Sequence record: SRR22947727_398
Length of the DNA stretch: 64,000 nt
Direction: 5' to 3' (one strand)
This document shows positions 1 through 64,000 of the stretch, one piece after another. The number at the start of each line of letters is the position of its first letter. Position 1 is the first letter of the stretch. Both the position numbers and the translations under genes were made by a program. The notes below the pieces were generated by a model. The model ran no database searches. It saw nothing but the letters and a program-made list of their open reading frames with translations, and was not told the origin of the DNA.

Positions 1-150
1 TTGTTCCAAAACTTCTCTTTCCTCTGATGAGTACTGAATACATAAACTTGGTCCAAATTCATAAATTTTTTCACCGTCCGTATGCAAGAAAGCAGCATCT
101 ACGCCATCCAACGAGGTTCCACTCATCAAGCCTAAAGACACATAATCCAT
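1..150 (-). CDS. anmK: anhydro-N-acetylmuramic acid kinase, N-terminal part (truncated by window edge)
   Basis: Manual translation from ATG at 150 gives [26 protein letters not shown]. GLMSGTSxDGxD is the AnmK signature, and the gene is divergent from tyrS as usual. Not in the ORF track. Confidence 0.9.
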
Positions 151-224
151 TTGATCTGAACTTACCTCTTTAACTTAGCAATTAGTATTGCTAGTACACT
201 AAAAGATATAGTTAGGCCAGAAAC

Positions 225-1493
225 ATGAATAAATATCAATCAAAATTGATGCAAAACCTCACTGAAAGAGGTTTTTTATATCAATGTACAGACCCAAAGG
301 GCCTCGATAGTTTAGCATACAAAGAAAATTTAACAGGGTATATTGGGTTTGACTGTACCGCGCCAAGCTTGCATGTTGGCTCGTTAGTTCAAATTATGAT
401 GCTACGCCAACTACAAAAAGCAGGAGGACGTCCCATAATACTGCTTGGTGGGGGTACCACAAAAATTGGCGATCCCTCGGATAAAGACAAATCAAGACCT
501 ATATTAACTGACGATTTAATAAAAAAGAACAAAGAGGGAATTGGAAGAGTTTTTTCTAAGTTTTTAAGCTTTGAAGGCCCTAATAGCGCTATAATAGTTG
601 ACAATAATGACTGGCTAGGTGGGCTTGGTTACATTAATTTCTTAAGGGATGTAGGAAAACTATTCACAATAAATCGTATGATTGCAATGGAAACTGTCAA
701 AAGGCGTATAGAGAATGAACTTCCAATGACCTTTTTAGAGTTTAACTACCCTCTACTACAAAGCTATGATTTTGTTGAACTAAATAAAAGATATAACTGC
801 ACATTACAACTTGGTGGTTCAGATCAATGGGGAAATATAACAAATGGGATAGACCTTACAAGAAGAATGTCTGGCGCCCAATGTTATGGTTTTACAACAC
901 CATTAATCACAACAGCATCTGGAGGAAAGATGGGCAAAACAGCTGATGGGGCCATATGGCTTAACTCTGATACTTCTTTAGGAGAGAATTATTCAAAAAG
1001 TTCATATGATTATTGGCAATTTTGGCGAAATACTGATGATGCTGATGTTGGAAAGTTTTTTAAGCTATTTACAGATTTACCTTTGAGTCAAATAGACGAT
1101 ATTGAAAAACTTACAGGTGCTGACATAAACAAAGCAAAGATTCAGTTGGCAAATGAAGTCACGGCGATGCTGCACGGGATTAAAGCCGCGAAAGAAGCAG
1201 AAGCAACCGCTCGTGATACATTCGAAAAAGGGTTAAATTCAACAGGATTACCAACGATTATGATAGAGAGAAATAAGTTTGAAGGTATAGGAATTCTTCA
1301 AGCCTCTGTTCTTACAGGACTTGCATCATCTAATGGAGAGGGCAGAAGGCATATAAAGGCAGGGGCATTGAAGATTAATGATATAAAGGTTGAGGACTTT
1401 GAATATAAACTATCAAAAAACGATTTAGAAAATGGGTGTATTAAAATTTCTATAGGAAAAAAGAAGCATGCTATATTAAAATTGAATAATTAG
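225..1493 (+). CDS. tyrS: tyrosine--tRNA ligase
   Basis: YIGFDCTAPSLHVGSL (HIGH-like), QLGGSDQWGNI, KMGKT, C-terminal S4 domain. Confidence 0.98.
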   Translation: MNKYQSKLMQNLTERGFLYQCTDPKGLDSLAYKENLTGYIGFDCTAPSLHVGSLVQIMMLRQLQKAGGRPIILLGGGTTKIGDPSDKDKSRPILTDDLIKKNKEGIGRVFSKFLSFEGPNSAIIVDNNDWLGGLGYINFLRDVGKLFTINRMIAMETVKRRIENELPMTFLEFNYPLLQSYDFVELNKRYNCTLQLGGSDQWGNITNGIDLTRRMSGAQCYGFTTPLITTASGGKMGKTADGAIWLNSDTSLGENYSKSSYDYWQFWRNTDDADVGKFFKLFTDLPLSQIDDIEKLTGADINKAKIQLANEVTAMLHGIKAAKEAEATARDTFEKGLNSTGLPTIMIERNKFEGIGILQASVLTGLASSNGEGRRHIKAGALKINDIKVEDFEYKLSKNDLENGCIKISIGKKKHAILKLNN

Positions 1494-1494
1494 A

Positions 1495-4400
1495 TCATTC
1501 AAAATTATCACTTAACTCTTCAGCTTCAGACCAGCTTTTATTACTTAACTTATTTCTATTTGTACGAAAAATTCCACGTAAAAATCCTGGAGTTAGAGCA
1601 GATAAAGGGTTAACTAATATTTGACTATTACTGAATGCGCCCTTTACCGTATAACTGAGTGCAAAAATACCTTCGCCTTTTTTACCAACAAATATATCAC
1701 CAATGACTGGAATCTCTCCCAACATAGAGTTAGCAGTATAGGCTGGTACTAACACCCCATCCATATCAATTTTTTGAGTGTCAAAGTTAACTTCCCCTGT
1801 GCCTGTCATTCCTAGAGCAGGCCCTGAAACACGTGCATCTTTAATATTTAGCTCACTATCTTTATAAATAAAAGGAATAGAAAATTCATTAAAATTCAAT
1901 CCATCTCCACTTAGCGTGTCAGTTATCCCTTTTAGAGATGCTACAGACAATATTTGAGCTAAAATTGGAGCTTTTACCAAGGTAAAATCTTCAATTTCTA
2001 ATACCCCTCTCAAAGGCCCTTCCACTCCGACCATTGGCATGCGGGCAGAAACTTGCAGGCGACCGCCATCTATACTATCAATACCTAAAAAAGCCCTTGC
2101 TGCTTCAGAAGCATCAGGCACTTTCAAGTTTATCTGCCTTGCTTTGATTTTTTCTTCTGAATTTATTGATACAGAAAAAATACCTTTCTGGGTTTCACCA
2201 AAAAAATCAGCATCTGTAACCCCAAATCCATTGTGATTATAAATCGCGCTTGCATTGTTAATAATATAATTTTCACTGAGTGAAATAGACTTTAAGTTTG
2301 CCACTAAATTTATGGGTATGTCTACTCCCAAGTTATTATTATTGTTGAAAATTCCAGTAGTTATCGTAGATGCATTCAAATAATCACCAGCAATTAACAT
2401 ATTAATTCTATCATTATTTCTATTAGGGGATGCTTTTAAGTTAGCACTAATCAATCCATCAATTTGAGCATTTTCAAAACTCAAGTTTTTTAATCTAAAA
2501 TCATCTGCCAATTTAACACTACCTTTTATAGAAAGCCCAGGTGCTGACATGAAAATATTTTCAAAAATGAAATCATTATTATTTAATCTTTTGAAGTTAC
2601 CAGTAATTGAAGCATTTTTACCCCTATCTTTAGACCAATTATTCCCCAAAGTTATAATACTATCCTTTAAATCAACATTTAACTCAGCATTAGAGAGGTC
2701 AAAGCCTTTTCCATTAGCTTCAATCTTTGTATATAATTTTCCTTTGATATTTTTTCTAAAACCCAAACCAAAGCCATCGAGTGTGTCACGATTCATTTCT
2801 CCTTCAACAACATAGCGTGTAGGAGACTTTGTTTCCCTGAAGGTTTCGTTCAAATTTAAATTTGCTTTCCATGGGCCTATAAAAACTGGGCCTGAAATAT
2901 TCATTTTTTCTTTATCAATATAAATATCAACAAAACCATTTTTTAATCTATGCTTACCAATAGAAAATGGGGCTGAAACATTATTTAGCTTGCCTAAAAC
3001 TGAATAATCAATTCGTGAACGGTCAAAATTCTCAAGTAATGGCCTCTTAACCTTTAAATTAATTTTTCCTAAACCAGAAAATTGATTTGGACTTACCCTA
3101 TACTTCTTTGCAATATTTAATGGCTTCTCATCTACTAAAGCAATTAAGTCTGTAATTTTACCATCAGCATCAACATCAATTATTACATCAGCACCCTTCG
3201 GGAAAAACTGAGTAATATTTGCATTTGCAGAATTTATAGTAATATCGCCGATTTTTCCACCTTTTGCTTGAAATTTTGCACTGTTACCCAGTATAAGACC
3301 CTCCCCAGATAAACCTGTATAGGGTGTCATAGTTGAAATATATCTTATATCAGCATTAGTAACACCAAAGTTTAAACTAAAGTCATCGTCATTTAATGAT
3401 TGAGCGCCAAGAAAAAAATTTTGTGGTAAATTCAAAGAAAATTTAACATTTTTAATTGCAGCCTTGATCATAGATCTATCCACCCAACGACGAGCTCCGG
3501 AAGCAAGATTATGTGGCCACAAGTCCAAAAGATTTTTTATATCCATCGAACCCTTTGATTTACCGCGAAAGCTTATATTTTCCCAATCACCTGTTTCACC
3601 TTGTTTAAACTCACCATCAGTTAACAATTTGTATGACCCAAAATTAATATCAAATTTGTTTAACTTAAGGTGCCTTGAATTTAAATCCAGTCGCCCAGAC
3701 ATTGATAGCGAACTTAATTTAAGAGCACTCTTAAACTCAAAAAATTTATCTATGAGCACATCCTCTAAATCAAAACTAAACAAAGGTGCTGTATTAGAGT
3801 TACCATCTGTAAGTGACTTAAGTTCACTAAAGCTTCCATTACCTCGAAAGTTAATTTTAGGAGACTGAATACTTAATTCAGAAACCTTCATTATCTCAGA
3901 TTCTGCCTCAAGGCTTGCTTTAAAATTAATAGCATCAAAGTTTAATTTTTTTTTAAATAAATCCACTCTACCTTGTTTTGCAGTCATATTTATATCTGCT
4001 TTTTCGAGACCCAATTGCCGGTCTACCTGTAGGGAAACTAATAAATCAATTGGTGTGTTTAAACCGTTTAAGAATGCAAATTTACCAAGTTTTGGTGCAA
4101 AAAATGAAGGATTCATATCATATGCATTTACATGGACAGTATATTTTTTAAAGTTTTCTACAAATTGAATATTTAATTCTAAGGGAGTAAGTCTATTTTC
4201 ATTTTCAATTTTACTGAAAATCTTCAGTTCTGCATTATCTTCAGAGTAATTAAAATAAAAGTTTGACTCATAGAGTCTTGCTTGAAGCTTATCTTTTTTA
4301 TCCAAAACAAGTACATCAGCATTATTAATTTGAACACTAGAAATAACATTCATGAATTCTGATTTATTTTTTTTCTCAGGGGAATATATTCGCCAAGAAG

Positions 4401-4938
4401 GACCAAATTCTTTAGCTGGAAATGAAGCACCTAAACTTAATTCTATATTACCATTTTCCGACCTAGTGATAGTTACCGACCCGCCTTTAATTTCAATTTT
4501 TTTTGGGATAAAAGACCCACTCATTAGAGAGGCAAGTGGAAAATCAACATTTAAATATGAGACTGAATCAATCGGTTGTCCATTTTTATCATCAACAAAT
4601 ATATCATCCACTTCTATGCTTAAATTATTAGTAGGCGCTATCCATTTTACTCTTATTTTACCAATTTTAGAATTTCGACCATTGAAGGTTTTTGATAATG
4701 TTTTCTCAGCAACTGATTTAAAGATTGATACATCTAATGATTGGCGAGATAAAATAATGCTTAAAAAAAATAAACATAAGACGATTGTACCAAATATTAA
4801 TGCTACTAATTCTCCAATGACATTAAATGTTTTCGTTAAAGTTTCTTTATTCTTTTTATTAGAAGACAGAAGTAATAACTTATAATAAGAAATTCCAATA
4901 TATTTTCTTGCAGTGTTAATGATTTTGTTTTCTGTCAT
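1495..4938 (-). CDS. AsmA-like/YhdP family (DUF3971-type) envelope lipid-bridge protein
   Basis: 1147 aa with a single N-terminal TM helix and a beta-rich body. The C-terminus is AsmA_2-like (GVLVPAYTANS..IPVIG..GEGIFALSYTVKG..VNPLSALTPGFLR). Confidence 0.85.
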   Translation of the reverse strand: MTENKIINTARKYIGISYYKLLLLSSNKKNKETLTKTFNVIGELVALIFGTIVLCLFFLSIILSRQSLDVSIFKSVAEKTLSKTFNGRNSKIGKIRVKWIAPTNNLSIEVDDIFVDDKNGQPIDSVSYLNVDFPLASLMSGSFIPKKIEIKGGSVTITRSENGNIELSLGASFPAKEFGPSWRIYSPEKKNKSEFMNVISSVQINNADVLVLDKKDKLQARLYESNFYFNYSEDNAELKIFSKIENENRLTPLELNIQFVENFKKYTVHVNAYDMNPSFFAPKLGKFAFLNGLNTPIDLLVSLQVDRQLGLEKADINMTAKQGRVDLFKKKLNFDAINFKASLEAESEIMKVSELSIQSPKINFRGNGSFSELKSLTDGNSNTAPLFSFDLEDVLIDKFFEFKSALKLSSLSMSGRLDLNSRHLKLNKFDINFGSYKLLTDGEFKQGETGDWENISFRGKSKGSMDIKNLLDLWPHNLASGARRWVDRSMIKAAIKNVKFSLNLPQNFFLGAQSLNDDDFSLNFGVTNADIRYISTMTPYTGLSGEGLILGNSAKFQAKGGKIGDITINSANANITQFFPKGADVIIDVDADGKITDLIALVDEKPLNIAKKYRVSPNQFSGLGKINLKVKRPLLENFDRSRIDYSVLGKLNNVSAPFSIGKHRLKNGFVDIYIDKEKMNISGPVFIGPWKANLNLNETFRETKSPTRYVVEGEMNRDTLDGFGLGFRKNIKGKLYTKIEANGKGFDLSNAELNVDLKDSIITLGNNWSKDRGKNASITGNFKRLNNNDFIFENIFMSAPGLSIKGSVKLADDFRLKNLSFENAQIDGLISANLKASPNRNNDRINMLIAGDYLNASTITTGIFNNNNNLGVDIPINLVANLKSISLSENYIINNASAIYNHNGFGVTDADFFGETQKGIFSVSINSEEKIKARQINLKVPDASEAARAFLGIDSIDGGRLQVSARMPMVGVEGPLRGVLEIEDFTLVKAPILAQILSVASLKGITDTLSGDGLNFNEFSIPFIYKDSELNIKDARVSGPALGMTGTGEVNFDTQKIDMDGVLVPAYTANSMLGEIPVIGDIFVGKKGEGIFALSYTVKGAFSNSQILVNPLSALTPGFLRGIFRTNRNKLSNKSWSEAEELSDNFE

Positions 4939-5030
4939 GTCTTATTTCTAGGTATCTAACAAAACTCAAGTTTATGTAATAACGTAATAAGCATGCAATG
5001 TGCTACATCAAGCAAGAAAAGGATAGCCCC

Positions 5031-5501
5031 ATGGAGTTAAAAATTGGACAAAAAGCACCTGATTTTATATTACCTGCCAATAATAACTCTGAGATAGCTC
5101 TCAGTGATTATAAAAGTCAGTTTTTGGTCCTTTATTTTTACCCAAAAGATAATACGCCTGGCTGTACAAAGGAGGCGTTAGATTTCTCTGAAAACATAGA
5201 AGAGTTTACTAAGCTTAATACAAGTGTTGTTGGTATCTCTAAAGACACACCAACAAAACATGATAAATTTATAGAGAAAAATTCTTTAAAGTTGTCTTTA
5301 GGGTCTGACATAGACGGTAGAGTTATAAATAATTACGGAGCTTGGATTGAAAAGAATATGTATGGCAAGAAATATATGGGTATTGAAAGGTTGACAATTC
5401 TAATTGGCCCTGGAAACGAAATATTACAAATTTGGCGAAAAGTAAGAGTTAAAGATCACGTTAAAAAAGTCCTTGAAGAATTAAAAAAACACATTTTGTA
5501 A
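5031..5501 (+). CDS. bcp: peroxiredoxin Bcp/PrxQ
   Basis: YFYPKDNTPGCTKEA motif; start set at ATG 5031 after an AAGGA RBS. Confidence 0.93.
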   Translation: MELKIGQKAPDFILPANNNSEIALSDYKSQFLVLYFYPKDNTPGCTKEALDFSENIEEFTKLNTSVVGISKDTPTKHDKFIEKNSLKLSLGSDIDGRVINNYGAWIEKNMYGKKYMGIERLTILIGPGNEILQIWRKVRVKDHVKKVLEELKKHIL

Positions 5502-5656
5502 ACAGTGTATATATTTAATTACTTTTTATAATTAGTATCGAAATTCTTCGAACAAAATTTATTTGCTCAAAACTTGAAGTTACAAAAGTATAAAAATACT
5601 ACTTGTATTACAACCAATTAGTGTGGTTAACACCGAAATATCATTGGTATGGAATC

Positions 5657-6865
5657 ATGAATAATATATTAAAAATATGGCGAGAAAAAATTATACAAAA
5701 TTTACCTGAACGTCAGCTTTTGGTGAGATCCAACGGTTATGTAAAATTTTTCCTAATCAGCACAAGTCATCAAGTAATTATAATTGGAACTATCACAGCT
5801 ATAATAGCATGGTGTATTTTCACCTTCTTCAGCTATGTCTGGGGTTACAATCCACTCAGAGCTCCCTGGAAGGAAGCAAAGAAGATTGAGTTAAAATATG
5901 AAGGAGCATTAGACACAGTGAAAACTCGTGAAGAGGCAGCACTAAAACTATTAGATAAACAGAAAAATGAATTTGAAAAAATTACACAAACAATTGAAGA
6001 AAAGCACTCAATAATAACAAAGATTGCTTCAATAACTAACCTAAAAGCAGAAGACCAAACAGAAAAGTTTTTGAGCAATAGATCCATTGTAATGTCCCCT
6101 CATTATTTGGATAAATATCCCAGAAAATCAATAAATCAAACTTTGGAGAGTTTGGTTAGTTGGGCTGAACCAAAAACCTATGAATCACTGAATTTAATTA
6201 ATGAAGCTCAGAATGAATTATTATTAAAAAATGAAGATGAAATTTTAGACTTAATAGAATTTAAAAGAGCAGTAATTAAATCTACTGGAATATCTGTAAA
6301 TGATATTCTTAGTAATTCTAATGATGGTTTTGGAGGACCTTTATTAAAAAATGAAAATAATATAAATCATATAATTCCAGATAACATTCAAAACTTTAAA
6401 TTAAGAATTAAAGAAGCTGAAACGCTCGCTAATATAGTTAAATCACTTCCTACAGCTTATCCGGTTTCTTCAATTAAAAGATTAACATCACCGTTTGGGA
6501 AAAGAAAAGATCCTTTTACAAATCAATACACTGAACACCAAGGAATAGACTTTGGCACAGGTGGAGAAAGAGAGTCGTCTATAATTGCACCATCCGAAGG
6601 AAAAATAATATTTAAAGGAAACAATGGCGGTTATGGTCACTCTCTTAAAATAGATCACGGTTATGGACTAATTACAATATATGGCCATTTAAAGCGAAAT
6701 AATGATGGCATTGAAGTAGGAGATTATGTTAAGAAAGGAGATAAAATTGGTATAATGGGATCAACTGGTAGGAGTACTGCTCCTCATTTACATTATGAAG
6801 TTCATTTTAATGGAAGGGCCATAGATCCTAATAGGTTTTTGAAAGCAGGTTATTATGTTCAATAA
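5657..6865 (+). CDS. membrane-anchored M23 endopeptidase with coiled coil (LmdC-like)
   Basis: TM segment, coiled coil, and M23 motifs HQGIDF, YGHL, STAPHLHYEV; overlaps the bactofilin start. Confidence 0.88.
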   Translation: MNNILKIWREKIIQNLPERQLLVRSNGYVKFFLISTSHQVIIIGTITAIIAWCIFTFFSYVWGYNPLRAPWKEAKKIELKYEGALDTVKTREEAALKLLDKQKNEFEKITQTIEEKHSIITKIASITNLKAEDQTEKFLSNRSIVMSPHYLDKYPRKSINQTLESLVSWAEPKTYESLNLINEAQNELLLKNEDEILDLIEFKRAVIKSTGISVNDILSNSNDGFGGPLLKNENNINHIIPDNIQNFKLRIKEAETLANIVKSLPTAYPVSSIKRLTSPFGKRKDPFTNQYTEHQGIDFGTGGERESSIIAPSEGKIIFKGNNGGYGHSLKIDHGYGLITIYGHLKRNNDGIEVGDYVKKGDKIGIMGSTGRSTAPHLHYEVHFNGRAIDPNRFLKAGYYVQ

Positions 6866-7316
6866 AATAAATACATCCACATCTAAAACTTCTGACAAAC
6901 AAGAAGTATACATAAAGAAATCCCATCCTCTCGTTCAAAATAAATTAGCCCCGTCTATCTTAGGGTCAGATCTCACTGTGATTGGTGACATCAAAACAAA
7001 AGGTGATGTCCATATAGACGGACGTGTAGATGGAAACATAACAGCAAGTGGTGTTATAATTGGAGAAAAAGGCACCGTAATTGGAAAAATAATAGCAAGA
7101 TCAGCCCGAATACGCGGAAACGTAACAGGAAAAATAGATGCGACAAAAATAGAATTGACAGAGACAGCTAGTGTAAAGGCTGATCTAACACAAGATCAGC
7201 TAATTATAGCAAATGGCGCATTTTTTGATGGAAAATGCAACAGAAAAACTTCATCTAAATTAAAAAATGAACAAATAATTACAGAAGACAGCAATAAAAA
7301 TAGTACAAAATTATAG
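6855..7316 (+). CDS. bactofilin (polymer-forming cytoskeletal protein)
   Basis: PSILGSDLTVIGDI..VHIDGRVDGNI..IGEKGTVIGKI..GAFFDGKC beta-helix domain; N-terminal MFNK. Confidence 0.92.
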   Translation: MFNKINTSTSKTSDKQEVYIKKSHPLVQNKLAPSILGSDLTVIGDIKTKGDVHIDGRVDGNITASGVIIGEKGTVIGKIIARSARIRGNVTGKIDATKIELTETASVKADLTQDQLIIANGAFFDGKCNRKTSSKLKNEQIITEDSNKNSTKL

Positions 7317-7355
7317 ATGATATTAAATTAAAAAGTAATTATATAAGTTAATTAC

Positions 7356-8463
7356 CTAGTTTGACGTATCCATATTTATAGATAGGGCTGCGGACATAAA
7401 CTGATCGAGGTCTCCATCAAGCACTGCTGAAGTATTTGAAGTCTCTACAGAGGTGCGTAAATCTTTAACCATCTGATAGGGCTGTAATACATATGATCGT
7501 ATTTGATGACCCCATCCAATTTCTGACCTATTATCAGCAGAAGCTTGTGCCTCAGCTTCCCTTCTCTGCATTTCATCTTCATATAGTCGTGACCTTAACA
7601 TATCCCATGCCGTGGATCTATTTTTATGTTGTGATCTATCATTTTGGCATTGCACAACAATACCAGTGGGTTCATGTGTTATGCGAACAGCCGAGTCTGT
7701 TTTATTAATATGTTGACCACCTGCTCCAGATGCTCTGTAGGTATCAACTCGGCAATCAGACTCATTCAAATCTATATCAATAGTATCGTCAATTTCTGGA
7801 TAAACCCATACAGAAGCAAAACTAGTATGACGTCTATTACCGGAGTCAAAAGGTGATATACGGACCAGTCTATGGACTCCAGACTCATTTTTAAGCCATC
7901 CATATGCATTTTGTCCACAAACTTTTATAGTAGCCGACTTTATTCCAGCTTCATCTCCACTTTGCTCCTCTATTATCTCAGTTTTCATACCACGAGAATT
8001 TGCCCATCTTAGGTACATTCTTTCAACCATTTCGGCCCAGTCTTGGGCTTCTGTACCTCCTGCGCCTGGATGAATTTCTAAATAACAATCATTTCCATCA
8101 ACCTCACCAGATAATAAAGCATCTAACTCGTATTTCTGCGATGATCTACGTATCCCCTCTAAAGCTGCCACTGCAGCTTCAAGAAGATCCTGATCACCTT
8201 CAGACTCACTTAATTCAACTATTTCAAGATTCTCACTTAGATCTGAGATTAGTGATTTAATTCGATTAAACGAATCTTCTAAGATAGAACGCTCGCGCAT
8301 TAATTTTTGAGATTTTTTTGGGTCATCCCAAAAATCTTGTCGTTCGGTTAATGCATTAAGTTCAGCCAACCTTTGCTCAGATGGTTCCCAGTCAAAGACG
8401 CCTCCTTAACAGTTCAATTGACTGCTCTATATCTTCTTTCATTTGTAAAATATCAGCGCGCAT
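7356..8463 (-). CDS. prfB: peptide chain release factor 2 (programmed +1 frameshift)
   Basis: GGQ ([10 protein letters not shown]) and SPF motifs. The true start is ATG 8463 ([23 protein letters not shown]), followed by a CTT-TGA-C slip into the main frame. Confidence 0.97.
8391..8406 (-). promoter_or_regulatory. prfB +1 ribosomal frameshift site with internal Shine-Dalgarno
   Basis: Minus strand reads AGGAGG-CGT-CTT-TGA-C, the canonical RF2 frameshift cassette. Confidence 0.95.
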
Positions 8464-8468
8464 AAAGT

Positions 8469-11204
8469 CTAATATAACCCATCATCAAGTATTTCATCAA
8501 CCTCTTTAGAATTGAGCTCTGTGTTTTCTATCGTAGAGTCTAAAGCTCTTGGTTCTTCTTCATTTTTTCCTTCGCCAAAGTCAAAATCAAATAAACTTCC
8601 AGAATCCTGTTTACTGCCTCCTATTTGGATCACAGAATTTAAAGCACCTACTTTAGGTTCAGTTCCAGGTCTAAAAGCCTCTAAAATAACATCTTCAGCT
8701 CCAATATAAGAAGGCTCACCTGTTGTTCTATTAACAGGTGAAAGTTTAACATTTTTAGGAATTCTGAAAGGAAATTTTGGCTTACCCTCAAGTGCCTCAG
8801 ACATAAAATTAGTGAAAATCGGACTTGCTGCAGAAGACCCAGATTCACTTCCCATTTGCTCAGGTATATCCATACCAATATAAACGCCTGCTACAAGATT
8901 TGGAGAAAACCCGATAAACCAGGCATCGTAGGAGTCATTTGTTGTTCCAGTCTTACCTGCCATAGGCCTTCGTAGCGAACGAACTTTATAGCCTGTTCCA
9001 TTATCAACAACGCCCTTTAGCATATATGTAATTTGATAAGCAGTGATAGGGTCTATAATCACTTCTCGCTCGTCAGGCATACTTGGTGGTAATTCACCTT
9101 GATAATCTGTTTTTTTACAATCAGTGCAAACTTTATCATTACCATAAAAAATTGTTTTGCCTGTCCTATCTTGTACTCTATCTATAATAATTGGTTCTAC
9201 CTTTTTACCTCCATTCACAATAGACGAGTAAGCGATAGCTAATTTTGAAAGAGTAGTTTCGCCAGCTCCTAACGACCACGCTAATTCATTTTTAGTCTCA
9301 TCATATATACCAAATTTTTTAATGTAATTATTAACGGGAACCATACCAATATTATTAGCTAGGCGAACTGTCATGGCATTACGTGACTTTTCTAAACCCA
9401 ATCTGAGAGTACTCAATCCATAAAATCTTCCCGCGTTATAATTTGAGGGCTTATAAAACCTTTCACATTGATCTTCTTTGGCTAAGTTTTTATTGTTACC
9501 TCTGAGAGGCTTTTGTCCATCCTCATCTGTCTCTAACAATTCTAAAGTCCCAAGTCTATTTTCAACGCAGTCAGTGTCTTTTCTTTCAATAACAAATGGA
9601 GCATCTAAAACTTGGCTTGCTGGAGTGTACCCGTTATCTAATGCAGCTGCATAAACAAACGGTTTCAAAGCAGACCCCGGCTGCCGTCTAGCTTGCGTAG
9701 CTCTATTAAACTGACTTTGTTCAAAACTATATCCCCCGACTATTGCTAAAACTCTACCGCTATTTGGATCCATAGCTATCAAACCTCCATTTACTTTAGG
9801 TACTTGCTTTAAACTATAGAGTTTTTCAGTTTGTTTAGAATTTATTTTTACATTAGATAATTTACTTTGAACCAATATAAGGTCACCGGAATTAAGCACA
9901 TCGGATACTTTTTGTGGTGCTTTACCAACAGATCCTTTTTTAAGAGCTCGCTTAGCCCATTTCACTCCATCTAAATCTATTATTCCTGAAACATCAGTTT
10001 TATTATTTTTTTCGCCTTCATTAGATAAGTAATCACTTTTTTCTTCTGAAAAAACTATTTTGGCAGTATTTTTATCAACCTCCATAACTAATGCGAGGCG
10101 CCAATCACCTATATCTTTTGGTTTATCAAATTCAGATAATTTTTTTCGCCAGTCTTCAAAATTATTTAAATTACCTAAAGGTCCGCGATAACCTTGGCGC
10201 ATGTCAACTTCTTCAAGACCCTTACGGAGTGCTCTTCTTGCAGCTAACTGCAAGCGTGTATCTAATGTTGTACGAATTGAAAGACCACCGCCATATAATT
10301 CGTCATTGCCATACATTCTTTTAATTTGCTTTCGAGCCTCCTCCACAAAATACTCAGAGGCTAGATATTCATCCCCTACAAATCGATCAACGACAACAAT
10401 ATCACTTTCCATAGCTTCAGATACAGATAGTTCATTTGCGTAACCATCTTCAAGCATTCGCGTGAGAACATAATTACGTCTACTTAAAGCTCTTGCTTTT
10501 TTAGTAGGGTTAGTAACTTGATAATTATTTGGGGCTTTAGGTAAAACTGCTAAATAAGCAATTTCATTTAAAGACAACTCTTTCATTGGTTTACCAAAGT
10601 AATTCAATGATGCTGCAGCAACACCATAGGCTCCGCGACCAAAATAGATGTCATTTAGATATAATTCTAATATTAAATCTTTACTGAGTGCCTTCTCAAT
10701 AAGACCCGAAATTACAACCTCTCGGATTTTTCGTGTTATATTTCTTTCATTACCCACTAAGAAATTTTTGGCGACTTGCTGAGTAATAGTTGAACCACCC
10801 TCTAGTCTTTCATTTTTTAATATATGGCTGACGTTTGCTAGCATAGCCCTTGCAAAGCCTTTCTCATCAAATCCATCATGACTATAAAATCTTTTATCCT
10901 CTGCTGCGACAAATGCAGATTGCAGCTGTTTAGGTATTGAAGCTATAGGAACAAAAATTCGTGCCTCTGTTCTAAATTCTGAAATCAATTTTCCATCACC
11001 AGCATGCACCCGAGACATAACAGGTGGTTTATAGTTAGCTAGGCTTTCAATACTAGGCATGTCTTTTGTGGCTTTTGCAACAAACACAAATATAGCAATT
11101 GCTGTAAATGCAATCAAACCTCCAAATCCTATAACTAGGAATTTAAAAACCGTCTTAAAAATTGGTTTTTCACTTTTTTTTGATATGAGGTTTGTGTTGC
11201 TCAT
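8469..11204 (-). CDS. mrcA: penicillin-binding protein 1A
   Basis: Transglycosylase motifs EDKRFY, GGSTITQQVAKN and RKIRE; transpeptidase motifs SALK, SRN and KTG. Confidence 0.95.
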   Translation of the reverse strand: MSNTNLISKKSEKPIFKTVFKFLVIGFGGLIAFTAIAIFVFVAKATKDMPSIESLANYKPPVMSRVHAGDGKLISEFRTEARIFVPIASIPKQLQSAFVAAEDKRFYSHDGFDEKGFARAMLANVSHILKNERLEGGSTITQQVAKNFLVGNERNITRKIREVVISGLIEKALSKDLILELYLNDIYFGRGAYGVAAASLNYFGKPMKELSLNEIAYLAVLPKAPNNYQVTNPTKKARALSRRNYVLTRMLEDGYANELSVSEAMESDIVVVDRFVGDEYLASEYFVEEARKQIKRMYGNDELYGGGLSIRTTLDTRLQLAARRALRKGLEEVDMRQGYRGPLGNLNNFEDWRKKLSEFDKPKDIGDWRLALVMEVDKNTAKIVFSEEKSDYLSNEGEKNNKTDVSGIIDLDGVKWAKRALKKGSVGKAPQKVSDVLNSGDLILVQSKLSNVKINSKQTEKLYSLKQVPKVNGGLIAMDPNSGRVLAIVGGYSFEQSQFNRATQARRQPGSALKPFVYAAALDNGYTPASQVLDAPFVIERKDTDCVENRLGTLELLETDEDGQKPLRGNNKNLAKEDQCERFYKPSNYNAGRFYGLSTLRLGLEKSRNAMTVRLANNIGMVPVNNYIKKFGIYDETKNELAWSLGAGETTLSKLAIAYSSIVNGGKKVEPIIIDRVQDRTGKTIFYGNDKVCTDCKKTDYQGELPPSMPDEREVIIDPITAYQITYMLKGVVDNGTGYKVRSLRRPMAGKTGTTNDSYDAWFIGFSPNLVAGVYIGMDIPEQMGSESGSSAASPIFTNFMSEALEGKPKFPFRIPKNVKLSPVNRTTGEPSYIGAEDVILEAFRPGTEPKVGALNSVIQIGGSKQDSGSLFDFDFGEGKNEEEPRALDSTIENTELNSKEVDEILDDGLY

Positions 11205-11275
11205 CAGATAAATTATTAAAACTCTCTAGCGTTATTTATTAAAAATAGATTGATGCGTTATAATAATGAAATTAT

Positions 11276-12391
11276 TTACTCATCAAAGTACTTATTGACC
11301 GAACGAACAACTGACTTCAAGACTTTCTTTCTGTGTACTCCCGAGTTTAAAAGTTTTTCATCATGAATATTAGACAAAAAACCCATCTCTAGTAATACTG
11401 CTGGTACATCTGGAGCTAAAAGTACATAATAACCTGCTCTTCTGTGTGAGTTTCCTATTAACCGCGTTGTTAATTTAAGCTCTGCCAAGAGTATATCTGC
11501 AAATTTTTCTGATTGGTTTGATGTATTTCTTTGTGCAAGCTCAACGAGTATATCACTAACAGATTCAGTTTGCGCTGCTAGATCAACATCTAAAATCCAA
11601 TTCTGAGAATTAACCAATCGTTTAGATCTACTTTTCGCTCGATCAGCCAAAGTGTAAACTGATGCACCTCTAGCTGATTTATTTGACGTAGAGTCTGCAT
11701 GAATAGAAATAAATAAATCAGCGCCTTTTTCTCTAGCTATCCTTATACGTTTTTCATGATCGATATATTCGTCATTTGAACGAGTTAGCATTACTTGATA
11801 CTTTCCTTCTTCTAACAAAAGATTTTTTAACTCCTTGGATGTTTTGGTGGTTATAAACTTTTCAAATGTTCCATTACTACCAACAGCACCAGGATCACGG
11901 CCACCATGACCAGGATCGATTACTATAATTGGCTTTATAACTGATTTTTTTGAAAAAGGAGCGATTCTTGGCTTAGGTATATCCGAATTTAAAAAATTAA
12001 TATCTTTTGTTTTAGCTTTTTGGTCGAAGGTAATAAAAATTGTATTATTTATTACCTCATTTGACAGCATCTGAGCTAAGGGTAGCAAATCCAGAACGAT
12101 ACGAAGACCATTTTCTCTATTTGCCAATCTTATTTGAGCAATATCGCTATATCCATTTATAATCTTTGGAGTAGATGATAAGCCTTTTTTATCATTTAAA
12201 AGAACAGCGTTAGGTAAATCGATAACAATTCTAGGCTTTCCATCTAAAAGAGTAAAAATATTTGGAGAAACTTTCTCAGTAAATTCTAAAGATAAAATAT
12301 TACCATCATAGGTTATGTTATCCAACGTTGTCGCAAATATTTGACAAGTTTGCGACAACCAAAATATAAAAATTAAATAAAACTTTATCAT
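11276..12391 (-). CDS. amiC: N-acetylmuramoyl-L-alanine amidase (AMIN + Amidase_3)
   Basis: PRIVIDL AMIN motif, IDPGHGGRDPGA, SIHAD, LLEMGFLSN. Confidence 0.92.
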   Translation of the reverse strand: MIKFYLIFIFWLSQTCQIFATTLDNITYDGNILSLEFTEKVSPNIFTLLDGKPRIVIDLPNAVLLNDKKGLSSTPKIINGYSDIAQIRLANRENGLRIVLDLLPLAQMLSNEVINNTIFITFDQKAKTKDINFLNSDIPKPRIAPFSKKSVIKPIIVIDPGHGGRDPGAVGSNGTFEKFITTKTSKELKNLLLEEGKYQVMLTRSNDEYIDHEKRIRIAREKGADLFISIHADSTSNKSARGASVYTLADRAKSRSKRLVNSQNWILDVDLAAQTESVSDILVELAQRNTSNQSEKFADILLAELKLTTRLIGNSHRRAGYYVLLAPDVPAVLLEMGFLSNIHDEKLLNSGVHRKKVLKSVVRSVNKYFDE

Positions 12392-12731
12392 ATTTTATAA
12401 AATAAACACTCTAAATGAATATATTATTACTTTTTAATCAAAAAGTTTACTCATAAAAGCTTTGCGAAAATTTAAAATATAGGGCAATAAGAAAATAATG
12501 GAATCTATACGGTATATCAATGCTGACATATATCCATTTAATTAGCGTGCTAAAAAGCACAAAAGAAAGTTATCATGCAAATATCGCCTCCTCATCCAAA
12601 AATTAAAATAAGCGATGCCGTAAGAGATATTTGTGATTTATATAAAAGTATTTACAGAAATTTATCTGAGCACCTCCTATTTGTTCATAAAACAATTCAT
12701 TTAACGGAGATGAAGCTCATTGGAGAATATA

Positions 12732-15185
12732 ATGGAAAAGAAAATGTTAATCGACGCTTCCCACCCGGAAGAAACACGCGTCGTAATTGTGGATGGCAAC
12801 CGAGTTGAAGAATTAGACTTTGAAAGTAGTAATAAATTACAAATCAGGGGTAATGTCTATCTAGCAAGAGTAAGTCGAGTTGAACCTTCTCTTCAAGCAG
12901 CCTTTGTGGAATATGGAGGAAATAAATCAGGATTTTTGGCGTTAAGTGAAATTCATCCTGACTACTACCAAATACCGCATGAAGATAAAGTAGCACTATT
13001 AGAGTCAGAAGCAGCTGAACAAGAATCAGAAAATCTGGCGGATGAGGATAATGAAGAATTAGATGAAACCCTTACTGACAAAAATATTGACCCTGATTTA
13101 GATGACATTTCTGATGAAAATGATGAAGAAGTCGCTATTGAACAGGTCAAAGTAGCTCATTCAAGGCGAAAAAGGCAATCAAGACGGCGTTATAAAATTC
13201 AAGAGGTAATTAAACGTGGTCAGATATTACTAATACAAGCAGTTAAAGAAGAACGCGGAAATAAAGGTGCTGCTATGACGACCTACCTCTCACTCGCAGG
13301 TAGATATTGCGTTTTAATGCCAAATACAGCCCGCGGTGGTGGAATATCCCGAAAGATTTCAACAAGTACTGATAGAAAAAGACTCAAAGCTATAATGAAT
13401 GAACTCGAAGTACCAAAAGGTATGGGTGTAATAGTTCGAACAGCCGGTGCAAAACGTACAAAAGCTGAAATAAAAAGAGACTTTGAGTATCTATCACGTC
13501 TATGGAGCGAAATTCGAGATACTACACTTAAATCAATAGCTCCTTCCTTAATTCATGAAGAAGGAAATTTAGTTAAACGTTCAATCAGAGATATGTACAA
13601 CAAGGATATAGAAGAAGTATTAATTCAAGGTGAAAGCGCTTATAAAACTGCAAGGGCATTTATGAAAATGCTCATGCCAAGTCATGCTAAAAATGTAAAA
13701 TCTTACAAAGATAAAATACCCTTATTTCTGAGATACAATGTTGAGAAACAAATTGAAAATAGTCTCAAATCAATAGTTCAGTTAAAATCAGGCGGTTACC
13801 TAGTAATCCACCCAACTGAAGCTCTCGTTTCTGTAGATGTAAATTCAGGCAGGTCGACCAAAGAACGAAATGTAGAACGCACGGCACTCAAAACAAATAT
13901 AGAAGCAGCTGAGGAAGTTGCACGTCAAATGCGCCTAAGGGATCTGGCAGGATTGATCGTTATTGATTTTATAGACATGGATGAACATAAGAATAATCGA
14001 GCGGTAGAGCGTACTATGAAAAATGCATTAACGCGCGATAGAGCTAGAATACAAACATCGAGAATATCACAATTTGGACTCATGGAAATATCAAGGCAGA
14101 GAAAGCGCAGGAGCTTACTAGAAGGCTCCACCGCTCACTGTGAGCATTGTGAAGGTGTAGGTAGAAAAAGGTCGATAGAGTCTTCTGCACTAACAGCCAT
14201 TAGAGCTGTCGAAGAGTATGGAATACGGGGTAAAGCTAAACGAATTCTTTTAAAAGTTAGCACTGATGTTGCCTTATATCTTTTTAATGAAAAAAGAGAA
14301 CTTTTACAGCGAATAGATAAGCAATCAGGTCTTTTTACAGAGCTAGTTGGTGATGATAAGCTTATGCGTCCTCAATACGAAATTGAGTTATTAGAAAAAT
14401 CTTCAAGTAAAATTTCGGACCCTTTAGAAATTATAGAAAAAGAGTTTCTTAAAAAGAAAAGTAGTAAAACTAAAAAACCAACAGGCAAATCTGATGATGA
14501 TGAAAACATAAATAGCATTAGCTCTAATAAAGATCAGGATCAAGAGACTGACGTTAAAAAGAAAAGAAAAAGAAGAAGAGGAAAGAAAGACAACCATAAT
14601 CAGTCTCAAGAAGAAATAGTTGCAAACTCCAACTTCATACCGGAAGAACCAGTAACGCAACCAGAAACCCAAATAAAACAACCACCAAGTAATATTAATA
14701 ACTCAGAACCTGTAGAGAAAAAAGTTCGTTCTGGCCGTAGAAAAGCTCCAAAAAGAAAAGAGGACAGCACGCAATTAAATTCTGACAATAAAATTAACAC
14801 GAAAATAGAGAAAGATAAAAAAAAGGAAGTTAAAGTAGAAAAAAATAAAGCAAATACTGGTCGAAGAAAAGCACCAACTAAGAAGAAAAAAGACAAAGAA
14901 CTTGATGTTCCTTCTTCGTCGAAAAACAGTAATCTTGGAACTCAAAAACCTGCAGTAAAAAAAACTAAAGGCGAAACTGTAAAAACTATAACAAAAATGA
15001 AATCAAAAACTCCAGCGCGGCGTAAAGCACCAGGGAAACCTTCAAAACAGAAAGCAGAAAAGCCAGCTAAAGTTACTAACCACAAAAAAACAACCTTAAA
15101 GGAGAAAAAGAAATCAAAGGAAACAATCAAAGAGACTGAAAAAAAACCAAAGGCAAATTGGTTTGGCATTAAAAAGAAAGAATAA
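12732..15185 (+). CDS. rne: ribonuclease E
   Basis: MLIDASHPEETRV, S1 domain, DVNSG, IDFIDM, Zn-link CEHCEG, long K/R-rich disordered C-terminus; start set at ATG 12732 after GGAG. Confidence 0.97.
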   Translation: MEKKMLIDASHPEETRVVIVDGNRVEELDFESSNKLQIRGNVYLARVSRVEPSLQAAFVEYGGNKSGFLALSEIHPDYYQIPHEDKVALLESEAAEQESENLADEDNEELDETLTDKNIDPDLDDISDENDEEVAIEQVKVAHSRRKRQSRRRYKIQEVIKRGQILLIQAVKEERGNKGAAMTTYLSLAGRYCVLMPNTARGGGISRKISTSTDRKRLKAIMNELEVPKGMGVIVRTAGAKRTKAEIKRDFEYLSRLWSEIRDTTLKSIAPSLIHEEGNLVKRSIRDMYNKDIEEVLIQGESAYKTARAFMKMLMPSHAKNVKSYKDKIPLFLRYNVEKQIENSLKSIVQLKSGGYLVIHPTEALVSVDVNSGRSTKERNVERTALKTNIEAAEEVARQMRLRDLAGLIVIDFIDMDEHKNNRAVERTMKNALTRDRARIQTSRISQFGLMEISRQRKRRSLLEGSTAHCEHCEGVGRKRSIESSALTAIRAVEEYGIRGKAKRILLKVSTDVALYLFNEKRELLQRIDKQSGLFTELVGDDKLMRPQYEIELLEKSSSKISDPLEIIEKEFLKKKSSKTKKPTGKSDDDENINSISSNKDQDQETDVKKKRKRRRGKKDNHNQSQEEIVANSNFIPEEPVTQPETQIKQPPSNINNSEPVEKKVRSGRRKAPKRKEDSTQLNSDNKINTKIEKDKKKEVKVEKNKANTGRRKAPTKKKKDKELDVPSSSKNSNLGTQKPAVKKTKGETVKTITKMKSKTPARRKAPGKPSKQKAEKPAKVTNHKKTTLKEKKKSKETIKETEKKPKANWFGIKKKE

Positions 15186-15261
15186 AGATGAAGCGATTAA
15201 GCTCAACAATTAAATCCAAAACCCCGTACTGAATATTAGTGGAATGAGTTATTATAAGTAA

Positions 15262-15292
15262 GTGGTTAAACTTATAAAGTTTAACTGCCTTT
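15262..15292 (+). terminator. possible terminator hairpin downstream of rne
   Basis: GTTAAACTT-ATA-AAGTTTAAC stem, extendable by G-U pairs, followed by only a short T run. Confidence 0.35.
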
Positions 15293-15297
15293 GCCTC

Positions 15298-15332
15298 TTG
15301 CATCCACCTCACTTTTACCATAAACAGCGCGC
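15298..15332 (+). promoter_or_regulatory. putative sigma70 promoter of rplY-pth-ychF
   Basis: TTGCAT-N17-TAAACA followed by a GC-rich discriminator GCGCGC. Confidence 0.5.
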
Positions 15333-15411
15333 GATATAGTAATAAAAAGCTTCTCTTTAAGAGTACAATAAATAGTCTGATAAGATTTAAGAGATTAAAA
15401 AGGTAAAATCA

Positions 15412-16056
15412 ATGAGTGTTGTTCTTGACATAACTGTTCGCGATAAAACAGGTACAGGAAAATCGCGTGAAACCCGCAATAATGGTATGATACCTGGCAT
15501 AGTTTATGGAGGTGATGAAGCTCCTATTTCCATTGCAGTCAAACATAATGAAGTGTTAAAAGCTATAAATTCAGGTCAGTTTATATCAAGCATGATCGAG
15601 CTTTCACACGAAGGTGACAAACATAAAGTTATCACTAAGGATATCCAATTCCACCCTGTTACAGATATGCCACTACATATTGATTTCTACAGAGTGACTT
15701 CAAAATCTGAAATCGAAGTAGAAGTTTCCGTTAACTTTATTGGGGAAGAGAATTCTCCAGGTCTAAAACAAGGTGGCGCACTCAACGTAGTTAGGTATGC
15801 TGTTGAAGTAAAATGTCCAGCAGGAAATATACCAGACAATATAGAAGTTGATATTTCTGCTATGGAAATAGGTGACGCAATTCATATATCGGATGTGGAG
15901 CTACCAAAAGGTGTAGTGCCATCAATATCAGATCGAGACTTTACTATTGCTACTATAGTTAACTCACGTACATCTAAAACCGATGAGGAAGAAGAAGTTG
16001 ATGCAGGTGAAGAGCCAGAAACTGAGGAAACAGCTGAAACTGACAACGAAAGCTAG
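15412..16056 (+). CDS. rplY: 50S ribosomal protein L25/Ctc
   Basis: IPGIVYGG, DIQFHPVTDMPLHIDFYRV, Ctc C-terminal domain. Confidence 0.96.
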   Translation: MSVVLDITVRDKTGTGKSRETRNNGMIPGIVYGGDEAPISIAVKHNEVLKAINSGQFISSMIELSHEGDKHKVITKDIQFHPVTDMPLHIDFYRVTSKSEIEVEVSVNFIGEENSPGLKQGGALNVVRYAVEVKCPAGNIPDNIEVDISAMEIGDAIHISDVELPKGVVPSISDRDFTIATIVNSRTSKTDEEEEVDAGEEPETEETAETDNES

Positions 16057-16114
16057 TATCTTGATATCCTGGCTTCGTGGGCTTTTAGAAAAACCAAAGC
16101 GAGCGGAGCATAAA

Positions 16115-16684
16115 ATGCGGTTAATTGTAGGGCTTGGCAATCCAGGAGAAGTTTATCAGTATAACAGGCACAATATAGGTTTCATGGTAATTGATAGCTT
16201 GGTAGATAAATACGACTTATCACCCGCAAAAAGTCAGTTTAACGGCCTAGTATACACTGGAAGAATTAACGATAATAAAGTTATATTGCTAAAACCTTCA
16301 ACATTTATGAATAATTCAGGCAGGTCTGTAAGAGCCGCAATGAACTTTTATAAAATATCTATAGATAATATTATAGTTTTTCATGACGAATTAGACCTTG
16401 TTCCGGGAAAGGTTAGAGTAAAGACAGGAGGAGGCATTTCTGGTCATAACGGACTTCGCTCCATCAGAGATAATTGCGGTGCAGAGTTTAAAAGAATTCG
16501 TTTAGGAATTGGGCACCCAGGTCATAAAGACCGAGTTCATAAATATGTGCTAAGTAATTTTAATAAATCAGAAGAAGATCTTAAAAATAGTATTTGTTTT
16601 GGGGCTGCTAAATATACAGATCTACTTATAGGTAACGAATTTGAATTGTTTCAAACACGTATCAATGAGTATATAAAGGGCTGA
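16115..16684 (+). CDS. pth: peptidyl-tRNA hydrolase
   Basis: LIVGLGNPG, RHNIGF, FMNNSG, HDELD, GHNGLRS; start ATG 16115 after GGAG. Confidence 0.96.
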   Translation: MRLIVGLGNPGEVYQYNRHNIGFMVIDSLVDKYDLSPAKSQFNGLVYTGRINDNKVILLKPSTFMNNSGRSVRAAMNFYKISIDNIIVFHDELDLVPGKVRVKTGGGISGHNGLRSIRDNCGAEFKRIRLGIGHPGHKDRVHKYVLSNFNKSEEDLKNSICFGAAKYTDLLIGNEFELFQTRINEYIKG

Positions 16685-16687
16685 GAG

Positions 16688-17785
16688 ATGGGTTTTAAAT
16701 GTGGTATTGTTGGACTTCCAAATGTAGGAAAATCAACCCTCTTTAATGCACTAACAAAAACAGCCAATGCACAAGCAGCTAATTATCCATTTTGCACAAT
16801 TGAACCTAACATTGGGGATGTTGCGGTTCCAGAATCACGCCTAGAGATAATAGCAAAAATAGGTAAATCAGCAGAAATTATACCCGCTAGAATGAATTTC
16901 GTAGATATAGCAGGCTTAGTCAAAGGGGCCTCTAAAGGTGAAGGCATGGGAAATCAATTCCTTGCAAATATTAGAGAAACAGATGCTATAATATATGTTT
17001 TAAGGTGCTTCGATGATGACGACATAACTCATGTGGATGGAAAAATAGATCCTATTTCAGATTACGAAACAATAGAAACAGAACTCATGCTAGCCGATCT
17101 CGAAAGTCTTGAGAAGAGAAGAGGTGGTCTTGAAAAAAAAGTAAAACAAAATGATAAAGAGGCTATTTTAACTCTACAATTAATTGAAACTGCGATTAGT
17201 TTTTTAGAAAAAGGACAGCCAGCACGTAATGCAATAATAGACGAAAAAGACACTAAAGCATGGAGAATGCTACAGCTTTTAACTTCAAAACCGGTTTTAT
17301 TTGTTGCAAATGTTGACGAAGAAAGTGCTGAAAATGGAAACGCATATTCTGAAAAAGTAATATCGCATGCATCAGAAATAGGTGCTAAAGTAGTAATTAT
17401 TTCTGCCCAAATTGAATCTGAGATGTCTTTATTAGACCCTGATGAACAAAAAGATTACTTAAATTCTATTGGACTAAAAGAACCTGGGTTAAACCGCCTA
17501 ATAAAATCAGGGTATTCACTTCTAGGACTAAAAACTTATTTTACTGTAGGTCCAAAAGAAGCTAGGGCTTGGACTTTTTATAAAGGGTGGAGCGCTCCAA
17601 AATGTGCTGGTGTTATTCATGGTGACTTTGAAAAAGGATTTATCAAAGCTGAAACCACAGCTTTCAAAGATTATGTTGATAACAATGGCGAGCAAGGGGC
17701 AAAAGAAGCAGGAAAGGTTAGGCAAGAAGGAAAAGATTACATCGTCAAAGATGGGGACATAATTCTCTTTAAGTTTAATGTATAG
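16688..17785 (+). CDS. ychF: redox-regulated ATPase YchF
   Basis: GIVGLPNVGKSTLFN, NYPFCTIEPN, DIAGLV, TGS domain. Confidence 0.98.
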   Translation: MGFKCGIVGLPNVGKSTLFNALTKTANAQAANYPFCTIEPNIGDVAVPESRLEIIAKIGKSAEIIPARMNFVDIAGLVKGASKGEGMGNQFLANIRETDAIIYVLRCFDDDDITHVDGKIDPISDYETIETELMLADLESLEKRRGGLEKKVKQNDKEAILTLQLIETAISFLEKGQPARNAIIDEKDTKAWRMLQLLTSKPVLFVANVDEESAENGNAYSEKVISHASEIGAKVVIISAQIESEMSLLDPDEQKDYLNSIGLKEPGLNRLIKSGYSLLGLKTYFTVGPKEARAWTFYKGWSAPKCAGVIHGDFEKGFIKAETTAFKDYVDNNGEQGAKEAGKVRQEGKDYIVKDGDIILFKFNV

Positions 17786-17832
17786 TTTTTAAATATTAAT
17801 ACACTTTATATTTTGAGTTTATTTAAGAAACC

Positions 17833-18477
17833 TCACGAGTTCACTCTATCAGTATCTATTAAAGTATGACTTTCGATGAAAGCTTCGGCCTCCCATTCTT
17901 GAAAATCAACATCAGACATTAACTCAGAAATGTAAGTATCCGCTCTTTCAGACCTAGGTATACCGTAACTTTCAAAGCGCGTGGCAGCTGGAGTGTAAAA
18001 CGCATCAGCAATACACCAATCATTAAAAAGAAAAGGGCCATTATGCTTAGATAAGAGATCATCCCAAAGCTCCACCATTATATGGGCATCATCAAGACAT
18101 TTTTTTGGGAGCTTTGATATGGTACGACGGCGAAGATTCATAGGGGCCTCCGTCCTTAAACTTTCGAACCCTGTATGCATTAATTTAACAACGCGTTTTG
18201 CTTCAATTTTATCATTCAGATTTTTTGGCCAAAGGTTTGGGACAGCCTTCGCACAAAATTCTGAAATAGCTAAACTATCAGCGATTCTATCACCATTTAC
18301 CTCTAAAACTGGGACAGTGCCTTGGTCAGTTAAATTAAAAAGTTTTTCTTTGTATCCGTCAACATCAAGATCTATAACTTCTGTTTCAAAGGGCAATTCA
18401 GCTTTTTTTAAAACTAACCAAGGTCTAAGCGACCAAGATGAATAATTATAATTTCCTATATATAATTTAAGTGACAT
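17833..18477 (-). CDS. glutathione S-transferase family protein
   Basis: LYIGNYNYSSWSLRPWL, VPVL, DSLAISEF, ADAFYTP. Confidence 0.9.
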   Translation of the reverse strand: MSLKLYIGNYNYSSWSLRPWLVLKKAELPFETEVIDLDVDGYKEKLFNLTDQGTVPVLEVNGDRIADSLAISEFCAKAVPNLWPKNLNDKIEAKRVVKLMHTGFESLRTEAPMNLRRRTISKLPKKCLDDAHIMVELWDDLLSKHNGPFLFNDWCIADAFYTPAATRFESYGIPRSERADTYISELMSDVDFQEWEAEAFIESHTLIDTDRVNS

Positions 18478-18482
18478 AAATC

Positions 18483-19715
18483 TTAATATTCTAAAACTTT
18501 TGCAAACTGCAAGAGGTTTTCTCTAGTTGATTCAAATCCACTTTCAATCCAGATTGTCTCTAGAGCGTTAAGCATCAAGCCCATTTGGGGACCAGGTGTA
18601 ATACCTATTGATTTTAAGTCACGGCCTTTTACTGGAAATATTGGAATTTTTATTTTTTGAGAAGATTTTATTAATAATTTTAAATCATGGTATTTATTAT
18701 ACTCATCCTGACTTGTTATATCATAAGTACACCGATCAAAAAAGACTTGATGCCCTTCCTTATAAATAAAATTCATAATATCTATATTAAGCATATCTTT
18801 TTGAATTTCATATTGGCTAGTAGACCACAACTGCAATCTCTTAGTTTCTTTTGAACTCATTCTTAATCGATCACAAAGCGTATTTACTTTTTTAATATCT
18901 CGATGGATGAGAGTCATAATTCTTAATAGTGGGTCAACTGATATAGTATTACTTCTTTCAAGATCCTCTAATTTTTTTAATCCAGAAACTCCTTTTAGCT
19001 CAGGTAAAATGTACTTAAGGACCCCAGTAGATTCCATTAAATAAAGAGCATGAAAAACAGAATTAGCTGAAAGCAAATTTTTCAATTCCATCCATAGTCT
19101 CTCTGGAGATAGACGAGAAAGACCTTCTAAGTTTGCTTTAATAACCGATAAGGTTTCAGGATTAACGCTATCTTTTGTTCCATAACAAGATAAAAATCTG
19201 AAGTAACGAATTATTCGCAAATAGTCTTCCCGTATTCTATTTTCAGGATTACCCACAAAACTAATTTTAACAGGTCTCAGATCTTTCAAACCCTTACCTG
19301 TCGGATCAAAAACCTGACCCTTAAAATTAGCATACAAGGCATTTATAGTAAAATCTCTTCTTTGCGCATCAACTTCCCAATTAGATTTGAAGATAACCTC
19401 AGCATGTCTGCCATCCGTATTAAAATCACTTCTTAAGCTAGTAATTTCGAATGTATTTTTCTCTATTACGGCGGTTATTGTGCCGTGCTTAATACCCGTA
19501 GTTAAATACTTTATTCCAGCATTTTCTAAACATTTTTTAACTTCATTTGGCTTTAATTGAGTTGCTAAATCGATGTCGGAGACTTCAAATCCAAGAAGTG
19601 CGTTTCTTACACAACCGCCAACAAAACGAATTGTCTCTTCAGGAAAAGCTTTGAATAGTTTTTTTACATTCAAGCTATCCATCCAGTGGTGTTCTTCAGG
19701 TTTTAAAAATATCAT
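18483..19715 (-). CDS. cca: CCA tRNA nucleotidyltransferase
   Basis: FVGGCVRNALL, DIDLAT, RRDFTINAL, EDYLRIIRYFRF. Confidence 0.92.
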   Translation of the reverse strand: MIFLKPEEHHWMDSLNVKKLFKAFPEETIRFVGGCVRNALLGFEVSDIDLATQLKPNEVKKCLENAGIKYLTTGIKHGTITAVIEKNTFEITSLRSDFNTDGRHAEVIFKSNWEVDAQRRDFTINALYANFKGQVFDPTGKGLKDLRPVKISFVGNPENRIREDYLRIIRYFRFLSCYGTKDSVNPETLSVIKANLEGLSRLSPERLWMELKNLLSANSVFHALYLMESTGVLKYILPELKGVSGLKKLEDLERSNTISVDPLLRIMTLIHRDIKKVNTLCDRLRMSSKETKRLQLWSTSQYEIQKDMLNIDIMNFIYKEGHQVFFDRCTYDITSQDEYNKYHDLKLLIKSSQKIKIPIFPVKGRDLKSIGITPGPQMGLMLNALETIWIESGFESTRENLLQFAKVLEY

Positions 19716-19769
19716 AATTTTTATATATTTGTGTTTATTTATTAATACCTATTAATTCCATTGATATTA

Positions 19770-20384
19770 TTAATAATCAATTTCGAATACACTTAAAAAA
19801 CTTCTTTGGTACAGTCTATAAATTATCATTGCAGTCATTCCCCAAATATTTCTATAAACACCATCAACAGATTTATAAGGCATATCGTAAATAGTTAAAG
19901 TTTTACCTTTATATTTTACACTTCGGGCAACATGATTGTCTGAGTTCATTAAAAATTCTAACGGTACTTCAAATATGTCATCTACTTCACTAGGTTCAAT
20001 AATAAATTTAGCATTAGGTTCAACAATTCCAACAAACGGTGTTACTCTGTAATTACTCACCGAATCGAAAGAAGGGAGACGACCAATCACAGTAATATTT
20101 CTCGGAAGTAACCCAATTTCTTCTTTCGTTTCTCTCAGAACAGTCTCTAAAGCATTTTCATTATTTTCCCTTTTGCCTCCAGGAAAGGCAATTTGACCAG
20201 GATGTTCAGGCATAGTCTCAGGCCGTTGAGTTAATATAACACATGGCTCTTCTCGCATTACTATAGACAGTAATACAGATGCAATCTTTTGGTACTTCTT
20301 TTTTGCCAAATCTTCACCATTCAAAATCTCAGTCGGCAGAAGCCCAGATTCTATTTTTTCAAGTAATTGTTTAGAGATTTTCAC
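19770..20384 (-). CDS. CoA pyrophosphatase (NudL-like Nudix hydrolase)
   Basis: LTQR..HPGQIAFPGG (NuCoA motif), RETKEEIG, IWGMTA. Confidence 0.9.
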   Translation of the reverse strand: MKISKQLLEKIESGLLPTEILNGEDLAKKKYQKIASVLLSIVMREEPCVILTQRPETMPEHPGQIAFPGGKRENNENALETVLRETKEEIGLLPRNITVIGRLPSFDSVSNYRVTPFVGIVEPNAKFIIEPSEVDDIFEVPLEFLMNSDNHVARSVKYKGKTLTIYDMPYKSVDGVYRNIWGMTAMIIYRLYQRSFLSVFEIDY

Positions 20385-20393
20385 TTATAAGAC

Positions 20394-20984
20394 TTATATC
20401 AAATGCGCATTAATGGGCCCCAAAGGAAAAAAAGAACCACAAGACCACACACCAAGCTGATTGCCATTATCAAACTGAACTTCGGATGCTAGGTCAACTA
20501 AAGCATAAAAAACAGATCTGGATAATAGACCCTCCAAACCACCTCGAACAATAACGTAGGGGCTTGGCTCCATCGTTGATAAGTTAGTTTCAACTCGCAA
20601 TGGATTGGTAGAGCTCAGCTTAATCATTTCACCAAGATTTGTTTTAAAAAATATTTTTTGCCTTTGTTTTTCTACCTCAATACTCATATCTATTATCAAA
20701 AAATGACTACGTTCAACCAATATCTTTATTTTTTCAACAGGTGTTACTAGATATGTTTCACCGTCTGATTCCTTCCTTAATATCGATGCAAAAAGTTTAA
20801 TCAGCTTATGTCTTTTAATTTGTGAACCTTCATGCCACCAAGTACCATCAGATTTAATTATCATGTCCATCTCACCACAATAATCAGGATTCCAACTGTC
20901 AACGGGATAATTTCCATTGTCAGTATCGCTCAAGGCAATCATTAAATCTTGTAAAGATATATTTTGGTTTGAATCTTTTTCCAT
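20394..20984 (-). CDS. DUF1285 family protein
   Basis: PVDSWNPDYCGEMDMIIKSDGTWWHEGS, YLVTPVEK; usual position upstream of the CoA pyrophosphatase. Confidence 0.88.
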   Translation of the reverse strand: MEKDSNQNISLQDLMIALSDTDNGNYPVDSWNPDYCGEMDMIIKSDGTWWHEGSQIKRHKLIKLFASILRKESDGETYLVTPVEKIKILVERSHFLIIDMSIEVEKQRQKIFFKTNLGEMIKLSSTNPLRVETNLSTMEPSPYVIVRGGLEGLLSRSVFYALVDLASEVQFDNGNQLGVWSCGSFFPLGPINAHLI

Positions 20985-21098
20985 GCAAGTTTATACCAAT
21001 CCTATAATAATGATTAACAATATAACCATTACCTTTATGGTCAATATAATATAGATTTTATTCAATGTAATTTATTACGAATAAAAAAGGATTTTGAT

Positions 21099-21665
21099 GT
21101 GATAAAAAAATTTAAAATAATAATCATTATTTTGACTGCTATATTCATTTATAGCAATAATTATGCAGAGAGCCCAATTGAGGACCCTAACGCAACAATC
21201 GAACTACCCAATAAAAAACTTACAAAAAAGGGAATGCGTATAAATGGACCTGTAACATCAGTATCTGCTGGTGCTTTATTACTAGCAAGCTTTGATAAAA
21301 ATTATAATTTCCAAATTGACTTTAAAGAATTTAATAATGCAAAAAAATATATATTTAATAGTGCAGATGTTGATAAATCGGGGGTAATTAGTCCATTTGA
21401 ACTCGAAGACTGGAGGAAATCAGCACTCGGTTCTTTAGATGCACCTCCTGGAAATTTAGCATTTGATAGAGACTATGACCAACGAGTTACCAAAAATGAA
21501 TTTAACAAAGCTCTAGTTTCTATTTTCAACTCAGGCGATAAAAATAATGATGGTGTACTAAAATTTAGCGAACTAGTTAATGTTTTCGAAATATCTAACC
21601 GCAACGTAACTATTAGTAACAATGAAGATGAAGTTCAGAATAAGATAAAATTAAAAAACAAATAA
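21099..21665 (+). CDS. secreted EF-hand calcium-binding protein
   Basis: Signal-like N-terminus and four EF-loop-like segments: DKNYNFQIDFKE, DVDKSGVISPFE, DRDYDQRVTKNE, DKNNDGVLKFSE. Confidence 0.8.
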   Translation: MIKKFKIIIIILTAIFIYSNNYAESPIEDPNATIELPNKKLTKKGMRINGPVTSVSAGALLLASFDKNYNFQIDFKEFNNAKKYIFNSADVDKSGVISPFELEDWRKSALGSLDAPPGNLAFDRDYDQRVTKNEFNKALVSIFNSGDKNNDGVLKFSELVNVFEISNRNVTISNNEDEVQNKIKLKNK

Positions 21666-21730
21666 ATATAATTATTAATCTTTCCTTACGAAATTCATAT
21701 TAATCATAAATTTGATATTAGGATAAGTTT

Positions 21731-22234
21731 ATGATTAATTCAAAAGTACTCATTAGTTTTATCATTTATATGATTTTAATGGGGTGCCAGGTACTCGAAG
21801 GTGGTAAAAAAGCTGCAAAAATACCTTTTCAAGGAGTCTATAAAACTGGCCAGATAACTGGGAAAACACTCTATAAAACCGGTGAAATAACAGGGAAAAC
21901 AGTTTACAAAACAGGTGAAGTTGCAGGAAAATCTGTATACTATAGTGGGAAATATACTGCAAAAGGTGTTTACAAAGCAGGAAAGTTTACCGGTAACAGG
22001 GTTTTAGATACTGGTAAAGGTGTATATTTTATAGGTTCTATACCAGTAAAAATTACAAATGAGGCACTTGATACTTCAGTAAAAGTTCTAACAGTAACTA
22101 CAAAAACAGTAGGATTAGGCGGAAAAGTCATCACGACAACAAGAAAAATTCAAGCAAATGAATTAGAAGCTGAGTTAATGGCAATTCGTGGTGCAAGTAA
22201 TGTGCTAAATGTATTAGTAAAAGCCGCGATGTAA
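21731..22234 (+). CDS. putative lipoprotein with tandem 11-residue repeats
   Basis: Lipobox LMGC (Cys19); repeats VYKTGQITGKT / LYKTGEITGKT / VYKTGEVAGKS / VYYSGKYTAKG / VYKAGKFTGNR. Confidence 0.75.
   Translation: MINSKVLISFIIYMILMGCQVLEGGKKAAKIPFQGVYKTGQITGKTLYKTGEITGKTVYKTGEVAGKSVYYSGKYTAKGVYKAGKFTGNRVLDTGKGVYFIGSIPVKITNEALDTSVKVLTVTTKTVGLGGKVITTTRKIQANELEAELMAIRGASNVLNVLVKAAM
21836..22000 (+). repeat. degenerate 33-bp in-frame tandem repeat (about 5 units)
   Basis: TAYAAAACNGG recurs at 33-nt spacing in the first three units, and the 11-aa period continues in two further degenerate units. Confidence 0.8.
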
Positions 22235-22312
22235 TATATCATAAAATAAGTAATTAAAAAAATTATATTTAATTACAAACCATATCATGATAGACATTTA
22301 TATGGAGGCATT

Positions 22313-22918
22313 ATGCGAATAATATTAGTTTCTATAATTACAACAATTTCATTAATTTGTTATACTTCAGGTTATGCGGCGAATAAAAAATTTTTTAACA
22401 CAATTAACACTTCAGTCACATTTCCTATTAAATTAGATATAAACTTGAGTGACGACATGCTTCATCGAGCAGAGAACCTTCCTAAAAGATTAAAAGATAG
22501 AAACGGATCTAAGTTAAACTCAGGGTTTTCAGGTAATGGTTTTTATGGTGATAAGGAATTAAAAAAGCTTATTTCGAAGTTAGAAATAAGTATAAAAAAT
22601 CAATTTAAAAAATTTAATATTGAAATTTCTGAAGATGCAGAAACTATTCTTAGCGTTACACTAGTTGATGCTAAACCAAACCGTCCTACCTTCAGGCAGT
22701 TAGCTAAAGAACCAAGCTTATCATATCAGAGCTTTGCAACTGGCGGTGCCAAAATACAGGCAGAGTTGTTATCCCCTAGCGGCAAAGTAATCGGAAAATT
22801 TATATATGAGAACTATGAAACTGATATAAAAAATTCACGTTATGGCAGCACTTGGAAAGACTCCAAAAGAGCATTTTATTGGTTTGCGATGAAGTCTGCA
22901 AAAGCTTTAAAGCAATAA
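22313..22918 (+). CDS. secreted hypothetical protein
   Basis: GGAGG RBS, signal peptide, 201-aa ORF containing DAKPNRPT..LSYQSFATGGA; function unknown. Confidence 0.7.
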   Translation: MRIILVSIITTISLICYTSGYAANKKFFNTINTSVTFPIKLDINLSDDMLHRAENLPKRLKDRNGSKLNSGFSGNGFYGDKELKKLISKLEISIKNQFKKFNIEISEDAETILSVTLVDAKPNRPTFRQLAKEPSLSYQSFATGGAKIQAELLSPSGKVIGKFIYENYETDIKNSRYGSTWKDSKRAFYWFAMKSAKALKQ

Positions 22919-22921
22919 AGC

Positions 22922-23563
22922 TTACATAATACCAAGATATTTATGTGTTTGTATACTTAGACGCCACTTAGGGTTTTCTAAACAAAATTTTATCACGGCT
23001 TTCTCATGAGAAAGATTTCCTTTTCCGAGATAAGAATCATCCCTAGGTTGAAGACAGAAAAAATCAAAGTCCATATTTTCATATTTACTAGGTTCATTTT
23101 CTTTCTGAGGGTAGACTAGCTTTAGTTCATTTCCAAAAGTTTGTTTTATTTCTGTATTAGCCTTTGGCGAAACACAAATCCAATCTATTCCCTTGGGGGC
23201 TTTTATTGTACCATTAGTTTCTACAGCGATCTTAAAGTTCTTCGAGTGCAGCGCTTCAATTAGGGCGTTATCTAACTGTAAAAGAGGTTCGCCTCCAGTG
23301 CAAACAACCCATCTTTGACTACGTTTTAGTCCTATTTTCTCAACAACTTCTGCTAGTTCATCAGCAGTATTAAACTTGCCACCATTAACTCCATTTATAC
23401 CTATAAAATCTGTATCACAAAACTTGCAGATAGCTCCTTTTCTATCGACTTCCCTTCCACTCCACAGGTTGCATCCACTAAACCGTAAAAATACAGCTGG
23501 GACACCTGCTTGGACGCCCTCGCCTTGAATTGTTAAATATATTTCTTTTACAGAATATGTCAT
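22922..23563 (-). CDS. queE: 7-carboxy-7-deazaguanine synthase (radical SAM, Cx14CxxC type)
   Basis: TIQGEG, CNLWSGREVDRKGAICKFCDTDF, TGGEPLLQ, ETNGT, SPK, QTHKY; start overlaps the queC stop (ATGA). Confidence 0.95.
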   Translation of the reverse strand: MTYSVKEIYLTIQGEGVQAGVPAVFLRFSGCNLWSGREVDRKGAICKFCDTDFIGINGVNGGKFNTADELAEVVEKIGLKRSQRWVVCTGGEPLLQLDNALIEALHSKNFKIAVETNGTIKAPKGIDWICVSPKANTEIKQTFGNELKLVYPQKENEPSKYENMDFDFFCLQPRDDSYLGKGNLSHEKAVIKFCLENPKWRLSIQTHKYLGIM

Positions 23564-24258
23564 GATGCGTAATTCAGCCAACCCTTAGATCTTAAATCAC
23601 AAGCCGGACACGCATTACATCCATATCCCCATTCATACCTAGTCGTGCGGTGGCCTTTATAACACGAATGGCTATCTTCAACTATAATATCAATTAATTT
23701 TTTTCCGCCAAGTTCTTCAGCTAGATTCCAAGCCTCTGATTTTGACATGTGCATTAACGGAGTTTCTAAAATAAACTCTTTATCCAACCCCAATGATATT
23801 GCTTTTATTTGAGCATCAAGTGTTTCTTTTCTGCAATCAGGGTAGCCAGAAAAGTCCGATTCACACATACCGCCAATAAGTGTGTTTATTCCTCTCCTAT
23901 AAGCGATAGCTGCTGCAAAATTCATAAAAATTAAGTTTCTGCCAGGCACAAACGTTGAAGGCAATCCTTCTTCGTTTAATGTAATTTCCATATTGCGTGT
24001 TAAAGATGTATTACTAATTTTTCCTAAAGAATTTAGATCTACAATATGATCATCGAAAATTTTTTTATTCCACTCTGGAAAACTTGAGCGAACTTTACGC
24101 AGTACTGTTTTACGACACTCCATCTCAACTAAGTGTCTTTGATCATAATTAAAGCCTACAGTTTCAATATAATCATACTTATCAATTGCCCACGCAAGAC
24201 AAGTGGCTGAGTCTTGTCCCCCTGAGAACATAATCAAAGCTTTAGTTCCATATTTCAT
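23560..24258 (-). CDS. queC: 7-cyano-7-deazaguanine synthase
   Basis: FSGGQDSATCL, TFVPGRN, YPDCR, SCY..GCNACPAC. Confidence 0.96.
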   Translation of the reverse strand: MKYGTKALIMFSGGQDSATCLAWAIDKYDYIETVGFNYDQRHLVEMECRKTVLRKVRSSFPEWNKKIFDDHIVDLNSLGKISNTSLTRNMEITLNEEGLPSTFVPGRNLIFMNFAAAIAYRRGINTLIGGMCESDFSGYPDCRKETLDAQIKAISLGLDKEFILETPLMHMSKSEAWNLAEELGGKKLIDIIVEDSHSCYKGHRTTRYEWGYGCNACPACDLRSKGWLNYAS

Positions 24259-24394
24259 AATTGGGCATATACCGATTAAAGTTTACTCTGACCAGTACCC
24301 TAATACTCCCTTTTGAAACTATTTTTATCACTTCTGTAAATAGAATAAATTAAGAACTGCTTTCATAAAGTTGTCTTAGAGTTTATGATAAAAT

Positions 24395-26266
24395 ATGAGT
24401 TCAAATAATAGCAATATAAATGCAACATTAGAAAATGATGTTAATAAACGTGATAAAGCAAAAAATGTTAAACCATTAAGACAGCTTTGGCCATTTATTA
24501 TCAATTACCCAATTATAATTTTGAATTTTTTATTATTTTTAATTCTAGCTGCGGCTTTAAACCTAGGTATTACGGAGGCATTCCGTGTAATAGTGGATTG
24601 TGGATTTAATGAAGAAAAATTAATACCAAAAAGTTGTTCCCGTTACGCCATGGGCGATATTAATAATTTAGGTTCATACTTTAAATTTGGAATGATTATC
24701 GGCTTAGGTTTAGCCATATTTAGTGCATTAAGGTTTTACTTTATAAGTATATTAGGTCAAAGAGTTATAGCCGATATACGAAAAAGTATTTATGCAAAAT
24801 TAACTACTCTCTCTTCTGAATACTTTGAACGTGTACATACTGGAGAAGTATTATCCAGACTAACTACTGATACAACTTTAATTGAAACAGTAATTGGTTC
24901 ATCAATTTCATTTGCAATAAGGTCTATCGCCGTATCAATTGGAGCATTGATATGGATGTTTTTTATTAGCTGGAAGCTAACACTAATGGTAGCTGCAATT
25001 GGCCCTATTATAATAATTCCTGCACTTATAATAGGTCGAAAAATTCGTACTCTTTCGATCGAAAGTCAAGATAACTTAGCACAAGCCTCTGCAAGAGCAG
25101 GAGAAAGTATAAGTTCAATTCAAACAGTACAAGCATTTACACGTGAGAAAAAAGAAATATCTGATTTTAATAATTCAGTCGAAAGCACATTTAATGCGCA
25201 TAAGAAGAGAATATTTGTAAGAAGCTTTATGACCTTTATAATATTTGGACTTGGAATTATAAGCATTATAGGGGTTATGTGGTTTGGAGCTAATGTTGCA
25301 GTTAATTCAGAGCTAATAGATGGAAAGCCTAGTTTATCAGGCGGCCAGATAACTCAGTTTATTTTTCTAGCATTTATGGTAGTATCAAGTTCAGGTTTTT
25401 TAACAAGCACCTGGACGGAGCTTCTAAGAGCATCGGGAGCAACTCAAAGGATCATGGAACTTCTTAAAGAAGACCCAGTTATTAAAAGCCCTTTAAACCC
25501 AAAAGCCATTTCTGTTCTAAAGGGTAATATCGAATTTAATAATGTATCATTTAGCTATCCATCACGTTTAAATGATAAAGCTCTTGATGGTATAAATTTA
25601 TCAATAAAGTCTGGTGAAGTAGTTGCTTTTGTAGGGCCATCAGGTGCAGGTAAAACAACCATATTTAAGTTATTATTGAGGTTTTATGATATACAATCTG
25701 GAAGCATAACAATTGATGGAAACCCCATTAAGCTCTTGCGAACTAAAGATTTAAGAAAGCAATTTTCTATTGTGCAACAAGGTAGTCCATTATTTTCAGG
25801 CTCAGCAATGGACAATATAACCTACGGCCGTGAGGGCGCAAGTATTGAAGAAGCGTATAAAGCCAGCAAAATGGCATTTGCTGATGAATTTATTAAAAAA
25901 TTACCCAAAGGGTACAATACTGACCTTGGAGAAGCTGCTGAAACACTTTCTGGAGGACAAAAGCAAAGAATAGCAATAGCTCGTACAATTTTAAGAGATG
26001 CGCCAATACTTCTTCTAGACGAAGCTACAAGTTCTTTGGATTCAGACAGTGAAAAAGAAATTCAGAAAGCAATTGAGACAATGACGCAATCCAAAACGAC
26101 GCTAATAATAGCTCACCGCTTATCAACTGTACTCAAAGCCGACAAAATTGTGGTCTTGGATCATGGAAAAATTATTGAAATAGGTACACACAAAGACCTA
26201 TTGGAAAATAAAAGGTTATATTCTCGTTTATCAAAACATCAATTTAATGATTCAGAAATCCTGTAA
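24395..26266 (+). CDS. ABC exporter, fused TMD-ATPase (MsbA/ABCB-like)
   Basis: Multi-TM domain plus Walker A GPSGAGKT, LSGGQKQR and LLLDEATS. Confidence 0.92.
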   Translation: MSSNNSNINATLENDVNKRDKAKNVKPLRQLWPFIINYPIIILNFLLFLILAAALNLGITEAFRVIVDCGFNEEKLIPKSCSRYAMGDINNLGSYFKFGMIIGLGLAIFSALRFYFISILGQRVIADIRKSIYAKLTTLSSEYFERVHTGEVLSRLTTDTTLIETVIGSSISFAIRSIAVSIGALIWMFFISWKLTLMVAAIGPIIIIPALIIGRKIRTLSIESQDNLAQASARAGESISSIQTVQAFTREKKEISDFNNSVESTFNAHKKRIFVRSFMTFIIFGLGIISIIGVMWFGANVAVNSELIDGKPSLSGGQITQFIFLAFMVVSSSGFLTSTWTELLRASGATQRIMELLKEDPVIKSPLNPKAISVLKGNIEFNNVSFSYPSRLNDKALDGINLSIKSGEVVAFVGPSGAGKTTIFKLLLRFYDIQSGSITIDGNPIKLLRTKDLRKQFSIVQQGSPLFSGSAMDNITYGREGASIEEAYKASKMAFADEFIKKLPKGYNTDLGEAAETLSGGQKQRIAIARTILRDAPILLLDEATSSLDSDSEKEIQKAIETMTQSKTTLIIAHRLSTVLKADKIVVLDHGKIIEIGTHKDLLENKRLYSRLSKHQFNDSEIL

Positions 26267-26868
26267 TGTATTTCATTACGCCTTAGCATAGGTGGAATGA
26301 ATGGGGCATCGTAAAAAGCGTACTCAGGTTCTCCGTTGGTATTAATTTTTTTAGACAACACATAATTATCTAATTTAGTTTGATGTTTTTTTAGATTTCT
26401 TATTGTCGCACGACCAGAAAACCTGATGCTGACTGTGGAATAAGGCTCTGTTTCTATAATCCTTATATCTTTATCAGTGGGTATTGGTAAATTTTGTCTA
26501 TTATATTTATTAGGCATCATGAAATTTACAACCCATTTACCTTCCATCTCCTGCTTTTGGAGAACTGGAGCAGTCATGGCTATTTTTTCACTAATTTTTT
26601 TTTGTCCTACTGGCGATGTCATGGAAATTCTTTTTGATGAAATATTATCTCCAAATATATAGGCGGCTAATTTTCTGAACCCTAGAGTACCTGTTTCATC
26701 TCTATTTCCATTGACTGTAACCTCAGCAATCAACATTGATGGATAATTCCTGACCTCATAATTGTTATCTACCATCTGTACGGTGTAGTCTGGAGTTTCA
26801 ATTGCCATAGCGATTTGAGATATATTTAGTAAAAAGAATGAAGTTATAAATATTATAATTTTATACAT
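26239..26868 (-). CDS. SOUL family heme-binding protein
   Basis: ETPDYTV, YEVRNY, GFRKLAAYIFG, IAMTAPV, FMMP, YDAPF..RRNEI. Confidence 0.9.
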   Translation of the reverse strand: MYKIIIFITSFFLLNISQIAMAIETPDYTVQMVDNNYEVRNYPSMLIAEVTVNGNRDETGTLGFRKLAAYIFGDNISSKRISMTSPVGQKKISEKIAMTAPVLQKQEMEGKWVVNFMMPNKYNRQNLPIPTDKDIRIIETEPYSTVSIRFSGRATIRNLKKHQTKLDNYVLSKKINTNGEPEYAFYDAPFIPPMLRRNEIHYRISESLN

Positions 26869-26971
26869 TATTTGCCTCTTTCTTGATTACGTATGTATCA
26901 ATCAATTAGGTTTATAAATCTTAAATATAAATTATCGCTCAAGAAGAATATGATAAATATAGGGATTACAT

Positions 26972-27931
26972 TTACCTATTAGTTAAAACCATAGCAGCTG
27001 CACCATATAAAGCTACAAAATGAGCTTTAATTATACGTACAGGAATATCTTGCATAAACCATGTACCATGGCCTCTAGATTGAAATCTCTCGACAAAATT
27101 TGACTCAGAAATAAATGAAGAAATATGACGCGTTACTCCGCCAGCTAAAACAACGCCCCCAGTTGCCCCAGTTGTAAAAGCTACATTACCAGCAAAAGTT
27201 GCTAAGGCATTACAAAATATTATGACTGATTGCCTTGCTATTGAGTTAGGATTTGCTTCTGCTGCTGCCACTATTTCATTTTCTCGTGTGCAAACGGTAG
27301 GCTTGCCCAATATGCTGCAAAGGCCCGAATACACACGGAAAAGACCGGGACCAGAAATTAATGTTTCAGATGAAACATAACCAATTTTTTTTTGCCAATA
27401 GTTTAAAATTGAAATCTCTATTTCACTTTGAGGGGAAAAACTTGAGTGGCCACCTTCAGTTGAAATAATTCTTGGGGGTCTACCTGGTAATATACATGAA
27501 ACTCCAAGGCCAGTTCCAGGACCCAGCACTGCAACAGGTTTATTATAATTTACTTTTCCAGAAATTAATATTTCAAACCCATCATCGGGTATTACTGTCG
27601 CACCATTTGCCATTGCAACAAAGTCGTTAAGAACTACCGCTTTTCTGAATCCAAATTCATTAATCAAATCATTCTCAGAAACTATCCAATCCACATTCGT
27701 CATTCGAATTTCATTATCAAATTTTGGGCCAGCAAAAGCGAAAGCAGCCTGTTTTGGTTTGACTTTTTTTGAAATTAGATATTCACGAACGACATCGTGA
27801 AAATGCTGATAATGTTTTACTGAAAACCGCTCAGAGTGATGAAGCTCAATAGTTCCCAAAGCTGTTCTTTCAGCTAAAGCTAACCTACAATTAGTACCCC
27901 CTACATCTCCAACTAAAATTGAAGAGGGCAT
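26972..27931 (-). CDS. glk: glucokinase
   Basis: GDVGGTNCRLA, AGP, NDF, GPGTGLG, EGGH; last gene of zwf-pgl-edd-glk. Confidence 0.92.
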   Translation of the reverse strand: MPSSILVGDVGGTNCRLALAERTALGTIELHHSERFSVKHYQHFHDVVREYLISKKVKPKQAAFAFAGPKFDNEIRMTNVDWIVSENDLINEFGFRKAVVLNDFVAMANGATVIPDDGFEILISGKVNYNKPVAVLGPGTGLGVSCILPGRPPRIISTEGGHSSFSPQSEIEISILNYWQKKIGYVSSETLISGPGLFRVYSGLCSILGKPTVCTRENEIVAAAEANPNSIARQSVIIFCNALATFAGNVAFTTGATGGVVLAGGVTRHISSFISESNFVERFQSRGHGTWFMQDIPVRIIKAHFVALYGAAAMVLTNR

Positions 27932-29775
27932 TATAAAATCCAGCTTGGTTTACCCAAGACTGAGGCTCCGTCTTCTGAATTTCCTGCCACAGAACGTAAA
28001 GGCTCAAACATATTCATGCCCAAACTATTTAAGTTTTCCACCACTGGAGTTTCAGCATTTTTACGCGATAGCCATTTATCTTCAGATACTACATTTACAG
28101 TACCAGCTTTCGCATCAAGTCGAATTATATCACCATCATTTATTTTACTAATATTACCTCCAGAAATTGCTTCTGGATGCATATGAATAGCGGTGGGAAC
28201 CTTTCCAGACGCCCCAGACATTCGTCCATCAGTAACCATAGCTATCTTAAATCCTCGATCTTGGAGAGATCCTAAAATAGGTGTTAACTTATGTAATTCA
28301 GGCATTCCATTTGCTCTAGGCCCCTGAAACCGTAAAACCACAACAAAATCCTTATCTAGTTTTCCTTCTTTATACATTTCAACTAAACTGTTCTGATTGT
28401 TAATTACTACTGCAGGTGCCTCAACAATCCAGTTTGCACTTTTGACAGCTGATACTTTTATTACAGACCTCCCTATATTACCGGTCAACAGTTTAAGCCC
28501 GCCATTTTTTTGAAATGGCTCGCTAACAGTAGTTAATACCTTATTATCAAGACTTTGCTTAGGACCTTCCCTATATAATATTGTATTCAGTTCGGCATGG
28601 GTATTTTTTATCGGTTCATAGGTATATGCAGCAAGACCACCCTCACCAGCAACTGTTTTCACGTCTGTATGTAAGAGTTTAGAGTCAATTAACTCTCTAA
28701 TGAGGTATGACATACCTCCAGCAGCATGAAAGTGATTAATATCAGATACCCCGTTTGGGTATATCTTACAGATCAATGGTACTATATCAGCAATATCAGA
28801 AAAATCATTCCAATTAATAATAATTCCCGCGGCAGCTGCTATAGCAATCATATGAATAGTAAGGTTTGTTGAACCACCTGTTGCCATAAGACCCACAAGA
28901 CCATTCACAATCGCTTTTTCATCAATAATATGTCCTATGGGTGTTAATTTGCCTGATATATCAGTCATCTGTACAGCTCTTCTGGTAGTTTGAGCGGTTA
29001 TAGCATCTCGAAGTGGTGTATTTGGATGCACAAAAGAAGCACCAGGCAATTGCAGACCCATAATTTCCATTAACATTTGATTAGTATTAGCTGTACCATA
29101 GAATGTACATGTTCCTGGAGCGTGATAAGATGCAGACTCAACTGCCAATAGTTCATCTCTTCCAACCTTTCCTTCTGCGAATAGCTGTCGCACTTTTATT
29201 TTTTCAGGATTCGGAATTCCGGATGGCATCGGTCCGGCTGGGGCAAAAATTTGGGGAATGTGACCATATTTCAATGCACCAATCAAAAGGCCAGGTACAA
29301 TTTTATCACAGACACCTAGATGAATTGCTGCATCAAACATATCATGGGAAAGAGCAATAGCAGTAGAATAAGCAATAATATCTCTAGAAAAGAGTGATAA
29401 TTCCATTCCGTCTTGTCCCTGTGTAACCCCATCACACATAGCAGGTACACCGCCTGCAACCTGTGCAGTAGCACCATTTCGTCTTGCTGCATGTTTAATG
29501 AGGTCAGGAAATCTAGCGAAAGGTTGATGCGCAGATAACATATCATTATATGCTGTAATAATTCCAATATTAGCCCATTTGGCTCCAAGTATTTCCGTCT
29601 TTTCCAAAATAGGGCAAGCAGCAGCAGCATGTGCTACATTTCCTTCCGATAGTCTTTTTCTTCGCGGTCCGGGACGAATGTTTTTTTGAATGGCATCTAA
29701 GTAACTTTTGCGAGAATACTTTGATCTCTCACGAATACGGTCTGTTACTTTGGCTAAATGCGAATTTATAGTCAT
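27931..29775 (-). CDS. edd: phosphogluconate dehydratase
   Basis: [47 protein letters not shown]. Confidence 0.97.
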
Positions 29776-29776
29776 T

Positions 29777-30496
29777 TTAATTACTCTCACATGTGATCAC
29801 TGTAAGACGGTCTGAAGCAGATAATAATGCTTTCACTGGTGCATTAGACTGTGTGTTTTTAATACTAGATTGAAAAACTTTTGCTTTTTCTTCTCCTGGT
29901 ATTAGTAACATAATATTTCTTGATTGAATTACAGATGAGTAGGTTAAAGAAATTCTATCAGTGTGCTCGCCTGCTACTTTGCATCCAGTTGCGTCAACTG
30001 CTACAACAGAACTTTTATTTTTTGGATCCAGAGCAGAAATCAATCCATTTGAATTAGGAAACCAAGATGCAGTATGACCGTCTAAACCCATTCCCATAAC
30101 GCATATATCAAAAGGTTTCGGTATCCCAGAAATTTGCTTTTCAATAGAATCTATTGCTTGGTATGGAGTTGCATCTTTAGTTTTTAATCCTAAAAATTTT
30201 GCATTTTTAGCTTTACCACTGAATAAACAATCATTCAAAAATGTTTCATTAGATCCAGTCAAACCCACTTCAACCCAACGGTCATCTACTAAACCAATAA
30301 TAACATTATCCCACGGTAAGTCATAGAGGCTTAAAGCTTCATACACTAATCGCGGACTAGAACCTCCTGAAAGCATGACACTTGCCTGACCTCGTGAAGC
30401 AATTGATGAAGATATGATGCCTGCAATACATTTACTTGTATTCGCAATAAAGTCTTTAGTAGAAGAGTAGGAAATATATTTATATTGCTTTTTCAT
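29777..30496 (-). CDS. pgl: 6-phosphogluconolactonase
   Basis: LSGGSSP, VDDRWV, SN, MGMGLDGHTASWFP, RISLT; start set at ATG 30496. Confidence 0.93.
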   Translation of the reverse strand: MKKQYKYISYSSTKDFIANTSKCIAGIISSSIASRGQASVMLSGGSSPRLVYEALSLYDLPWDNVIIGLVDDRWVEVGLTGSNETFLNDCLFSGKAKNAKFLGLKTKDATPYQAIDSIEKQISGIPKPFDICVMGMGLDGHTASWFPNSNGLISALDPKNKSSVVAVDATGCKVAGEHTDRISLTYSSVIQSRNIMLLIPGEEKAKVFQSSIKNTQSNAPVKALLSASDRLTVITCESN

Positions 30497-30506
30497 ATCA
30501 AAAAAA

Positions 30507-31991
30507 TCAGGACCATAAATGATTGGATTTAGACAACATATCATTTGCTTTATCGGGACCTTCAGTTCCCGCATTGTACTTATCAATAGAAGTATCAGAT
30601 AGTCTCCAAGCATTAAGAATACCATCAACCCACTGCCATGCTGACTCTACTTCCCCTCGACACATAAATAAGCTTAAGTTTCCCCTAACTACATCCATCA
30701 ATAACCTCTCATATGCATCTGGGTATCTAACTGTAAAGTTATCAGCATAACTCAGATTTAATGGAAGTGTCTTGAGACGCATACCACCAGCCCCAGGCTC
30801 TTTCACCTCAAACCAAAGTTTAACTGCCTCATCAGGCTGAAGTCTAATAACTAGTTTATTCGGTTTTACTGGAGTATCTCCAAAAATTGAATGTGGAACA
30901 GGCTTGAACTGAATTACAATTTCTGATCGTCGCGAAGACATTCTTTTTCCAGTTCTTAGGTAAATTGGAACACCAGCCCAGCGCCAATTTTCTATTTCTG
31001 CCTTAATCGCAACGTAAGTTTCGGTTGAACTCTCTTTTGAACCAACATCAGTCAAATAATCAGAAAAAATATTATTTTCTTTATTACCACCTATATATTG
31101 TCCGCGAACTGTATTCTGATTTACATCTTCAAGAGTAATATGCTTTAACGCTTTCAAGACTTTAATTTTTTCTGCTCGCACATCATCTGCCTCTAAGGAG
31201 GCAGGTGCCTCCATGGCTGTCAAACAGAGAAGCTGTAAAAGATGGTTTTGTACCATGTCTCTAAGGGCACCAGCATTATCATAATATGCACCTCTGCCTT
31301 CTACACCAATTGACTCAGCAGCAGTAATTTGAACGTAATCAATTGCTTGATTAGACCAAAGTGGTTCAAGCAATATATTGCCAAAACGTAAAACTAAAAG
31401 ATTTTGTACAGTTTCTTTACCAAGATAATGATCTATTCTATATGTATTATTTTCATCAAAAACTTGACCAACACCTTCATTAATTTTTAAAGCAGACTCA
31501 TAATCAGTTCCCAAAGGCTTTTCTAAAACAACACGAGATTTTTCATTAACAAGACCTACTTTATCAAGTTTAACGCATATTTTAGAAAACATCGAAGGAG
31601 GCATTGCAAGATAAAATATACGAATGAGTTCATTTGAAGAGGACAGATTATTCTTTAACACTTTCCAATTGTCGTTATCAAGTACATCAATCTTTACATA
31701 ATAAACTAATTCTAAAAATTTACTCCATAAATTTTGATCAAAGGAAACATCATCAGAAAACTCATGATAGCATTTAGTTATTAAATCATGGTACTCAGAA
31801 CGAGTATAATCTGATCTAGAAACCCCAATAATTCGACTATCGTCTGATATTTGACCGTCACAGTATCGGTGATAAAGAGCTGGTAGAAGCTTTCTACGTG
31901 CCAAATCTCCAGTTCCGCCAAATACAATAATTTCAAAAGGTTCAACAGGAACAAAAGATGAGCCTGAACTCGTATCAATCATATTTTCCAT
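30507..31991 (-). CDS. zwf: glucose-6-phosphate 1-dehydrogenase
   Basis: GGTGDLARRKL, EKP, RIDHYLGKE, DMVQNHL, LRTGKR. Confidence 0.97.
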   Translation of the reverse strand: MENMIDTSSGSSFVPVEPFEIIVFGGTGDLARRKLLPALYHRYCDGQISDDSRIIGVSRSDYTRSEYHDLITKCYHEFSDDVSFDQNLWSKFLELVYYVKIDVLDNDNWKVLKNNLSSSNELIRIFYLAMPPSMFSKICVKLDKVGLVNEKSRVVLEKPLGTDYESALKINEGVGQVFDENNTYRIDHYLGKETVQNLLVLRFGNILLEPLWSNQAIDYVQITAAESIGVEGRGAYYDNAGALRDMVQNHLLQLLCLTAMEAPASLEADDVRAEKIKVLKALKHITLEDVNQNTVRGQYIGGNKENNIFSDYLTDVGSKESSTETYVAIKAEIENWRWAGVPIYLRTGKRMSSRRSEIVIQFKPVPHSIFGDTPVKPNKLVIRLQPDEAVKLWFEVKEPGAGGMRLKTLPLNLSYADNFTVRYPDAYERLLMDVVRGNLSLFMCRGEVESAWQWVDGILNAWRLSDTSIDKYNAGTEGPDKANDMLSKSNHLWS

Positions 31992-32038
31992 TTATTCTTC
32001 TTTAGTTTTAAAATAGTTGTTGAGCTTAGAGCTGAAAA

Positions 32039-32052
32039 TGACAGCGCTGTCA
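32039..32052. promoter_or_regulatory. LacI-family operator 1 (upstream of zwf)
   Basis: Perfect palindrome TGACAGCGCTGTCA that overlaps the stop codon of the LacI gene. Confidence 0.88.
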
Positions 32053-33069
32053 ATTATCTAGTGTGTTTTGAGTATTTGTAGATTCTCTAATAATAAGCTT
32101 ATGTTCAAAATGATAGCTAGACAATTCATCGTCTTTTGAAGGAGGATTAATTAATAAATCAGCAGCCATGTGTCCCATCTCATAGATAGGCTGCTTAACA
32201 GTAGTTAGCTGTGGAAACAATATTTGCGCTAATGGAGTATCATCAAATCCTCCGACTGATAATTTATTTGGTACCTCCATACCTAGTCGACTTGCTACAC
32301 TCACAACACCAGCAGCCATATCATCATTGCTCGCGAATATAGCAGTAGGCGATTCTTTAAGTCCTAATAAATACTCAGCCGCCTCAACGCCTGACCTGAA
32401 AGAAAAATCACCCTCAGCGATAAAACTTTCATTAACTTTTAAATTGGCTTTTTTCATTGCTAACTTATAACCTTCAAACCTCAATGCTGAAGCACTATGT
32501 TCACTATGACCTTTTATAAAACCAATTTTTTTATGGCCATTCCTAATCATATAATCGGTCATTTCGTATGATGCTTGGACATCGTCCATCTTGACAGATG
32601 ACACACCATTTACTTCAATTGTTGGGGCAACAGGAACGTAAGGTATTTTTAATTTTCTTAAAATTCTTAAAATATCTCTATCGTCACACAAAGGTGGAGT
32701 CAAAATCACCCCGTCTACAGGTAGCCTTTCAAGCAATTTTTCAACTTCATCTCCAGCATTAGCTTTCACCATACTTAGCGGCTCAATTACGAGGTAATAA
32801 TTATTATCTCTGCAGGCTTTAATTGCTCCTTTTTGAATATTTGCAATATAATTAGGACTAGGGTTATCATAAAGTAGGGCTATAAGATATGATTTGGAAC
32901 TCGCTAAGCCTTTAGCAGCTAAGTTTGGTGAATAACGCAACTCTTTAGCAGCCTGTAAGACTCTATCACGTGTCGTCTTGGCTACATTTGGCTCATTATT
33001 TAGAACTCGTGAAACTGTCTTCATTGAGACTTTAGCATACTTAGCAACATCTGTGATTGTTGTTTTCAT
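32050..33069 (-). CDS. LacI family transcriptional regulator
   Basis: TITDVAKYAKVSMKTVSRVLN HTH, YSPNLAAKGL hinge, periplasmic-binding-type effector domain. Confidence 0.95.
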   Translation of the reverse strand: MKTTITDVAKYAKVSMKTVSRVLNNEPNVAKTTRDRVLQAAKELRYSPNLAAKGLASSKSYLIALLYDNPSPNYIANIQKGAIKACRDNNYYLVIEPLSMVKANAGDEVEKLLERLPVDGVILTPPLCDDRDILRILRKLKIPYVPVAPTIEVNGVSSVKMDDVQASYEMTDYMIRNGHKKIGFIKGHSEHSASALRFEGYKLAMKKANLKVNESFIAEGDFSFRSGVEAAEYLLGLKESPTAIFASNDDMAAGVVSVASRLGMEVPNKLSVGGFDDTPLAQILFPQLTTVKQPIYEMGHMAADLLINPPSKDDELSSYHFEHKLIIRESTNTQNTLDN

Positions 33070-33183
33070 AAGATCATTCTTATTTTGTGTAAATTATTAG
33101 ATAGAATGGCGTAGGTAGAGGCAAAGGTCAATGAAAGCTCCATACTTATTTAAATAAATTGTAATAAGTGGTAATAGATTTAT

Positions 33184-33197
33184 TGACAGCGCTGTCA
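33184..33197. promoter_or_regulatory. LacI-family operator 2 (between the lacI-family gene and the second glucokinase)
   Basis: Perfect palindrome TGACAGCGCTGTCA. Confidence 0.88.
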
Positions 33198-33250
33198 TTT
33201 CTATCTATTCCATATGTCATAAATATACAAAAAATACAAAAGGGGAAATA

Positions 33251-34219
33251 GTGGTTAAACCCATGATAGTTGGAGATATTGGAGGAACAAATGTTCGTTT
33301 CGCTATCGCCAGCACAGATAATAACGGACTACCTAATCTCAAGCATATCTGGAGCTCACCTTCCAAACATTTTGTTGGATTTGGCGATGCTTTAGAACAC
33401 TTCTTAACTTTGGCTTCACCTAATCAAAACCCAATTGAAGGTATATTCGCTTTAGCAGGCCCAATTGACAAAAACCTAGTGAAACTAACCAATAATAGCT
33501 GGACAGTAAGAAAAGATGACCTAATTTCACGCTTTGGTTTTGAACGCTTAGTATTTATGAATGACTTTGCTGCAACCGCAAGATCAATCCCTGAATTACC
33601 TCCTAAAGCTTTCAAGGTACTGCAAACAGGAGATGTCTCTGGTATTTTATCTGCTAGGCCAACCACAGCAATTGCAGGGGCAGGTACGGGCCTAGGCCAA
33701 GCTCTACTTATAGCGAATGGCCCTAATAAGTGGACAGTTCTACCAACAGAAGGCGGGCATCAACCTTATGCTCCCTTGGATAAGCTTGAGATGGAGATAC
33801 ATAAAACGTTAAAGAGTATATTAAAGTATGTTTCTTTTGAGGATATTTGCTCAGGAAAGGGCCTCGAAAATGTTTATCAAGCTCTCTTAAAAATAAACGG
33901 CTTAGAGGATAAAAGATTAGATGCAAAATCTATCACTGAAGAAGCAAGTCATGGTAGCTTTGTTGCAATACAAACTTGCAAATTCACAGCAAATACTTTG
34001 ATGAACTTTATTGGAAATGCTGTGCTTTCTAGTGGTTCATGGCAAGGAGCTGTTTTAGCTGGTGGAGTTTCACAACACCTAAAAACATATCTTGGAACGG
34101 AATCAGCATTAGAAAAATTTAAAAATAAAGGTAAAATGACACAAAGAATGGAAAATGTTCCACTGCGTTTACTAATTGACCCCACTGCACCCCTAATAGG
34201 AGCAGCATCAAGTAATTAA
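33251..34219 (+). CDS. glucokinase family protein (second paralogue)
   Basis: GDIGGTNVRFA, AGP, NDF, GAGTGLG, EGGH; GTG start after an AGGGG RBS. Confidence 0.88.
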   Translation: MVKPMIVGDIGGTNVRFAIASTDNNGLPNLKHIWSSPSKHFVGFGDALEHFLTLASPNQNPIEGIFALAGPIDKNLVKLTNNSWTVRKDDLISRFGFERLVFMNDFAATARSIPELPPKAFKVLQTGDVSGILSARPTTAIAGAGTGLGQALLIANGPNKWTVLPTEGGHQPYAPLDKLEMEIHKTLKSILKYVSFEDICSGKGLENVYQALLKINGLEDKRLDAKSITEEASHGSFVAIQTCKFTANTLMNFIGNAVLSSGSWQGAVLAGGVSQHLKTYLGTESALEKFKNKGKMTQRMENVPLRLLIDPTAPLIGAASSN

Positions 34220-34268
34220 AATCTGAAAGCTAATTATTAACTCTCAGATCTTACTAGTTTGCCATTTA

Positions 34269-36809
34269 TTAAGCTATACAGATAGCGTCTCCTTCATTAG
34301 AGACTAATTTTACATCAGATATACTAATTGTGAGTTTATTAGAGGTTTCCAGTAACAGAGTACTATTTACAAACTCCATGTCAGAAGCAGCAGCAAAGCA
34401 TGACAGTTTTACTGATAACTCAGCCCATTCGTTTCCATTTAATCCTGAAGAAATTTTATCCAACGGAAGAGATTTTGAACAGTTTGTACCACAATCAACA
34501 GAAAGAGATAACTTATCATCAGAGCTTACATCATCAAATCTAACTCTCATATAAATTGCCATATCAGCAGTATTTTGCCTCGATAAATCGGCTGGAGGGT
34601 TTTTGTTGATAGAGAAAGCACCCTTTCCTTCTCCATTAAAGCTAATAGTACGAATATTTTCTTGAACGCCGTCATCAGCAGAATAAACAGTAACTATTTT
34701 ACCAGGCGAGAGATCTCTAGAAGTTTTTATTACTGTTTCCCCAAACTCATCAGAAACTGTCATATTAAACGGGTACATTGCATTACCAGCTTTGAAAAAG
34801 TCACTATCGTTAATAACTTTTAAGTCCATTCCTGCATTTTCAGACAAAAGACCAACGTTACCAGGGCTAGAATAAGATAACCCGTAACCATAAGCAAAAA
34901 GTGGATCATAGTTTTCATCATCATAATTTAAAGATGTTTGAGTAGCAGTTTTAGGCCAAGAGTAAGGCAACTTTCCTACAAAATCATAATCTATTTCTCC
35001 TTCCACATTAGTAAAAAGCAAATCAGTAGCGTACCCCCCCTCTGAGCCAGGAAGCCAAGCAGCCACAAATGCATCACTCGAGTTAATTTCTCTGTTCATC
35101 CATAAAGGACGTCCTGTTAGAAATATAGCTACAGTTGGTATGCCTTCAGATTTGTACTTCTGCAAAAGCAAGAGGTCAGTATCATCACCCGGCTTATAGG
35201 CTAAGTTTTCTCGATCCCCTCTAAACTCAGCATATGGCTCTTCACCAAAAATAACTATAGCAGCGTCAGGCTTTCCTTTATAATTACCTTTATCATCTGC
35301 CAGTATCACCTTACCATTAGCACTTTCGACATGCCTTTTTATTCCATCAAGAAATGAAGTTCCTCCTGGAAAGTCAGAATTTTTATTTCCATCTCCTTGC
35401 CAAGATAAAGTCCATCCACCAGATTGTTTACCAATATTGTTTGCACCATCACCAGCAACTAGAATAGTTGAAATTGGAGACAATGGAAGAATACCATTAT
35501 TTTTGATTAAAACTTGACTTTCTCTTACTGCTTGACGGGCAACCTCTTTTGAAACAGGGTCTTTCAAAACATCATAATCTCCCGCTCCTGGTCTCGCTGA
35601 AGGTTTACCAGCATTCATTAATCCTGATCTAATTTTTACGCGCAATATTCTTCTGACAGCATCATCAAGTCTATCCAAATCTATTTCACCATTTTCTGCT
35701 TGTTTCAGGGTATTTTCAAAAAGACCCTTCCAACTATCCGGAGCCATATACATATCTAATCCAGCATGTAATGCAGCCGGGCAACTTTCTACTGTGCAAT
35801 TATCAAGTTGCCCATGACCATTCCAATCACCAACAATAAATCCGTCAAAGCCCATCTGACCCTTGAGTACATCAGTTAACAGTCCTTTATGTCCATGTAA
35901 TTTTACACCTTGCCAGCTAGAAAATGATGCCATAACAGACTGAGCCCCTGCATTTATAGCAACAGGGTAAGCAGCACCGTGAATGTCCCTTAACTCTTCT
36001 TCAGTATCAGCATTGTCCCCTTGGTCTATACCTAATGTAGTACCTCCATCACCCAGAAAGTGCTTGGCTGTCGCTATTACGTTATTACCTTTTAACCAAT
36101 TTTCAGAACCTGGTTCTCCTTGGATACCTTTTATCAATTCACCTGCATAAGATGCGGTTACGTCTGGATTTTCAGAGTATCCTTCATAAGTTCTTCCCCA
36201 TCTATCATCTCTAACCACTGCAATGGTTGGAGCAAAAGTCCACTCTTGTCCGCCTACCCTTATTTCTTTAGCAGTAATTTCACCAATCTTACCCATTAGT
36301 GATGGGTTTCTTGTGGCACCAAGTCCAATATTATGAGGAAAAACAGTAGCGCCTGGGACATTATTATGGCCATGCACTGCATCAGTACCCCATATCAAAG
36401 GAATAAAAGGGACACCTTCGCCATATGCATGTTTTGATGCTTCATAAAATTCATCCGCCAGCTTAATCCATTCGGAGGCCGGGGACCTATTATCACCGTT
36501 TGGGGCTGAGTTGCCACCATTAAGGACTGAACCCAGGGGATAGACTTTCAGATCCTCAGGAGTAAGTGACCCTATATCACCCTGGATTACCTGACCTACT
36601 TTATGCCGAAGAGTCATCCCCTCCATTAATGATGTAATTTCTTCCTCTATTACAGGATCAAGACCTACAGGGCTTTGAGCCACTGGCCATATAGATGGAT
36701 TTACCGCTCCAGCCATTGAAGTTTCACTTTGATTTTGAGCAGAACACGCTATCAAAGAAGCGCTCATAATTAAAGCTGAGACCGATTGTATTAAATATTT
36801 ACTATACAT
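34269..36809 (-). CDS. GH3 beta-glucosidase / exo-beta-glucanase, predicted lipoprotein
   Basis: Lipobox LIAC; WGTDAVHG, RDDRWGRTYEG, KHFLGDG, nucleophile region GFIVGDWNG, AWLPGSEG; extra C-terminal domain. Confidence 0.92.
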   Translation of the reverse strand: MYSKYLIQSVSALIMSASLIACSAQNQSETSMAGAVNPSIWPVAQSPVGLDPVIEEEITSLMEGMTLRHKVGQVIQGDIGSLTPEDLKVYPLGSVLNGGNSAPNGDNRSPASEWIKLADEFYEASKHAYGEGVPFIPLIWGTDAVHGHNNVPGATVFPHNIGLGATRNPSLMGKIGEITAKEIRVGGQEWTFAPTIAVVRDDRWGRTYEGYSENPDVTASYAGELIKGIQGEPGSENWLKGNNVIATAKHFLGDGGTTLGIDQGDNADTEEELRDIHGAAYPVAINAGAQSVMASFSSWQGVKLHGHKGLLTDVLKGQMGFDGFIVGDWNGHGQLDNCTVESCPAALHAGLDMYMAPDSWKGLFENTLKQAENGEIDLDRLDDAVRRILRVKIRSGLMNAGKPSARPGAGDYDVLKDPVSKEVARQAVRESQVLIKNNGILPLSPISTILVAGDGANNIGKQSGGWTLSWQGDGNKNSDFPGGTSFLDGIKRHVESANGKVILADDKGNYKGKPDAAIVIFGEEPYAEFRGDRENLAYKPGDDTDLLLLQKYKSEGIPTVAIFLTGRPLWMNREINSSDAFVAAWLPGSEGGYATDLLFTNVEGEIDYDFVGKLPYSWPKTATQTSLNYDDENYDPLFAYGYGLSYSSPGNVGLLSENAGMDLKVINDSDFFKAGNAMYPFNMTVSDEFGETVIKTSRDLSPGKIVTVYSADDGVQENIRTISFNGEGKGAFSINKNPPADLSRQNTADMAIYMRVRFDDVSSDDKLSLSVDCGTNCSKSLPLDKISSGLNGNEWAELSVKLSCFAAASDMEFVNSTLLLETSNKLTISISDVKLVSNEGDAICIA

Positions 36810-36864
36810 TATAGTTTCCTTTTACCATATTTGCATTGATAGATTGAGTTTATAGCTCTTGTTT

Positions 36865-38457
36865 TTACCAGAAAGCCGCATAAAGCGCTATCAGGGTTAG
36901 ACCTATAATTCCTGACCACATATTAAAGCTCGTGGATGTCTTAAAGTTTATATCACCCAAGTTAACTGATTGCTCCTTACTAGGAGCACTTGTGAGCTTT
37001 GACACAATCACACCTAATGCTGTGCAGCCTAGGAATATTGCCCAGATTCGATTTACAAACTGAAAGTCAGGGAAGATGATAGCTACTGCAAATGATAAAA
37101 CAATAGATGCAATTAGCATGGCATATGCTCCTGATGAGTTTGCGGATTTATAAAACATACCCAACAAGAAAACAGAGACCACTCCTGGAGCTACGTACCC
37201 AGTTAATTCTTGAACGGTTTGAAAAGCACTTTCCATATTTTGAAAAATTGGCTGAGCAATTATAACTGCAAAGATCATTGCGCTGACTGCTGTTAGCCGC
37301 CCAATCATTACGTAATGAGTCTCAGTACGTCCTGATTTAGCCGTTTTATAAATATCCATGGTAAATATTGTTGATATAGAGTTCATCATTGAAGCCAAAG
37401 AAGATACTATCGCTGCAACCAAAGCAGCAAATATTAAACCGCGTAAACCGCTTGGCATTATGCGCATTACCTCAGGATATGCCTTGTCCGTTTTGTCTGC
37501 TAACACTTCTGCATTTAGTGCACTAAATTCGGGCGTGGCAAGCATAACAGCGGCTATACCAGGTAATACTATAATAAGCGGCATCAATAACTTCAAAGCA
37601 GCAGCAAAGACCAAGCCTTTTTGAGCCTCTTTAATATCTTTAGCTCCCAAAGCGCGTTGGATGATATATTGATTAAAACCCCAATAATTAAGATGAAGTA
37701 TCCAAAGTCCGCCTAATAGAGTCCAAATACCAGGCATTGTATCATAACCATACTGATCTTTTTCAAATATCATATCAAATTTATCGGGAAGCTCAGTATA
37801 CATTCTTTTAAAACCACCAAGAACACCACTATCTCCGCCGATTATACCCATAGTAAGCCAGGCAATAATAAATCCACCGATTACCAGTATGACTACTTGG
37901 ATAATATCAGTTAATGCCACCGCCTTTAATCCGCCCCAATATGAATAAAGTATAGCAAACCCTCCAAGAGCTGCCATACTCGGCAGTATTGCAAGACCTG
38001 TGAGAGTATTTACAGCAAGAGCGCCCAACCAAAGAACAGTTGTTAGGTTAACTGCAGTATATAGAAATATCCAATATCCTGACATCAAGGTTTTCACACC
38101 TGATCCGTATCGCGTTTCTAAAAACTGTGGCATTGTATAAATTTCACGTTTAAGAAATATTGGTAAAAAGTATTTCGCTACCAATATTAGGACTATTGCC
38201 GCTTGCCACTCATAAGCAGCAATTGCTAAACCAATACGAAAGCCCTCACCTGACATTCCTATTATTTGCTCAGCAGATATATTGGCCGCTATCAGAGAAG
38301 CGCCAATAGCCCACCAAGGAAGGGACTTTCCTGCTAAAAAATAATCTTCCGTGTTTTTAGAATGACCGTCTTTTTCTCGTGATACATACAAAGCAACGCC
38401 CAACAGCATGACTGCGTAAGCACCAAGAACCCATAAATCTAAACTCGATAATGACAT
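36865..38457 (-). CDS. sodium:sugar symporter (SSS family, SGLT-like)
   Basis: DYFLAGKSLPWWAIGASLIAANISAEQ, YEW, YWGFNQYIIQR, AAIVSSLAS. Confidence 0.93.
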   Translation of the reverse strand: MSLSSLDLWVLGAYAVMLLGVALYVSREKDGHSKNTEDYFLAGKSLPWWAIGASLIAANISAEQIIGMSGEGFRIGLAIAAYEWQAAIVLILVAKYFLPIFLKREIYTMPQFLETRYGSGVKTLMSGYWIFLYTAVNLTTVLWLGALAVNTLTGLAILPSMAALGGFAILYSYWGGLKAVALTDIIQVVILVIGGFIIAWLTMGIIGGDSGVLGGFKRMYTELPDKFDMIFEKDQYGYDTMPGIWTLLGGLWILHLNYWGFNQYIIQRALGAKDIKEAQKGLVFAAALKLLMPLIIVLPGIAAVMLATPEFSALNAEVLADKTDKAYPEVMRIMPSGLRGLIFAALVAAIVSSLASMMNSISTIFTMDIYKTAKSGRTETHYVMIGRLTAVSAMIFAVIIAQPIFQNMESAFQTVQELTGYVAPGVVSVFLLGMFYKSANSSGAYAMLIASIVLSFAVAIIFPDFQFVNRIWAIFLGCTALGVIVSKLTSAPSKEQSVNLGDINFKTSTSFNMWSGIIGLTLIALYAAFW

Positions 38458-38512
38458 TATTTCCCCTAAAAATATTTTACCCTAATATAATCATAAGGAT
38501 AATTCAGCATTA

Positions 38513-38526
38513 TGACAGCGCTGTCA
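38513..38526. promoter_or_regulatory. LacI-family operator 3 (upstream of the SSS-GH3 operon)
   Basis: Perfect palindrome TGACAGCGCTGTCA. Confidence 0.88.
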
Positions 38527-38677
38527 ACTCAAAGGGTTTAATTTAAAGGTTAAAATAGAAAGAAACAAACAAGAAATTTAAGTAAATTAAAAGATTTAAT
38601 AAATTGCAGATATAAACTATTAAGATAAATCGTAGTAAATTTATAAATCAGATTATAGAAATAACCATATATCAAAA

Positions 38678-39133
38678 ATGACCATAATAAATTTAAATGA
38701 ACTTGCTTGTACAACTGGAGCTCTGATTGGAATAGATCCAGGTACTAAAACACTTGGTATTGCATCTAGCGATATAACTCGATTGATAGCAACACCTATA
38801 ACAACAATTAAAAGAACAAAATTTTCTCAAGATGCTGAAAAATTATTTACAATTTATGACAATTACAAAGCTTCAGCAATTGTTGTTGGCTTACCCATAA
38901 ATATGAACGGAACGTACGGACCTCGCACTCAATCTGTAAAGGACTTTTGCAATAATTTATTGAGTATTAGAGATTTGCCTATTTTTTTCTGGGATGAACG
39001 ACTATCCACAATAGCAGTCAAAAGAGGAATGATTGATGCAGACCTCACTAGAAAAAAACAAAAAAAGTATATTGATAAACTCGCAGCCTCCTACATATTG
39101 CAAGGAGTCTTGGACAGACTAAGAGCTAAATAA
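38678..39133 (+). CDS. ruvX: pre-16S rRNA nuclease YqgF / RuvX
   Basis: GIDPGTKTLGIA, VGLP, WDERLST, DKLAASYILQG. Confidence 0.93.
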   Translation: MTIINLNELACTTGALIGIDPGTKTLGIASSDITRLIATPITTIKRTKFSQDAEKLFTIYDNYKASAIVVGLPINMNGTYGPRTQSVKDFCNNLLSIRDLPIFFWDERLSTIAVKRGMIDADLTRKKQKKYIDKLAASYILQGVLDRLRAK

Positions 39134-39152
39134 ATATTTAAAAATTGAATAC

Positions 39153-39186
39153 TTGACATTGTACGAAATTTTCGTACATGCAGATA
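39153..39186 (+). promoter_or_regulatory. putative pyrB promoter with a perfect 19-bp palindromic operator
   Basis: TTGACA at 39153-39158; TGTACGAAA-T-TTTCGTACA at 39160-39178; TACATG at 39175-39180 as a candidate -10; ATG at 39187 with no SD. Confidence 0.72.
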
Positions 39187-40344
39187 ATGACTTATTCAAA
39201 AAATATTATAGATAACATATTCGGCGGAATTCGCCCGACCTCAAGAGCTTTAGGTAAAGCTGCGACAACAATACAAGGATGGTATGATAGTGGAACTATT
39301 CCACAAAAACACTGGACTGATATAATAAATGCAGCGAAATCTTTTGACCATACTTTAAACTCAGAAGACTTCTTCCCAAAGCAACTTTCGAGACTGGAAT
39401 CATTTGGCTATCCTTTTAATAAACTCCATTGTCTTTCCATTGATGATTTTAACAGACCCGACATTGAAACACTGTTATCGCTAGGCGCACATTATCTTGA
39501 TCTCAATATCCAAAAAAATACAAATAACAGAGTATTAAAGGGTAAAACATTAATTAATCTATTTTTTGAAAATTCCACAAGGACAGAAAAAAGTTTTGAA
39601 TTGGCAGGCAAACGACTTGGGGCGGATGTAATCTCAATGCAGATCGCTAATAGTTCTGTTAACAAAGGGGAAACCCTAATGGACACCGCAGTAACGCTAA
39701 ATGCAATGAATCCAGATATTATTATAGTTAGACATAGCGCATCAGGAGCCCCTGCATTACTATCGCAAAAAGTTAGTTGTTCAGTCATTAATGCTGGTGA
39801 TGGAATTCACGAACATCCTACGCAAGCACTCCTGGATGCACTAACAATAAAATCTGCGTTTAAAAAAATTTCTGGGTTAAGAGTAGCAATTTGCGGTGAC
39901 ATACTCCACTCACGGGTGGCGAGGTCAAATGTAAAATTACTTAACATGCTTGGTGCAGAAGTACGCTTAATTGGTCCTAAAACCTTATTGCCCTCTGAAG
40001 CTGAAACTTGGGGGGTAAATATTTTTAATAATATGAAGGATGGACTAGAAGACTGTGATATAATTATGATGCTGCGCCTTCAAATAGAGAGAATGTCTGA
40101 TGCATTAATACCTTCTAAGCGTGAGTACTTTCATTTCTACGGATTAGATAAAGAAAAAATTGCGTATACAAAAAGGCGAACATTAGTAATGCATCCGGGC
40201 CCTATGAACCGAGGAGTAGAAATTAGCTCTGAAATAGCAGATGATGAAAAAATTAGCTTGATAAAAAAGCAAGTTGAGACTGGGGTCGCCATGCGAATGG
40301 GAATATTACACGCTCTGTCTAATTCTCAGGACAGCATAAAATGA
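39187..40344 (+). CDS. pyrB: aspartate carbamoyltransferase catalytic subunit with fused N-terminal Cro-like HTH domain
   Basis: Intact ATCase motifs [35 protein letters not shown] and HPGP. They are preceded in frame by about 65 aa: [48 protein letters not shown]. Confidence 0.93.
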
Positions 40345-41615
40345 ATATCACTACCATAATTAATGCAAGAATTATTAACCCAGAAGATGGTTATGACAAA
40401 CTTGGTTCTATTCTCATTGAGTCAGGCTTAATATCAGATTTTGGACCTGATGTGCAAGCCAAAGGACAGATAATTGATGCTAATGGCCTTATATGTTCAC
40501 CAGGTCTTATTGATATGCGAGTAAATACTGGAGAGCCGGGTAAAGAAAACCGTGAAACTATATCAACAGCTGCCAAAGCGGCGGCAGCAGGTGGTATTAC
40601 CTCAATTGTTTTAATGCCTGAAACCAATCCTGCAATTGACGATATTTCATTAGTTGATTTTATAAATCGTAAATCAGAAAATGCACCTATTAACATCTAT
40701 GCGGCTGGAGCCCTTACCAAAAGTTTAGATGGGAGCACTTTAACAGAGATTGGGTTAATGTCAGAAGCTGGCGCAGTAATGTTTTCAAATGGAGCATTAC
40801 CTATTAAAAGCGCTCAAACAATGAGAAGACTATTGTCTTACTCTAGTAATTTTGATTGTTTAATATCTAATCGACCTATCGAGAGTTCATTAAGTATTAA
40901 CACAGCTGCTCATGAAAGTGATTTCTCACTACGCTTAGGACTTCCATCATCTCCTTCAGTTTCTGAGCGCATTATAGTAGAGCGCGATATAGCCCTTGCA
41001 GAGCTCACAGGTGGGAAATTATTGATAGATTTAATTTCAGCTTCAGAGTCATTAATTGCAATTAAACAAGCTAAACTCAAATATTCTAATATTTCATGTT
41101 CAGTTAGTATTAATCATTTAAGTTTAAATGAAAAAGATATTGGTGACTATCGAACATTCGCTAAATTAGACCCACCATTAAGAGAGGAGTCCGACCGACT
41201 AGATTTACTAAATGGTATTAATGATGGAACCATAGACGTAATAGTTTCATCTCACGATCCTCGTCCAGCAGGAGAAAAACGTTTACCTTACTCCCAAGCA
41301 GCTTCAGGTGCCATAGGGCTTGAAACACTTCTAGCAGCAGGTCTGTCATTAGTTGCAGACAAACAACTAAACTTGATGAATTTTCTTGCAACTTTAACTT
41401 GCAATCCTGCTTCCCTCTTAGGCCTAAAAAGTGGAAGAATAAAAAAGTCAGCACCTGCAGATCTTATAATATTTGATCCTAATGCCCCTTGGGTATGTAA
41501 AGGTAAGAGTTTACTATCGAAATCAAAAAACACACCTTTCGATGGAAGGTTAATGACTGGAAGAAATATAAAAACCATATGCAAAGGAAAGCTTGTATTT
41601 GACTCAAGTAATTAA
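40341..41615 (+). CDS. pyrC: dihydroorotase-like protein, probably inactive PyrC' (ATCase structural subunit)
   Basis: DHOase fold ([32 protein letters not shown]), but the metal ligands are substituted (DMRVN, SNRP, IDLIS, SSHDPR); ATAAAATGA junction overlaps the pyrB stop. Confidence 0.85.
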
Positions 41616-41633
41616 GAAATATACGAGCATAAA

Positions 41634-42212
41634 ATGCAAATTCTTATTACTATTTTAGTAGGCTACTTATTAGGATCAATCCCATTTGGCTTCATTATAG
41701 TTCACCTCAATGGAAAAGGTGATATACGTAAAATTGGGTCTGGAAATATAGGTGCAACTAACGTTCTAAGGACTGGCTATAAAAGTATTGCAATACTGAC
41801 TTTATTTTTAGATGGATCTAAAGCTGCAATAGCTTTTTTAATTTTTGATTATTTCTATGGTGGAAGTTTTGGATTAATAGCTGGTGGATCAGCATTAATT
41901 GGACATTGCTACCCAGTATGGCTAAAATTTAAAGGCGGAAAAGGTGTAGCTACTTTTTTTGGTTTCCTTCTAGCATCATGCTGGATAATTGGGATATTAA
42001 TGGCATTAGTTTGGTTAATAATTGCCTTAATATCAAGAATATCTTCTCTTTCTGCTATTATAGCAGCAATTTTAACACCACTGACCGCATTGTTTTTTAA
42101 TAACTCTAATCTCGCAATAGTATCTGGAATTTTAACTATTGTTATTATTATCCGACACATAGAGAACATTATTCGTATCGCTAATGGAACAGAAAGTAGG
42201 TTTGGAAAGTAA
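41634..42212 (+). CDS. plsY: glycerol-3-phosphate acyltransferase PlsY
   Basis: YLLGSIPFG, GSGNIGATNVLR, GHCYP, FKGGKGVAT, RHIENIIR. Confidence 0.96.
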   Translation: MQILITILVGYLLGSIPFGFIIVHLNGKGDIRKIGSGNIGATNVLRTGYKSIAILTLFLDGSKAAIAFLIFDYFYGGSFGLIAGGSALIGHCYPVWLKFKGGKGVATFFGFLLASCWIIGILMALVWLIIALISRISSLSAIIAAILTPLTALFFNNSNLAIVSGILTIVIIIRHIENIIRIANGTESRFGK

Positions 42213-42382
42213 GAAATCACAAAATTTGATTGCAACGAATTCGCATAAATTCAACAAACACTAAATTAAAACAATTAATTGAAATGGTTGACAATTTTAA
42301 AGTCATCGCCCAAACGCACAAATAAATGTATATTAAAGTACGTCCTAAAAATAATACGCTACACAAATAAGAGGTCACACTC

Positions 42383-44932
42383 ATGAATCTTGTCATTGTT
42401 GAGTCGCCCGCAAAAGCTAAAACTATAGAAAAATACTTAGGTAAAAATTATGAAGTTCTAGCAAGTTTTGGGCATATACGTGATCTGCCTAGTAAGAATG
42501 GATCGGTAGACCCTAACAATGAATTTAAAATGTCTTGGTCAATTGATACCCAGTCAAAAAAACGGGTAAAAGATATAGAAATTTCCCTCAAAAAGGCGAA
42601 CAAACTTATACTAGCTACTGACCCAGACAGAGAGGGAGAGGCAATTTCATGGCATTTACTAGATGTTTTATCCGGTAAAAAAAATCTGCTCAAAGGCAAA
42701 ACGATTGAGCGTGTTGTTTTTAATGCAATAACAAAAAAATCAGTTATTGAAGCTATTGCTAAACCACGGCAACTCGATATGGAACTTGTTGAAGCTTATC
42801 TAGCAAGAAGAGCTCTTGATTATCTTGTTGGGTTCACATTATCACCAATACTATGGCGGAAGCTACCAGGCGCCAGATCTGCAGGAAGAGTTCAATCCGT
42901 TGCTCTTCGTTTAATTTGTGAACGGGAAACCGAAATCGAAAAATTTGATCCAAAAGAGTATTGGTCTATTAATGCAATAATAGAAAACTCAAAAGGAAAC
43001 AATTTTCCAGCTAGACTTGTAGCTCTAGATGAAAAAAAATTAGAAAAATTTTCTTTAGTAAACAAAGAACAAGCCTTAAAAGCCAAAGATGCCTTGGCTT
43101 CTTCGAAACTAAGTGTTACTTCAATTGAAAGTAAACCTATAGCACGTAATCCTCAAGCTCCATTCATGACATCAACGCTTCAACAAGAAGCATCACGTAA
43201 ATTAGGATTTTCTGCAACTCAAACAATGCGAACCGCTCAAATGTTGTATGAAGGTGTCGATATAGGCGGAGAAACGACTGGCCTAATAACTTATATGCGT
43301 ACAGATGGAATATCGATGATTGGTGAAGCAATAAGCGATTGTAGAGCTAGTATAGAAGAAAATTTTGGAGAAAAATATCTACCTGGTCAACATAGAGTTT
43401 ATAAAACAAAAGCAAAAAATGCTCAAGAAGCTCACGAAGCTATACGCCCAACAAGTTTTTCAAGGACCCCCGAAAGCTTATCGCTTTCAGGGGATATGAA
43501 AAAACTATATGAGTTAATTTGGAAGCGCACCATGGCATCACAAATGTCGGCAGCAAAACTTGAGCGCACTACTATCCAAATGGAAGACAAAAAAAATTCT
43601 GTGGCATTAAGGTCAACAGGTCAAATAGTTAAATTTGATGGCTTTTTGAGACTTTATGAAGAAACAAAGCCGATGACCGCAGAAGAAACAGATAGTCAGT
43701 CAAATACTCTTTTACCTCCATTAGCAATAAATGATGAAGTAAAGGCTATTGATGTAAAAGCTGATCAGCATTTTACCCAGCCGCCTCCTCGATACTCAGA
43801 AGCGAGTATTGTGAAGAAAATGGAAGAATTAGGAATTGGTAGGCCATCAACCTATGCCTCCATTCTAAAAGTACTTCAAGATCGGGGATATGTCAGCCTA
43901 GATAATAGGCGTTTTACTCCAGTAGATAAAGGACGATTACTTTCAGCTTTTCTTGAAAACTTTTTTGGAAAATATGTTCAATATGACTATACTGCTAAAT
44001 TAGAAGAAAATCTTGATAAAGTATCTGCGGGAAATTTAAACTGGAAGATTTTACTAAGAGAATTTTGGAATGAATTCTCTAGTTCAGTTGATGAAACTAA
44101 AGACCTTAGGGTAACCAATGTATTAGATGCTTTAAATGATGCACTTCGTTCATCAGTATTTCCTAATAGGGAAGATGGAGTAGACCCACGAAAATGTAAT
44201 TCATGTGAAGATGGCAAACTCAGTCTCAAACTAGGAAAATTTGGAGCATTTGTCGGGTGCTCGAACTACCCTGAATGTAAATTCACAAGACCTTTCGGCG
44301 GCGAGGATATAAGTATTCCAACCGAAGACAAACTTTTGGGGCAACATCCAGATAATGGTGCTGATATTGTTTTAAAATCTGGTCGTTATGGACCTTATGT
44401 TGAAATGGAAACTGATAAAAAACCTAAACGTACAAGTTTACCTAAAAGTTGGCCCTACGATTTAATGGATTTAGATAAAGGTTTGCGCTTAATTAACTTA
44501 CCAAGAAAAATCGGAGAACACCCAGAAGATGGAAACCAGATTATTTCAGCTTTAGGGAGATTTGGACCCTATATTAAGCACAATAAAACCTACGTTAGTT
44601 TAAAAGATCCAGAAGATATGTTTAATTTAGGAATGAACAGAGCAGTTGAATTAATTGCTGACAAAATTGCCAATCCAGGTCGAAGAGCTAACAGTGCAAC
44701 TGTATTAAAAGACCTAGGTAAGCACCCCGAAAGTAATAAAGCAATTACAATTATGTCTGGACGCTATGGACCATATATCAAATATGAAAAAATAAATGCA
44801 ACCTTACCAAAAAACAAAAATCCAGAAGACATAACTTTAGAAACAGCTTTGGAATATATAAATGCTAAAATTTCGAAAAGTCCAAAAAAAAAACCAGCTA
44901 CAAAAAAGAAAAAAAGCAACCAAAAAAAATAA
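42383..44932 (+). CDS. topA: DNA topoisomerase I
   Basis: VIVESPAKAKTI, ATDPDREGE, SAGRVQS, ITYMRTD, Zn ribbon and C-terminal repeats (GRYGPY). Confidence 0.98.
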   Translation: MNLVIVESPAKAKTIEKYLGKNYEVLASFGHIRDLPSKNGSVDPNNEFKMSWSIDTQSKKRVKDIEISLKKANKLILATDPDREGEAISWHLLDVLSGKKNLLKGKTIERVVFNAITKKSVIEAIAKPRQLDMELVEAYLARRALDYLVGFTLSPILWRKLPGARSAGRVQSVALRLICERETEIEKFDPKEYWSINAIIENSKGNNFPARLVALDEKKLEKFSLVNKEQALKAKDALASSKLSVTSIESKPIARNPQAPFMTSTLQQEASRKLGFSATQTMRTAQMLYEGVDIGGETTGLITYMRTDGISMIGEAISDCRASIEENFGEKYLPGQHRVYKTKAKNAQEAHEAIRPTSFSRTPESLSLSGDMKKLYELIWKRTMASQMSAAKLERTTIQMEDKKNSVALRSTGQIVKFDGFLRLYEETKPMTAEETDSQSNTLLPPLAINDEVKAIDVKADQHFTQPPPRYSEASIVKKMEELGIGRPSTYASILKVLQDRGYVSLDNRRFTPVDKGRLLSAFLENFFGKYVQYDYTAKLEENLDKVSAGNLNWKILLREFWNEFSSSVDETKDLRVTNVLDALNDALRSSVFPNREDGVDPRKCNSCEDGKLSLKLGKFGAFVGCSNYPECKFTRPFGGEDISIPTEDKLLGQHPDNGADIVLKSGRYGPYVEMETDKKPKRTSLPKSWPYDLMDLDKGLRLINLPRKIGEHPEDGNQIISALGRFGPYIKHNKTYVSLKDPEDMFNLGMNRAVELIADKIANPGRRANSATVLKDLGKHPESNKAITIMSGRYGPYIKYEKINATLPKNKNPEDITLETALEYINAKISKSPKKKPATKKKKSNQKK

Positions 44933-44968
44933 GCATATCAAGAAAATGTTAATGGGATAAAATTTATT

Positions 44969-47179
44969 ATGGAGTTAAGCCGCGACAGCATCTTAAAAGC
45001 CGTCAGCGAACACCCTGACAGGTATGACAATAAAGCATTAGCAAGATTACTAAAAATTAAAGGTCCTGACAGGCGACTCTTGAGGCAATTATTAAATGAT
45101 ATGGTAGAAAATGGTATTTTAGATAAATCTAAAAACAAAACATTTAAGAAAACAGCTGATTTATCAGGAGTAATGGTAATCCAAATTATAGAGATAGATG
45201 AGCATGGAGATATGCTTGGTAAACCTGAAATATGGGAAAAAAAACTACCTCCACCACAAATTATTATTAGGGAAAGCTCTTCTGGCATCAGGGCGAAATC
45301 ATATAACAAAGCTACAGTCGGTGTTGGTTCACGCGCACTTTGCCGAATAAAAGAAATAGATGGCATCATAATTGGACAAGTTATAAAACGTTTAGGCAAT
45401 GGACCATCTAAGCAACTCGGCGTTTTAATGCAAAATGGTAGAGGTTGGATAATACAGCCCGTGAGTAAAAAATCTCGTCACGTTTACAAACCAATCAAGG
45501 TTCCTAGTAAAGCAAATTTAAATGACCTTGTATGGTTTCAATCGTCACGTAGAAATATTAAAGACACACGACTTGCAGAAATTATCGAATTTATTGGTTC
45601 TGCGCAAAAAGGGAATACTGCATCTTTAATTTCATTATATGAACATAATGTTCCAATGGGCTTCTCAGAGGATGTTATAAGTCAAGCTAAAGCTCTTAGG
45701 TTGCCTGGAGTTTCAAAGAATCATATTGACTTAAGGCATTTAAATCTAATCACAATAGATCCAGATGATGCTAAAGATTTTGATGATGCAATAACAGCAA
45801 AGCCAACAGAAAATGGAGGCTGGGATGTTTGGGTCGCCATTGCTGACGTAGCAGCTTACGTAACACCAGATAGTCCCTTGGACATAACAGCACGTTTAAA
45901 AGGAAATTCAGTTTACTTACCTGACACAGTTGAGCCTATGCTACCACATATACTTTCCTCTGACTTATGTTCTTTAAAACCCAATGAAGACAGGGCCTGC
46001 ATAGCAGTTAATATTATATTCAATAAAAATGGAGTAAAAGTTTCCCACTGCTTTCACAGAGGGATCATGCGATCTAATGCTCGCTTAACATATGCACAAG
46101 CCCAAGAACTTCATAAAAATAATTATATAGATCAGTCACCAATGGTTAATGAAGCCATACAAAATATCTTTGGGGCATATACGTCCATTAAAAAAGCACG
46201 AGAAAACAGAGCCCCACTTAATATAGAATTACCCGAACGAAAGGTTCATATCGATGAAAAAGGTAACGTCTCAAACATCACTATTAAAGAAAGATTTGAT
46301 GCCCATAAATTAGTAGAAGAGTTTATGATACAGGCTAATGTTGCAGCAGCAGAGTCTTTAGCAGAAAAAAATATTGCTACTTTATCACGCCTTCACGAAG
46401 CGCCAAAAAATGAAAAACTAAAAGGCTTAGCAGATTATTTGTCAGTATTAGATTTAAAACTATCATTAGGGGAACGTACAACTACACAAAAACTAAATAA
46501 ATTATTGAAAAAAGCAGAAATAAAAGGTCTATCAGAAAGTGTAAGTATGGCAGTTCTCCGCAGCCAGAGCCAAGCAGTCTATGATGCAGAGCTAAAAGGG
46601 CACTTTGGACTAAATTTAACTCACTATACTCATTTTACCTCTCCTATTCGAAGATACTCAGATTTATTGGTTCACCGTGCACTTATAAATGCTTTTGATT
46701 TAGGTGACGATGGGTCAACAAAAAGTGAAATATCTCGTTTAAAAGAAACTGCAGAACACATATCAAACACTGAAAGGCGAGCAATGGCTGCTGAACGTGA
46801 CTCAAAGGATAGGTATATTGCAACATACTTAGAGAAGCAGGTTGGCGTAATATTTAATGCTCGTATAACTGGTGTCACAAAATTTGGACTTTTCATTACA
46901 TTAGATGAAACGGGAGCAGATGGATTAATACCTTGCAGGAGTCTTGGACGTGAATACTTTATACTTGATGAAAAAAGAAAGTCTCTAATAGGAAGTGACA
47001 GCGGTGACACTTATAAGTTTGGAAGACAAATAAAAGCAAAACTAATAGAAGCAACACCAGTAACTGGAGGTTTGGTTTTTGAAATGCATTCCAAACCTGA
47101 TAAGGGATCAATACCTAAAGTTCATAATTTTCGTCGAGATAATTACCCAAAACGAAACCGCCGGAGAAACAAAAGGTGA
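44969..47179 (+). CDS. rnr: ribonuclease R
   Basis: TIDPDDAKDFDDA, HFTSPIRRYSDLLVHR, S1 domain, basic tail. Confidence 0.94.
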   Translation: MELSRDSILKAVSEHPDRYDNKALARLLKIKGPDRRLLRQLLNDMVENGILDKSKNKTFKKTADLSGVMVIQIIEIDEHGDMLGKPEIWEKKLPPPQIIIRESSSGIRAKSYNKATVGVGSRALCRIKEIDGIIIGQVIKRLGNGPSKQLGVLMQNGRGWIIQPVSKKSRHVYKPIKVPSKANLNDLVWFQSSRRNIKDTRLAEIIEFIGSAQKGNTASLISLYEHNVPMGFSEDVISQAKALRLPGVSKNHIDLRHLNLITIDPDDAKDFDDAITAKPTENGGWDVWVAIADVAAYVTPDSPLDITARLKGNSVYLPDTVEPMLPHILSSDLCSLKPNEDRACIAVNIIFNKNGVKVSHCFHRGIMRSNARLTYAQAQELHKNNYIDQSPMVNEAIQNIFGAYTSIKKARENRAPLNIELPERKVHIDEKGNVSNITIKERFDAHKLVEEFMIQANVAAAESLAEKNIATLSRLHEAPKNEKLKGLADYLSVLDLKLSLGERTTTQKLNKLLKKAEIKGLSESVSMAVLRSQSQAVYDAELKGHFGLNLTHYTHFTSPIRRYSDLLVHRALINAFDLGDDGSTKSEISRLKETAEHISNTERRAMAAERDSKDRYIATYLEKQVGVIFNARITGVTKFGLFITLDETGADGLIPCRSLGREYFILDEKRKSLIGSDSGDTYKFGRQIKAKLIEATPVTGGLVFEMHSKPDKGSIPKVHNFRRDNYPKRNRRRNKR

Positions 47180-47919
47180 TAAAACATTTAAGTACATCTC
47201 TTGGGTCTTCAAAATTAACAAAATCAGAACTAAGTAAGCGTAAAATTTTAGATCGCGCACCTCGCCCTCGATTAGCATCTACCATAGTATTAATTCATGG
47301 ACCAAGAAGTAATCCAAAAATACTTATGGGAAAAAGATCCATAAAACATGACTTTATGCCTAGTGTTTATGTATTTCCTGGAGGAAGGGTTGATAGATGT
47401 GATAGTTATGTAAAATATACAGGGGAGCTTTCAAAGCGTACAGAAATGATATTGGAAACAGCATTCACTGCTCGCAAAGCTAGAGCTTTAGTGTTAGCTT
47501 CAATTCGAGAGACATATGAAGAAACTTCTTTAATGATTGGTAAAAATGAATCTAAAAATACAACTTCTAAATCCACTTGGAATGACTTTCAAAAAGCTGG
47601 TATTACGCCAAGCTTAGACGGTATTGAAGTATTTGGAAGAGCCATAACCCCTCCTCATAGACATAAAAGGTTTGATGCATGGTTTTTTATAAAAAATATC
47701 AAAACACAGAAAATTCCTGACATTTCTGATACGGCTGAATTACAAGACGTAGCCTGGTTTACCCTTGAGCAAATTTGGGAACTAAACCTCCAACGTGCTA
47801 CCAAAATGATGTTAAAAGTTTTAGAGGAGTATTTAAATTATAAATCACCTCCACCTTATATATTTTTCTCACGTAACGAAAGTGGTAAATTCATCACTGA
47901 TACCTATCCAAAAGCGTAA
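47176..47919 (+). CDS. Nudix hydrolase
   Basis: ILMGKR..FMPSVYVFPGGRVD, IRETYEET, RAITPP..RFDAWFF. Confidence 0.85.
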   Translation: MIKHLSTSLGSSKLTKSELSKRKILDRAPRPRLASTIVLIHGPRSNPKILMGKRSIKHDFMPSVYVFPGGRVDRCDSYVKYTGELSKRTEMILETAFTARKARALVLASIRETYEETSLMIGKNESKNTTSKSTWNDFQKAGITPSLDGIEVFGRAITPPHRHKRFDAWFFIKNIKTQKIPDISDTAELQDVAWFTLEQIWELNLQRATKMMLKVLEEYLNYKSPPPYIFFSRNESGKFITDTYPKA

Positions 47920-47928
47920 ATTGGCGTG

Positions 47929-47960
47929 TTGACATAACGCATTAACTAAACTAATTGCGC
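47929..47960 (+). promoter_or_regulatory. putative sigma70 promoter of rpmG
   Basis: TTGACA-N17-TAATTG followed by CGC. Confidence 0.5.
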
Positions 47961-47988
47961 ATTCACAATAATAAGAGGTACTAGTTCA

Positions 47989-48156
47989 ATGGCGAAGCCA
48001 ACCACAATCAAAATTCGTTTAAATAGTACAGCTGGTACTGGCTACTTTTACGTTACAAAAAAGAACTCTAGAACAATGACAGAAAAAATGGTCAAAAAGA
48101 AATATGACCCAGTTGTTAGAAAACATGTAGACTTCAAAGAAGGTAAGATTAAATAA
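47989..48156 (+). CDS. rpmG: 50S ribosomal protein L33 (Cys-free type)
   Basis: Manual translation [55 protein letters not shown] (55 aa) with an AGAGGT RBS; absent from the ORF track. Confidence 0.97.
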
Positions 48157-48177
48157 ATAATTTTTATGTTTTTTAAC

Positions 48178-48540
48178 TTATTTCACCAAACTTTTTATAG
48201 TATCTAAAAATATTGTTATCGATATGGGCTTAGATAGATAAGCTTCACACCCTCCTTCAAGTATTCTTTCTTTATCGCCCTTCATCGCAAAAGCAGTTAT
48301 AGCTACTATTGGAATAGCTGCTAACTCTTCATCATCTTTGATCCATTTTGCAACTTCAAGGCCTGAAACTTCAGGTAATTGTATATCCATTAATATTAAG
48401 TCGGGTAAAAATTTTCTAGCAATATCAATTGCTTTAAGTCCTTCACGTGTTTGTTGCGTTTCATACCCACTTGTCTCTAAAAGATCATTAAAGAGCTTCA
48501 TATTTAATTCATTATCTTCAACTATGAGTATTTTTTTCAT
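48178..48540 (-). CDS. divK: single-domain cell-cycle response regulator DivK
   Basis: [50 protein letters not shown]; lies between dinB and rpmG. Confidence 0.92.
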
Positions 48541-48686
48541 ATTTTCTTTTATCATAGTTTTAATTAATCAATTATTATTAAAATTAAATCTTTATTTTTA
48601 TAAATACTCAATTACGATCACATTAATAGCTAAACCAGTTCAGTTAAATAAAGAGAAAACTCTTAATAATAAAAAGTTTAGAAAAT

Positions 48687-49943
48687 ATGGATGTCACCTA
48701 TAGTCTTTGTCGTGATTGTGGCTTGTATTCAAAATTCAAGAAATGTTTTTCGTGCAATTCATTTAATATTTTAAGCCATAAAGAAATAAAAACCTTAAAT
48801 ATTGCACACATTGATTGCGACTCATTTTTTTGCTCAATTGAAAAAAGGGATAATCCTGAAATACGTGATAAACCCGTAATAGTTGGAGGAGCAAGACGTG
48901 GAGTAGTCTCTGCTGCTTGCTACAATGCTCGTGTTTTTGGGGTTCGGTCTGCAATGCCAATGTACCAGGCATTAAAATTATGTCCTGATGCAGTTGTTCT
49001 ATCAGGAAATATGAACAAATATAAGAAAGTGGGTTTAGAGATTAAAAATATGATGCAAGATCTCACACCTTTAGTTGAACCGCTTTCAATTGACGAGGCA
49101 TTTTTAGATTTAAAAGGGACAAGAAAGATCCATAAAATGGACCCCTGTCAAATTTTAGTAAATCTTCAGAATAAAATTATGAATAGAGTAGGAATTACTG
49201 TTTCGGTTGGATTATCTTATAATAAATTCTTAGCAAAAACAGCTTCAGATCTTAACAAACCAAATGGTTTTGCAATAATCGGAAAGGATGAGGCAGTAAA
49301 CTTCCTTTCCGATAAACCAGTTAGTTTTATTTATGGAGTTGGGCCATCTTTTAGAAATAAACTTATGAAAGTAGGTATTAATAAAATATCAGATATTAGG
49401 GCCTGGACTGATAAAGAAATGTTTTTACAATTTGGTGATGCTGGCTTACGCATTGCGCAACTTGCAAGAGCTGAAGACAAACGTGCAGTTAAAAGCCACA
49501 AAAAACGTAAATCTATATCCTCAGAGACAACTTTTAATAGTGACATAAGTTGTTTAGATACACTGAGTAATTTACTGTGGAACGTGTCTTTATCTACAGC
49601 CGATAGAATTAAGAGACTAAACTTGGCAGGGTATACTATCACCCTAAAGTTAAAGACTAGAAACTTCAAAACTATAACTAGAAGAAAAACATTACCTCAA
49701 GCTATACAATTAACAGATGAAATATTTGATAACTGCTTACCTATGCTAGTAAACGAAGCAAAGGGTCAGAAATTCCGGCTCATTGGGGTCTCAATCTCAT
49801 ATCTAAGTGAACCATTAGGAGATCATGGAAGTCTGCTCGACCCTATGGCTGTAAAACGTAGAAAAGCTGAACGAGTTACTGACAGTATTCGCAATAAGTA
49901 TGGTAAAAATTCTATAATAAAAGGACGTCAATTTAAACTTTAA
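48687..49943 (+). CDS. dinB: DNA polymerase IV
   Basis: N-terminal CRDC..CFSC, HIDCDSFF, SIDEAFLD, KFLAKTASD. Confidence 0.94.
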   Translation: MDVTYSLCRDCGLYSKFKKCFSCNSFNILSHKEIKTLNIAHIDCDSFFCSIEKRDNPEIRDKPVIVGGARRGVVSAACYNARVFGVRSAMPMYQALKLCPDAVVLSGNMNKYKKVGLEIKNMMQDLTPLVEPLSIDEAFLDLKGTRKIHKMDPCQILVNLQNKIMNRVGITVSVGLSYNKFLAKTASDLNKPNGFAIIGKDEAVNFLSDKPVSFIYGVGPSFRNKLMKVGINKISDIRAWTDKEMFLQFGDAGLRIAQLARAEDKRAVKSHKKRKSISSETTFNSDISCLDTLSNLLWNVSLSTADRIKRLNLAGYTITLKLKTRNFKTITRRKTLPQAIQLTDEIFDNCLPMLVNEAKGQKFRLIGVSISYLSEPLGDHGSLLDPMAVKRRKAERVTDSIRNKYGKNSIIKGRQFKL

Positions 49944-49952
49944 TTATAATAT

Positions 49953-50450
49953 TTATTCTATAAATGACTTAAGGTAATCATATTTATAGTCATCATCAAT
50001 ACTATGTGCATTCCGCCAATAGACCGCAGTATCTAAATTTAAAACATGACCATTTGAATCAATAACAAATACTGTAGGTGTTCCAAATTCACCTTTGACT
50101 CCATATTTTCTGATTAAATTTATATTTTTATCCTTATCACCTACATCAATATATACGATCTCATAGTTATTTTTTAAGAGTTTTTTAAATCGAGAACTAT
50201 TTAAAGTAGTTGCGAATGAACGACTGTCATGACACCAATTAGCTCCAAAAACTATCAAGCCATATTTTTGCTGGGCTTTAATAATTTCTATTAAAGAATT
50301 AATCTTAGATTCTGCCTTACCCAATTCATTATATGGCATATAAATATTATTTGATATGTTAGCTTTGGTATTAAAATACTGATTGTGATTGGGGTAAATC
50401 GTACATGAATTAAGTAAGAATAAGGATGATAATAAAAAATATTTATACAT
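49953..50450 (-). CDS. thioredoxin-like lipoprotein (WCHDS)
   Basis: Lipobox LNSC, FGANWCHDS, GTPTVFVID. Confidence 0.82.
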   Translation of the reverse strand: MYKYFLLSSLFLLNSCTIYPNHNQYFNTKANISNNIYMPYNELGKAESKINSLIEIIKAQQKYGLIVFGANWCHDSRSFATTLNSSRFKKLLKNNYEIVYIDVGDKDKNINLIRKYGVKGEFGTPTVFVIDSNGHVLNLDTAVYWRNAHSIDDDYKYDYLKSFIE

Positions 50451-50551
50451 AATTTCACAATATACTTTGTAGTTCTAGATTATTTAAATAAACAATATTT
50501 AAGTTAAACTTAAAAATATTATTAAATTCATATTCTATAAAAGATTTGATT

Positions 50552-54282
<3,731 letters not shown>

Positions 54283-54287
54283 TTGCC

Positions 54288-55139
54288 TTAAAAAAGGCGT
54301 TCTATAAGACGACTCCAATAACCTTTATCACGCGGCTTTTTGATTTCGTCATCTAGATTAACACCGTACTCCTCTAATAAATTATAACTGTCTTGGTACC
54401 ATTCACCTGATGGGTAGTTATACCCTAAAACTGATCCAACTAATTTAGCTTCACTTATAATTCCTAAAGAAACATAGGCCTCAACTAATCTATGCAGGGC
54501 TTCTTCTGCCTGAGATGTTGTTTCATAATTTTTAACAACATTTTTAAATCTTCCAATAGCAGCAAGATGTTGATTTTCTTTGAGATAATAGCGACCTATG
54601 GTCATCTCCTTACCCGCTAAATGATCATGGGTTAACTCTAACTTAAGTCGAGCATCTCTCGCATAATCACTACTTGGGTATCGTCGTACTACCTGCTGCA
54701 AAGCTGCTTCAGCATTTACTGTTGTCTCTTGATCTCTTCCCACATCATATATCTGGTCATAATAATTCATCGCAATCAAATAATATGCATAAGGAGTGCT
54801 ATCACTACCCGGGTGTAGTCCTATAAACCGTTGAGCAGAAACAATAGATTCTTCATAGTCAGTAGAGCGGTAATTGGCATATGCCTGCATAAGCATGGCT
54901 CTACGAGCCCACTTAGAAAAAGGGTGCTGTCTCTCAACTTCTTGGAAAAACAGCTTGGCTCTATCCCAATCATTTCTTTCTATTCGTTCAAATCCTTGAT
55001 TGTAAATTTGCTCTGCAGGTCTCTCAATATAAGCAAGTTTCTCTTTTTTATTACCTCCTAATCCAAACGAGGAACAAGCAGACAAAGTTAAACTGATTGT
55101 AATAATTAAAAACTTATTAAGATATTTTAAATTACTCAT
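54288..55139 (-). CDS. bamD: outer membrane protein assembly factor BamD
   Basis: Lipobox LSAC, EVERQHPFS, TPR repeats, VLGYNYP. Confidence 0.94.
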   Translation of the reverse strand: MSNLKYLNKFLIITISLTLSACSSFGLGGNKKEKLAYIERPAEQIYNQGFERIERNDWDRAKLFFQEVERQHPFSKWARRAMLMQAYANYRSTDYEESIVSAQRFIGLHPGSDSTPYAYYLIAMNYYDQIYDVGRDQETTVNAEAALQQVVRRYPSSDYARDARLKLELTHDHLAGKEMTIGRYYLKENQHLAAIGRFKNVVKNYETTSQAEEALHRLVEAYVSLGIISEAKLVGSVLGYNYPSGEWYQDSYNLLEEYGVNLDDEIKKPRDKGYWSRLIERLF

Positions 55140-55240
55140 AGTGTTGCCGTTAGAAATTAGTTATTATTTAGTCTTAAAGGAGATTGCTAATAGAAGAAAG
55201 AAAGAAAATATATGAAAAAATTAAATAATGGTAGGTTTTA

Positions 55241-56107
55241 TTAAAGATTTATAAACTTCCACGAATCCGCGGAACTATATAATGCAACCAATAAAGCGTG
55301 ATTTAATTTATGACCACCTTTAAAAGTAATTACCTTACCTAATATAGGCCCTCCCACGTATAAATCACCCATTAAATCGAGTGTTTTATGTCTTACAAAT
55401 TCATTAGCAAACCTCAAACCCTCTGGATTTAAAATTTTTTCTTCATCTACAACTACAGTATTTTCTAGAGATCCCCCTTTGGATAGGCCAGAAGCTCTTA
55501 AAGCCGACACTTCATGCAATCGAGCAAAGGTGCGAGCTGAAGCAAGGTTTTTTTTAAAAGAATTGATATTGGGAGCTATTTTAAAATTCTGTTTGCCAAT
55601 AGCCTTTTCATCAAAATCTATAGTCACATCAAGTTCAAACTGGTTAGAAGGTTCAATTATAGCAAATGAGTCATTTATAGAAACCTCAATAGGGTTTAAA
55701 ACTTTTACATAACGCCTAGCTGATGATTGCTTTTTTATTTTAGCTATTTCAATCACTTTTAAAAAAGTCTCCGCACTTCCATCAAGTGCTGGGATCTCAC
55801 CTCCAAATATTTCAATATTCATATTGTCAATGCCACATGCAGAAAGGGTAGCAAGCAAATGCTCAACAGTTGAAATTTTGACACCCGCTGCATTTGACAA
55901 AGAAGTGCAATTTGAAACACTTGATACAGAGTTGGGGGTAAGTTTTATTATATTATCACGGTCAGTAATATCTTTTCGTATGAAATTAATTCCTACATTA
56001 ACATCAGCTGGAAGCATTTTTAATTTGGTAAAGTTTCCATTATGCAATTCTATACCCGAAAGATCAATTACACTTGCAATAGTCGATTGAGTTGGAAAAC
56101 TATACAT
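55241..56107 (-). CDS. lpxC: UDP-3-O-acyl-N-acetylglucosamine deacetylase
   Basis: STVEHLL, PALDGSA, ARTF, RHKTLDLMGDL, GGH; start set at ATG 56107. Confidence 0.95.
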   Translation of the reverse strand: MYSFPTQSTIASVIDLSGIELHNGNFTKLKMLPADVNVGINFIRKDITDRDNIIKLTPNSVSSVSNCTSLSNAAGVKISTVEHLLATLSACGIDNMNIEIFGGEIPALDGSAETFLKVIEIAKIKKQSSARRYVKVLNPIEVSINDSFAIIEPSNQFELDVTIDFDEKAIGKQNFKIAPNINSFKKNLASARTFARLHEVSALRASGLSKGGSLENTVVVDEEKILNPEGLRFANEFVRHKTLDLMGDLYVGGPILGKVITFKGGHKLNHALLVALYSSADSWKFINL

Positions 56108-56210
56108 CGTAAATCTCACACATAAAAAATTGATAAGATTCCATAGAATGAATAGCAAGAAAATTTAGATTAAAAAACGTTTATAAATAGTTTAGGGTAA
56201 TATTTAAATT

Positions 56211-57659
56211 TTAATTATTTTGTCTTCTAAGAAAGCTCGGTATCTCTAACTCTTCATCTGTACTGTCCCCAAATAAATCTCCACTTTGCATCAAACTTTC
56301 TTCATTATTAAAAACATCCTGCTGAACAGGTTTGCTTTTTGAAGATAAATCAATTGGCTGCTTAGTCATTTTTGGCTTTTTCAATCCAAAGAAGCCAAAT
56401 GGCTTCTTTACTACATTCTTAGGCTGAATTTCAGAAACTATGTCTTTTTCTAAATTCTCATCCAGAGATTCTAAATGATCGCCAGTGTTTTGTGAGATAA
56501 TAGTTTCTTCGTTTTTGGTATTCAAACTTTCTAATTCTAGATTATTAAATTCACGGTCATCAAATGAAGAAATTTCATTAACTTCATTATCTATATTTTC
56601 CGTGCTCGATAAATAATTGACTTCCTGCTTTTCAAAACCCTTAGCTACTTCTTTTAGACGGCGCGTGGGAGCCGGATTAGAATCCATAGCATATTCTGTT
56701 TCAACACCTGTAGCCACTACTGACACCCGAACAATGCCATCAAGATCACTTTCTAACGCTGAACCAACAATTATATTAGCATCTTCATCGACCTGACTTC
56801 TTATAAGATTTGCTGCCTCGTCTACCTCATAAAGCGTGAGATCACTACCTCCAGTGATATTTATCAGAACTCCTTTTGCCCCCTTTAATGACACATCATC
56901 AAGTAAAGGATTGTTTATTGCAGCTTCAGCAGCCTCAATAGCCCGTCTTTCCCCGGTTGCCTCACCAGTACCCATCATTGCTTTACCCATCTCGTCCATA
57001 ACAGTACGAACATCATTAAAGTCTAAATTTATCAAACCAGGAACAACCATTAAATCTGTAACTCCCCTAACTCCACTGTGTAGAACTTCATCAGCCATTG
57101 CGAACGCGTCTGTCATAGTTGTCTGGTCTGTTGCAACTCTAAAAAGATTCTGATTAGGTATTGTTATCATTGTATCAACTGAACCATAAAGATTTTCTAT
57201 TCCTTGATCAGCTAGCTTCATTCGCTTTGTGCCCTCGAACATAAATGGCTTGGTAACTATGCCCACGGTAAGTATTCCTCTTTCACGAGCAGCACGAGCG
57301 ATTACAGGAGCAGCTCCCGTACCAGTACCGCCTCCCATACCGGCTGCAACAAATAGCATATGAGCTCCCTCAAGGTGCTCTAGTATCTCATCTAAACTTT
57401 CCTCAGCAGATTGTTCGCCAATTTCGGGACGCATGCCAGCGCCTAAGCCTTGCGTTATACCTCCACCTAATTGAACTTTTCGATCAGCTTTGGATAGAGC
57501 TAAAGCTTGAGCATCTGTATTGGCTACGACGAACTCAACACCGTCAAGTCCAGAGCCAATCATATTATTAACTGCATTTCCCCCTGCTCCGCCAACGCCG
57601 ATTACGACTATGCGAGGTTTTAGCTCTATGGTTCTTGGTAAAGATAATGAAATTGACAT
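56211..57659 (-). CDS. ftsZ: cell division protein FtsZ
   Basis: [25 protein letters not shown]-terminal [10 protein letters not shown]. Confidence 0.99.
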
Positions 57660-57709
57660 AATGACCCCGTAATTATAAGTGCAATATAAGCATTATTGCG
57701 TTAAAATTA

Positions 57710-57725
57710 TTAAACAGAGATTAAC
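57710..57725 (+). promoter_or_regulatory. putative CtrA binding site in the ftsZ promoter region
   Basis: TTAA-ACAGAGA-TTAAC matches TTAA-N7-TTAAC, about 50 nt upstream of the ftsZ start. Confidence 0.62.
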
Positions 57726-57797
57726 CAAATTAAATAATTCGACCATTTTATACAAATTTAACTTATTTTTTTATATTTTTCTAAATTTTAAACCTAT

Positions 57798-59066
57798 TTA
57801 GAAGTTTTCTTTAAGCCAATATAAAGTTTTACCTAAAGGATTACCTTTATACCTTTTTTTTCGAAATTTTTGACCGGATAAGTCAGGAGGGCCAGCAATA
57901 GCCTCCCCTGCTTCATCGAAAGCATGTTTCAACAACCCTATGACAACAGAAAAATCTGGATCTGAAATACTTTCATTTAATCCCATCACGCCATGCGGAA
58001 GACCAATTCTTACTTTCTTGTTGAAAACATATTCTGCTAATTCTCTAACACCATTTAATTGGGAACCTCCACCAGTGAGAACTATTCGGCGAAAATTTAC
58101 TTCTTGCCCTGACTTCCAAATTTTTTCTTTCAATATTTCAAATGTTTCTTCTACGCGAGAACGAATAATGGAAGTCAAAAGTTCATGTGGATGATGCGCC
58201 AGTTCATCTTGGGCACCCATAGGAGGACAAGGGATCATAACACTGTCATCATGAGAGCCATGCAAAGCAGATCCATAAACGCGTTTAATTCTTTCAGCTG
58301 CCTCAAGAGGTGTCGTTAACCCCCTAGCAATATCAAGAGTAACATTTTTTCCGCCTATTGGTAATGCATCCACATTCATTAAATTATTATCGTGAAATAT
58401 TGATATTGTGGTGATACCCCCGCCCATGTCAATTAACGCAACACCTAAATCTCTTTCATCGGCTGTTAGCACACCAACTCCTGCAGCATATGGAGAAACC
58501 ATCACAGAACTCATTCTCAAGTGGCTTCGCTCGATACAATGAGCAAGATTTCTCAATGGTCCAATTCCTGCTATCACACAATGCATATCAACGCCCAGTC
58601 TATTCCCAAACATACCCCTTGGATCTAATATACCCCTTTCATCATCAACTGACCAGTTCAAAGGAATTGCATGCAAAATAGTATTTTCAGGCTGTGAGAT
58701 TTCAGTCAAAGAATAATCTAATACTCTCCTACAGTTACGGTCATTTACAATGCCGCTTGCAAATTCAGTTTGAACACTCAAATTTTTAGATTGTATTGAC
58801 TTAATAGCAACATTTACATGAACTGATTGAACAGTAACTCCTGCTTTTTTTTCAGCGATCGCAACTGCAGATCTAATAGCTTTTTCAGCAGCTTCCATAT
58901 CTACAACAGCACCACATTTTAAACCTTGGCTTGCCGAAATTCCTGTACCTATAATTTTAATGCCCAAACTAGGTTCTCTTTGAGCAATCAAACACACTAC
59001 TTTAGTTGAACCAATATCGACAACGGCAATTGTATCTATGTTTTTAGAATTACCTTTATTGAACAT
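57798..59066 (-). CDS. ftsA: cell division protein FtsA
   Basis: DIGSTKVVCLI, IDMGGGIT, AERIK, VLTGGGSQL. Confidence 0.96.
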   Translation of the reverse strand: MFNKGNSKNIDTIAVVDIGSTKVVCLIAQREPSLGIKIIGTGISASQGLKCGAVVDMEAAEKAIRSAVAIAEKKAGVTVQSVHVNVAIKSIQSKNLSVQTEFASGIVNDRNCRRVLDYSLTEISQPENTILHAIPLNWSVDDERGILDPRGMFGNRLGVDMHCVIAGIGPLRNLAHCIERSHLRMSSVMVSPYAAGVGVLTADERDLGVALIDMGGGITTISIFHDNNLMNVDALPIGGKNVTLDIARGLTTPLEAAERIKRVYGSALHGSHDDSVMIPCPPMGAQDELAHHPHELLTSIIRSRVEETFEILKEKIWKSGQEVNFRRIVLTGGGSQLNGVRELAEYVFNKKVRIGLPHGVMGLNESISDPDFSVVIGLLKHAFDEAGEAIAGPPDLSGQKFRKKRYKGNPLGKTLYWLKENF

Positions 59067-59071
59067 AAAAT

Positions 59072-59941
59072 CTAAATACCGCTATCATTACTGTCAGGCT
59101 TAAGTGATAATCTGTCCTTTAAGCGTAAATCAATAGTCCCTATTTTTCTGTCTAATATATCTCTTTGAGAATGTAAATTTTTTAGCATTAAAAGGGACTC
59201 ATTTAAATTATGTTGGGACAGAAGCACTCTAATATTTCCTTTATCCATAATAATATCCCAACGATTCTCACTGACATAAACAAAGCTATCCACCCGTTCA
59301 GCTATACTGGGAAAGTTAAGAATTATTTCACTAATATTTGCTGCGTTAATCGCTGCATCTTTTCCGACAAACAAATTTAAATTCTGATTCTCACTTACAC
59401 TGGCACCCACAATTACCTCGCCTAAAATATCTATTACCTCAACCTTTCCTTTATATTGCCACAATGCAAAAGGTTGTCTCTCAACAATTTGAATAACTAC
59501 TTGATCAGGCCACAAGCGCCTCACTAAAGCACGATTTACCCATGGCAAATCTTCTATTTTTTTCTGCGTTAAATTAATTTCAACATCAAAAAGATAGTCT
59601 CCATTCTGAAAATCTAAGATTTTTTTTACATCGTCTTCAGGCAATCGCCCTTCACCAATTACATTTATTTTTTTTATAACAAACCCTAAAGATATCAGTC
59701 TATTACGTTTTATTTCTTCAGAATATTTTCTAATATCTGGTAAAAATCCACCAATCCATAAACTGAAAAAAGTAATAATAAATAATGTGGATATTATAGA
59801 GGTGCACAATTTAATAAATCCAAGGCGCGAATAACTAGCTAACCTTACTTGAGCTGAAGCCCAGTTTCTTGCCCCCTTGAGGCGAGGGCTTTTTCCCTTC
59901 AATGACTTTGAAATACTTTTGCGACTTTTCATCTTGGCCAT
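59072..59941 (-). CDS. ftsQ: cell division protein FtsQ
   Basis: TM helix, POTRA domain (LPWV..VRRLWPD..VER), RWD, IDLR; start ATG 59941 after GGAGG. Confidence 0.9.
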   Translation of the reverse strand: MAKMKSRKSISKSLKGKSPRLKGARNWASAQVRLASYSRLGFIKLCTSIISTLFIITFFSLWIGGFLPDIRKYSEEIKRNRLISLGFVIKKINVIGEGRLPEDDVKKILDFQNGDYLFDVEINLTQKKIEDLPWVNRALVRRLWPDQVVIQIVERQPFALWQYKGKVEVIDILGEVIVGASVSENQNLNLFVGKDAAINAANISEIILNFPSIAERVDSFVYVSENRWDIIMDKGNIRVLLSQHNLNESLLMLKNLHSQRDILDRKIGTIDLRLKDRLSLKPDSNDSGI

Positions 59942-60849
59942 GTAGCATCCTCCACGATCCAACGGCAAAGTTTATCAAATGAAATACCAATTTTGTCTGC
60001 TTGCTCTGGTACCAATGAAGTAGGTGTCATTCCTGGCTGCGTATTTAATTCCAACATGACTAAACTGTCAGATTTACTCAAATTACTTTGTTTGTCATCA
60101 TTGAATTTGAAATCGGATCTTGTAATGCCACGACAGCCTAATGCATTATGCGCCAAAACTGCCCAAGTTAGACACAAATCGCTTACTTCCTTATCAATTA
60201 TTGCAGGTAGAATATGTTTTGAGCCACCTTTAGTATACTTTGAGTCAAAATCGTACCAACTCGATGTTGGAACAATTTCGGTTACACCAATAGCTTTTCC
60301 ATTCATAACCGTAACCGTTAACTCTTTTCCTGGACAGAATTTTTCTATTAAAACCATTTCACCCATTAGGTCTTTATTTTTAATATTTTTGATAGGCTCA
60401 TCATCGGTTTGAACAATGAATATATCCTTACTGGAACCCTGCCCATTTGGCTTAATGACATAGGGAGGTTTCATAGGATGCTCAATTGAAACAGTATCTC
60501 TTGGCACTAAAAAACCGTAGGGCACATTTATTCCCATATCGCCAAAAATTATCTTTGATCTGTGCTTATCCATCGCTAAAGCAGAAGCCATTAATCCACT
60601 ATGAGTGTATGGAGCGCCAAAAAGATCAAGAACTCCTTGAACCCGTCCATCCTCACCCCAATCGCCATGCAGAGCGTTAAAAACAATATCAGGATCAGCT
60701 TTGGAAAGTTGCTCCCAAAGATTAACAGAAACATCAATTTCAATTACATCAAAACCTTCATTTTTCAAAGCACGTGCACAAGCCTTTCCACTTACAAGAG
60801 ATACATCTCGTTCTGATGAAAAACCACCTTTAAGAACAGCCACTCTCAT
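59929..60849 (-). CDS. ddl: D-alanine--D-alanine ligase
   Basis: GGFSSERDVSL, ALHGDWGEDG, ELNTQPGMT. Confidence 0.96.
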   Translation of the reverse strand: MRVAVLKGGFSSERDVSLVSGKACARALKNEGFDVIEIDVSVNLWEQLSKADPDIVFNALHGDWGEDGRVQGVLDLFGAPYTHSGLMASALAMDKHRSKIIFGDMGINVPYGFLVPRDTVSIEHPMKPPYVIKPNGQGSSKDIFIVQTDDEPIKNIKNKDLMGEMVLIEKFCPGKELTVTVMNGKAIGVTEIVPTSSWYDFDSKYTKGGSKHILPAIIDKEVSDLCLTWAVLAHNALGCRGITRSDFKFNDDKQSNLSKSDSLVMLELNTQPGMTPTSLVPEQADKIGISFDKLCRWIVEDATWPR

Positions 60850-61757
60850 TAAAATTTCCCTATTTTTTGAATTTCCCACTCCAATTCTACCCCAAAAAAT
60901 TTCTTAACCTTGGAAACTATTTTATTTCCCAAATCTTCAAAATCACTAGCCGTAGCATTGCCAGTATTTATCATAAAATTACAGTGCTTATTACTCATTT
61001 GAGCACCACCGACTTTTAAACCCCTGCCACCTACAGCATCAATTAATTCCCAAGCACTAAGTCCTTTCGAAATAGTTTTATCTGGGTTTTTAAATGTAGA
61101 GCCACCTGTTTTTTCTTTAAGAGGCTGACTTTCATTTCTATTATTAGAAATTTTAGAAATCTTATCATTAATAGAACTAATATCACCCGGTAATCCTTTA
61201 AAAAGAGCTTCGGTATAAATTAAATCATTTGACACACCTGAATGCCTATATGAATATTGGAGTTCTTTCAAATTTAGAACCATTCGGCGCCCGGATCTAT
61301 CCAAGGCCACTGCACTCTCAAGAACATCTTTTGTTTCAGACCCATAACAACCCGCATTCATTCTTAATGCCCCCCCTATAGTTCCTGGTATGCCTGCATA
61401 AAATTCAAGGCCTGATACACCTGATAAGGCTGCTTTTTTTGCAACTTTACTATCAAGAGCAGCTGCACCGGCACGCACAGAAGTTCCCTCAATGCTAACA
61501 TTACTAAAACCACCTCCTAATTTAATAACAACTCCTTTAACACCAGAGTCATGTACTAATATGTTTGATGCTGCACCCAATACTGTCATAGAAATATCAT
61601 CCGGGGTAGACGATAAAAAGTGAGCTAAGTCGGCCTCATCTTTTGGCATAAAAAAAACTTCGGCTTCACCCCCAACCCTTAACCATGTATATTTTTCTAA
61701 CGGTACATTAGCAGCAAGTAGGCCTCTGACTTCTGGAAGACTATCAATAAGTGACAT
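60849..61757 (-). CDS. murB: UDP-N-acetylenolpyruvoylglucosamine reductase
   Basis: RVGG, IPGTIGGALRMNAG, GSTFKNP, HCNFMIN, LEWE. Confidence 0.96.
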   Translation of the reverse strand: MSLIDSLPEVRGLLAANVPLEKYTWLRVGGEAEVFFMPKDEADLAHFLSSTPDDISMTVLGAASNILVHDSGVKGVVIKLGGGFSNVSIEGTSVRAGAAALDSKVAKKAALSGVSGLEFYAGIPGTIGGALRMNAGCYGSETKDVLESAVALDRSGRRMVLNLKELQYSYRHSGVSNDLIYTEALFKGLPGDISSINDKISKISNNRNESQPLKEKTGGSTFKNPDKTISKGLSAWELIDAVGGRGLKVGGAQMSNKHCNFMINTGNATASDFEDLGNKIVSKVKKFFGVELEWEIQKIGKF

Positions 61758-63184
61758 TAAACATTACCTTTATCAACCAAGTCTGACGCCCAGTAAGTTA
61801 TATCTCCAGCCCCTAAACAAACAATAATATCACCTTCATGCACATTTCTTTTTAGAGTCTTTGGAAGATTATCTTTAGTTATACAAACGGCATGCTTGTG
61901 ACCATGAGAGATTATACTATTTACGAGAGTCAAGGAGTTTAAATTTTCAATAGGCTTTTCACCTGCAGGATATATATCGGCGATATAAACAAAATCCGCT
62001 TCATTAAAACAAGTAGAAAAATCATTAAAAAGCTCTTTAAGTCTTGAAAATCTATGCGGCTGCATAACCGCATGTACTTTCCCTTTTGAAACCTGCCTGG
62101 CAGCTTGCAGTACTGCTGATATTTCAACGGGGTGATGACCATAGTCATCGATTACACTTGCACCTTCAAAATTTCCCAAATATGTAAATCTTCTTTTAAC
62201 GCCCGCAAAAGTCTGAAGCCCTTCCCTAACCTGGGCTTCGGATAAGTTTAGCTCTCTTGAAACTGCAATTGCTGATAAAGCATTTTGAACATTATGCCTT
62301 CCAGCCATCGGTAAAAATAACCGTTCCCATTTTTTTTCTTCTTCTTTAGAGTCTTTGAATACAACATCAAAGAAAGAACCCATTGTACTTAACTCCAAAT
62401 TTTCAGCTCTTAAATCAGCTTGAGGATTAAAACCATAAGTTATAGCTCTCCTATCAGTCACTCGACTTGCTAATGCTTGAACTTCAGGGTCATCTATACA
62501 AAGAACTGCAAAACCATAAAATGGTAGATTTTCTACAAATATTTTGAAAGCATCACGCAATCTATCAAAACTACCATAATGCTCTAAATGTTCAGGATCT
62601 ATATTCGTTACCACAGCAATTGTCGGAAATAACTTAAGAAATGATCCATCCGACTCATCTGCCTCAACAACCATCCAGTCGCCCAATCCAAGCTTAGCAT
62701 TTGAACCATAAGCATTAATTATACCACCATTTATTACTGTAGGGTCAAGATTCCCACCTTCAAGCAAGGCAGAAATCATAGTAGTTGTAGTAGTTTTTCC
62801 ATGAGTACCGCCAACTGCTATAGCCCATTTTAATCTCATCAATTCAGCAAGCATTTCAGCTCGTCTAACTATAGGTATCGACATAAGTCTTGCTTCAACT
62901 AGCTCAGGGTTATCTGCGCTGATTGCGGAGCTCATCACAACGGCTTCCACCCCATGAACTTGAGAAGATTTTTGGCCTAAATAAATCGTGGCCCCAAGCT
63001 TCGTTAGTCTTTTTGTTATCTCAGTTTCACGACCATCTGACCCCTGAACAACATAACCTAAGTTTAGCATTACCTCTGCAATTCCAGACATTCCTATGCC
63101 GCCTATTCCAACAAAATGGATGGGGCCGTTATTAAAGGGAACCTTTGTAGCAATTTGAGTATTTCCTAAATCTAAGTTAGCCAT
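61757..63184 (-). CDS. murC: UDP-N-acetylmuramate--L-alanine ligase
   Basis: HFVGIGGIGMSG, GTHGKTTT, EADESDG, DDYGHHP. Confidence 0.97.
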   Translation of the reverse strand: MANLDLGNTQIATKVPFNNGPIHFVGIGGIGMSGIAEVMLNLGYVVQGSDGRETEITKRLTKLGATIYLGQKSSQVHGVEAVVMSSAISADNPELVEARLMSIPIVRRAEMLAELMRLKWAIAVGGTHGKTTTTTMISALLEGGNLDPTVINGGIINAYGSNAKLGLGDWMVVEADESDGSFLKLFPTIAVVTNIDPEHLEHYGSFDRLRDAFKIFVENLPFYGFAVLCIDDPEVQALASRVTDRRAITYGFNPQADLRAENLELSTMGSFFDVVFKDSKEEEKKWERLFLPMAGRHNVQNALSAIAVSRELNLSEAQVREGLQTFAGVKRRFTYLGNFEGASVIDDYGHHPVEISAVLQAARQVSKGKVHAVMQPHRFSRLKELFNDFSTCFNEADFVYIADIYPAGEKPIENLNSLTLVNSIISHGHKHAVCITKDNLPKTLKRNVHEGDIIVCLGAGDITYWASDLVDKGNV

Positions 63185-63193
63185 CAATAACCC

Positions 63194-64000
63194 TTAATTT
63201 TCAATTATTGAAATCACTAAACTAGTTAATTCGGATGCTGAATGTGGTCGCGACACCGATTTAGACTGTTCCGAAGCTTTTTTTAACCAGTTAGAATCAT
63301 TCAACCTGAGCTCTAGGATAGTCTTTATTTTTTCAGGTGTAAATTCAGATTCCAAGAGAATATCCGCTGCATTTTTACAGGCCAGTGTTTTCGCATTGTA
63401 TGTTTGGTGATTATCCATAGCAATCGCTAAGGGCACTAAGAGTGAAGGAATTCCCATAGCTGAAATTTCAGAAACAGATGATGCACCAGCACGACTGATT
63501 ATATAATGTGCGTTAGATAAGTGAACTTCTATATCTGAAAAAAATGTCTCACATATTGCTTCGACACCAGCTTGATTATATGCATCGAAAGCTTTTTCTT
63601 TGAAATCTATTTTGGTTTGCTGCACGATCTTCAATTTTTTACGCATATTCTTTGGAAGCTGAGCAATTGCCTCAGGAATCTTAGTACTAAAAATTTTCGC
63701 TCCAAGACTACCGCCTACTATTAAAATATTAATGTTTTCTTCTGGAGCTGTATATTTTTTTGGTATTTGCTTTATTATCTTCTCTCTTAATGGATTACCT
63801 GTGCAAACATGATTGGCTAGAGGAGAAATTTTTTGAAGATCTTCAAAACCTGATGCAACGTATTTCGCTCTCAGGGCAAAAATACGGTTAACCCTGCCAA
63901 GAACAGCATTTTGTTCATGAATTATTATCGGAATATTGAGAAATTGAGCCGCAATTAAAACAGGGAAAGAAGGGTAACCTCCAAATCCAACAACTACGTC
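63194..64000 (-). CDS. murG: undecaprenyldiphospho-muramoylpentapeptide beta-N-acetylglucosaminyltransferase, C-terminal part (truncated by window edge)
   Basis: Frame is open to the window edge: VVGFGGYPS, HEQNAVLGRVN, VGGSLGA, SRAGASS, HQTYNA. Confidence 0.95.
   Translation of the reverse strand, partial: DVVVGFGGYPSFPVLIAAQFLNIPIIIHEQNAVLGRVNRIFALRAKYVASGFEDLQKISPLANHVCTGNPLREKIIKQIPKKYTAPEENINILIVGGSLGAKIFSTKIPEAIAQLPKNMRKKLKIVQQTKIDFKEKAFDAYNQAGVEAICETFFSDIEVHLSNAHYIISRAGASSVSEISAMGIPSLLVPLAIAMDNHQTYNAKTLACKNAADILLESEFTPEKIKTILELRLNDSNWLKKASEQSKSVSRPHSASELTSLVISIIEN

Follow-up and report, generated by a model that had tools for sequence, protein, structure and literature searches.

The pyrB gene of the window (the whole 64-kb stretch of DNA analysed here, from a marine Hellea bacterium) encodes an aspartate carbamoyltransferase (ATCase) with a Cro-type domain at its N-terminus. 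A portable, leaderless Cro promoter-operator cassette has probably been fused to PyrB, placing pyrB and the downstream pyrC-like gene (pyrC') under negative autoregulation. Literature searches found no description of such a fused cassette. The locus contains the following features.

38678-39133, + strand: ruvX, the gene upstream of pyrB (Pfam RuvX, 2.4e-40)
39153-39158, + strand: -35 element of the pyrB promoter, TTGACA (read in the sequence; TTGAC is kept in 18/18 pyrB fusions)
39160-39178, no strand: putative operator, a 19-bp perfect palindrome, TGTACGAAA-T-TTTCGTACA (sequence, repeat finder, orthologue comparison)
39160-39166 and 39172-39178: operator core, left arm TGTACGA and right arm TCGTACA, with a 5-nt A/T-rich spacer
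39175-39180, + strand: -10-like hexamer TACATG, within the right arm of the palindrome and 16 nt 3′ of TTGACA
39187-39189, + strand: pyrB start codon and predicted 5′ end of a leaderless mRNA (position kept in 18/18 orthologues)
39187-39372, + strand: N-terminal Cro-type helix-turn-helix domain, ~62 residues (NF046037, family profile, predicted fold)
39373-39426, + strand: linker between the Cro domain and the ancestral N-terminus of PyrB (starts of domain-less orthologues, model confidence)
39427-40344, + strand: PyrB catalytic chain of ATCase, including the stop codon (NF002032, Pfam OTCace_N and OTCace)
40341-41615, + strand: dihydroorotase-like gene, pyrC or pyrC' (best dihydroorotase equivalog model 487 bits, below its 645-bit cut-off)

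The gap between ruvX and pyrB is 53 nt because ruvX ends at 39133. An earlier note, made from the letters of this DNA, had placed TTGACA, the palindrome, TACATG and the ATG at 39187 in this region, and all four are where it put them. A single T (39159) separates the -35 element from the palindrome, which consists of TGTACGAAA (39160-39168), a T (39169) and TTTCGTACA (39170-39178). The repeat finder returned the same structure, with arms of 9 nt, 100% complementary and 1 nt apart. The core kept across orthologues is 7-N5-7 (TGTACGA-N5-TCGTACA); the 9-bp arms are confined to the window's species group. TACATG agrees with the E. coli consensus TATAAT at 3/6 positions, and the pyrB promoter was not called by a consensus promoter scan. 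The ATG at 39187 begins 7 nt after the end of TACATG. The mechanical ORF opens at an earlier in-frame ATG (39178); the start kept among the 18 pyrB fusions is the one at 39187, as ATG in 16 and GTG in 2.

The palindrome is unique in the window. A search allowing up to 3 mismatches returned that single site, matched on both strands, as the earlier note had found for full copies. The count expected by chance in the window is 0.02, and 0/100 shuffles gave two matches. Two other kinds of element were considered and rejected. An intrinsic terminator or a pyrBI-type attenuator is ruled out, in line with the first reading of the region, by the lack of any terminator-like site in 38500-39500 and of a U-tract after the palindrome (the letters 3′ of 39178 are TGCAGATAATG). 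An SOS or LexA box was judged unlikely by inspection. The ends of the palindrome, CTGT...ACAG, resemble those of gamma-type SOS boxes, but they stand N13 apart and not N8, and in alphaproteobacteria LexA boxes are direct repeats.

The start region is organised as expected of a leaderless gene, as the earlier note had proposed. It had seen no Shine-Dalgarno sequence, and indeed there is no GGAG, GAGG or AGGA in -16..-4 of pyrB. Among the members of the domain family, 20/29 have a -35-like TTG(A/C) at 33-37 nt from the start codon, versus 0/38 controls, and a Shine-Dalgarno sequence is present in 1/29 versus 22/38. Leaderless mRNAs are common in the related Caulobacter (375, or 9.6% of CDSs; PMC4117421). 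From spacing and start context we predict that the pyrB mRNA is likewise leaderless, its first nucleotide being the A at 39187 or one no more than 1-2 nt away. GTG is a poor start codon on leaderless mRNAs in E. coli, and its use in 2/18 fusions counts against the leaderless reading.

A single open frame (39187-40344) encodes both the NF046037 domain and ATCase, giving a 385-residue fusion. The enzyme part passes both PyrB equivalog models (NF002032, 399 bits with a cut-off of 263; TIGR00670, 311 bits with a cut-off of 237). Domain-less PyrB orthologues begin just before a (D/E)GYPF(E/S)K motif, and the confidence of the predicted model falls past residue 62. NF046037 matches the window with 50.8 bits (cut-off 38; E 1.4e-13) over residues 14-60 of the ORF numbered from 39178. 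The domain of the nearest genome, G001 (97% complete, sharing 93% of sampled words with the window and used for the genome-wide scans), scores 54.9 bits. It is the single such domain there, with no second NF046037 member at E ≤ 0.1.

The window's domain alone gave nothing in Pfam at E ≤ 1 or in PHROGs at E ≤ 0.01, so the link to Cro runs through the family profile. This profile (A2; 63 sequences, the window's domain first) matches the Cro proteins of Xfaso 1 (3bd1, 4.5e-8), P22 (1rzs, 6.3e-5) and N15 (2hin, 3.7e-4), as well as 5w8y (8.8e-8). The AlphaFold model of the domain (pLDDT 88.4) has five helices, at residues 3-12, 15-22, 26-35, 40-52 and 59-62. Cro chains or a Cro hybrid take Foldseek ranks 1-6, 8 and 9, with probabilities of up to 1.00, TM scores of 0.58-0.66 and E-values of no better than 0.06-0.6; the Foldseek matches behind the Cro link span weak E-values of 0.06-1.3. 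By family profile and predicted fold, the N-terminal ~60 residues of PyrB are thus assigned to the all-alpha Cro proteins, in agreement with the Cro/CI-type layout and the fused helix-turn-helix of the earlier note. The candidate recognition helix reads ..ATTIQGW.. in the PyrB-fused domain. A word-indexed homologue search with the window's domain reached close Hellea and Litorimonas relatives only. The relatives of the domain are mostly stand-alone proteins of 62-120 aa, and their PHROGs label is DNA-binding or repressor. The Cro domain is under purifying selection, with a pN/pS of 0.18, where part of the catalytic domain gives 0.27. Not every copy of the domain is an autoregulator. Among 401 sampled alphaproteobacterial genomes, the top-scoring NF046037 members are the N-termini of Mic60-like membrane proteins, which have no palindrome and no fixed -35 and often have a Shine-Dalgarno sequence.

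The Cro-PyrB fusion is kept in 16/17 genomes of the genus. In the window it has ruvX on one side and pyrC-like/plsY/topA on the other. The start of the pyrC-like gene overlaps the pyrB stop, and it is therefore a probable member of the same operon. Since no terminator lies between ruvX and pyrB, a read-through transcript from ruvX is also possible.

Eighteen pyrB fusions, drawn from Hellea and two sister genera, were compared for conservation of the promoter region. They share TTGAC-N2-TGTACGA-N5-TCGTACA as a nearly invariant block with diverged flanks; the majority-base frequency is 0.95 in the block versus 0.44 in the 30 nt upstream and 0.52 in the 7 nt downstream. The left arm is identical in 17/18 orthologous promoters, and so is the right arm. 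The distance from TTGAC to the start is 34 nt in 13 fusions, the window's included, 35 nt in three and 33 nt in two. The comparison of pyrB genes with and without the helix-turn-helix, raised in the earlier note, separates the two groups completely: the palindrome is present in 18/18 with the domain, and none of the family's 15 domain-less pyrB orthologues compared has either arm within -300..+50. The closest domain-less pyrB genes, whose enzymes are 72-77% identical, have the same TTGACTCT -35 element, but with a ~17-nt leader that contains a Shine-Dalgarno sequence. Domain-less pyrB promoters of the sister genera carry a TA(A/C)(A/G)NC element, resembling TACATG, 17 nt after TTGACT. Both states occur within one genus twice (genomes G072 vs. 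G028, and G335 vs. G325). Judged from these sequence comparisons, the palindrome goes with the Cro domain and not with pyrB.

The palindrome also follows the domain, where the recognition helix is of the same type, into other genes. A perfect copy precedes a Cro-RibBA fusion (L036) from another family. A second RibBA fusion (L008) has the left arm at the same distance and lacks the right arm, and upstream of a stand-alone domain gene (L038) the arms of the pyrB palindrome are repeated. Across the order, the perfect pattern occurs in 5/301 genomes, four times directly upstream of a domain gene and once inside an unrelated 412-aa frame; a reversed-pattern control matched in 9/301. Within the family, 8/8 perfect matches and 1/6 one-mismatch matches are at pyrB fusions. 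With the exception of the single chance match, there is one perfect copy per genome, at a domain gene.

More diverged relatives of the domain have palindromes of their own near their promoters. These relatives include a second PyrB lineage, ArgB-like and HisZ-like fusions and stand-alone genes, and the palindromes include ATATCGA-N5-TCGATAT, TGATTAC-N5-GTAATCA, TTGCG-N7-CGCAA and TATTCATAT-T-ATATGAATA. Similar recognition helices pair with similar half-sites across the domain family; TTIQGW goes with TGTACGA, for example, and SNVHRW with TTGCG. Inverted repeats are enriched at these loci (shuffle p ≤ 0.05 in 9/29 loci vs. 0/38 controls; Mann-Whitney 2.5e-6 on the extension score), where the 29 loci are not independent (pairs L008/L036, L140/L144, L141/L143 and L042/L050) and the 38 controls are richer in G+C. 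A cruder count of perfect palindromes with 7-nt arms separates the two sets weakly (7/29 loci vs. 2/38 controls). The palindrome lies just upstream of the -35 element in L140 and L144, which make up the second PyrB lineage here, and in the ArgB-like fusions. The second PyrB lineage is an exception in this respect, and its palindrome position also suits activators.

A pyrimidine regulon was considered and rejected. The earlier note had suggested a search for operator copies at carAB and pyrD/E/F, and no second site was found upstream of other genes in G001. That genome has a single perfect site and, at up to 3 mismatches, 6 matches per strand, fewer than the 26 of the reversed control. Three weaker sites were inspected and all are within reading frames (146 to 624 aa); two further 3-mismatch sites are on contigs C80 and C91. 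The lack of a regulon in G001 fits a dedicated autoregulator.

Our preferred model is as follows. The 19-bp palindrome would be the operator for the Cro-type domain at PyrB's own N-terminus. It would occupy the 16-nt spacer between TTGACA and TACATG and take in the -10 element. As the PyrB fusion builds up, two Cro domains would bind the TGTACGA and TCGTACA half-sites, whose centres are 12 bp apart, and the occupied operator would keep RNA polymerase off the pyrB promoter. PyrB and the translationally coupled pyrC-like gene would in this way be held at a constant level by negative autoregulation. Promoter, operator and Cro reading frame would make up one portable cassette, of which a stand-alone gene form exists, and which would have been fused in alphaproteobacteria to the front of several biosynthetic enzymes. 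We infer three points of this model: that the domain binds DNA, that it represses and does not activate, and where transcription starts.

The catalytic chains of ATCase form trimers, and a palindromic site calls for a dimer. This mismatch counts against the model, which would have a trimer present two Cro domains to the operator. It is conceivable, though on balance we doubt it, that access of the Cro domain to the operator depends on the state of the enzyme (the trimer, or an assembly of PyrB with PyrC') or on a bound ligand such as carbamoyl phosphate, aspartate or a nucleotide. In that case PyrB would be a metabolite-sensing trigger enzyme that links pyrimidine flux directly to transcription and, more broadly, the mobile leaderless Cro promoter-operator cassette a general evolutionary device that makes biosynthetic enzymes (PyrB, RibBA, ArgB-like, HisZ-like, carboxyltransferase) self-regulating in alphaproteobacteria.

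Four other explanations of the palindrome were weighed. The fused Cro domain might bind it and activate or tune the promoter instead of repressing it, as the weak -10-like hexamer, uncalled by the promoter scan, and the typical activator position of the palindrome in L140, L144 and the ArgB-like fusions would suggest. It might then assist a promoter with a poor -10, like activators that bind in the spacer or next to the -35. Against this, the -35 of pyrB is a perfect TTGACA and its spacer is already optimal at 16-17 nt, and domain-less pyrB genes of the sister genera use the equally "weak" TA(A/C)(A/G)NC without a palindrome. Cro and CI operators classically occlude the polymerase from a position over the spacer and -10, and the pyrB operator covers both. 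We consider activation improbable.

We would also give little credence to the palindrome being the operator of a different regulator whose gene lies elsewhere in the genome. Binding by the fused domain is predicted from sequence, and a dimer-type operator would be unusual for a trimeric enzyme, both of which leave room for such a regulator. The distribution of the site argues for the fused domain instead. Each genome with the site has it once, and it accompanies a gene for the domain in every case, whether before pyrB, ribBA or stand-alone genes, and sister species without the domain are also without the site. A pathway regulator should have further sites, and none were found in G001, where a second NF046037 member at E ≤ 0.1 is also lacking.

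It is still less probable that the invariant block is a core promoter carried along with the cassette, its symmetry having no binding function. Part of the conservation does reflect promoter constraint, since the right arm and the -10 share positions and the block begins 2 nt past the -35. Yet the left arm TGTACGA, which lies in the spacer, is as invariant as the right arm (17/18), and sigma-70 promoter spacers tolerate any sequence. Diverged members change both arms together and retain the symmetry. Finally, an RNA hairpin in a ruvX read-through transcript, for example one masking or exposing the SD-less start region, is very improbable: no terminator separates ruvX and pyrB and a fold is predicted for the region (MFE -11.4 kcal/mol, z -1.9), but the fold is marginally better than those of shuffles (9/200 fold as well), both arms are invariant with no covariation, L008 retains the left arm without a complementary right arm, the -35 is kept at a fixed distance immediately 5′ of the palindrome, and no U-tract lies 3′ of it.

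The closest known systems to the proposed Cro-PyrB autoregulator are the all-alpha phage Cro proteins (Xfaso 1, 3BD1; N15, 2HIN/6ON0; P22, 1RZS; Pfam P22_Cro PF14549 and YdaS PF15943). The PyrB-fused domain shares with them a length of ~60 residues, the five-helix fold, a palindrome overlapping its own promoter and mostly small stand-alone relatives. Unlike them, it forms the N-terminus of a housekeeping enzyme whose gene sits in a chromosomal operon and is not a phage immunity gene; pyrB has a single operator where the phages have three, and no CI partner was seen. NCBIfam NF046037 is called "carph-isopro domain-containing protein"; the window's PyrB shares this model, which names a domain and not a function, and a literature search for "carph-isopro" found no paper with that term.

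BirA, PutA and NadR are bifunctional enzyme-repressors ("trigger enzymes"). The archaeal RbkR is described as another (PMC5397151). As in these four, an enzyme and a DNA-binding domain share one polypeptide in PyrB, and control of its own pathway is expected. DNA binding by the known enzyme-repressors is gated by the enzyme's ligand or reaction. The Cro cassette differs from them in that promoter and operator came with it, and it recurs on unrelated enzymes.

The E. coli pyrBI operon is controlled by a leader attenuator, and PyrR acts by RNA-binding attenuation. RutR, PepA and PyrH are reported to regulate at carAB (PMC2952853). All these controls, like the one proposed here, act on gene expression for the same pathway step. 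Unlike pyrBI and PyrR, the Hellea pyrB has no leader peptide, terminator, U-tract or predicted leader, and control would be by the enzyme's own appended domain. Lambda cI, when transcribed from P_RM, is a leaderless, autoregulated repressor gene. The pyrB layout resembles that of lambda cI and of Caulobacter leaderless genes in its short, fixed promoter-start distance and lack of a Shine-Dalgarno sequence, with an operator overlapping the promoter. In contrast to cI, the pyrB product is a 385-residue enzyme fusion heading a biosynthetic operon.

In textbooks, ATCase exemplifies the allosteric enzyme and its gene exemplifies control by attenuation. The ATCase step is apparently controlled here in a third way, by a repressor domain joined to the enzyme. 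The arrangement is not a one-off, as a Cro cassette with promoter, operator and SD-less start precedes several unrelated biosynthetic enzymes. A housekeeping gene could thus gain negative autoregulation through one recombination step, and the operator-helix pairs of the domain family could serve as natural orthogonal repressor-operator parts. The model is directly testable: operator and domain are small and well defined, and the genus includes a named species, Hellea balneolensis.

Assembled contigs from four metatranscriptome runs of one study, which carry no 5′-end information and may include DNA, span the ruvX-pyrB gap. The same contigs also span the divergent region upstream of ruvX.

The gap between ruvX and pyrB holds a putative promoter and operator that overlap one another. 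The features at this locus are as follows:

39153-39189, + strand: ruvX-pyrB gap element, reading TTGACA-T-TGTACGAAA-T-TTTCGTACA-TGCAGATA-ATG
ends at 39133, + strand: ruvX, the gene upstream of pyrB
downstream of the palindrome, + strand: pyrB frame, an aspartate carbamoyltransferase (ATCase) with ~80 additional N-terminal residues
40341-41615, + strand: pyrC-like (dihydroorotase-like) gene, overlapping the pyrB stop (ATGA at 40341-40344)

The promoter-palindrome feature is real. The palindrome (39160-39178) has 9-nt arms with 100% complementarity in a repeat finder, as the earlier note had claimed. That note also held that the window has no second full copy, and none was found even at 3 mismatches (expected count 0.02; 0/100 shuffles equaled the observed count). 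A terminator had been thought unlikely, and a terminator scan of 38500-39500 indeed gave no terminator-like sites. The mechanical ORF of pyrB opens at an ATG at 39178; the ATG at 39187 is the start kept in every orthologue. The stretch 38300-41700 is also represented in four marine metatranscriptome runs from one study (95-100% identity). Strains differ at 39106, 39112, 39279, and 39316, among other positions, with 39153-39189 itself free of differences.

The N-terminal extension of PyrB has no Pfam match, and its domain by itself reaches no Pfam model. The NCBIfam model NF046037 ("carph-isopro domain") matches residues 14-60 (50.8 bits; cut-off 38). Searching 1.84 billion representatives with a profile of 16 orthologous domains gave 1659 proteins at E ≤ 1e-3; among the best 150, most are 62-120 residues long. 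These relatives show consistent sub-threshold matches to the Pfam families P22_Cro, YdaS, and Phage_CI_repr, and also match PHROGs labeled DNA-binding protein or transcriptional repressor. By family profile the fused HTH is of Cro type: a second profile (63 sequences, the window's domain first) matches the solved chains of Xfaso 1 Cro (4.5e-8), the Cro hybrid XPH1 (8.8e-8), P22 Cro (6.3e-5), and N15 Cro (3.7e-4). The AlphaFold model made from it has five helices at high confidence (pLDDT 88.4), and Foldseek places these same Cro proteins closest to it (probability up to 1.00, TM 0.58-0.66), with weak E-values (0.06 or above), as expected because the domain is only 60 residues. Purifying selection on the domain is at least as strong as on 150 codons of the catalytic part: pN/pS is 0.18 (153 pairs) versus 0.27 (78 pairs), ratios that are rough because synonymous sites are near saturation.

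Close homologues come from sources named Hellea and Litorimonas, both classed in the Alphaproteobacteria, Maricaulales, Robiginitomaculaceae. The genome nearest to the window, G001, has 93% of sampled words in common with it. The fusion is present in 16/17 genomes of the genus and in a single genome from each of two other genera in the family (G072, G335). The catalytic part of pyrB was found in 46/46 genomes of the family. Two genera hold both fused and domain-less pyrB, therefore the gain or loss of the domain is recent.

Eighteen fusion promoters were compared: the window, 15 further Hellea loci (genus g1), L035, and L052, with the near-identical L001 left out. Anchored on the motif, they share the consensus TTGAC-N2-TGTACGA-N5-TCGTACA. 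All 18 have an A/T-rich spacer of exactly 5 nt between the arms; 17/18 agree on the left arm, and 17/18 on the right. Across this block the majority base has a frequency of 0.95, against 0.44 over the preceding 30 nt and 0.52 over the 7 nt that follow. TTGAC lies 34 nt from the start codon in 13 fusions, 35 nt in three, and 33 nt in two; 16 fusions begin with ATG and two with GTG. The palindrome thus forms a phylogenetic footprint, and the window's perfect 9-bp arms are a local extension, since the conserved core is 7-N5-7.

The earlier note had proposed comparing pyrB orthologues with and without the HTH, and the outcome favors its reading. In 15 domain-less orthologues, neither of these arms occurs anywhere in -300..+50, and significant inverted repeats are likewise absent. 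In the closest domain-less pyrB (enzymes 72-77% identical), the promoter sequences read as the same -35 as in the fusions (TTGACTCT), a TA(A/C)(A/G)NC element 17 nt after it, and a leader of ~17 nt ending GAGRGG-N5-7-ATG. Fused pyrB retains the -35 and a TACA-type -10, with the palindrome in the spacer, no leader, and no Shine-Dalgarno sequence. One or two extra direct (TT)GACTCT copies, ~10-12 nt apart, occur just 5′ of the -35 at L018, L019, L013, L009, and L072, that is, at pyrB promoters both with and without the Cro domain, and are absent from the window. Such copies may stem from duplication of the -35, or another factor may bind them.

The palindrome also accompanies the domain outside pyrB. 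In two genomes from a different family within the order, it is RibBA (Pfam DHBP_synthase + GTP_cyclohydro2) that carries the domain as a fusion. One of these promoters (L036) reads TTGAG-TA-TGTACGA-AAAAA-TCGTACA-N9-ATG. The other (L008) reads TTGAC-AC-TGTACGA followed by a non-complementary CCATAAA, and its distance to the ATG is likewise 34 nt; lacking the right arm, it is an exception to the pattern. L038, a stand-alone 90-codon frame with the same helix type, has several arm copies around its promoter. Across the order, the perfect pattern was found in 5/301 genomes, and a reversed control pattern in nine; four of the five matches lie directly 5′ of a domain gene, the fifth within an unrelated 412-aa frame. 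Within the family (101 genomes), 8/8 perfect matches fall at pyrB fusions; the six matches with a single mismatch comprise one fusion locus and five places in unrelated DNA. The suggested scan for a pyrimidine-gene regulon gave no sign of one in G001, which has one NF046037 match and one perfect site, the three 3-mismatch sites inspected all falling within long frames. The palindrome travels with the domain, not with the pathway. The analysis establishes the sequence anatomy, its conservation, its association with the domain, and the Cro homology.

In the simplest model, a Cro gene's own promoter-operator unit and leaderless start would have been joined in frame to the PyrB coding sequence. 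The putative operator occupies the promoter spacer and takes in the -10, therefore a bound protein would shut out RNA polymerase, and the fusion product would repress both its own gene and the pyrC-like gene that overlaps it. We infer that the domain binds DNA, which way it regulates, and where transcription begins. Leaderless translation is plausible in this lineage by analogy, because 375 leaderless mRNAs, with translation efficiency equal to that of leadered ones, are reported for Caulobacter in one account (PMC4117421). Against the model, the -10-like hexamer TACATG (39175-39180) fits the E. coli consensus poorly, and a promoter scan makes no call there; two fusions start with GTG; and a trimeric enzyme must present two domains to a dyad. 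Further reservations come from the absence of a Pfam model for the domain alone, from the missing arm at L008, and from the Mic60-type members and the second PyrB lineage described below. The dihydroorotase-like gene falls under the cut-offs of all dihydroorotase equivalog models (best 487 bits versus 645), passes only the broad TIGR00857 model, and may be a non-catalytic PyrC′ type partnering ATCase.

Bifunctional enzyme-repressors are a known kind, as are autoregulated leaderless Cro/CI genes. Their combination, and its recurrence on several enzymes, appears undescribed; a full-text literature search, with subscription journals and supplements outside its coverage, found nothing on an ATCase-Cro fusion or on the name "carph-isopro".

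NF046037 matches occur in 82/401 sampled alphaproteobacterial genomes, a tally that counts G410, a genome flagged unpublished, whose locus is excluded from the locus comparisons. The whole frame was read for 8/30 loci, and six are N-termini of Mic60-like membrane proteins. At L097, L102, L113, L114, L116, and L118, NF046037 forms the cytoplasmic N-terminus; the top-scoring domains in many alphaproteobacteria are those on Mic60-like proteins, and their helix FGGIRPMAAKLGVxVTTVQGWKERG is strongly conserved. A related representative, P0051, matches Pfam Mitofilin. Inverted-repeat and promoter-layout tests found no palindrome and no leaderless layout at Mic60-type genes, so autoregulation is not a constant property of the domain. 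The remaining members are stand-alone genes or enzyme and other fusions, including:

a second, diverged PyrB lineage, L140 (283-1455; 51% identical to the window's protein) and L144
amino-acid-kinase (ArgB-like) proteins
a HisS/HisZ-like protein
a carboxyltransferase
a NarJ/TorD-type chaperone

At each of L140, L144, L141, L143, L145, L112, and L136, a promoter ~35 nt ahead of the start codon has its own palindrome or palindromes close by. The one in the second PyrB lineage is upstream of the -35, a position that would suit an activator too.

Twenty-nine non-Mic60 loci, several of them pairs from related genomes, were compared with 38 controls (23 Mic60-type and 15 domain-less pyrB), which are richer in G+C.

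Promoter features in non-Mic60 loci versus controls
Inverted repeat in -70..+3, shuffle p ≤ 0.05: 9/29 versus 0/38 (inverted-repeat difference, Mann-Whitney p 2.5e-6)
-35-like TTG(A/C) 33-37 nt 5′ of the start: 20/29 versus 0/38
Strict Shine-Dalgarno sequence: 1/29 versus 22/38

The palindromes differ among subfamilies, and in our reading of a small table like recognition helices pair with like half-sites.

Recognition helices and half-sites
T-T-(V/I)-Q-G-W and S-T-V-Q-Y-W: CGTA-containing arms
(S/P)-A-V-S-(N/G)-(W/Y): TTCA...TGAA
S-N-V-H-R-W: TTGCG...CGCAA

Most of the larger Hellea genomes (L026-L034) have a second, weak NF046037 match in a ~180-residue protein with the motif ..GLSQ..LA..C.V.QSTVANWERGGHIPR.., which resembles a CI/LexA-type HTH repressor extended at its C-terminus; G001 has no such second match at E ≤ 0.1. 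On contig 1 of G136, at ~3.92-3.96 Mb, three family members lie within 40 kb (L039, L050, L051), and L050 shares the upstream string CCTGTATGTTGTCTACAG with L042 from a different genome. Such a region may be a prophage or other mobile DNA that carries the cassette in its stand-alone form.

Follow-up and report, generated by a model that had tools for sequence, protein, structure and literature searches.

The window analysed here, meaning the whole stretch of 64,000 nucleotides from sequence record SRR22947727_398, carries ruvX, an intergenic gap at 39134-39186, a pyrB gene with an N-terminal extension (HTH-pyrB), a dihydroorotase-like gene, plsY and topA, in this order. The frame of HTH-pyrB appears in the list of open reading frames (ORFs) as a single plus-strand ORF, 39178..40344, of which the ATG at 39187 is codon 4. 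Across 17 related loci, the start equivalent to 39187 is the only one that is kept (ATG in 15, GTG in 2), the ATG at 39178 not being conserved, and a stop about 10 codons 5' of the start closes the frame in these loci. Read from 39187, the product has 385 residues (about 43 kDa), with no in-frame stop before codon 386. An earlier sequence-only reading of this DNA had described an intact aspartate transcarbamoylase (ATCase) preceded by about 65 extra in-frame residues, with neither a stop nor an ATG, GTG or TTG in the linker, and this description holds up, the extension being 80 residues long. The first in-frame start triplet after codon 1 is a TTG at codon 139, followed by an ATG at codon 151, both lying deep in the catalytic domain, so that the catalytic part of HTH-PyrB cannot be translated separately. 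That part matches the Pfam families OTCace_N (PF02729, residues 81-222) and OTCace (PF00185, residues 230-376) as well as the NCBIfam models NF002032 (399 bits, cut-off 263) and TIGR00670 (311 bits, cut-off 237), and the translation contains the STRT and HPTQ motifs. Judged by these motifs and full-length model matches, a domain of DNA-binding type is covalently joined to a catalytically intact-looking PyrB in one ORF. The features of the locus are as follows.

39153..39158, plus strand: putative -35 hexamer TTGACA of the pyrB promoter; TTGAC is invariant in 18/18 fused loci
39160..39178, no strand assigned: candidate operator, a perfect 9+1+9 palindrome, TGTACGAAA-T-TTTCGTACA, with the core GTACGA-N5-TCGTAC; inverted repeat 100% complementary
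39175..39180, plus strand: putative weak -10 element TACATG, at a 16-nt spacing from TTGACA, overlapping the right operator arm; the ATG lies 6 nt further on
39187..39357, plus strand: Cro-like helix-turn-helix (HTH) domain, residues 1-57, of the carph-isopro type (NF046037, AF2 model, fold matches)
39358..39426, plus strand: residues 58-80, a flexible linker whose length and sequence vary (low pLDDT, dN/dS 0.21)
39427..40344, plus strand: aspartate carbamoyltransferase catalytic domain, residues 81-385 and stop (NF002032, TIGR00670, Pfam)
40341..41615, plus strand: dihydroorotase-like gene overlapping the pyrB stop (ATGA), probably an inactive PyrC' (NCBIfam dihydroorotase models match best)

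The N-terminal head belongs to a named family. The NCBIfam model NF046037, 'carph-isopro', whose curated cut-off is 38 bits, matches residues 11-57 with 55.3 bits when a 68-aa piece is scored and with 50.8 bits when the entire protein is, which bears out the family name that the sequence-only reading had put forward. Pfam gives no family at E <= 1 for residues 1-68, the Cro-type models PF14549 and PF15943 included, and the P22_Cro or YdaS Pfam models do match some library relatives of the head. An AF2 model built on an alignment of 13 sequences has a pLDDT of 89 and places helices at residues 3-12, 15-22, 26-35 and 40-51. Foldseek, run on this model against the PDB, has no match at E <= 0.001; Cro proteins fill all of its best eight rows, namely Xfaso1 (3bd1, TM 0.71), XPH1 and both DNA-bound and DNA-free N15 Cro, and the top matches 3bd1, 5w8y, 6on0 and 2hin combine TM scores of 0.55-0.71 and probabilities of 0.97-1.00 with weak E-values of 0.03-0.5. 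Sequence identity of the head to the solved Cro proteins is 16-25%, and a profile search against PDB sequences yields five matches at E <= 10, four of them Cro, with P22 Cro the best at a weak E of 0.036. Among phage genomes, tblastn finds homologues in three records, 35-42% identical and annotated as Cro-like; in two of these phages, Psul1 of Paracoccus and phi2LM21 of Sinorhizobium, the homologue is 41-42% identical and takes the cro position, divergent to a CI-like repressor gene. A PHROGs search adds a weak match (E 0.013). The Cro- or lambda-repressor-like HTH fold expected of the N-terminal segment is thus found in the model, the best PDB matches being Cro at weak E-values: the head is a real domain, predicted to be an all-helical HTH of the Cro type whose similarity to solved Cro structures is weak, and it presumably binds DNA. 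When the full-length protein is modelled (pLDDT 86), both head and enzyme come out with confidence and residues 65-69 drop below 50, a pattern that suits a flexible tether with the head free to move.

Fold class as well as the best structural and sequence matches (P22, 1rzs; N15, 2hin and 6on0; Xfaso1, 3bd1; Psul1; phi2LM21) thus place the head beside phage Cro. Phage Cro proteins are small HTH proteins acting on palindromic operators that overlap promoters, and a conserved palindrome is present at pyrB too. In contrast to phage Cro, the PyrB head forms the N-terminus of a chromosomal housekeeping enzyme, has no CI partner and lies in no surrounding prophage.

The fusion is real, conserved and under purifying selection, and it is not an assembly artefact. 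Within the genus, 16/17 genomes contain the carph-isopro domain over its cut-off, always within open frames of about 395-431 aa; the one genome lacking such a match is 88% complete. The fusion also occurs in two other genera, in genomes G074 and G081. Among the best 120 listed protein clusters, fused proteins of full length (383-423 aa) account for 37, which come from several sources, the remaining 83, which cover 79-84% of the query, being ordinary PyrB of 313-338 aa; a word-based search for longer fusions returned PyrB fusions and fragments only. Metatranscriptome contigs from four runs of one study, which may be the window's own source, span the junction of head and enzyme with no inserted or deleted letters. 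Changes in linker length among relatives always stay in frame (proteins of 385-397 aa). Over the 18 fused genes, in which synonymous sites are saturated (pS 0.76), the head has a pN of 0.14 and a median dN/dS of 0.074, the linker 0.28 and 0.21, and the enzyme 0.105 and 0.035. The concern that the fusion might be absent from relatives or arise in assembly, raised along with the original proposal, is hence dispelled by the 16 genomes, the 37 clusters and the junction-spanning contigs. In the pyrB tree, the 16 fused genes of the genus group as a single clade with support of 97/92, and the placement of the G074 and G081 fusions outside it lacks strong support, so that the tree is compatible with one origin of the fused genes as well as with several.

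The dihydroorotase-like protein encoded downstream has dihydroorotase models as its best NCBIfam matches; its HxH metal motif is absent, with DMRVNTG in its place, and it has three His in all. A separate E. coli-type pyrC scores over the TIGR00856 cut-off in 3/3 relatives, and neither PyrI (0/5) nor a PyrR over its cut-off (0/5) is found in the five relatives searched. A scan of 38600-42500 finds no terminator-like site or attenuator, and the remark of the sequence-only reading that the usual PyrI, PyrR and attenuation are missing here therefore stands. In Pseudomonas, class A ATCase consists of PyrB and an inactive PyrC' that assemble into a PyrB6-PyrC'6 dodecamer inhibited by nucleotides. 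The present enzyme resembles it in that pyrB overlaps a dihydroorotase-like gene lacking HxH, an active-type pyrC lies elsewhere and PyrI is absent, and it differs in the 80 residues of head and linker on PyrB. It probably belongs to class A, with PyrC' as an inactive partner; the presence of pyrC elsewhere and the absence of PyrI were checked in relatives standing in for the window's genome.

The palindrome fills the space between the TTGACA -35 and the start codon, and it falls within the stretch, 39140-39200, that had been singled out in advance as the probe for an electrophoretic mobility shift assay (EMSA); the palindrome in it is perfect, conserved, present once per genome and tied to the fusion. 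The window holds one exact match, along with a match with 3 mismatches at position 25034; matches with up to 3 mismatches are expected 0.16 times by chance. A 26-nt block anchored on TTGAC is 93% identical over the 18 fused loci, as against 43% for the 45 nt upstream, and within the palindrome the arms are invariant or nearly so, the centre alone varying. The distance from TTGAC to the start codon is 33-35 nt in these loci. Unfused pyrB genes of the family have TTGACTC upstream as well. A Shine-Dalgarno (SD)-like 4-mer at -18..-4 is found in 0/18 fused pyrB loci; of the unfused pyrB genes checked in the family, 16/16 carry an SD, with leaders about 30 nt long. This comparison suggests that the ancestral, SD-bearing leader was replaced in the fused genes. 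Because an SD is missing and the spacing from TTGAC to ATG is conserved, the promoter is read as leaderless or nearly leaderless, with the putative arrangement TTGACA, a 16-nt spacer, TACATG, 6 nt and ATG. A consensus sigma-70 scan does not call TTGACA-16-TACATG, which it misses because the -10 element is poor, and promoter and leaderless start are consequently read from conservation alone. RNA contigs run unbroken over the gap between ruvX and pyrB with no transcript start visible; assembled contigs cannot show one, and for this reason the leaderless start stays a matter of inference. The palindrome was also considered as a terminator of ruvX and rejected, given its loop of 1 nt, the lack of a T-run, the negative terminator scan, and the fact that in G081 the site goes with pyrB despite different upstream DNA.

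The occurrence of the palindrome follows that of the head. A search of five genomes of the genus for GTACGA-NN-TTTTCGTAC gives a single exact match in each (5/5), always at pyrB, and matches with up to 2 mismatches in these five genomes are no commoner than those of a reversed control pattern. A wider regulon was therefore rejected, looser matches staying at control level and two near-matches in G003, one inside cas2 and one inside cas9, being taken as chance. Thirty pyrB loci of family f1 were compared, six with the carph-isopro head (four from the genus, G074 and G081) and 24 without it. GTACG-N7-CGTAC is present in 5/6 of the loci with the head, G081 having one mismatch, and in 0/24 of the family's pyrB loci lacking it. 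Within family f1, common descent alone could link operator and fusion. A second enzyme in a second family carries the same pairing: in family f2, the carph-isopro head, 35% identical to that of PyrB, is fused to RibBA in 7/7 genomes of one genus and in one genome of another. GTACG-N7-CGTAC lies 8-14 nt before the start of 7/8 of these carph-isopro-RibBA genes; six of the seven have the full 6+6 core GTACGA-N5-TCGTAC, the other (L116) has one mismatch in the right 6-mer, and the eighth locus (L004, the first RibBA fusion found) has the left half-site only. The operator shared by PyrB and RibBA fusions means that head and operator stay together across two enzymes and two families, and promoter, operator and head are best explained as a portable unit of phage-Cro ancestry that also drives RibBA in another family. 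At pyrB the palindrome is conserved, unique and co-inherited with the head, and it is a candidate operator on these grounds.

The carph-isopro family is wider than these enzymes. The domain exceeds its cut-off in 79/401 sampled alphaproteobacterial genomes, mostly in ORFs of 450-800 aa, a count that includes the unpublished genome G138, used in no other claim. The best-scoring members are N-terminal heads of Mic60/mitofilin-like membrane proteins, the largest branch of the family, and Pfam assigns Mitofilin (PF09731) to 10/20 and HemD to 2/20 long matches; most library relatives of the head are free-standing proteins of 60-120 aa. Within 200 nt upstream, GTACGA-N5-TCGTAC is found at 0/28 Mic60-type loci evaluated, among which there are one single half-site and one unrelated GTACG-N9-CGTAC. 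The PyrB head is thus like the NF046037 family in scoring above the curated cut-off and unlike its best-scoring, Mic60-type members, which have no such operator. Since these loci do without it, the carph-isopro domain need not always bind DNA in such a way, and the fold does not guarantee repressor function. The idea that the recognition helix alone sets the operator was rejected on the same material, Mic60-type members having the TVQGW helix but no site.

HTH-PyrB fusions, which the sequence-only reading had suggested looking for across the Alphaproteobacteria, come in two further types beside the carph-isopro one. G097, from the same family as the host, has a YdaS/Cro-type head (PF15943, 67 bits) on a PyrB whose catalytic domain is sister to an unfused gene (support 96/95), and its gene has a short inverted repeat of its own in the promoter spacer, at equal spacing to the ATG. 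A third type occurs in family f133. This emerged when 20 weaker or shorter carph-isopro matches from the 401-genome sample were classified by partner, giving 5 HTH-ArgB, 2 third-type HTH-PyrB, 5 HTH-HisZ-like, 4 HTH-TorD-like and 4 other or unannotated proteins; TIGR00761 is over its cut-off in both HTH-ArgB proteins tested. These comparisons indicate that the fusion of an HTH to PyrB arose several times independently, the two additional types being independent of the first. A separate palindrome, located at the promoter or immediately upstream of it, accompanies each HTH-enzyme group; examples are as follows.

Before HTH-HisZ: palindrome TATTCATAT-T-ATATGAATA and, further upstream, another repeat related to it
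Before HTH-PyrB of f133: palindrome AAATTGCG-N5-CGCAATTT
Before HTH-ArgB: palindrome TAATATACT-N5-AGTATATTA

A Cro-type head together with a conserved palindrome on the gene's own promoter indicates that the enzyme probably shuts off its own gene. We put the probability that HTH-PyrB is an autorepressing enzyme, exerting negative autoregulation on pyrB-pyrC', at roughly 0.65 on the sequence evidence. PyrB would be made as one polypeptide in which some 20 flexible linker residues tether the Cro-type head to a normal ATCase catalytic chain, and two heads of the oligomeric enzyme would bind the two GTACGA half-sites, which lie 11 bp apart centre to centre. The promoter of pyrB itself is probably leaderless, and the palindrome takes up both its spacer between -35 and -10 and its -10 element; a head bound there would keep RNA polymerase off and hold the level of the pyrB-pyrC' operon in check. 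CTP, UTP, ATP or substrates might modulate this binding through enzyme conformation or through assembly with PyrC'. ATCase catalytic chains form trimers, and this symmetry does not match a two-fold operator, which counts against the autorepressor reading. The three points on which the proposal had been laid open to computation, namely the presence of an HTH fold, the occurrence of the fusion in relatives and its reality as opposed to an artefact, all came out in favour of autoregulation. A broader version is offered tentatively and strikes us as rather doubtful as a whole: Alphaproteobacteria would repeatedly turn end-product-sensing enzymes (PyrB, ArgB, the HisZ regulatory subunit, RibBA) into one-component feedback repressors by means of a portable, phage-derived cassette of promoter, operator and Cro head, and in PyrB the conformation or assembly set by nucleotides would decide whether the heads pair on the operator. 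If so, the allostery of PyrB would be read out directly as transcription.

The head might instead be a protein-protein or localisation module that binds no DNA, the palindrome serving another factor or the promoter only. The Mic60-like branch may work in this manner, with Mitofilin and HemD among the partners of the long matches, the domain residing mostly in ORFs of 450-800 aa across the 79 genomes and the operator missing from all 28 loci of this type, and RodZ, in which an XRE-type HTH holds MreB, provides a parallel. For the enzymes, however, the operator goes with the head onto RibBA in another family, occurs once per genome and is absent from pyrB genes without the carph-isopro head, other HTH-enzyme fusions have a palindrome of their own at the same place, and the phage relatives of the head occupy the cro position, all of which makes a localisation role unlikely for PyrB. 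That the head is cut off or released after translation, leaving a free Cro-like repressor and an ordinary PyrB with the fusion serving to provide equal amounts of both, would fit a flexible and variable linker and the free-standing state of most library relatives; yet the linker shows no conserved motif for cleavage and the fusion stayed in frame through many changes of linker length, and we give release a slim chance.

The fusion could also be a relic, a phage-derived cro with its promoter having landed before pyrB and lost its stop, in which case the promoter would be constitutive and the head without a regulatory role. Phage Cro proteins are indeed relatives of the head and the SD-bearing leader appears to have been replaced, but a passenger would hardly show the strong purifying selection seen in the head (dN/dS 0.074, near the enzyme's 0.035, at saturated synonymous sites), the palindrome in the spacer is conserved far beyond what a promoter needs, and fusions of this kind have several independent origins; we regard a relic as very improbable. 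A poor -10 element makes an activator conceivable, so that the head might bind the site and activate the promoter, or else act on further genes as a wider pyrimidine regulator. Against activation stands the position of the site inside the core promoter, which is the classic one for a repressor, and against a wider role the lack of a second good site in the five genomes, where matches with 2 or fewer mismatches stay at the level of the reversed control and both near-matches in G003 lie inside cas genes; either role is highly improbable. The autorepressor reading remains the one that we prefer.

Bifunctional enzyme/repressors already described include BirA, NadR, PutA and the archaeal RbkR, the last of which was found by comparative genomics of fusions plus operators (PMC5397151). 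HTH-PyrB is predicted to share with these four the union of a metabolic enzyme with a DNA-binding domain directed at genes of its own pathway, and it departs from them in having ATCase as the enzyme and an all-helical HTH of the phage Cro type in place of a winged helix or ribbon-helix-helix. It further differs from such trigger enzymes in its predicted regulon, a single operator at its own leaderless promoter, in a unit shared with RibBA, and in being known from sequence alone. Neither an HTH-ATCase nor the name 'carph-isopro' turned up in the literature search, the subscription journals lying mostly outside its reach. Pyrimidine genes are known to be controlled by RNA binding of PyrR, by attenuation at pyrBI and, at carAB in E. 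coli, by PepA and PyrH, enzymes that take part in repression. The control proposed for HTH-PyrB has in common with these systems a feedback on pyrimidine genes; unlike in any of them, the proposed regulator is the target enzyme itself, acting through a fused domain. We know of no account of how pyrimidine genes are controlled in most alphaproteobacteria. ATCase is the classic model of allosteric feedback, and transcriptional feedback could hardly be built more simply than with an ATCase that binds its operator through a head of its own. Should the autorepressor reading prove true, an enzyme of a nucleotide pathway would join the short list made up of BirA, NadR, PutA and RbkR, and the sharing with RibBA, together with independent HTH fusions that have their own palindromes, would point to a general way of wiring pathway control. 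The part made up of promoter, operator and repressor would be natural and transplantable, and the proposal is a compact one, limited to a single protein, a single 19-bp site and a few effectors.

As to the source of the DNA, the host is described as a marine bacterium. The nearest genome, G001, shares 93% of the window's sampled words, and proteins close to HTH-PyrB carry the source names Hellea and Litorimonas.

The N-terminus of Mic60/mitofilin-like proteins in alphaproteobacteria is the most frequent site of the carph-isopro head, the Cro-like helix-turn-helix (HTH) domain that is carried by the fused PyrB of the window. In some of these proteins HemD is additionally fused, and there the head lies internally. 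Within the literature library searched, no paper combined Mic60, alphaproteobacteria and helix-turn-helix.

Mic60/mitofilin-like proteins with a carph-isopro head
Library proteins P0158, P0190, P0193, P0195, P0200, P0202, P0203, P0221, P0228, P0234 and P0235; loci L061-L090

Relatives of the head also occur as free-standing proteins of 60-120 aa, many of which (among P0129-P0272) end in Ala-Ala or a similar C-terminus, reminiscent of the C-terminal protease tags of Caulobacter regulators. One free-standing carph-isopro gene, encoding 75-90 aa (L120, genome G530), is preceded by GTACGAAATCAACGTGC and two CGTACA repeats, and may possibly represent a free-standing form of the same head-operator pair.

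Within the window, the only match to the palindrome pattern other than the candidate operator itself lies at 25034-25050 (GGTCGAAAAATTCGTAC), carries 3 mismatches and is probably due to chance. The two near-matches in G003, a genome of the same genus, are located within the cas genes of a CRISPR locus (L122, G003:C1:800300-804800). Besides the CRISPR array, this locus contains cas2, cas1 and a Cas9-like gene; the Cas9-like frame exceeds 640 aa and extends past the edge of the locus.

Unfused pyrB genes of the same family (upstream regions L035-L054) have in common a TTGACTC motif and a -10 element of the CTAAA/GTAAA-like type, and conserve an A-rich stretch (AAAAT/AAATC) approximately 20 nt 5' of the ATG, possibly a regulatory leader element that was lost from the fused genes. 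A second head on PyrB, of the YdaS/Cro type (PF15943, 67 bits) and unrelated to carph-isopro, was observed in one genome of this family (G097, locus L055), where the promoter spacer contains its own inverted repeat, ACAAG-N4-CTTGT; this head is absent from two genomes in the genus of G097.

Other alphaproteobacterial families contain further HTH fusions, each group having a separate palindrome near the start, present in two copies at some of the fusions.

HTH fusions in other alphaproteobacterial families
L091-L095: HTH-acetylglutamate kinase (ArgB)
L099-L104: HTH fused to a HisZ-like regulatory subunit
L096, L102: HTH-PyrB, the third PyrB type
L105, L107-L109: HTH fused to TorD-like chaperones
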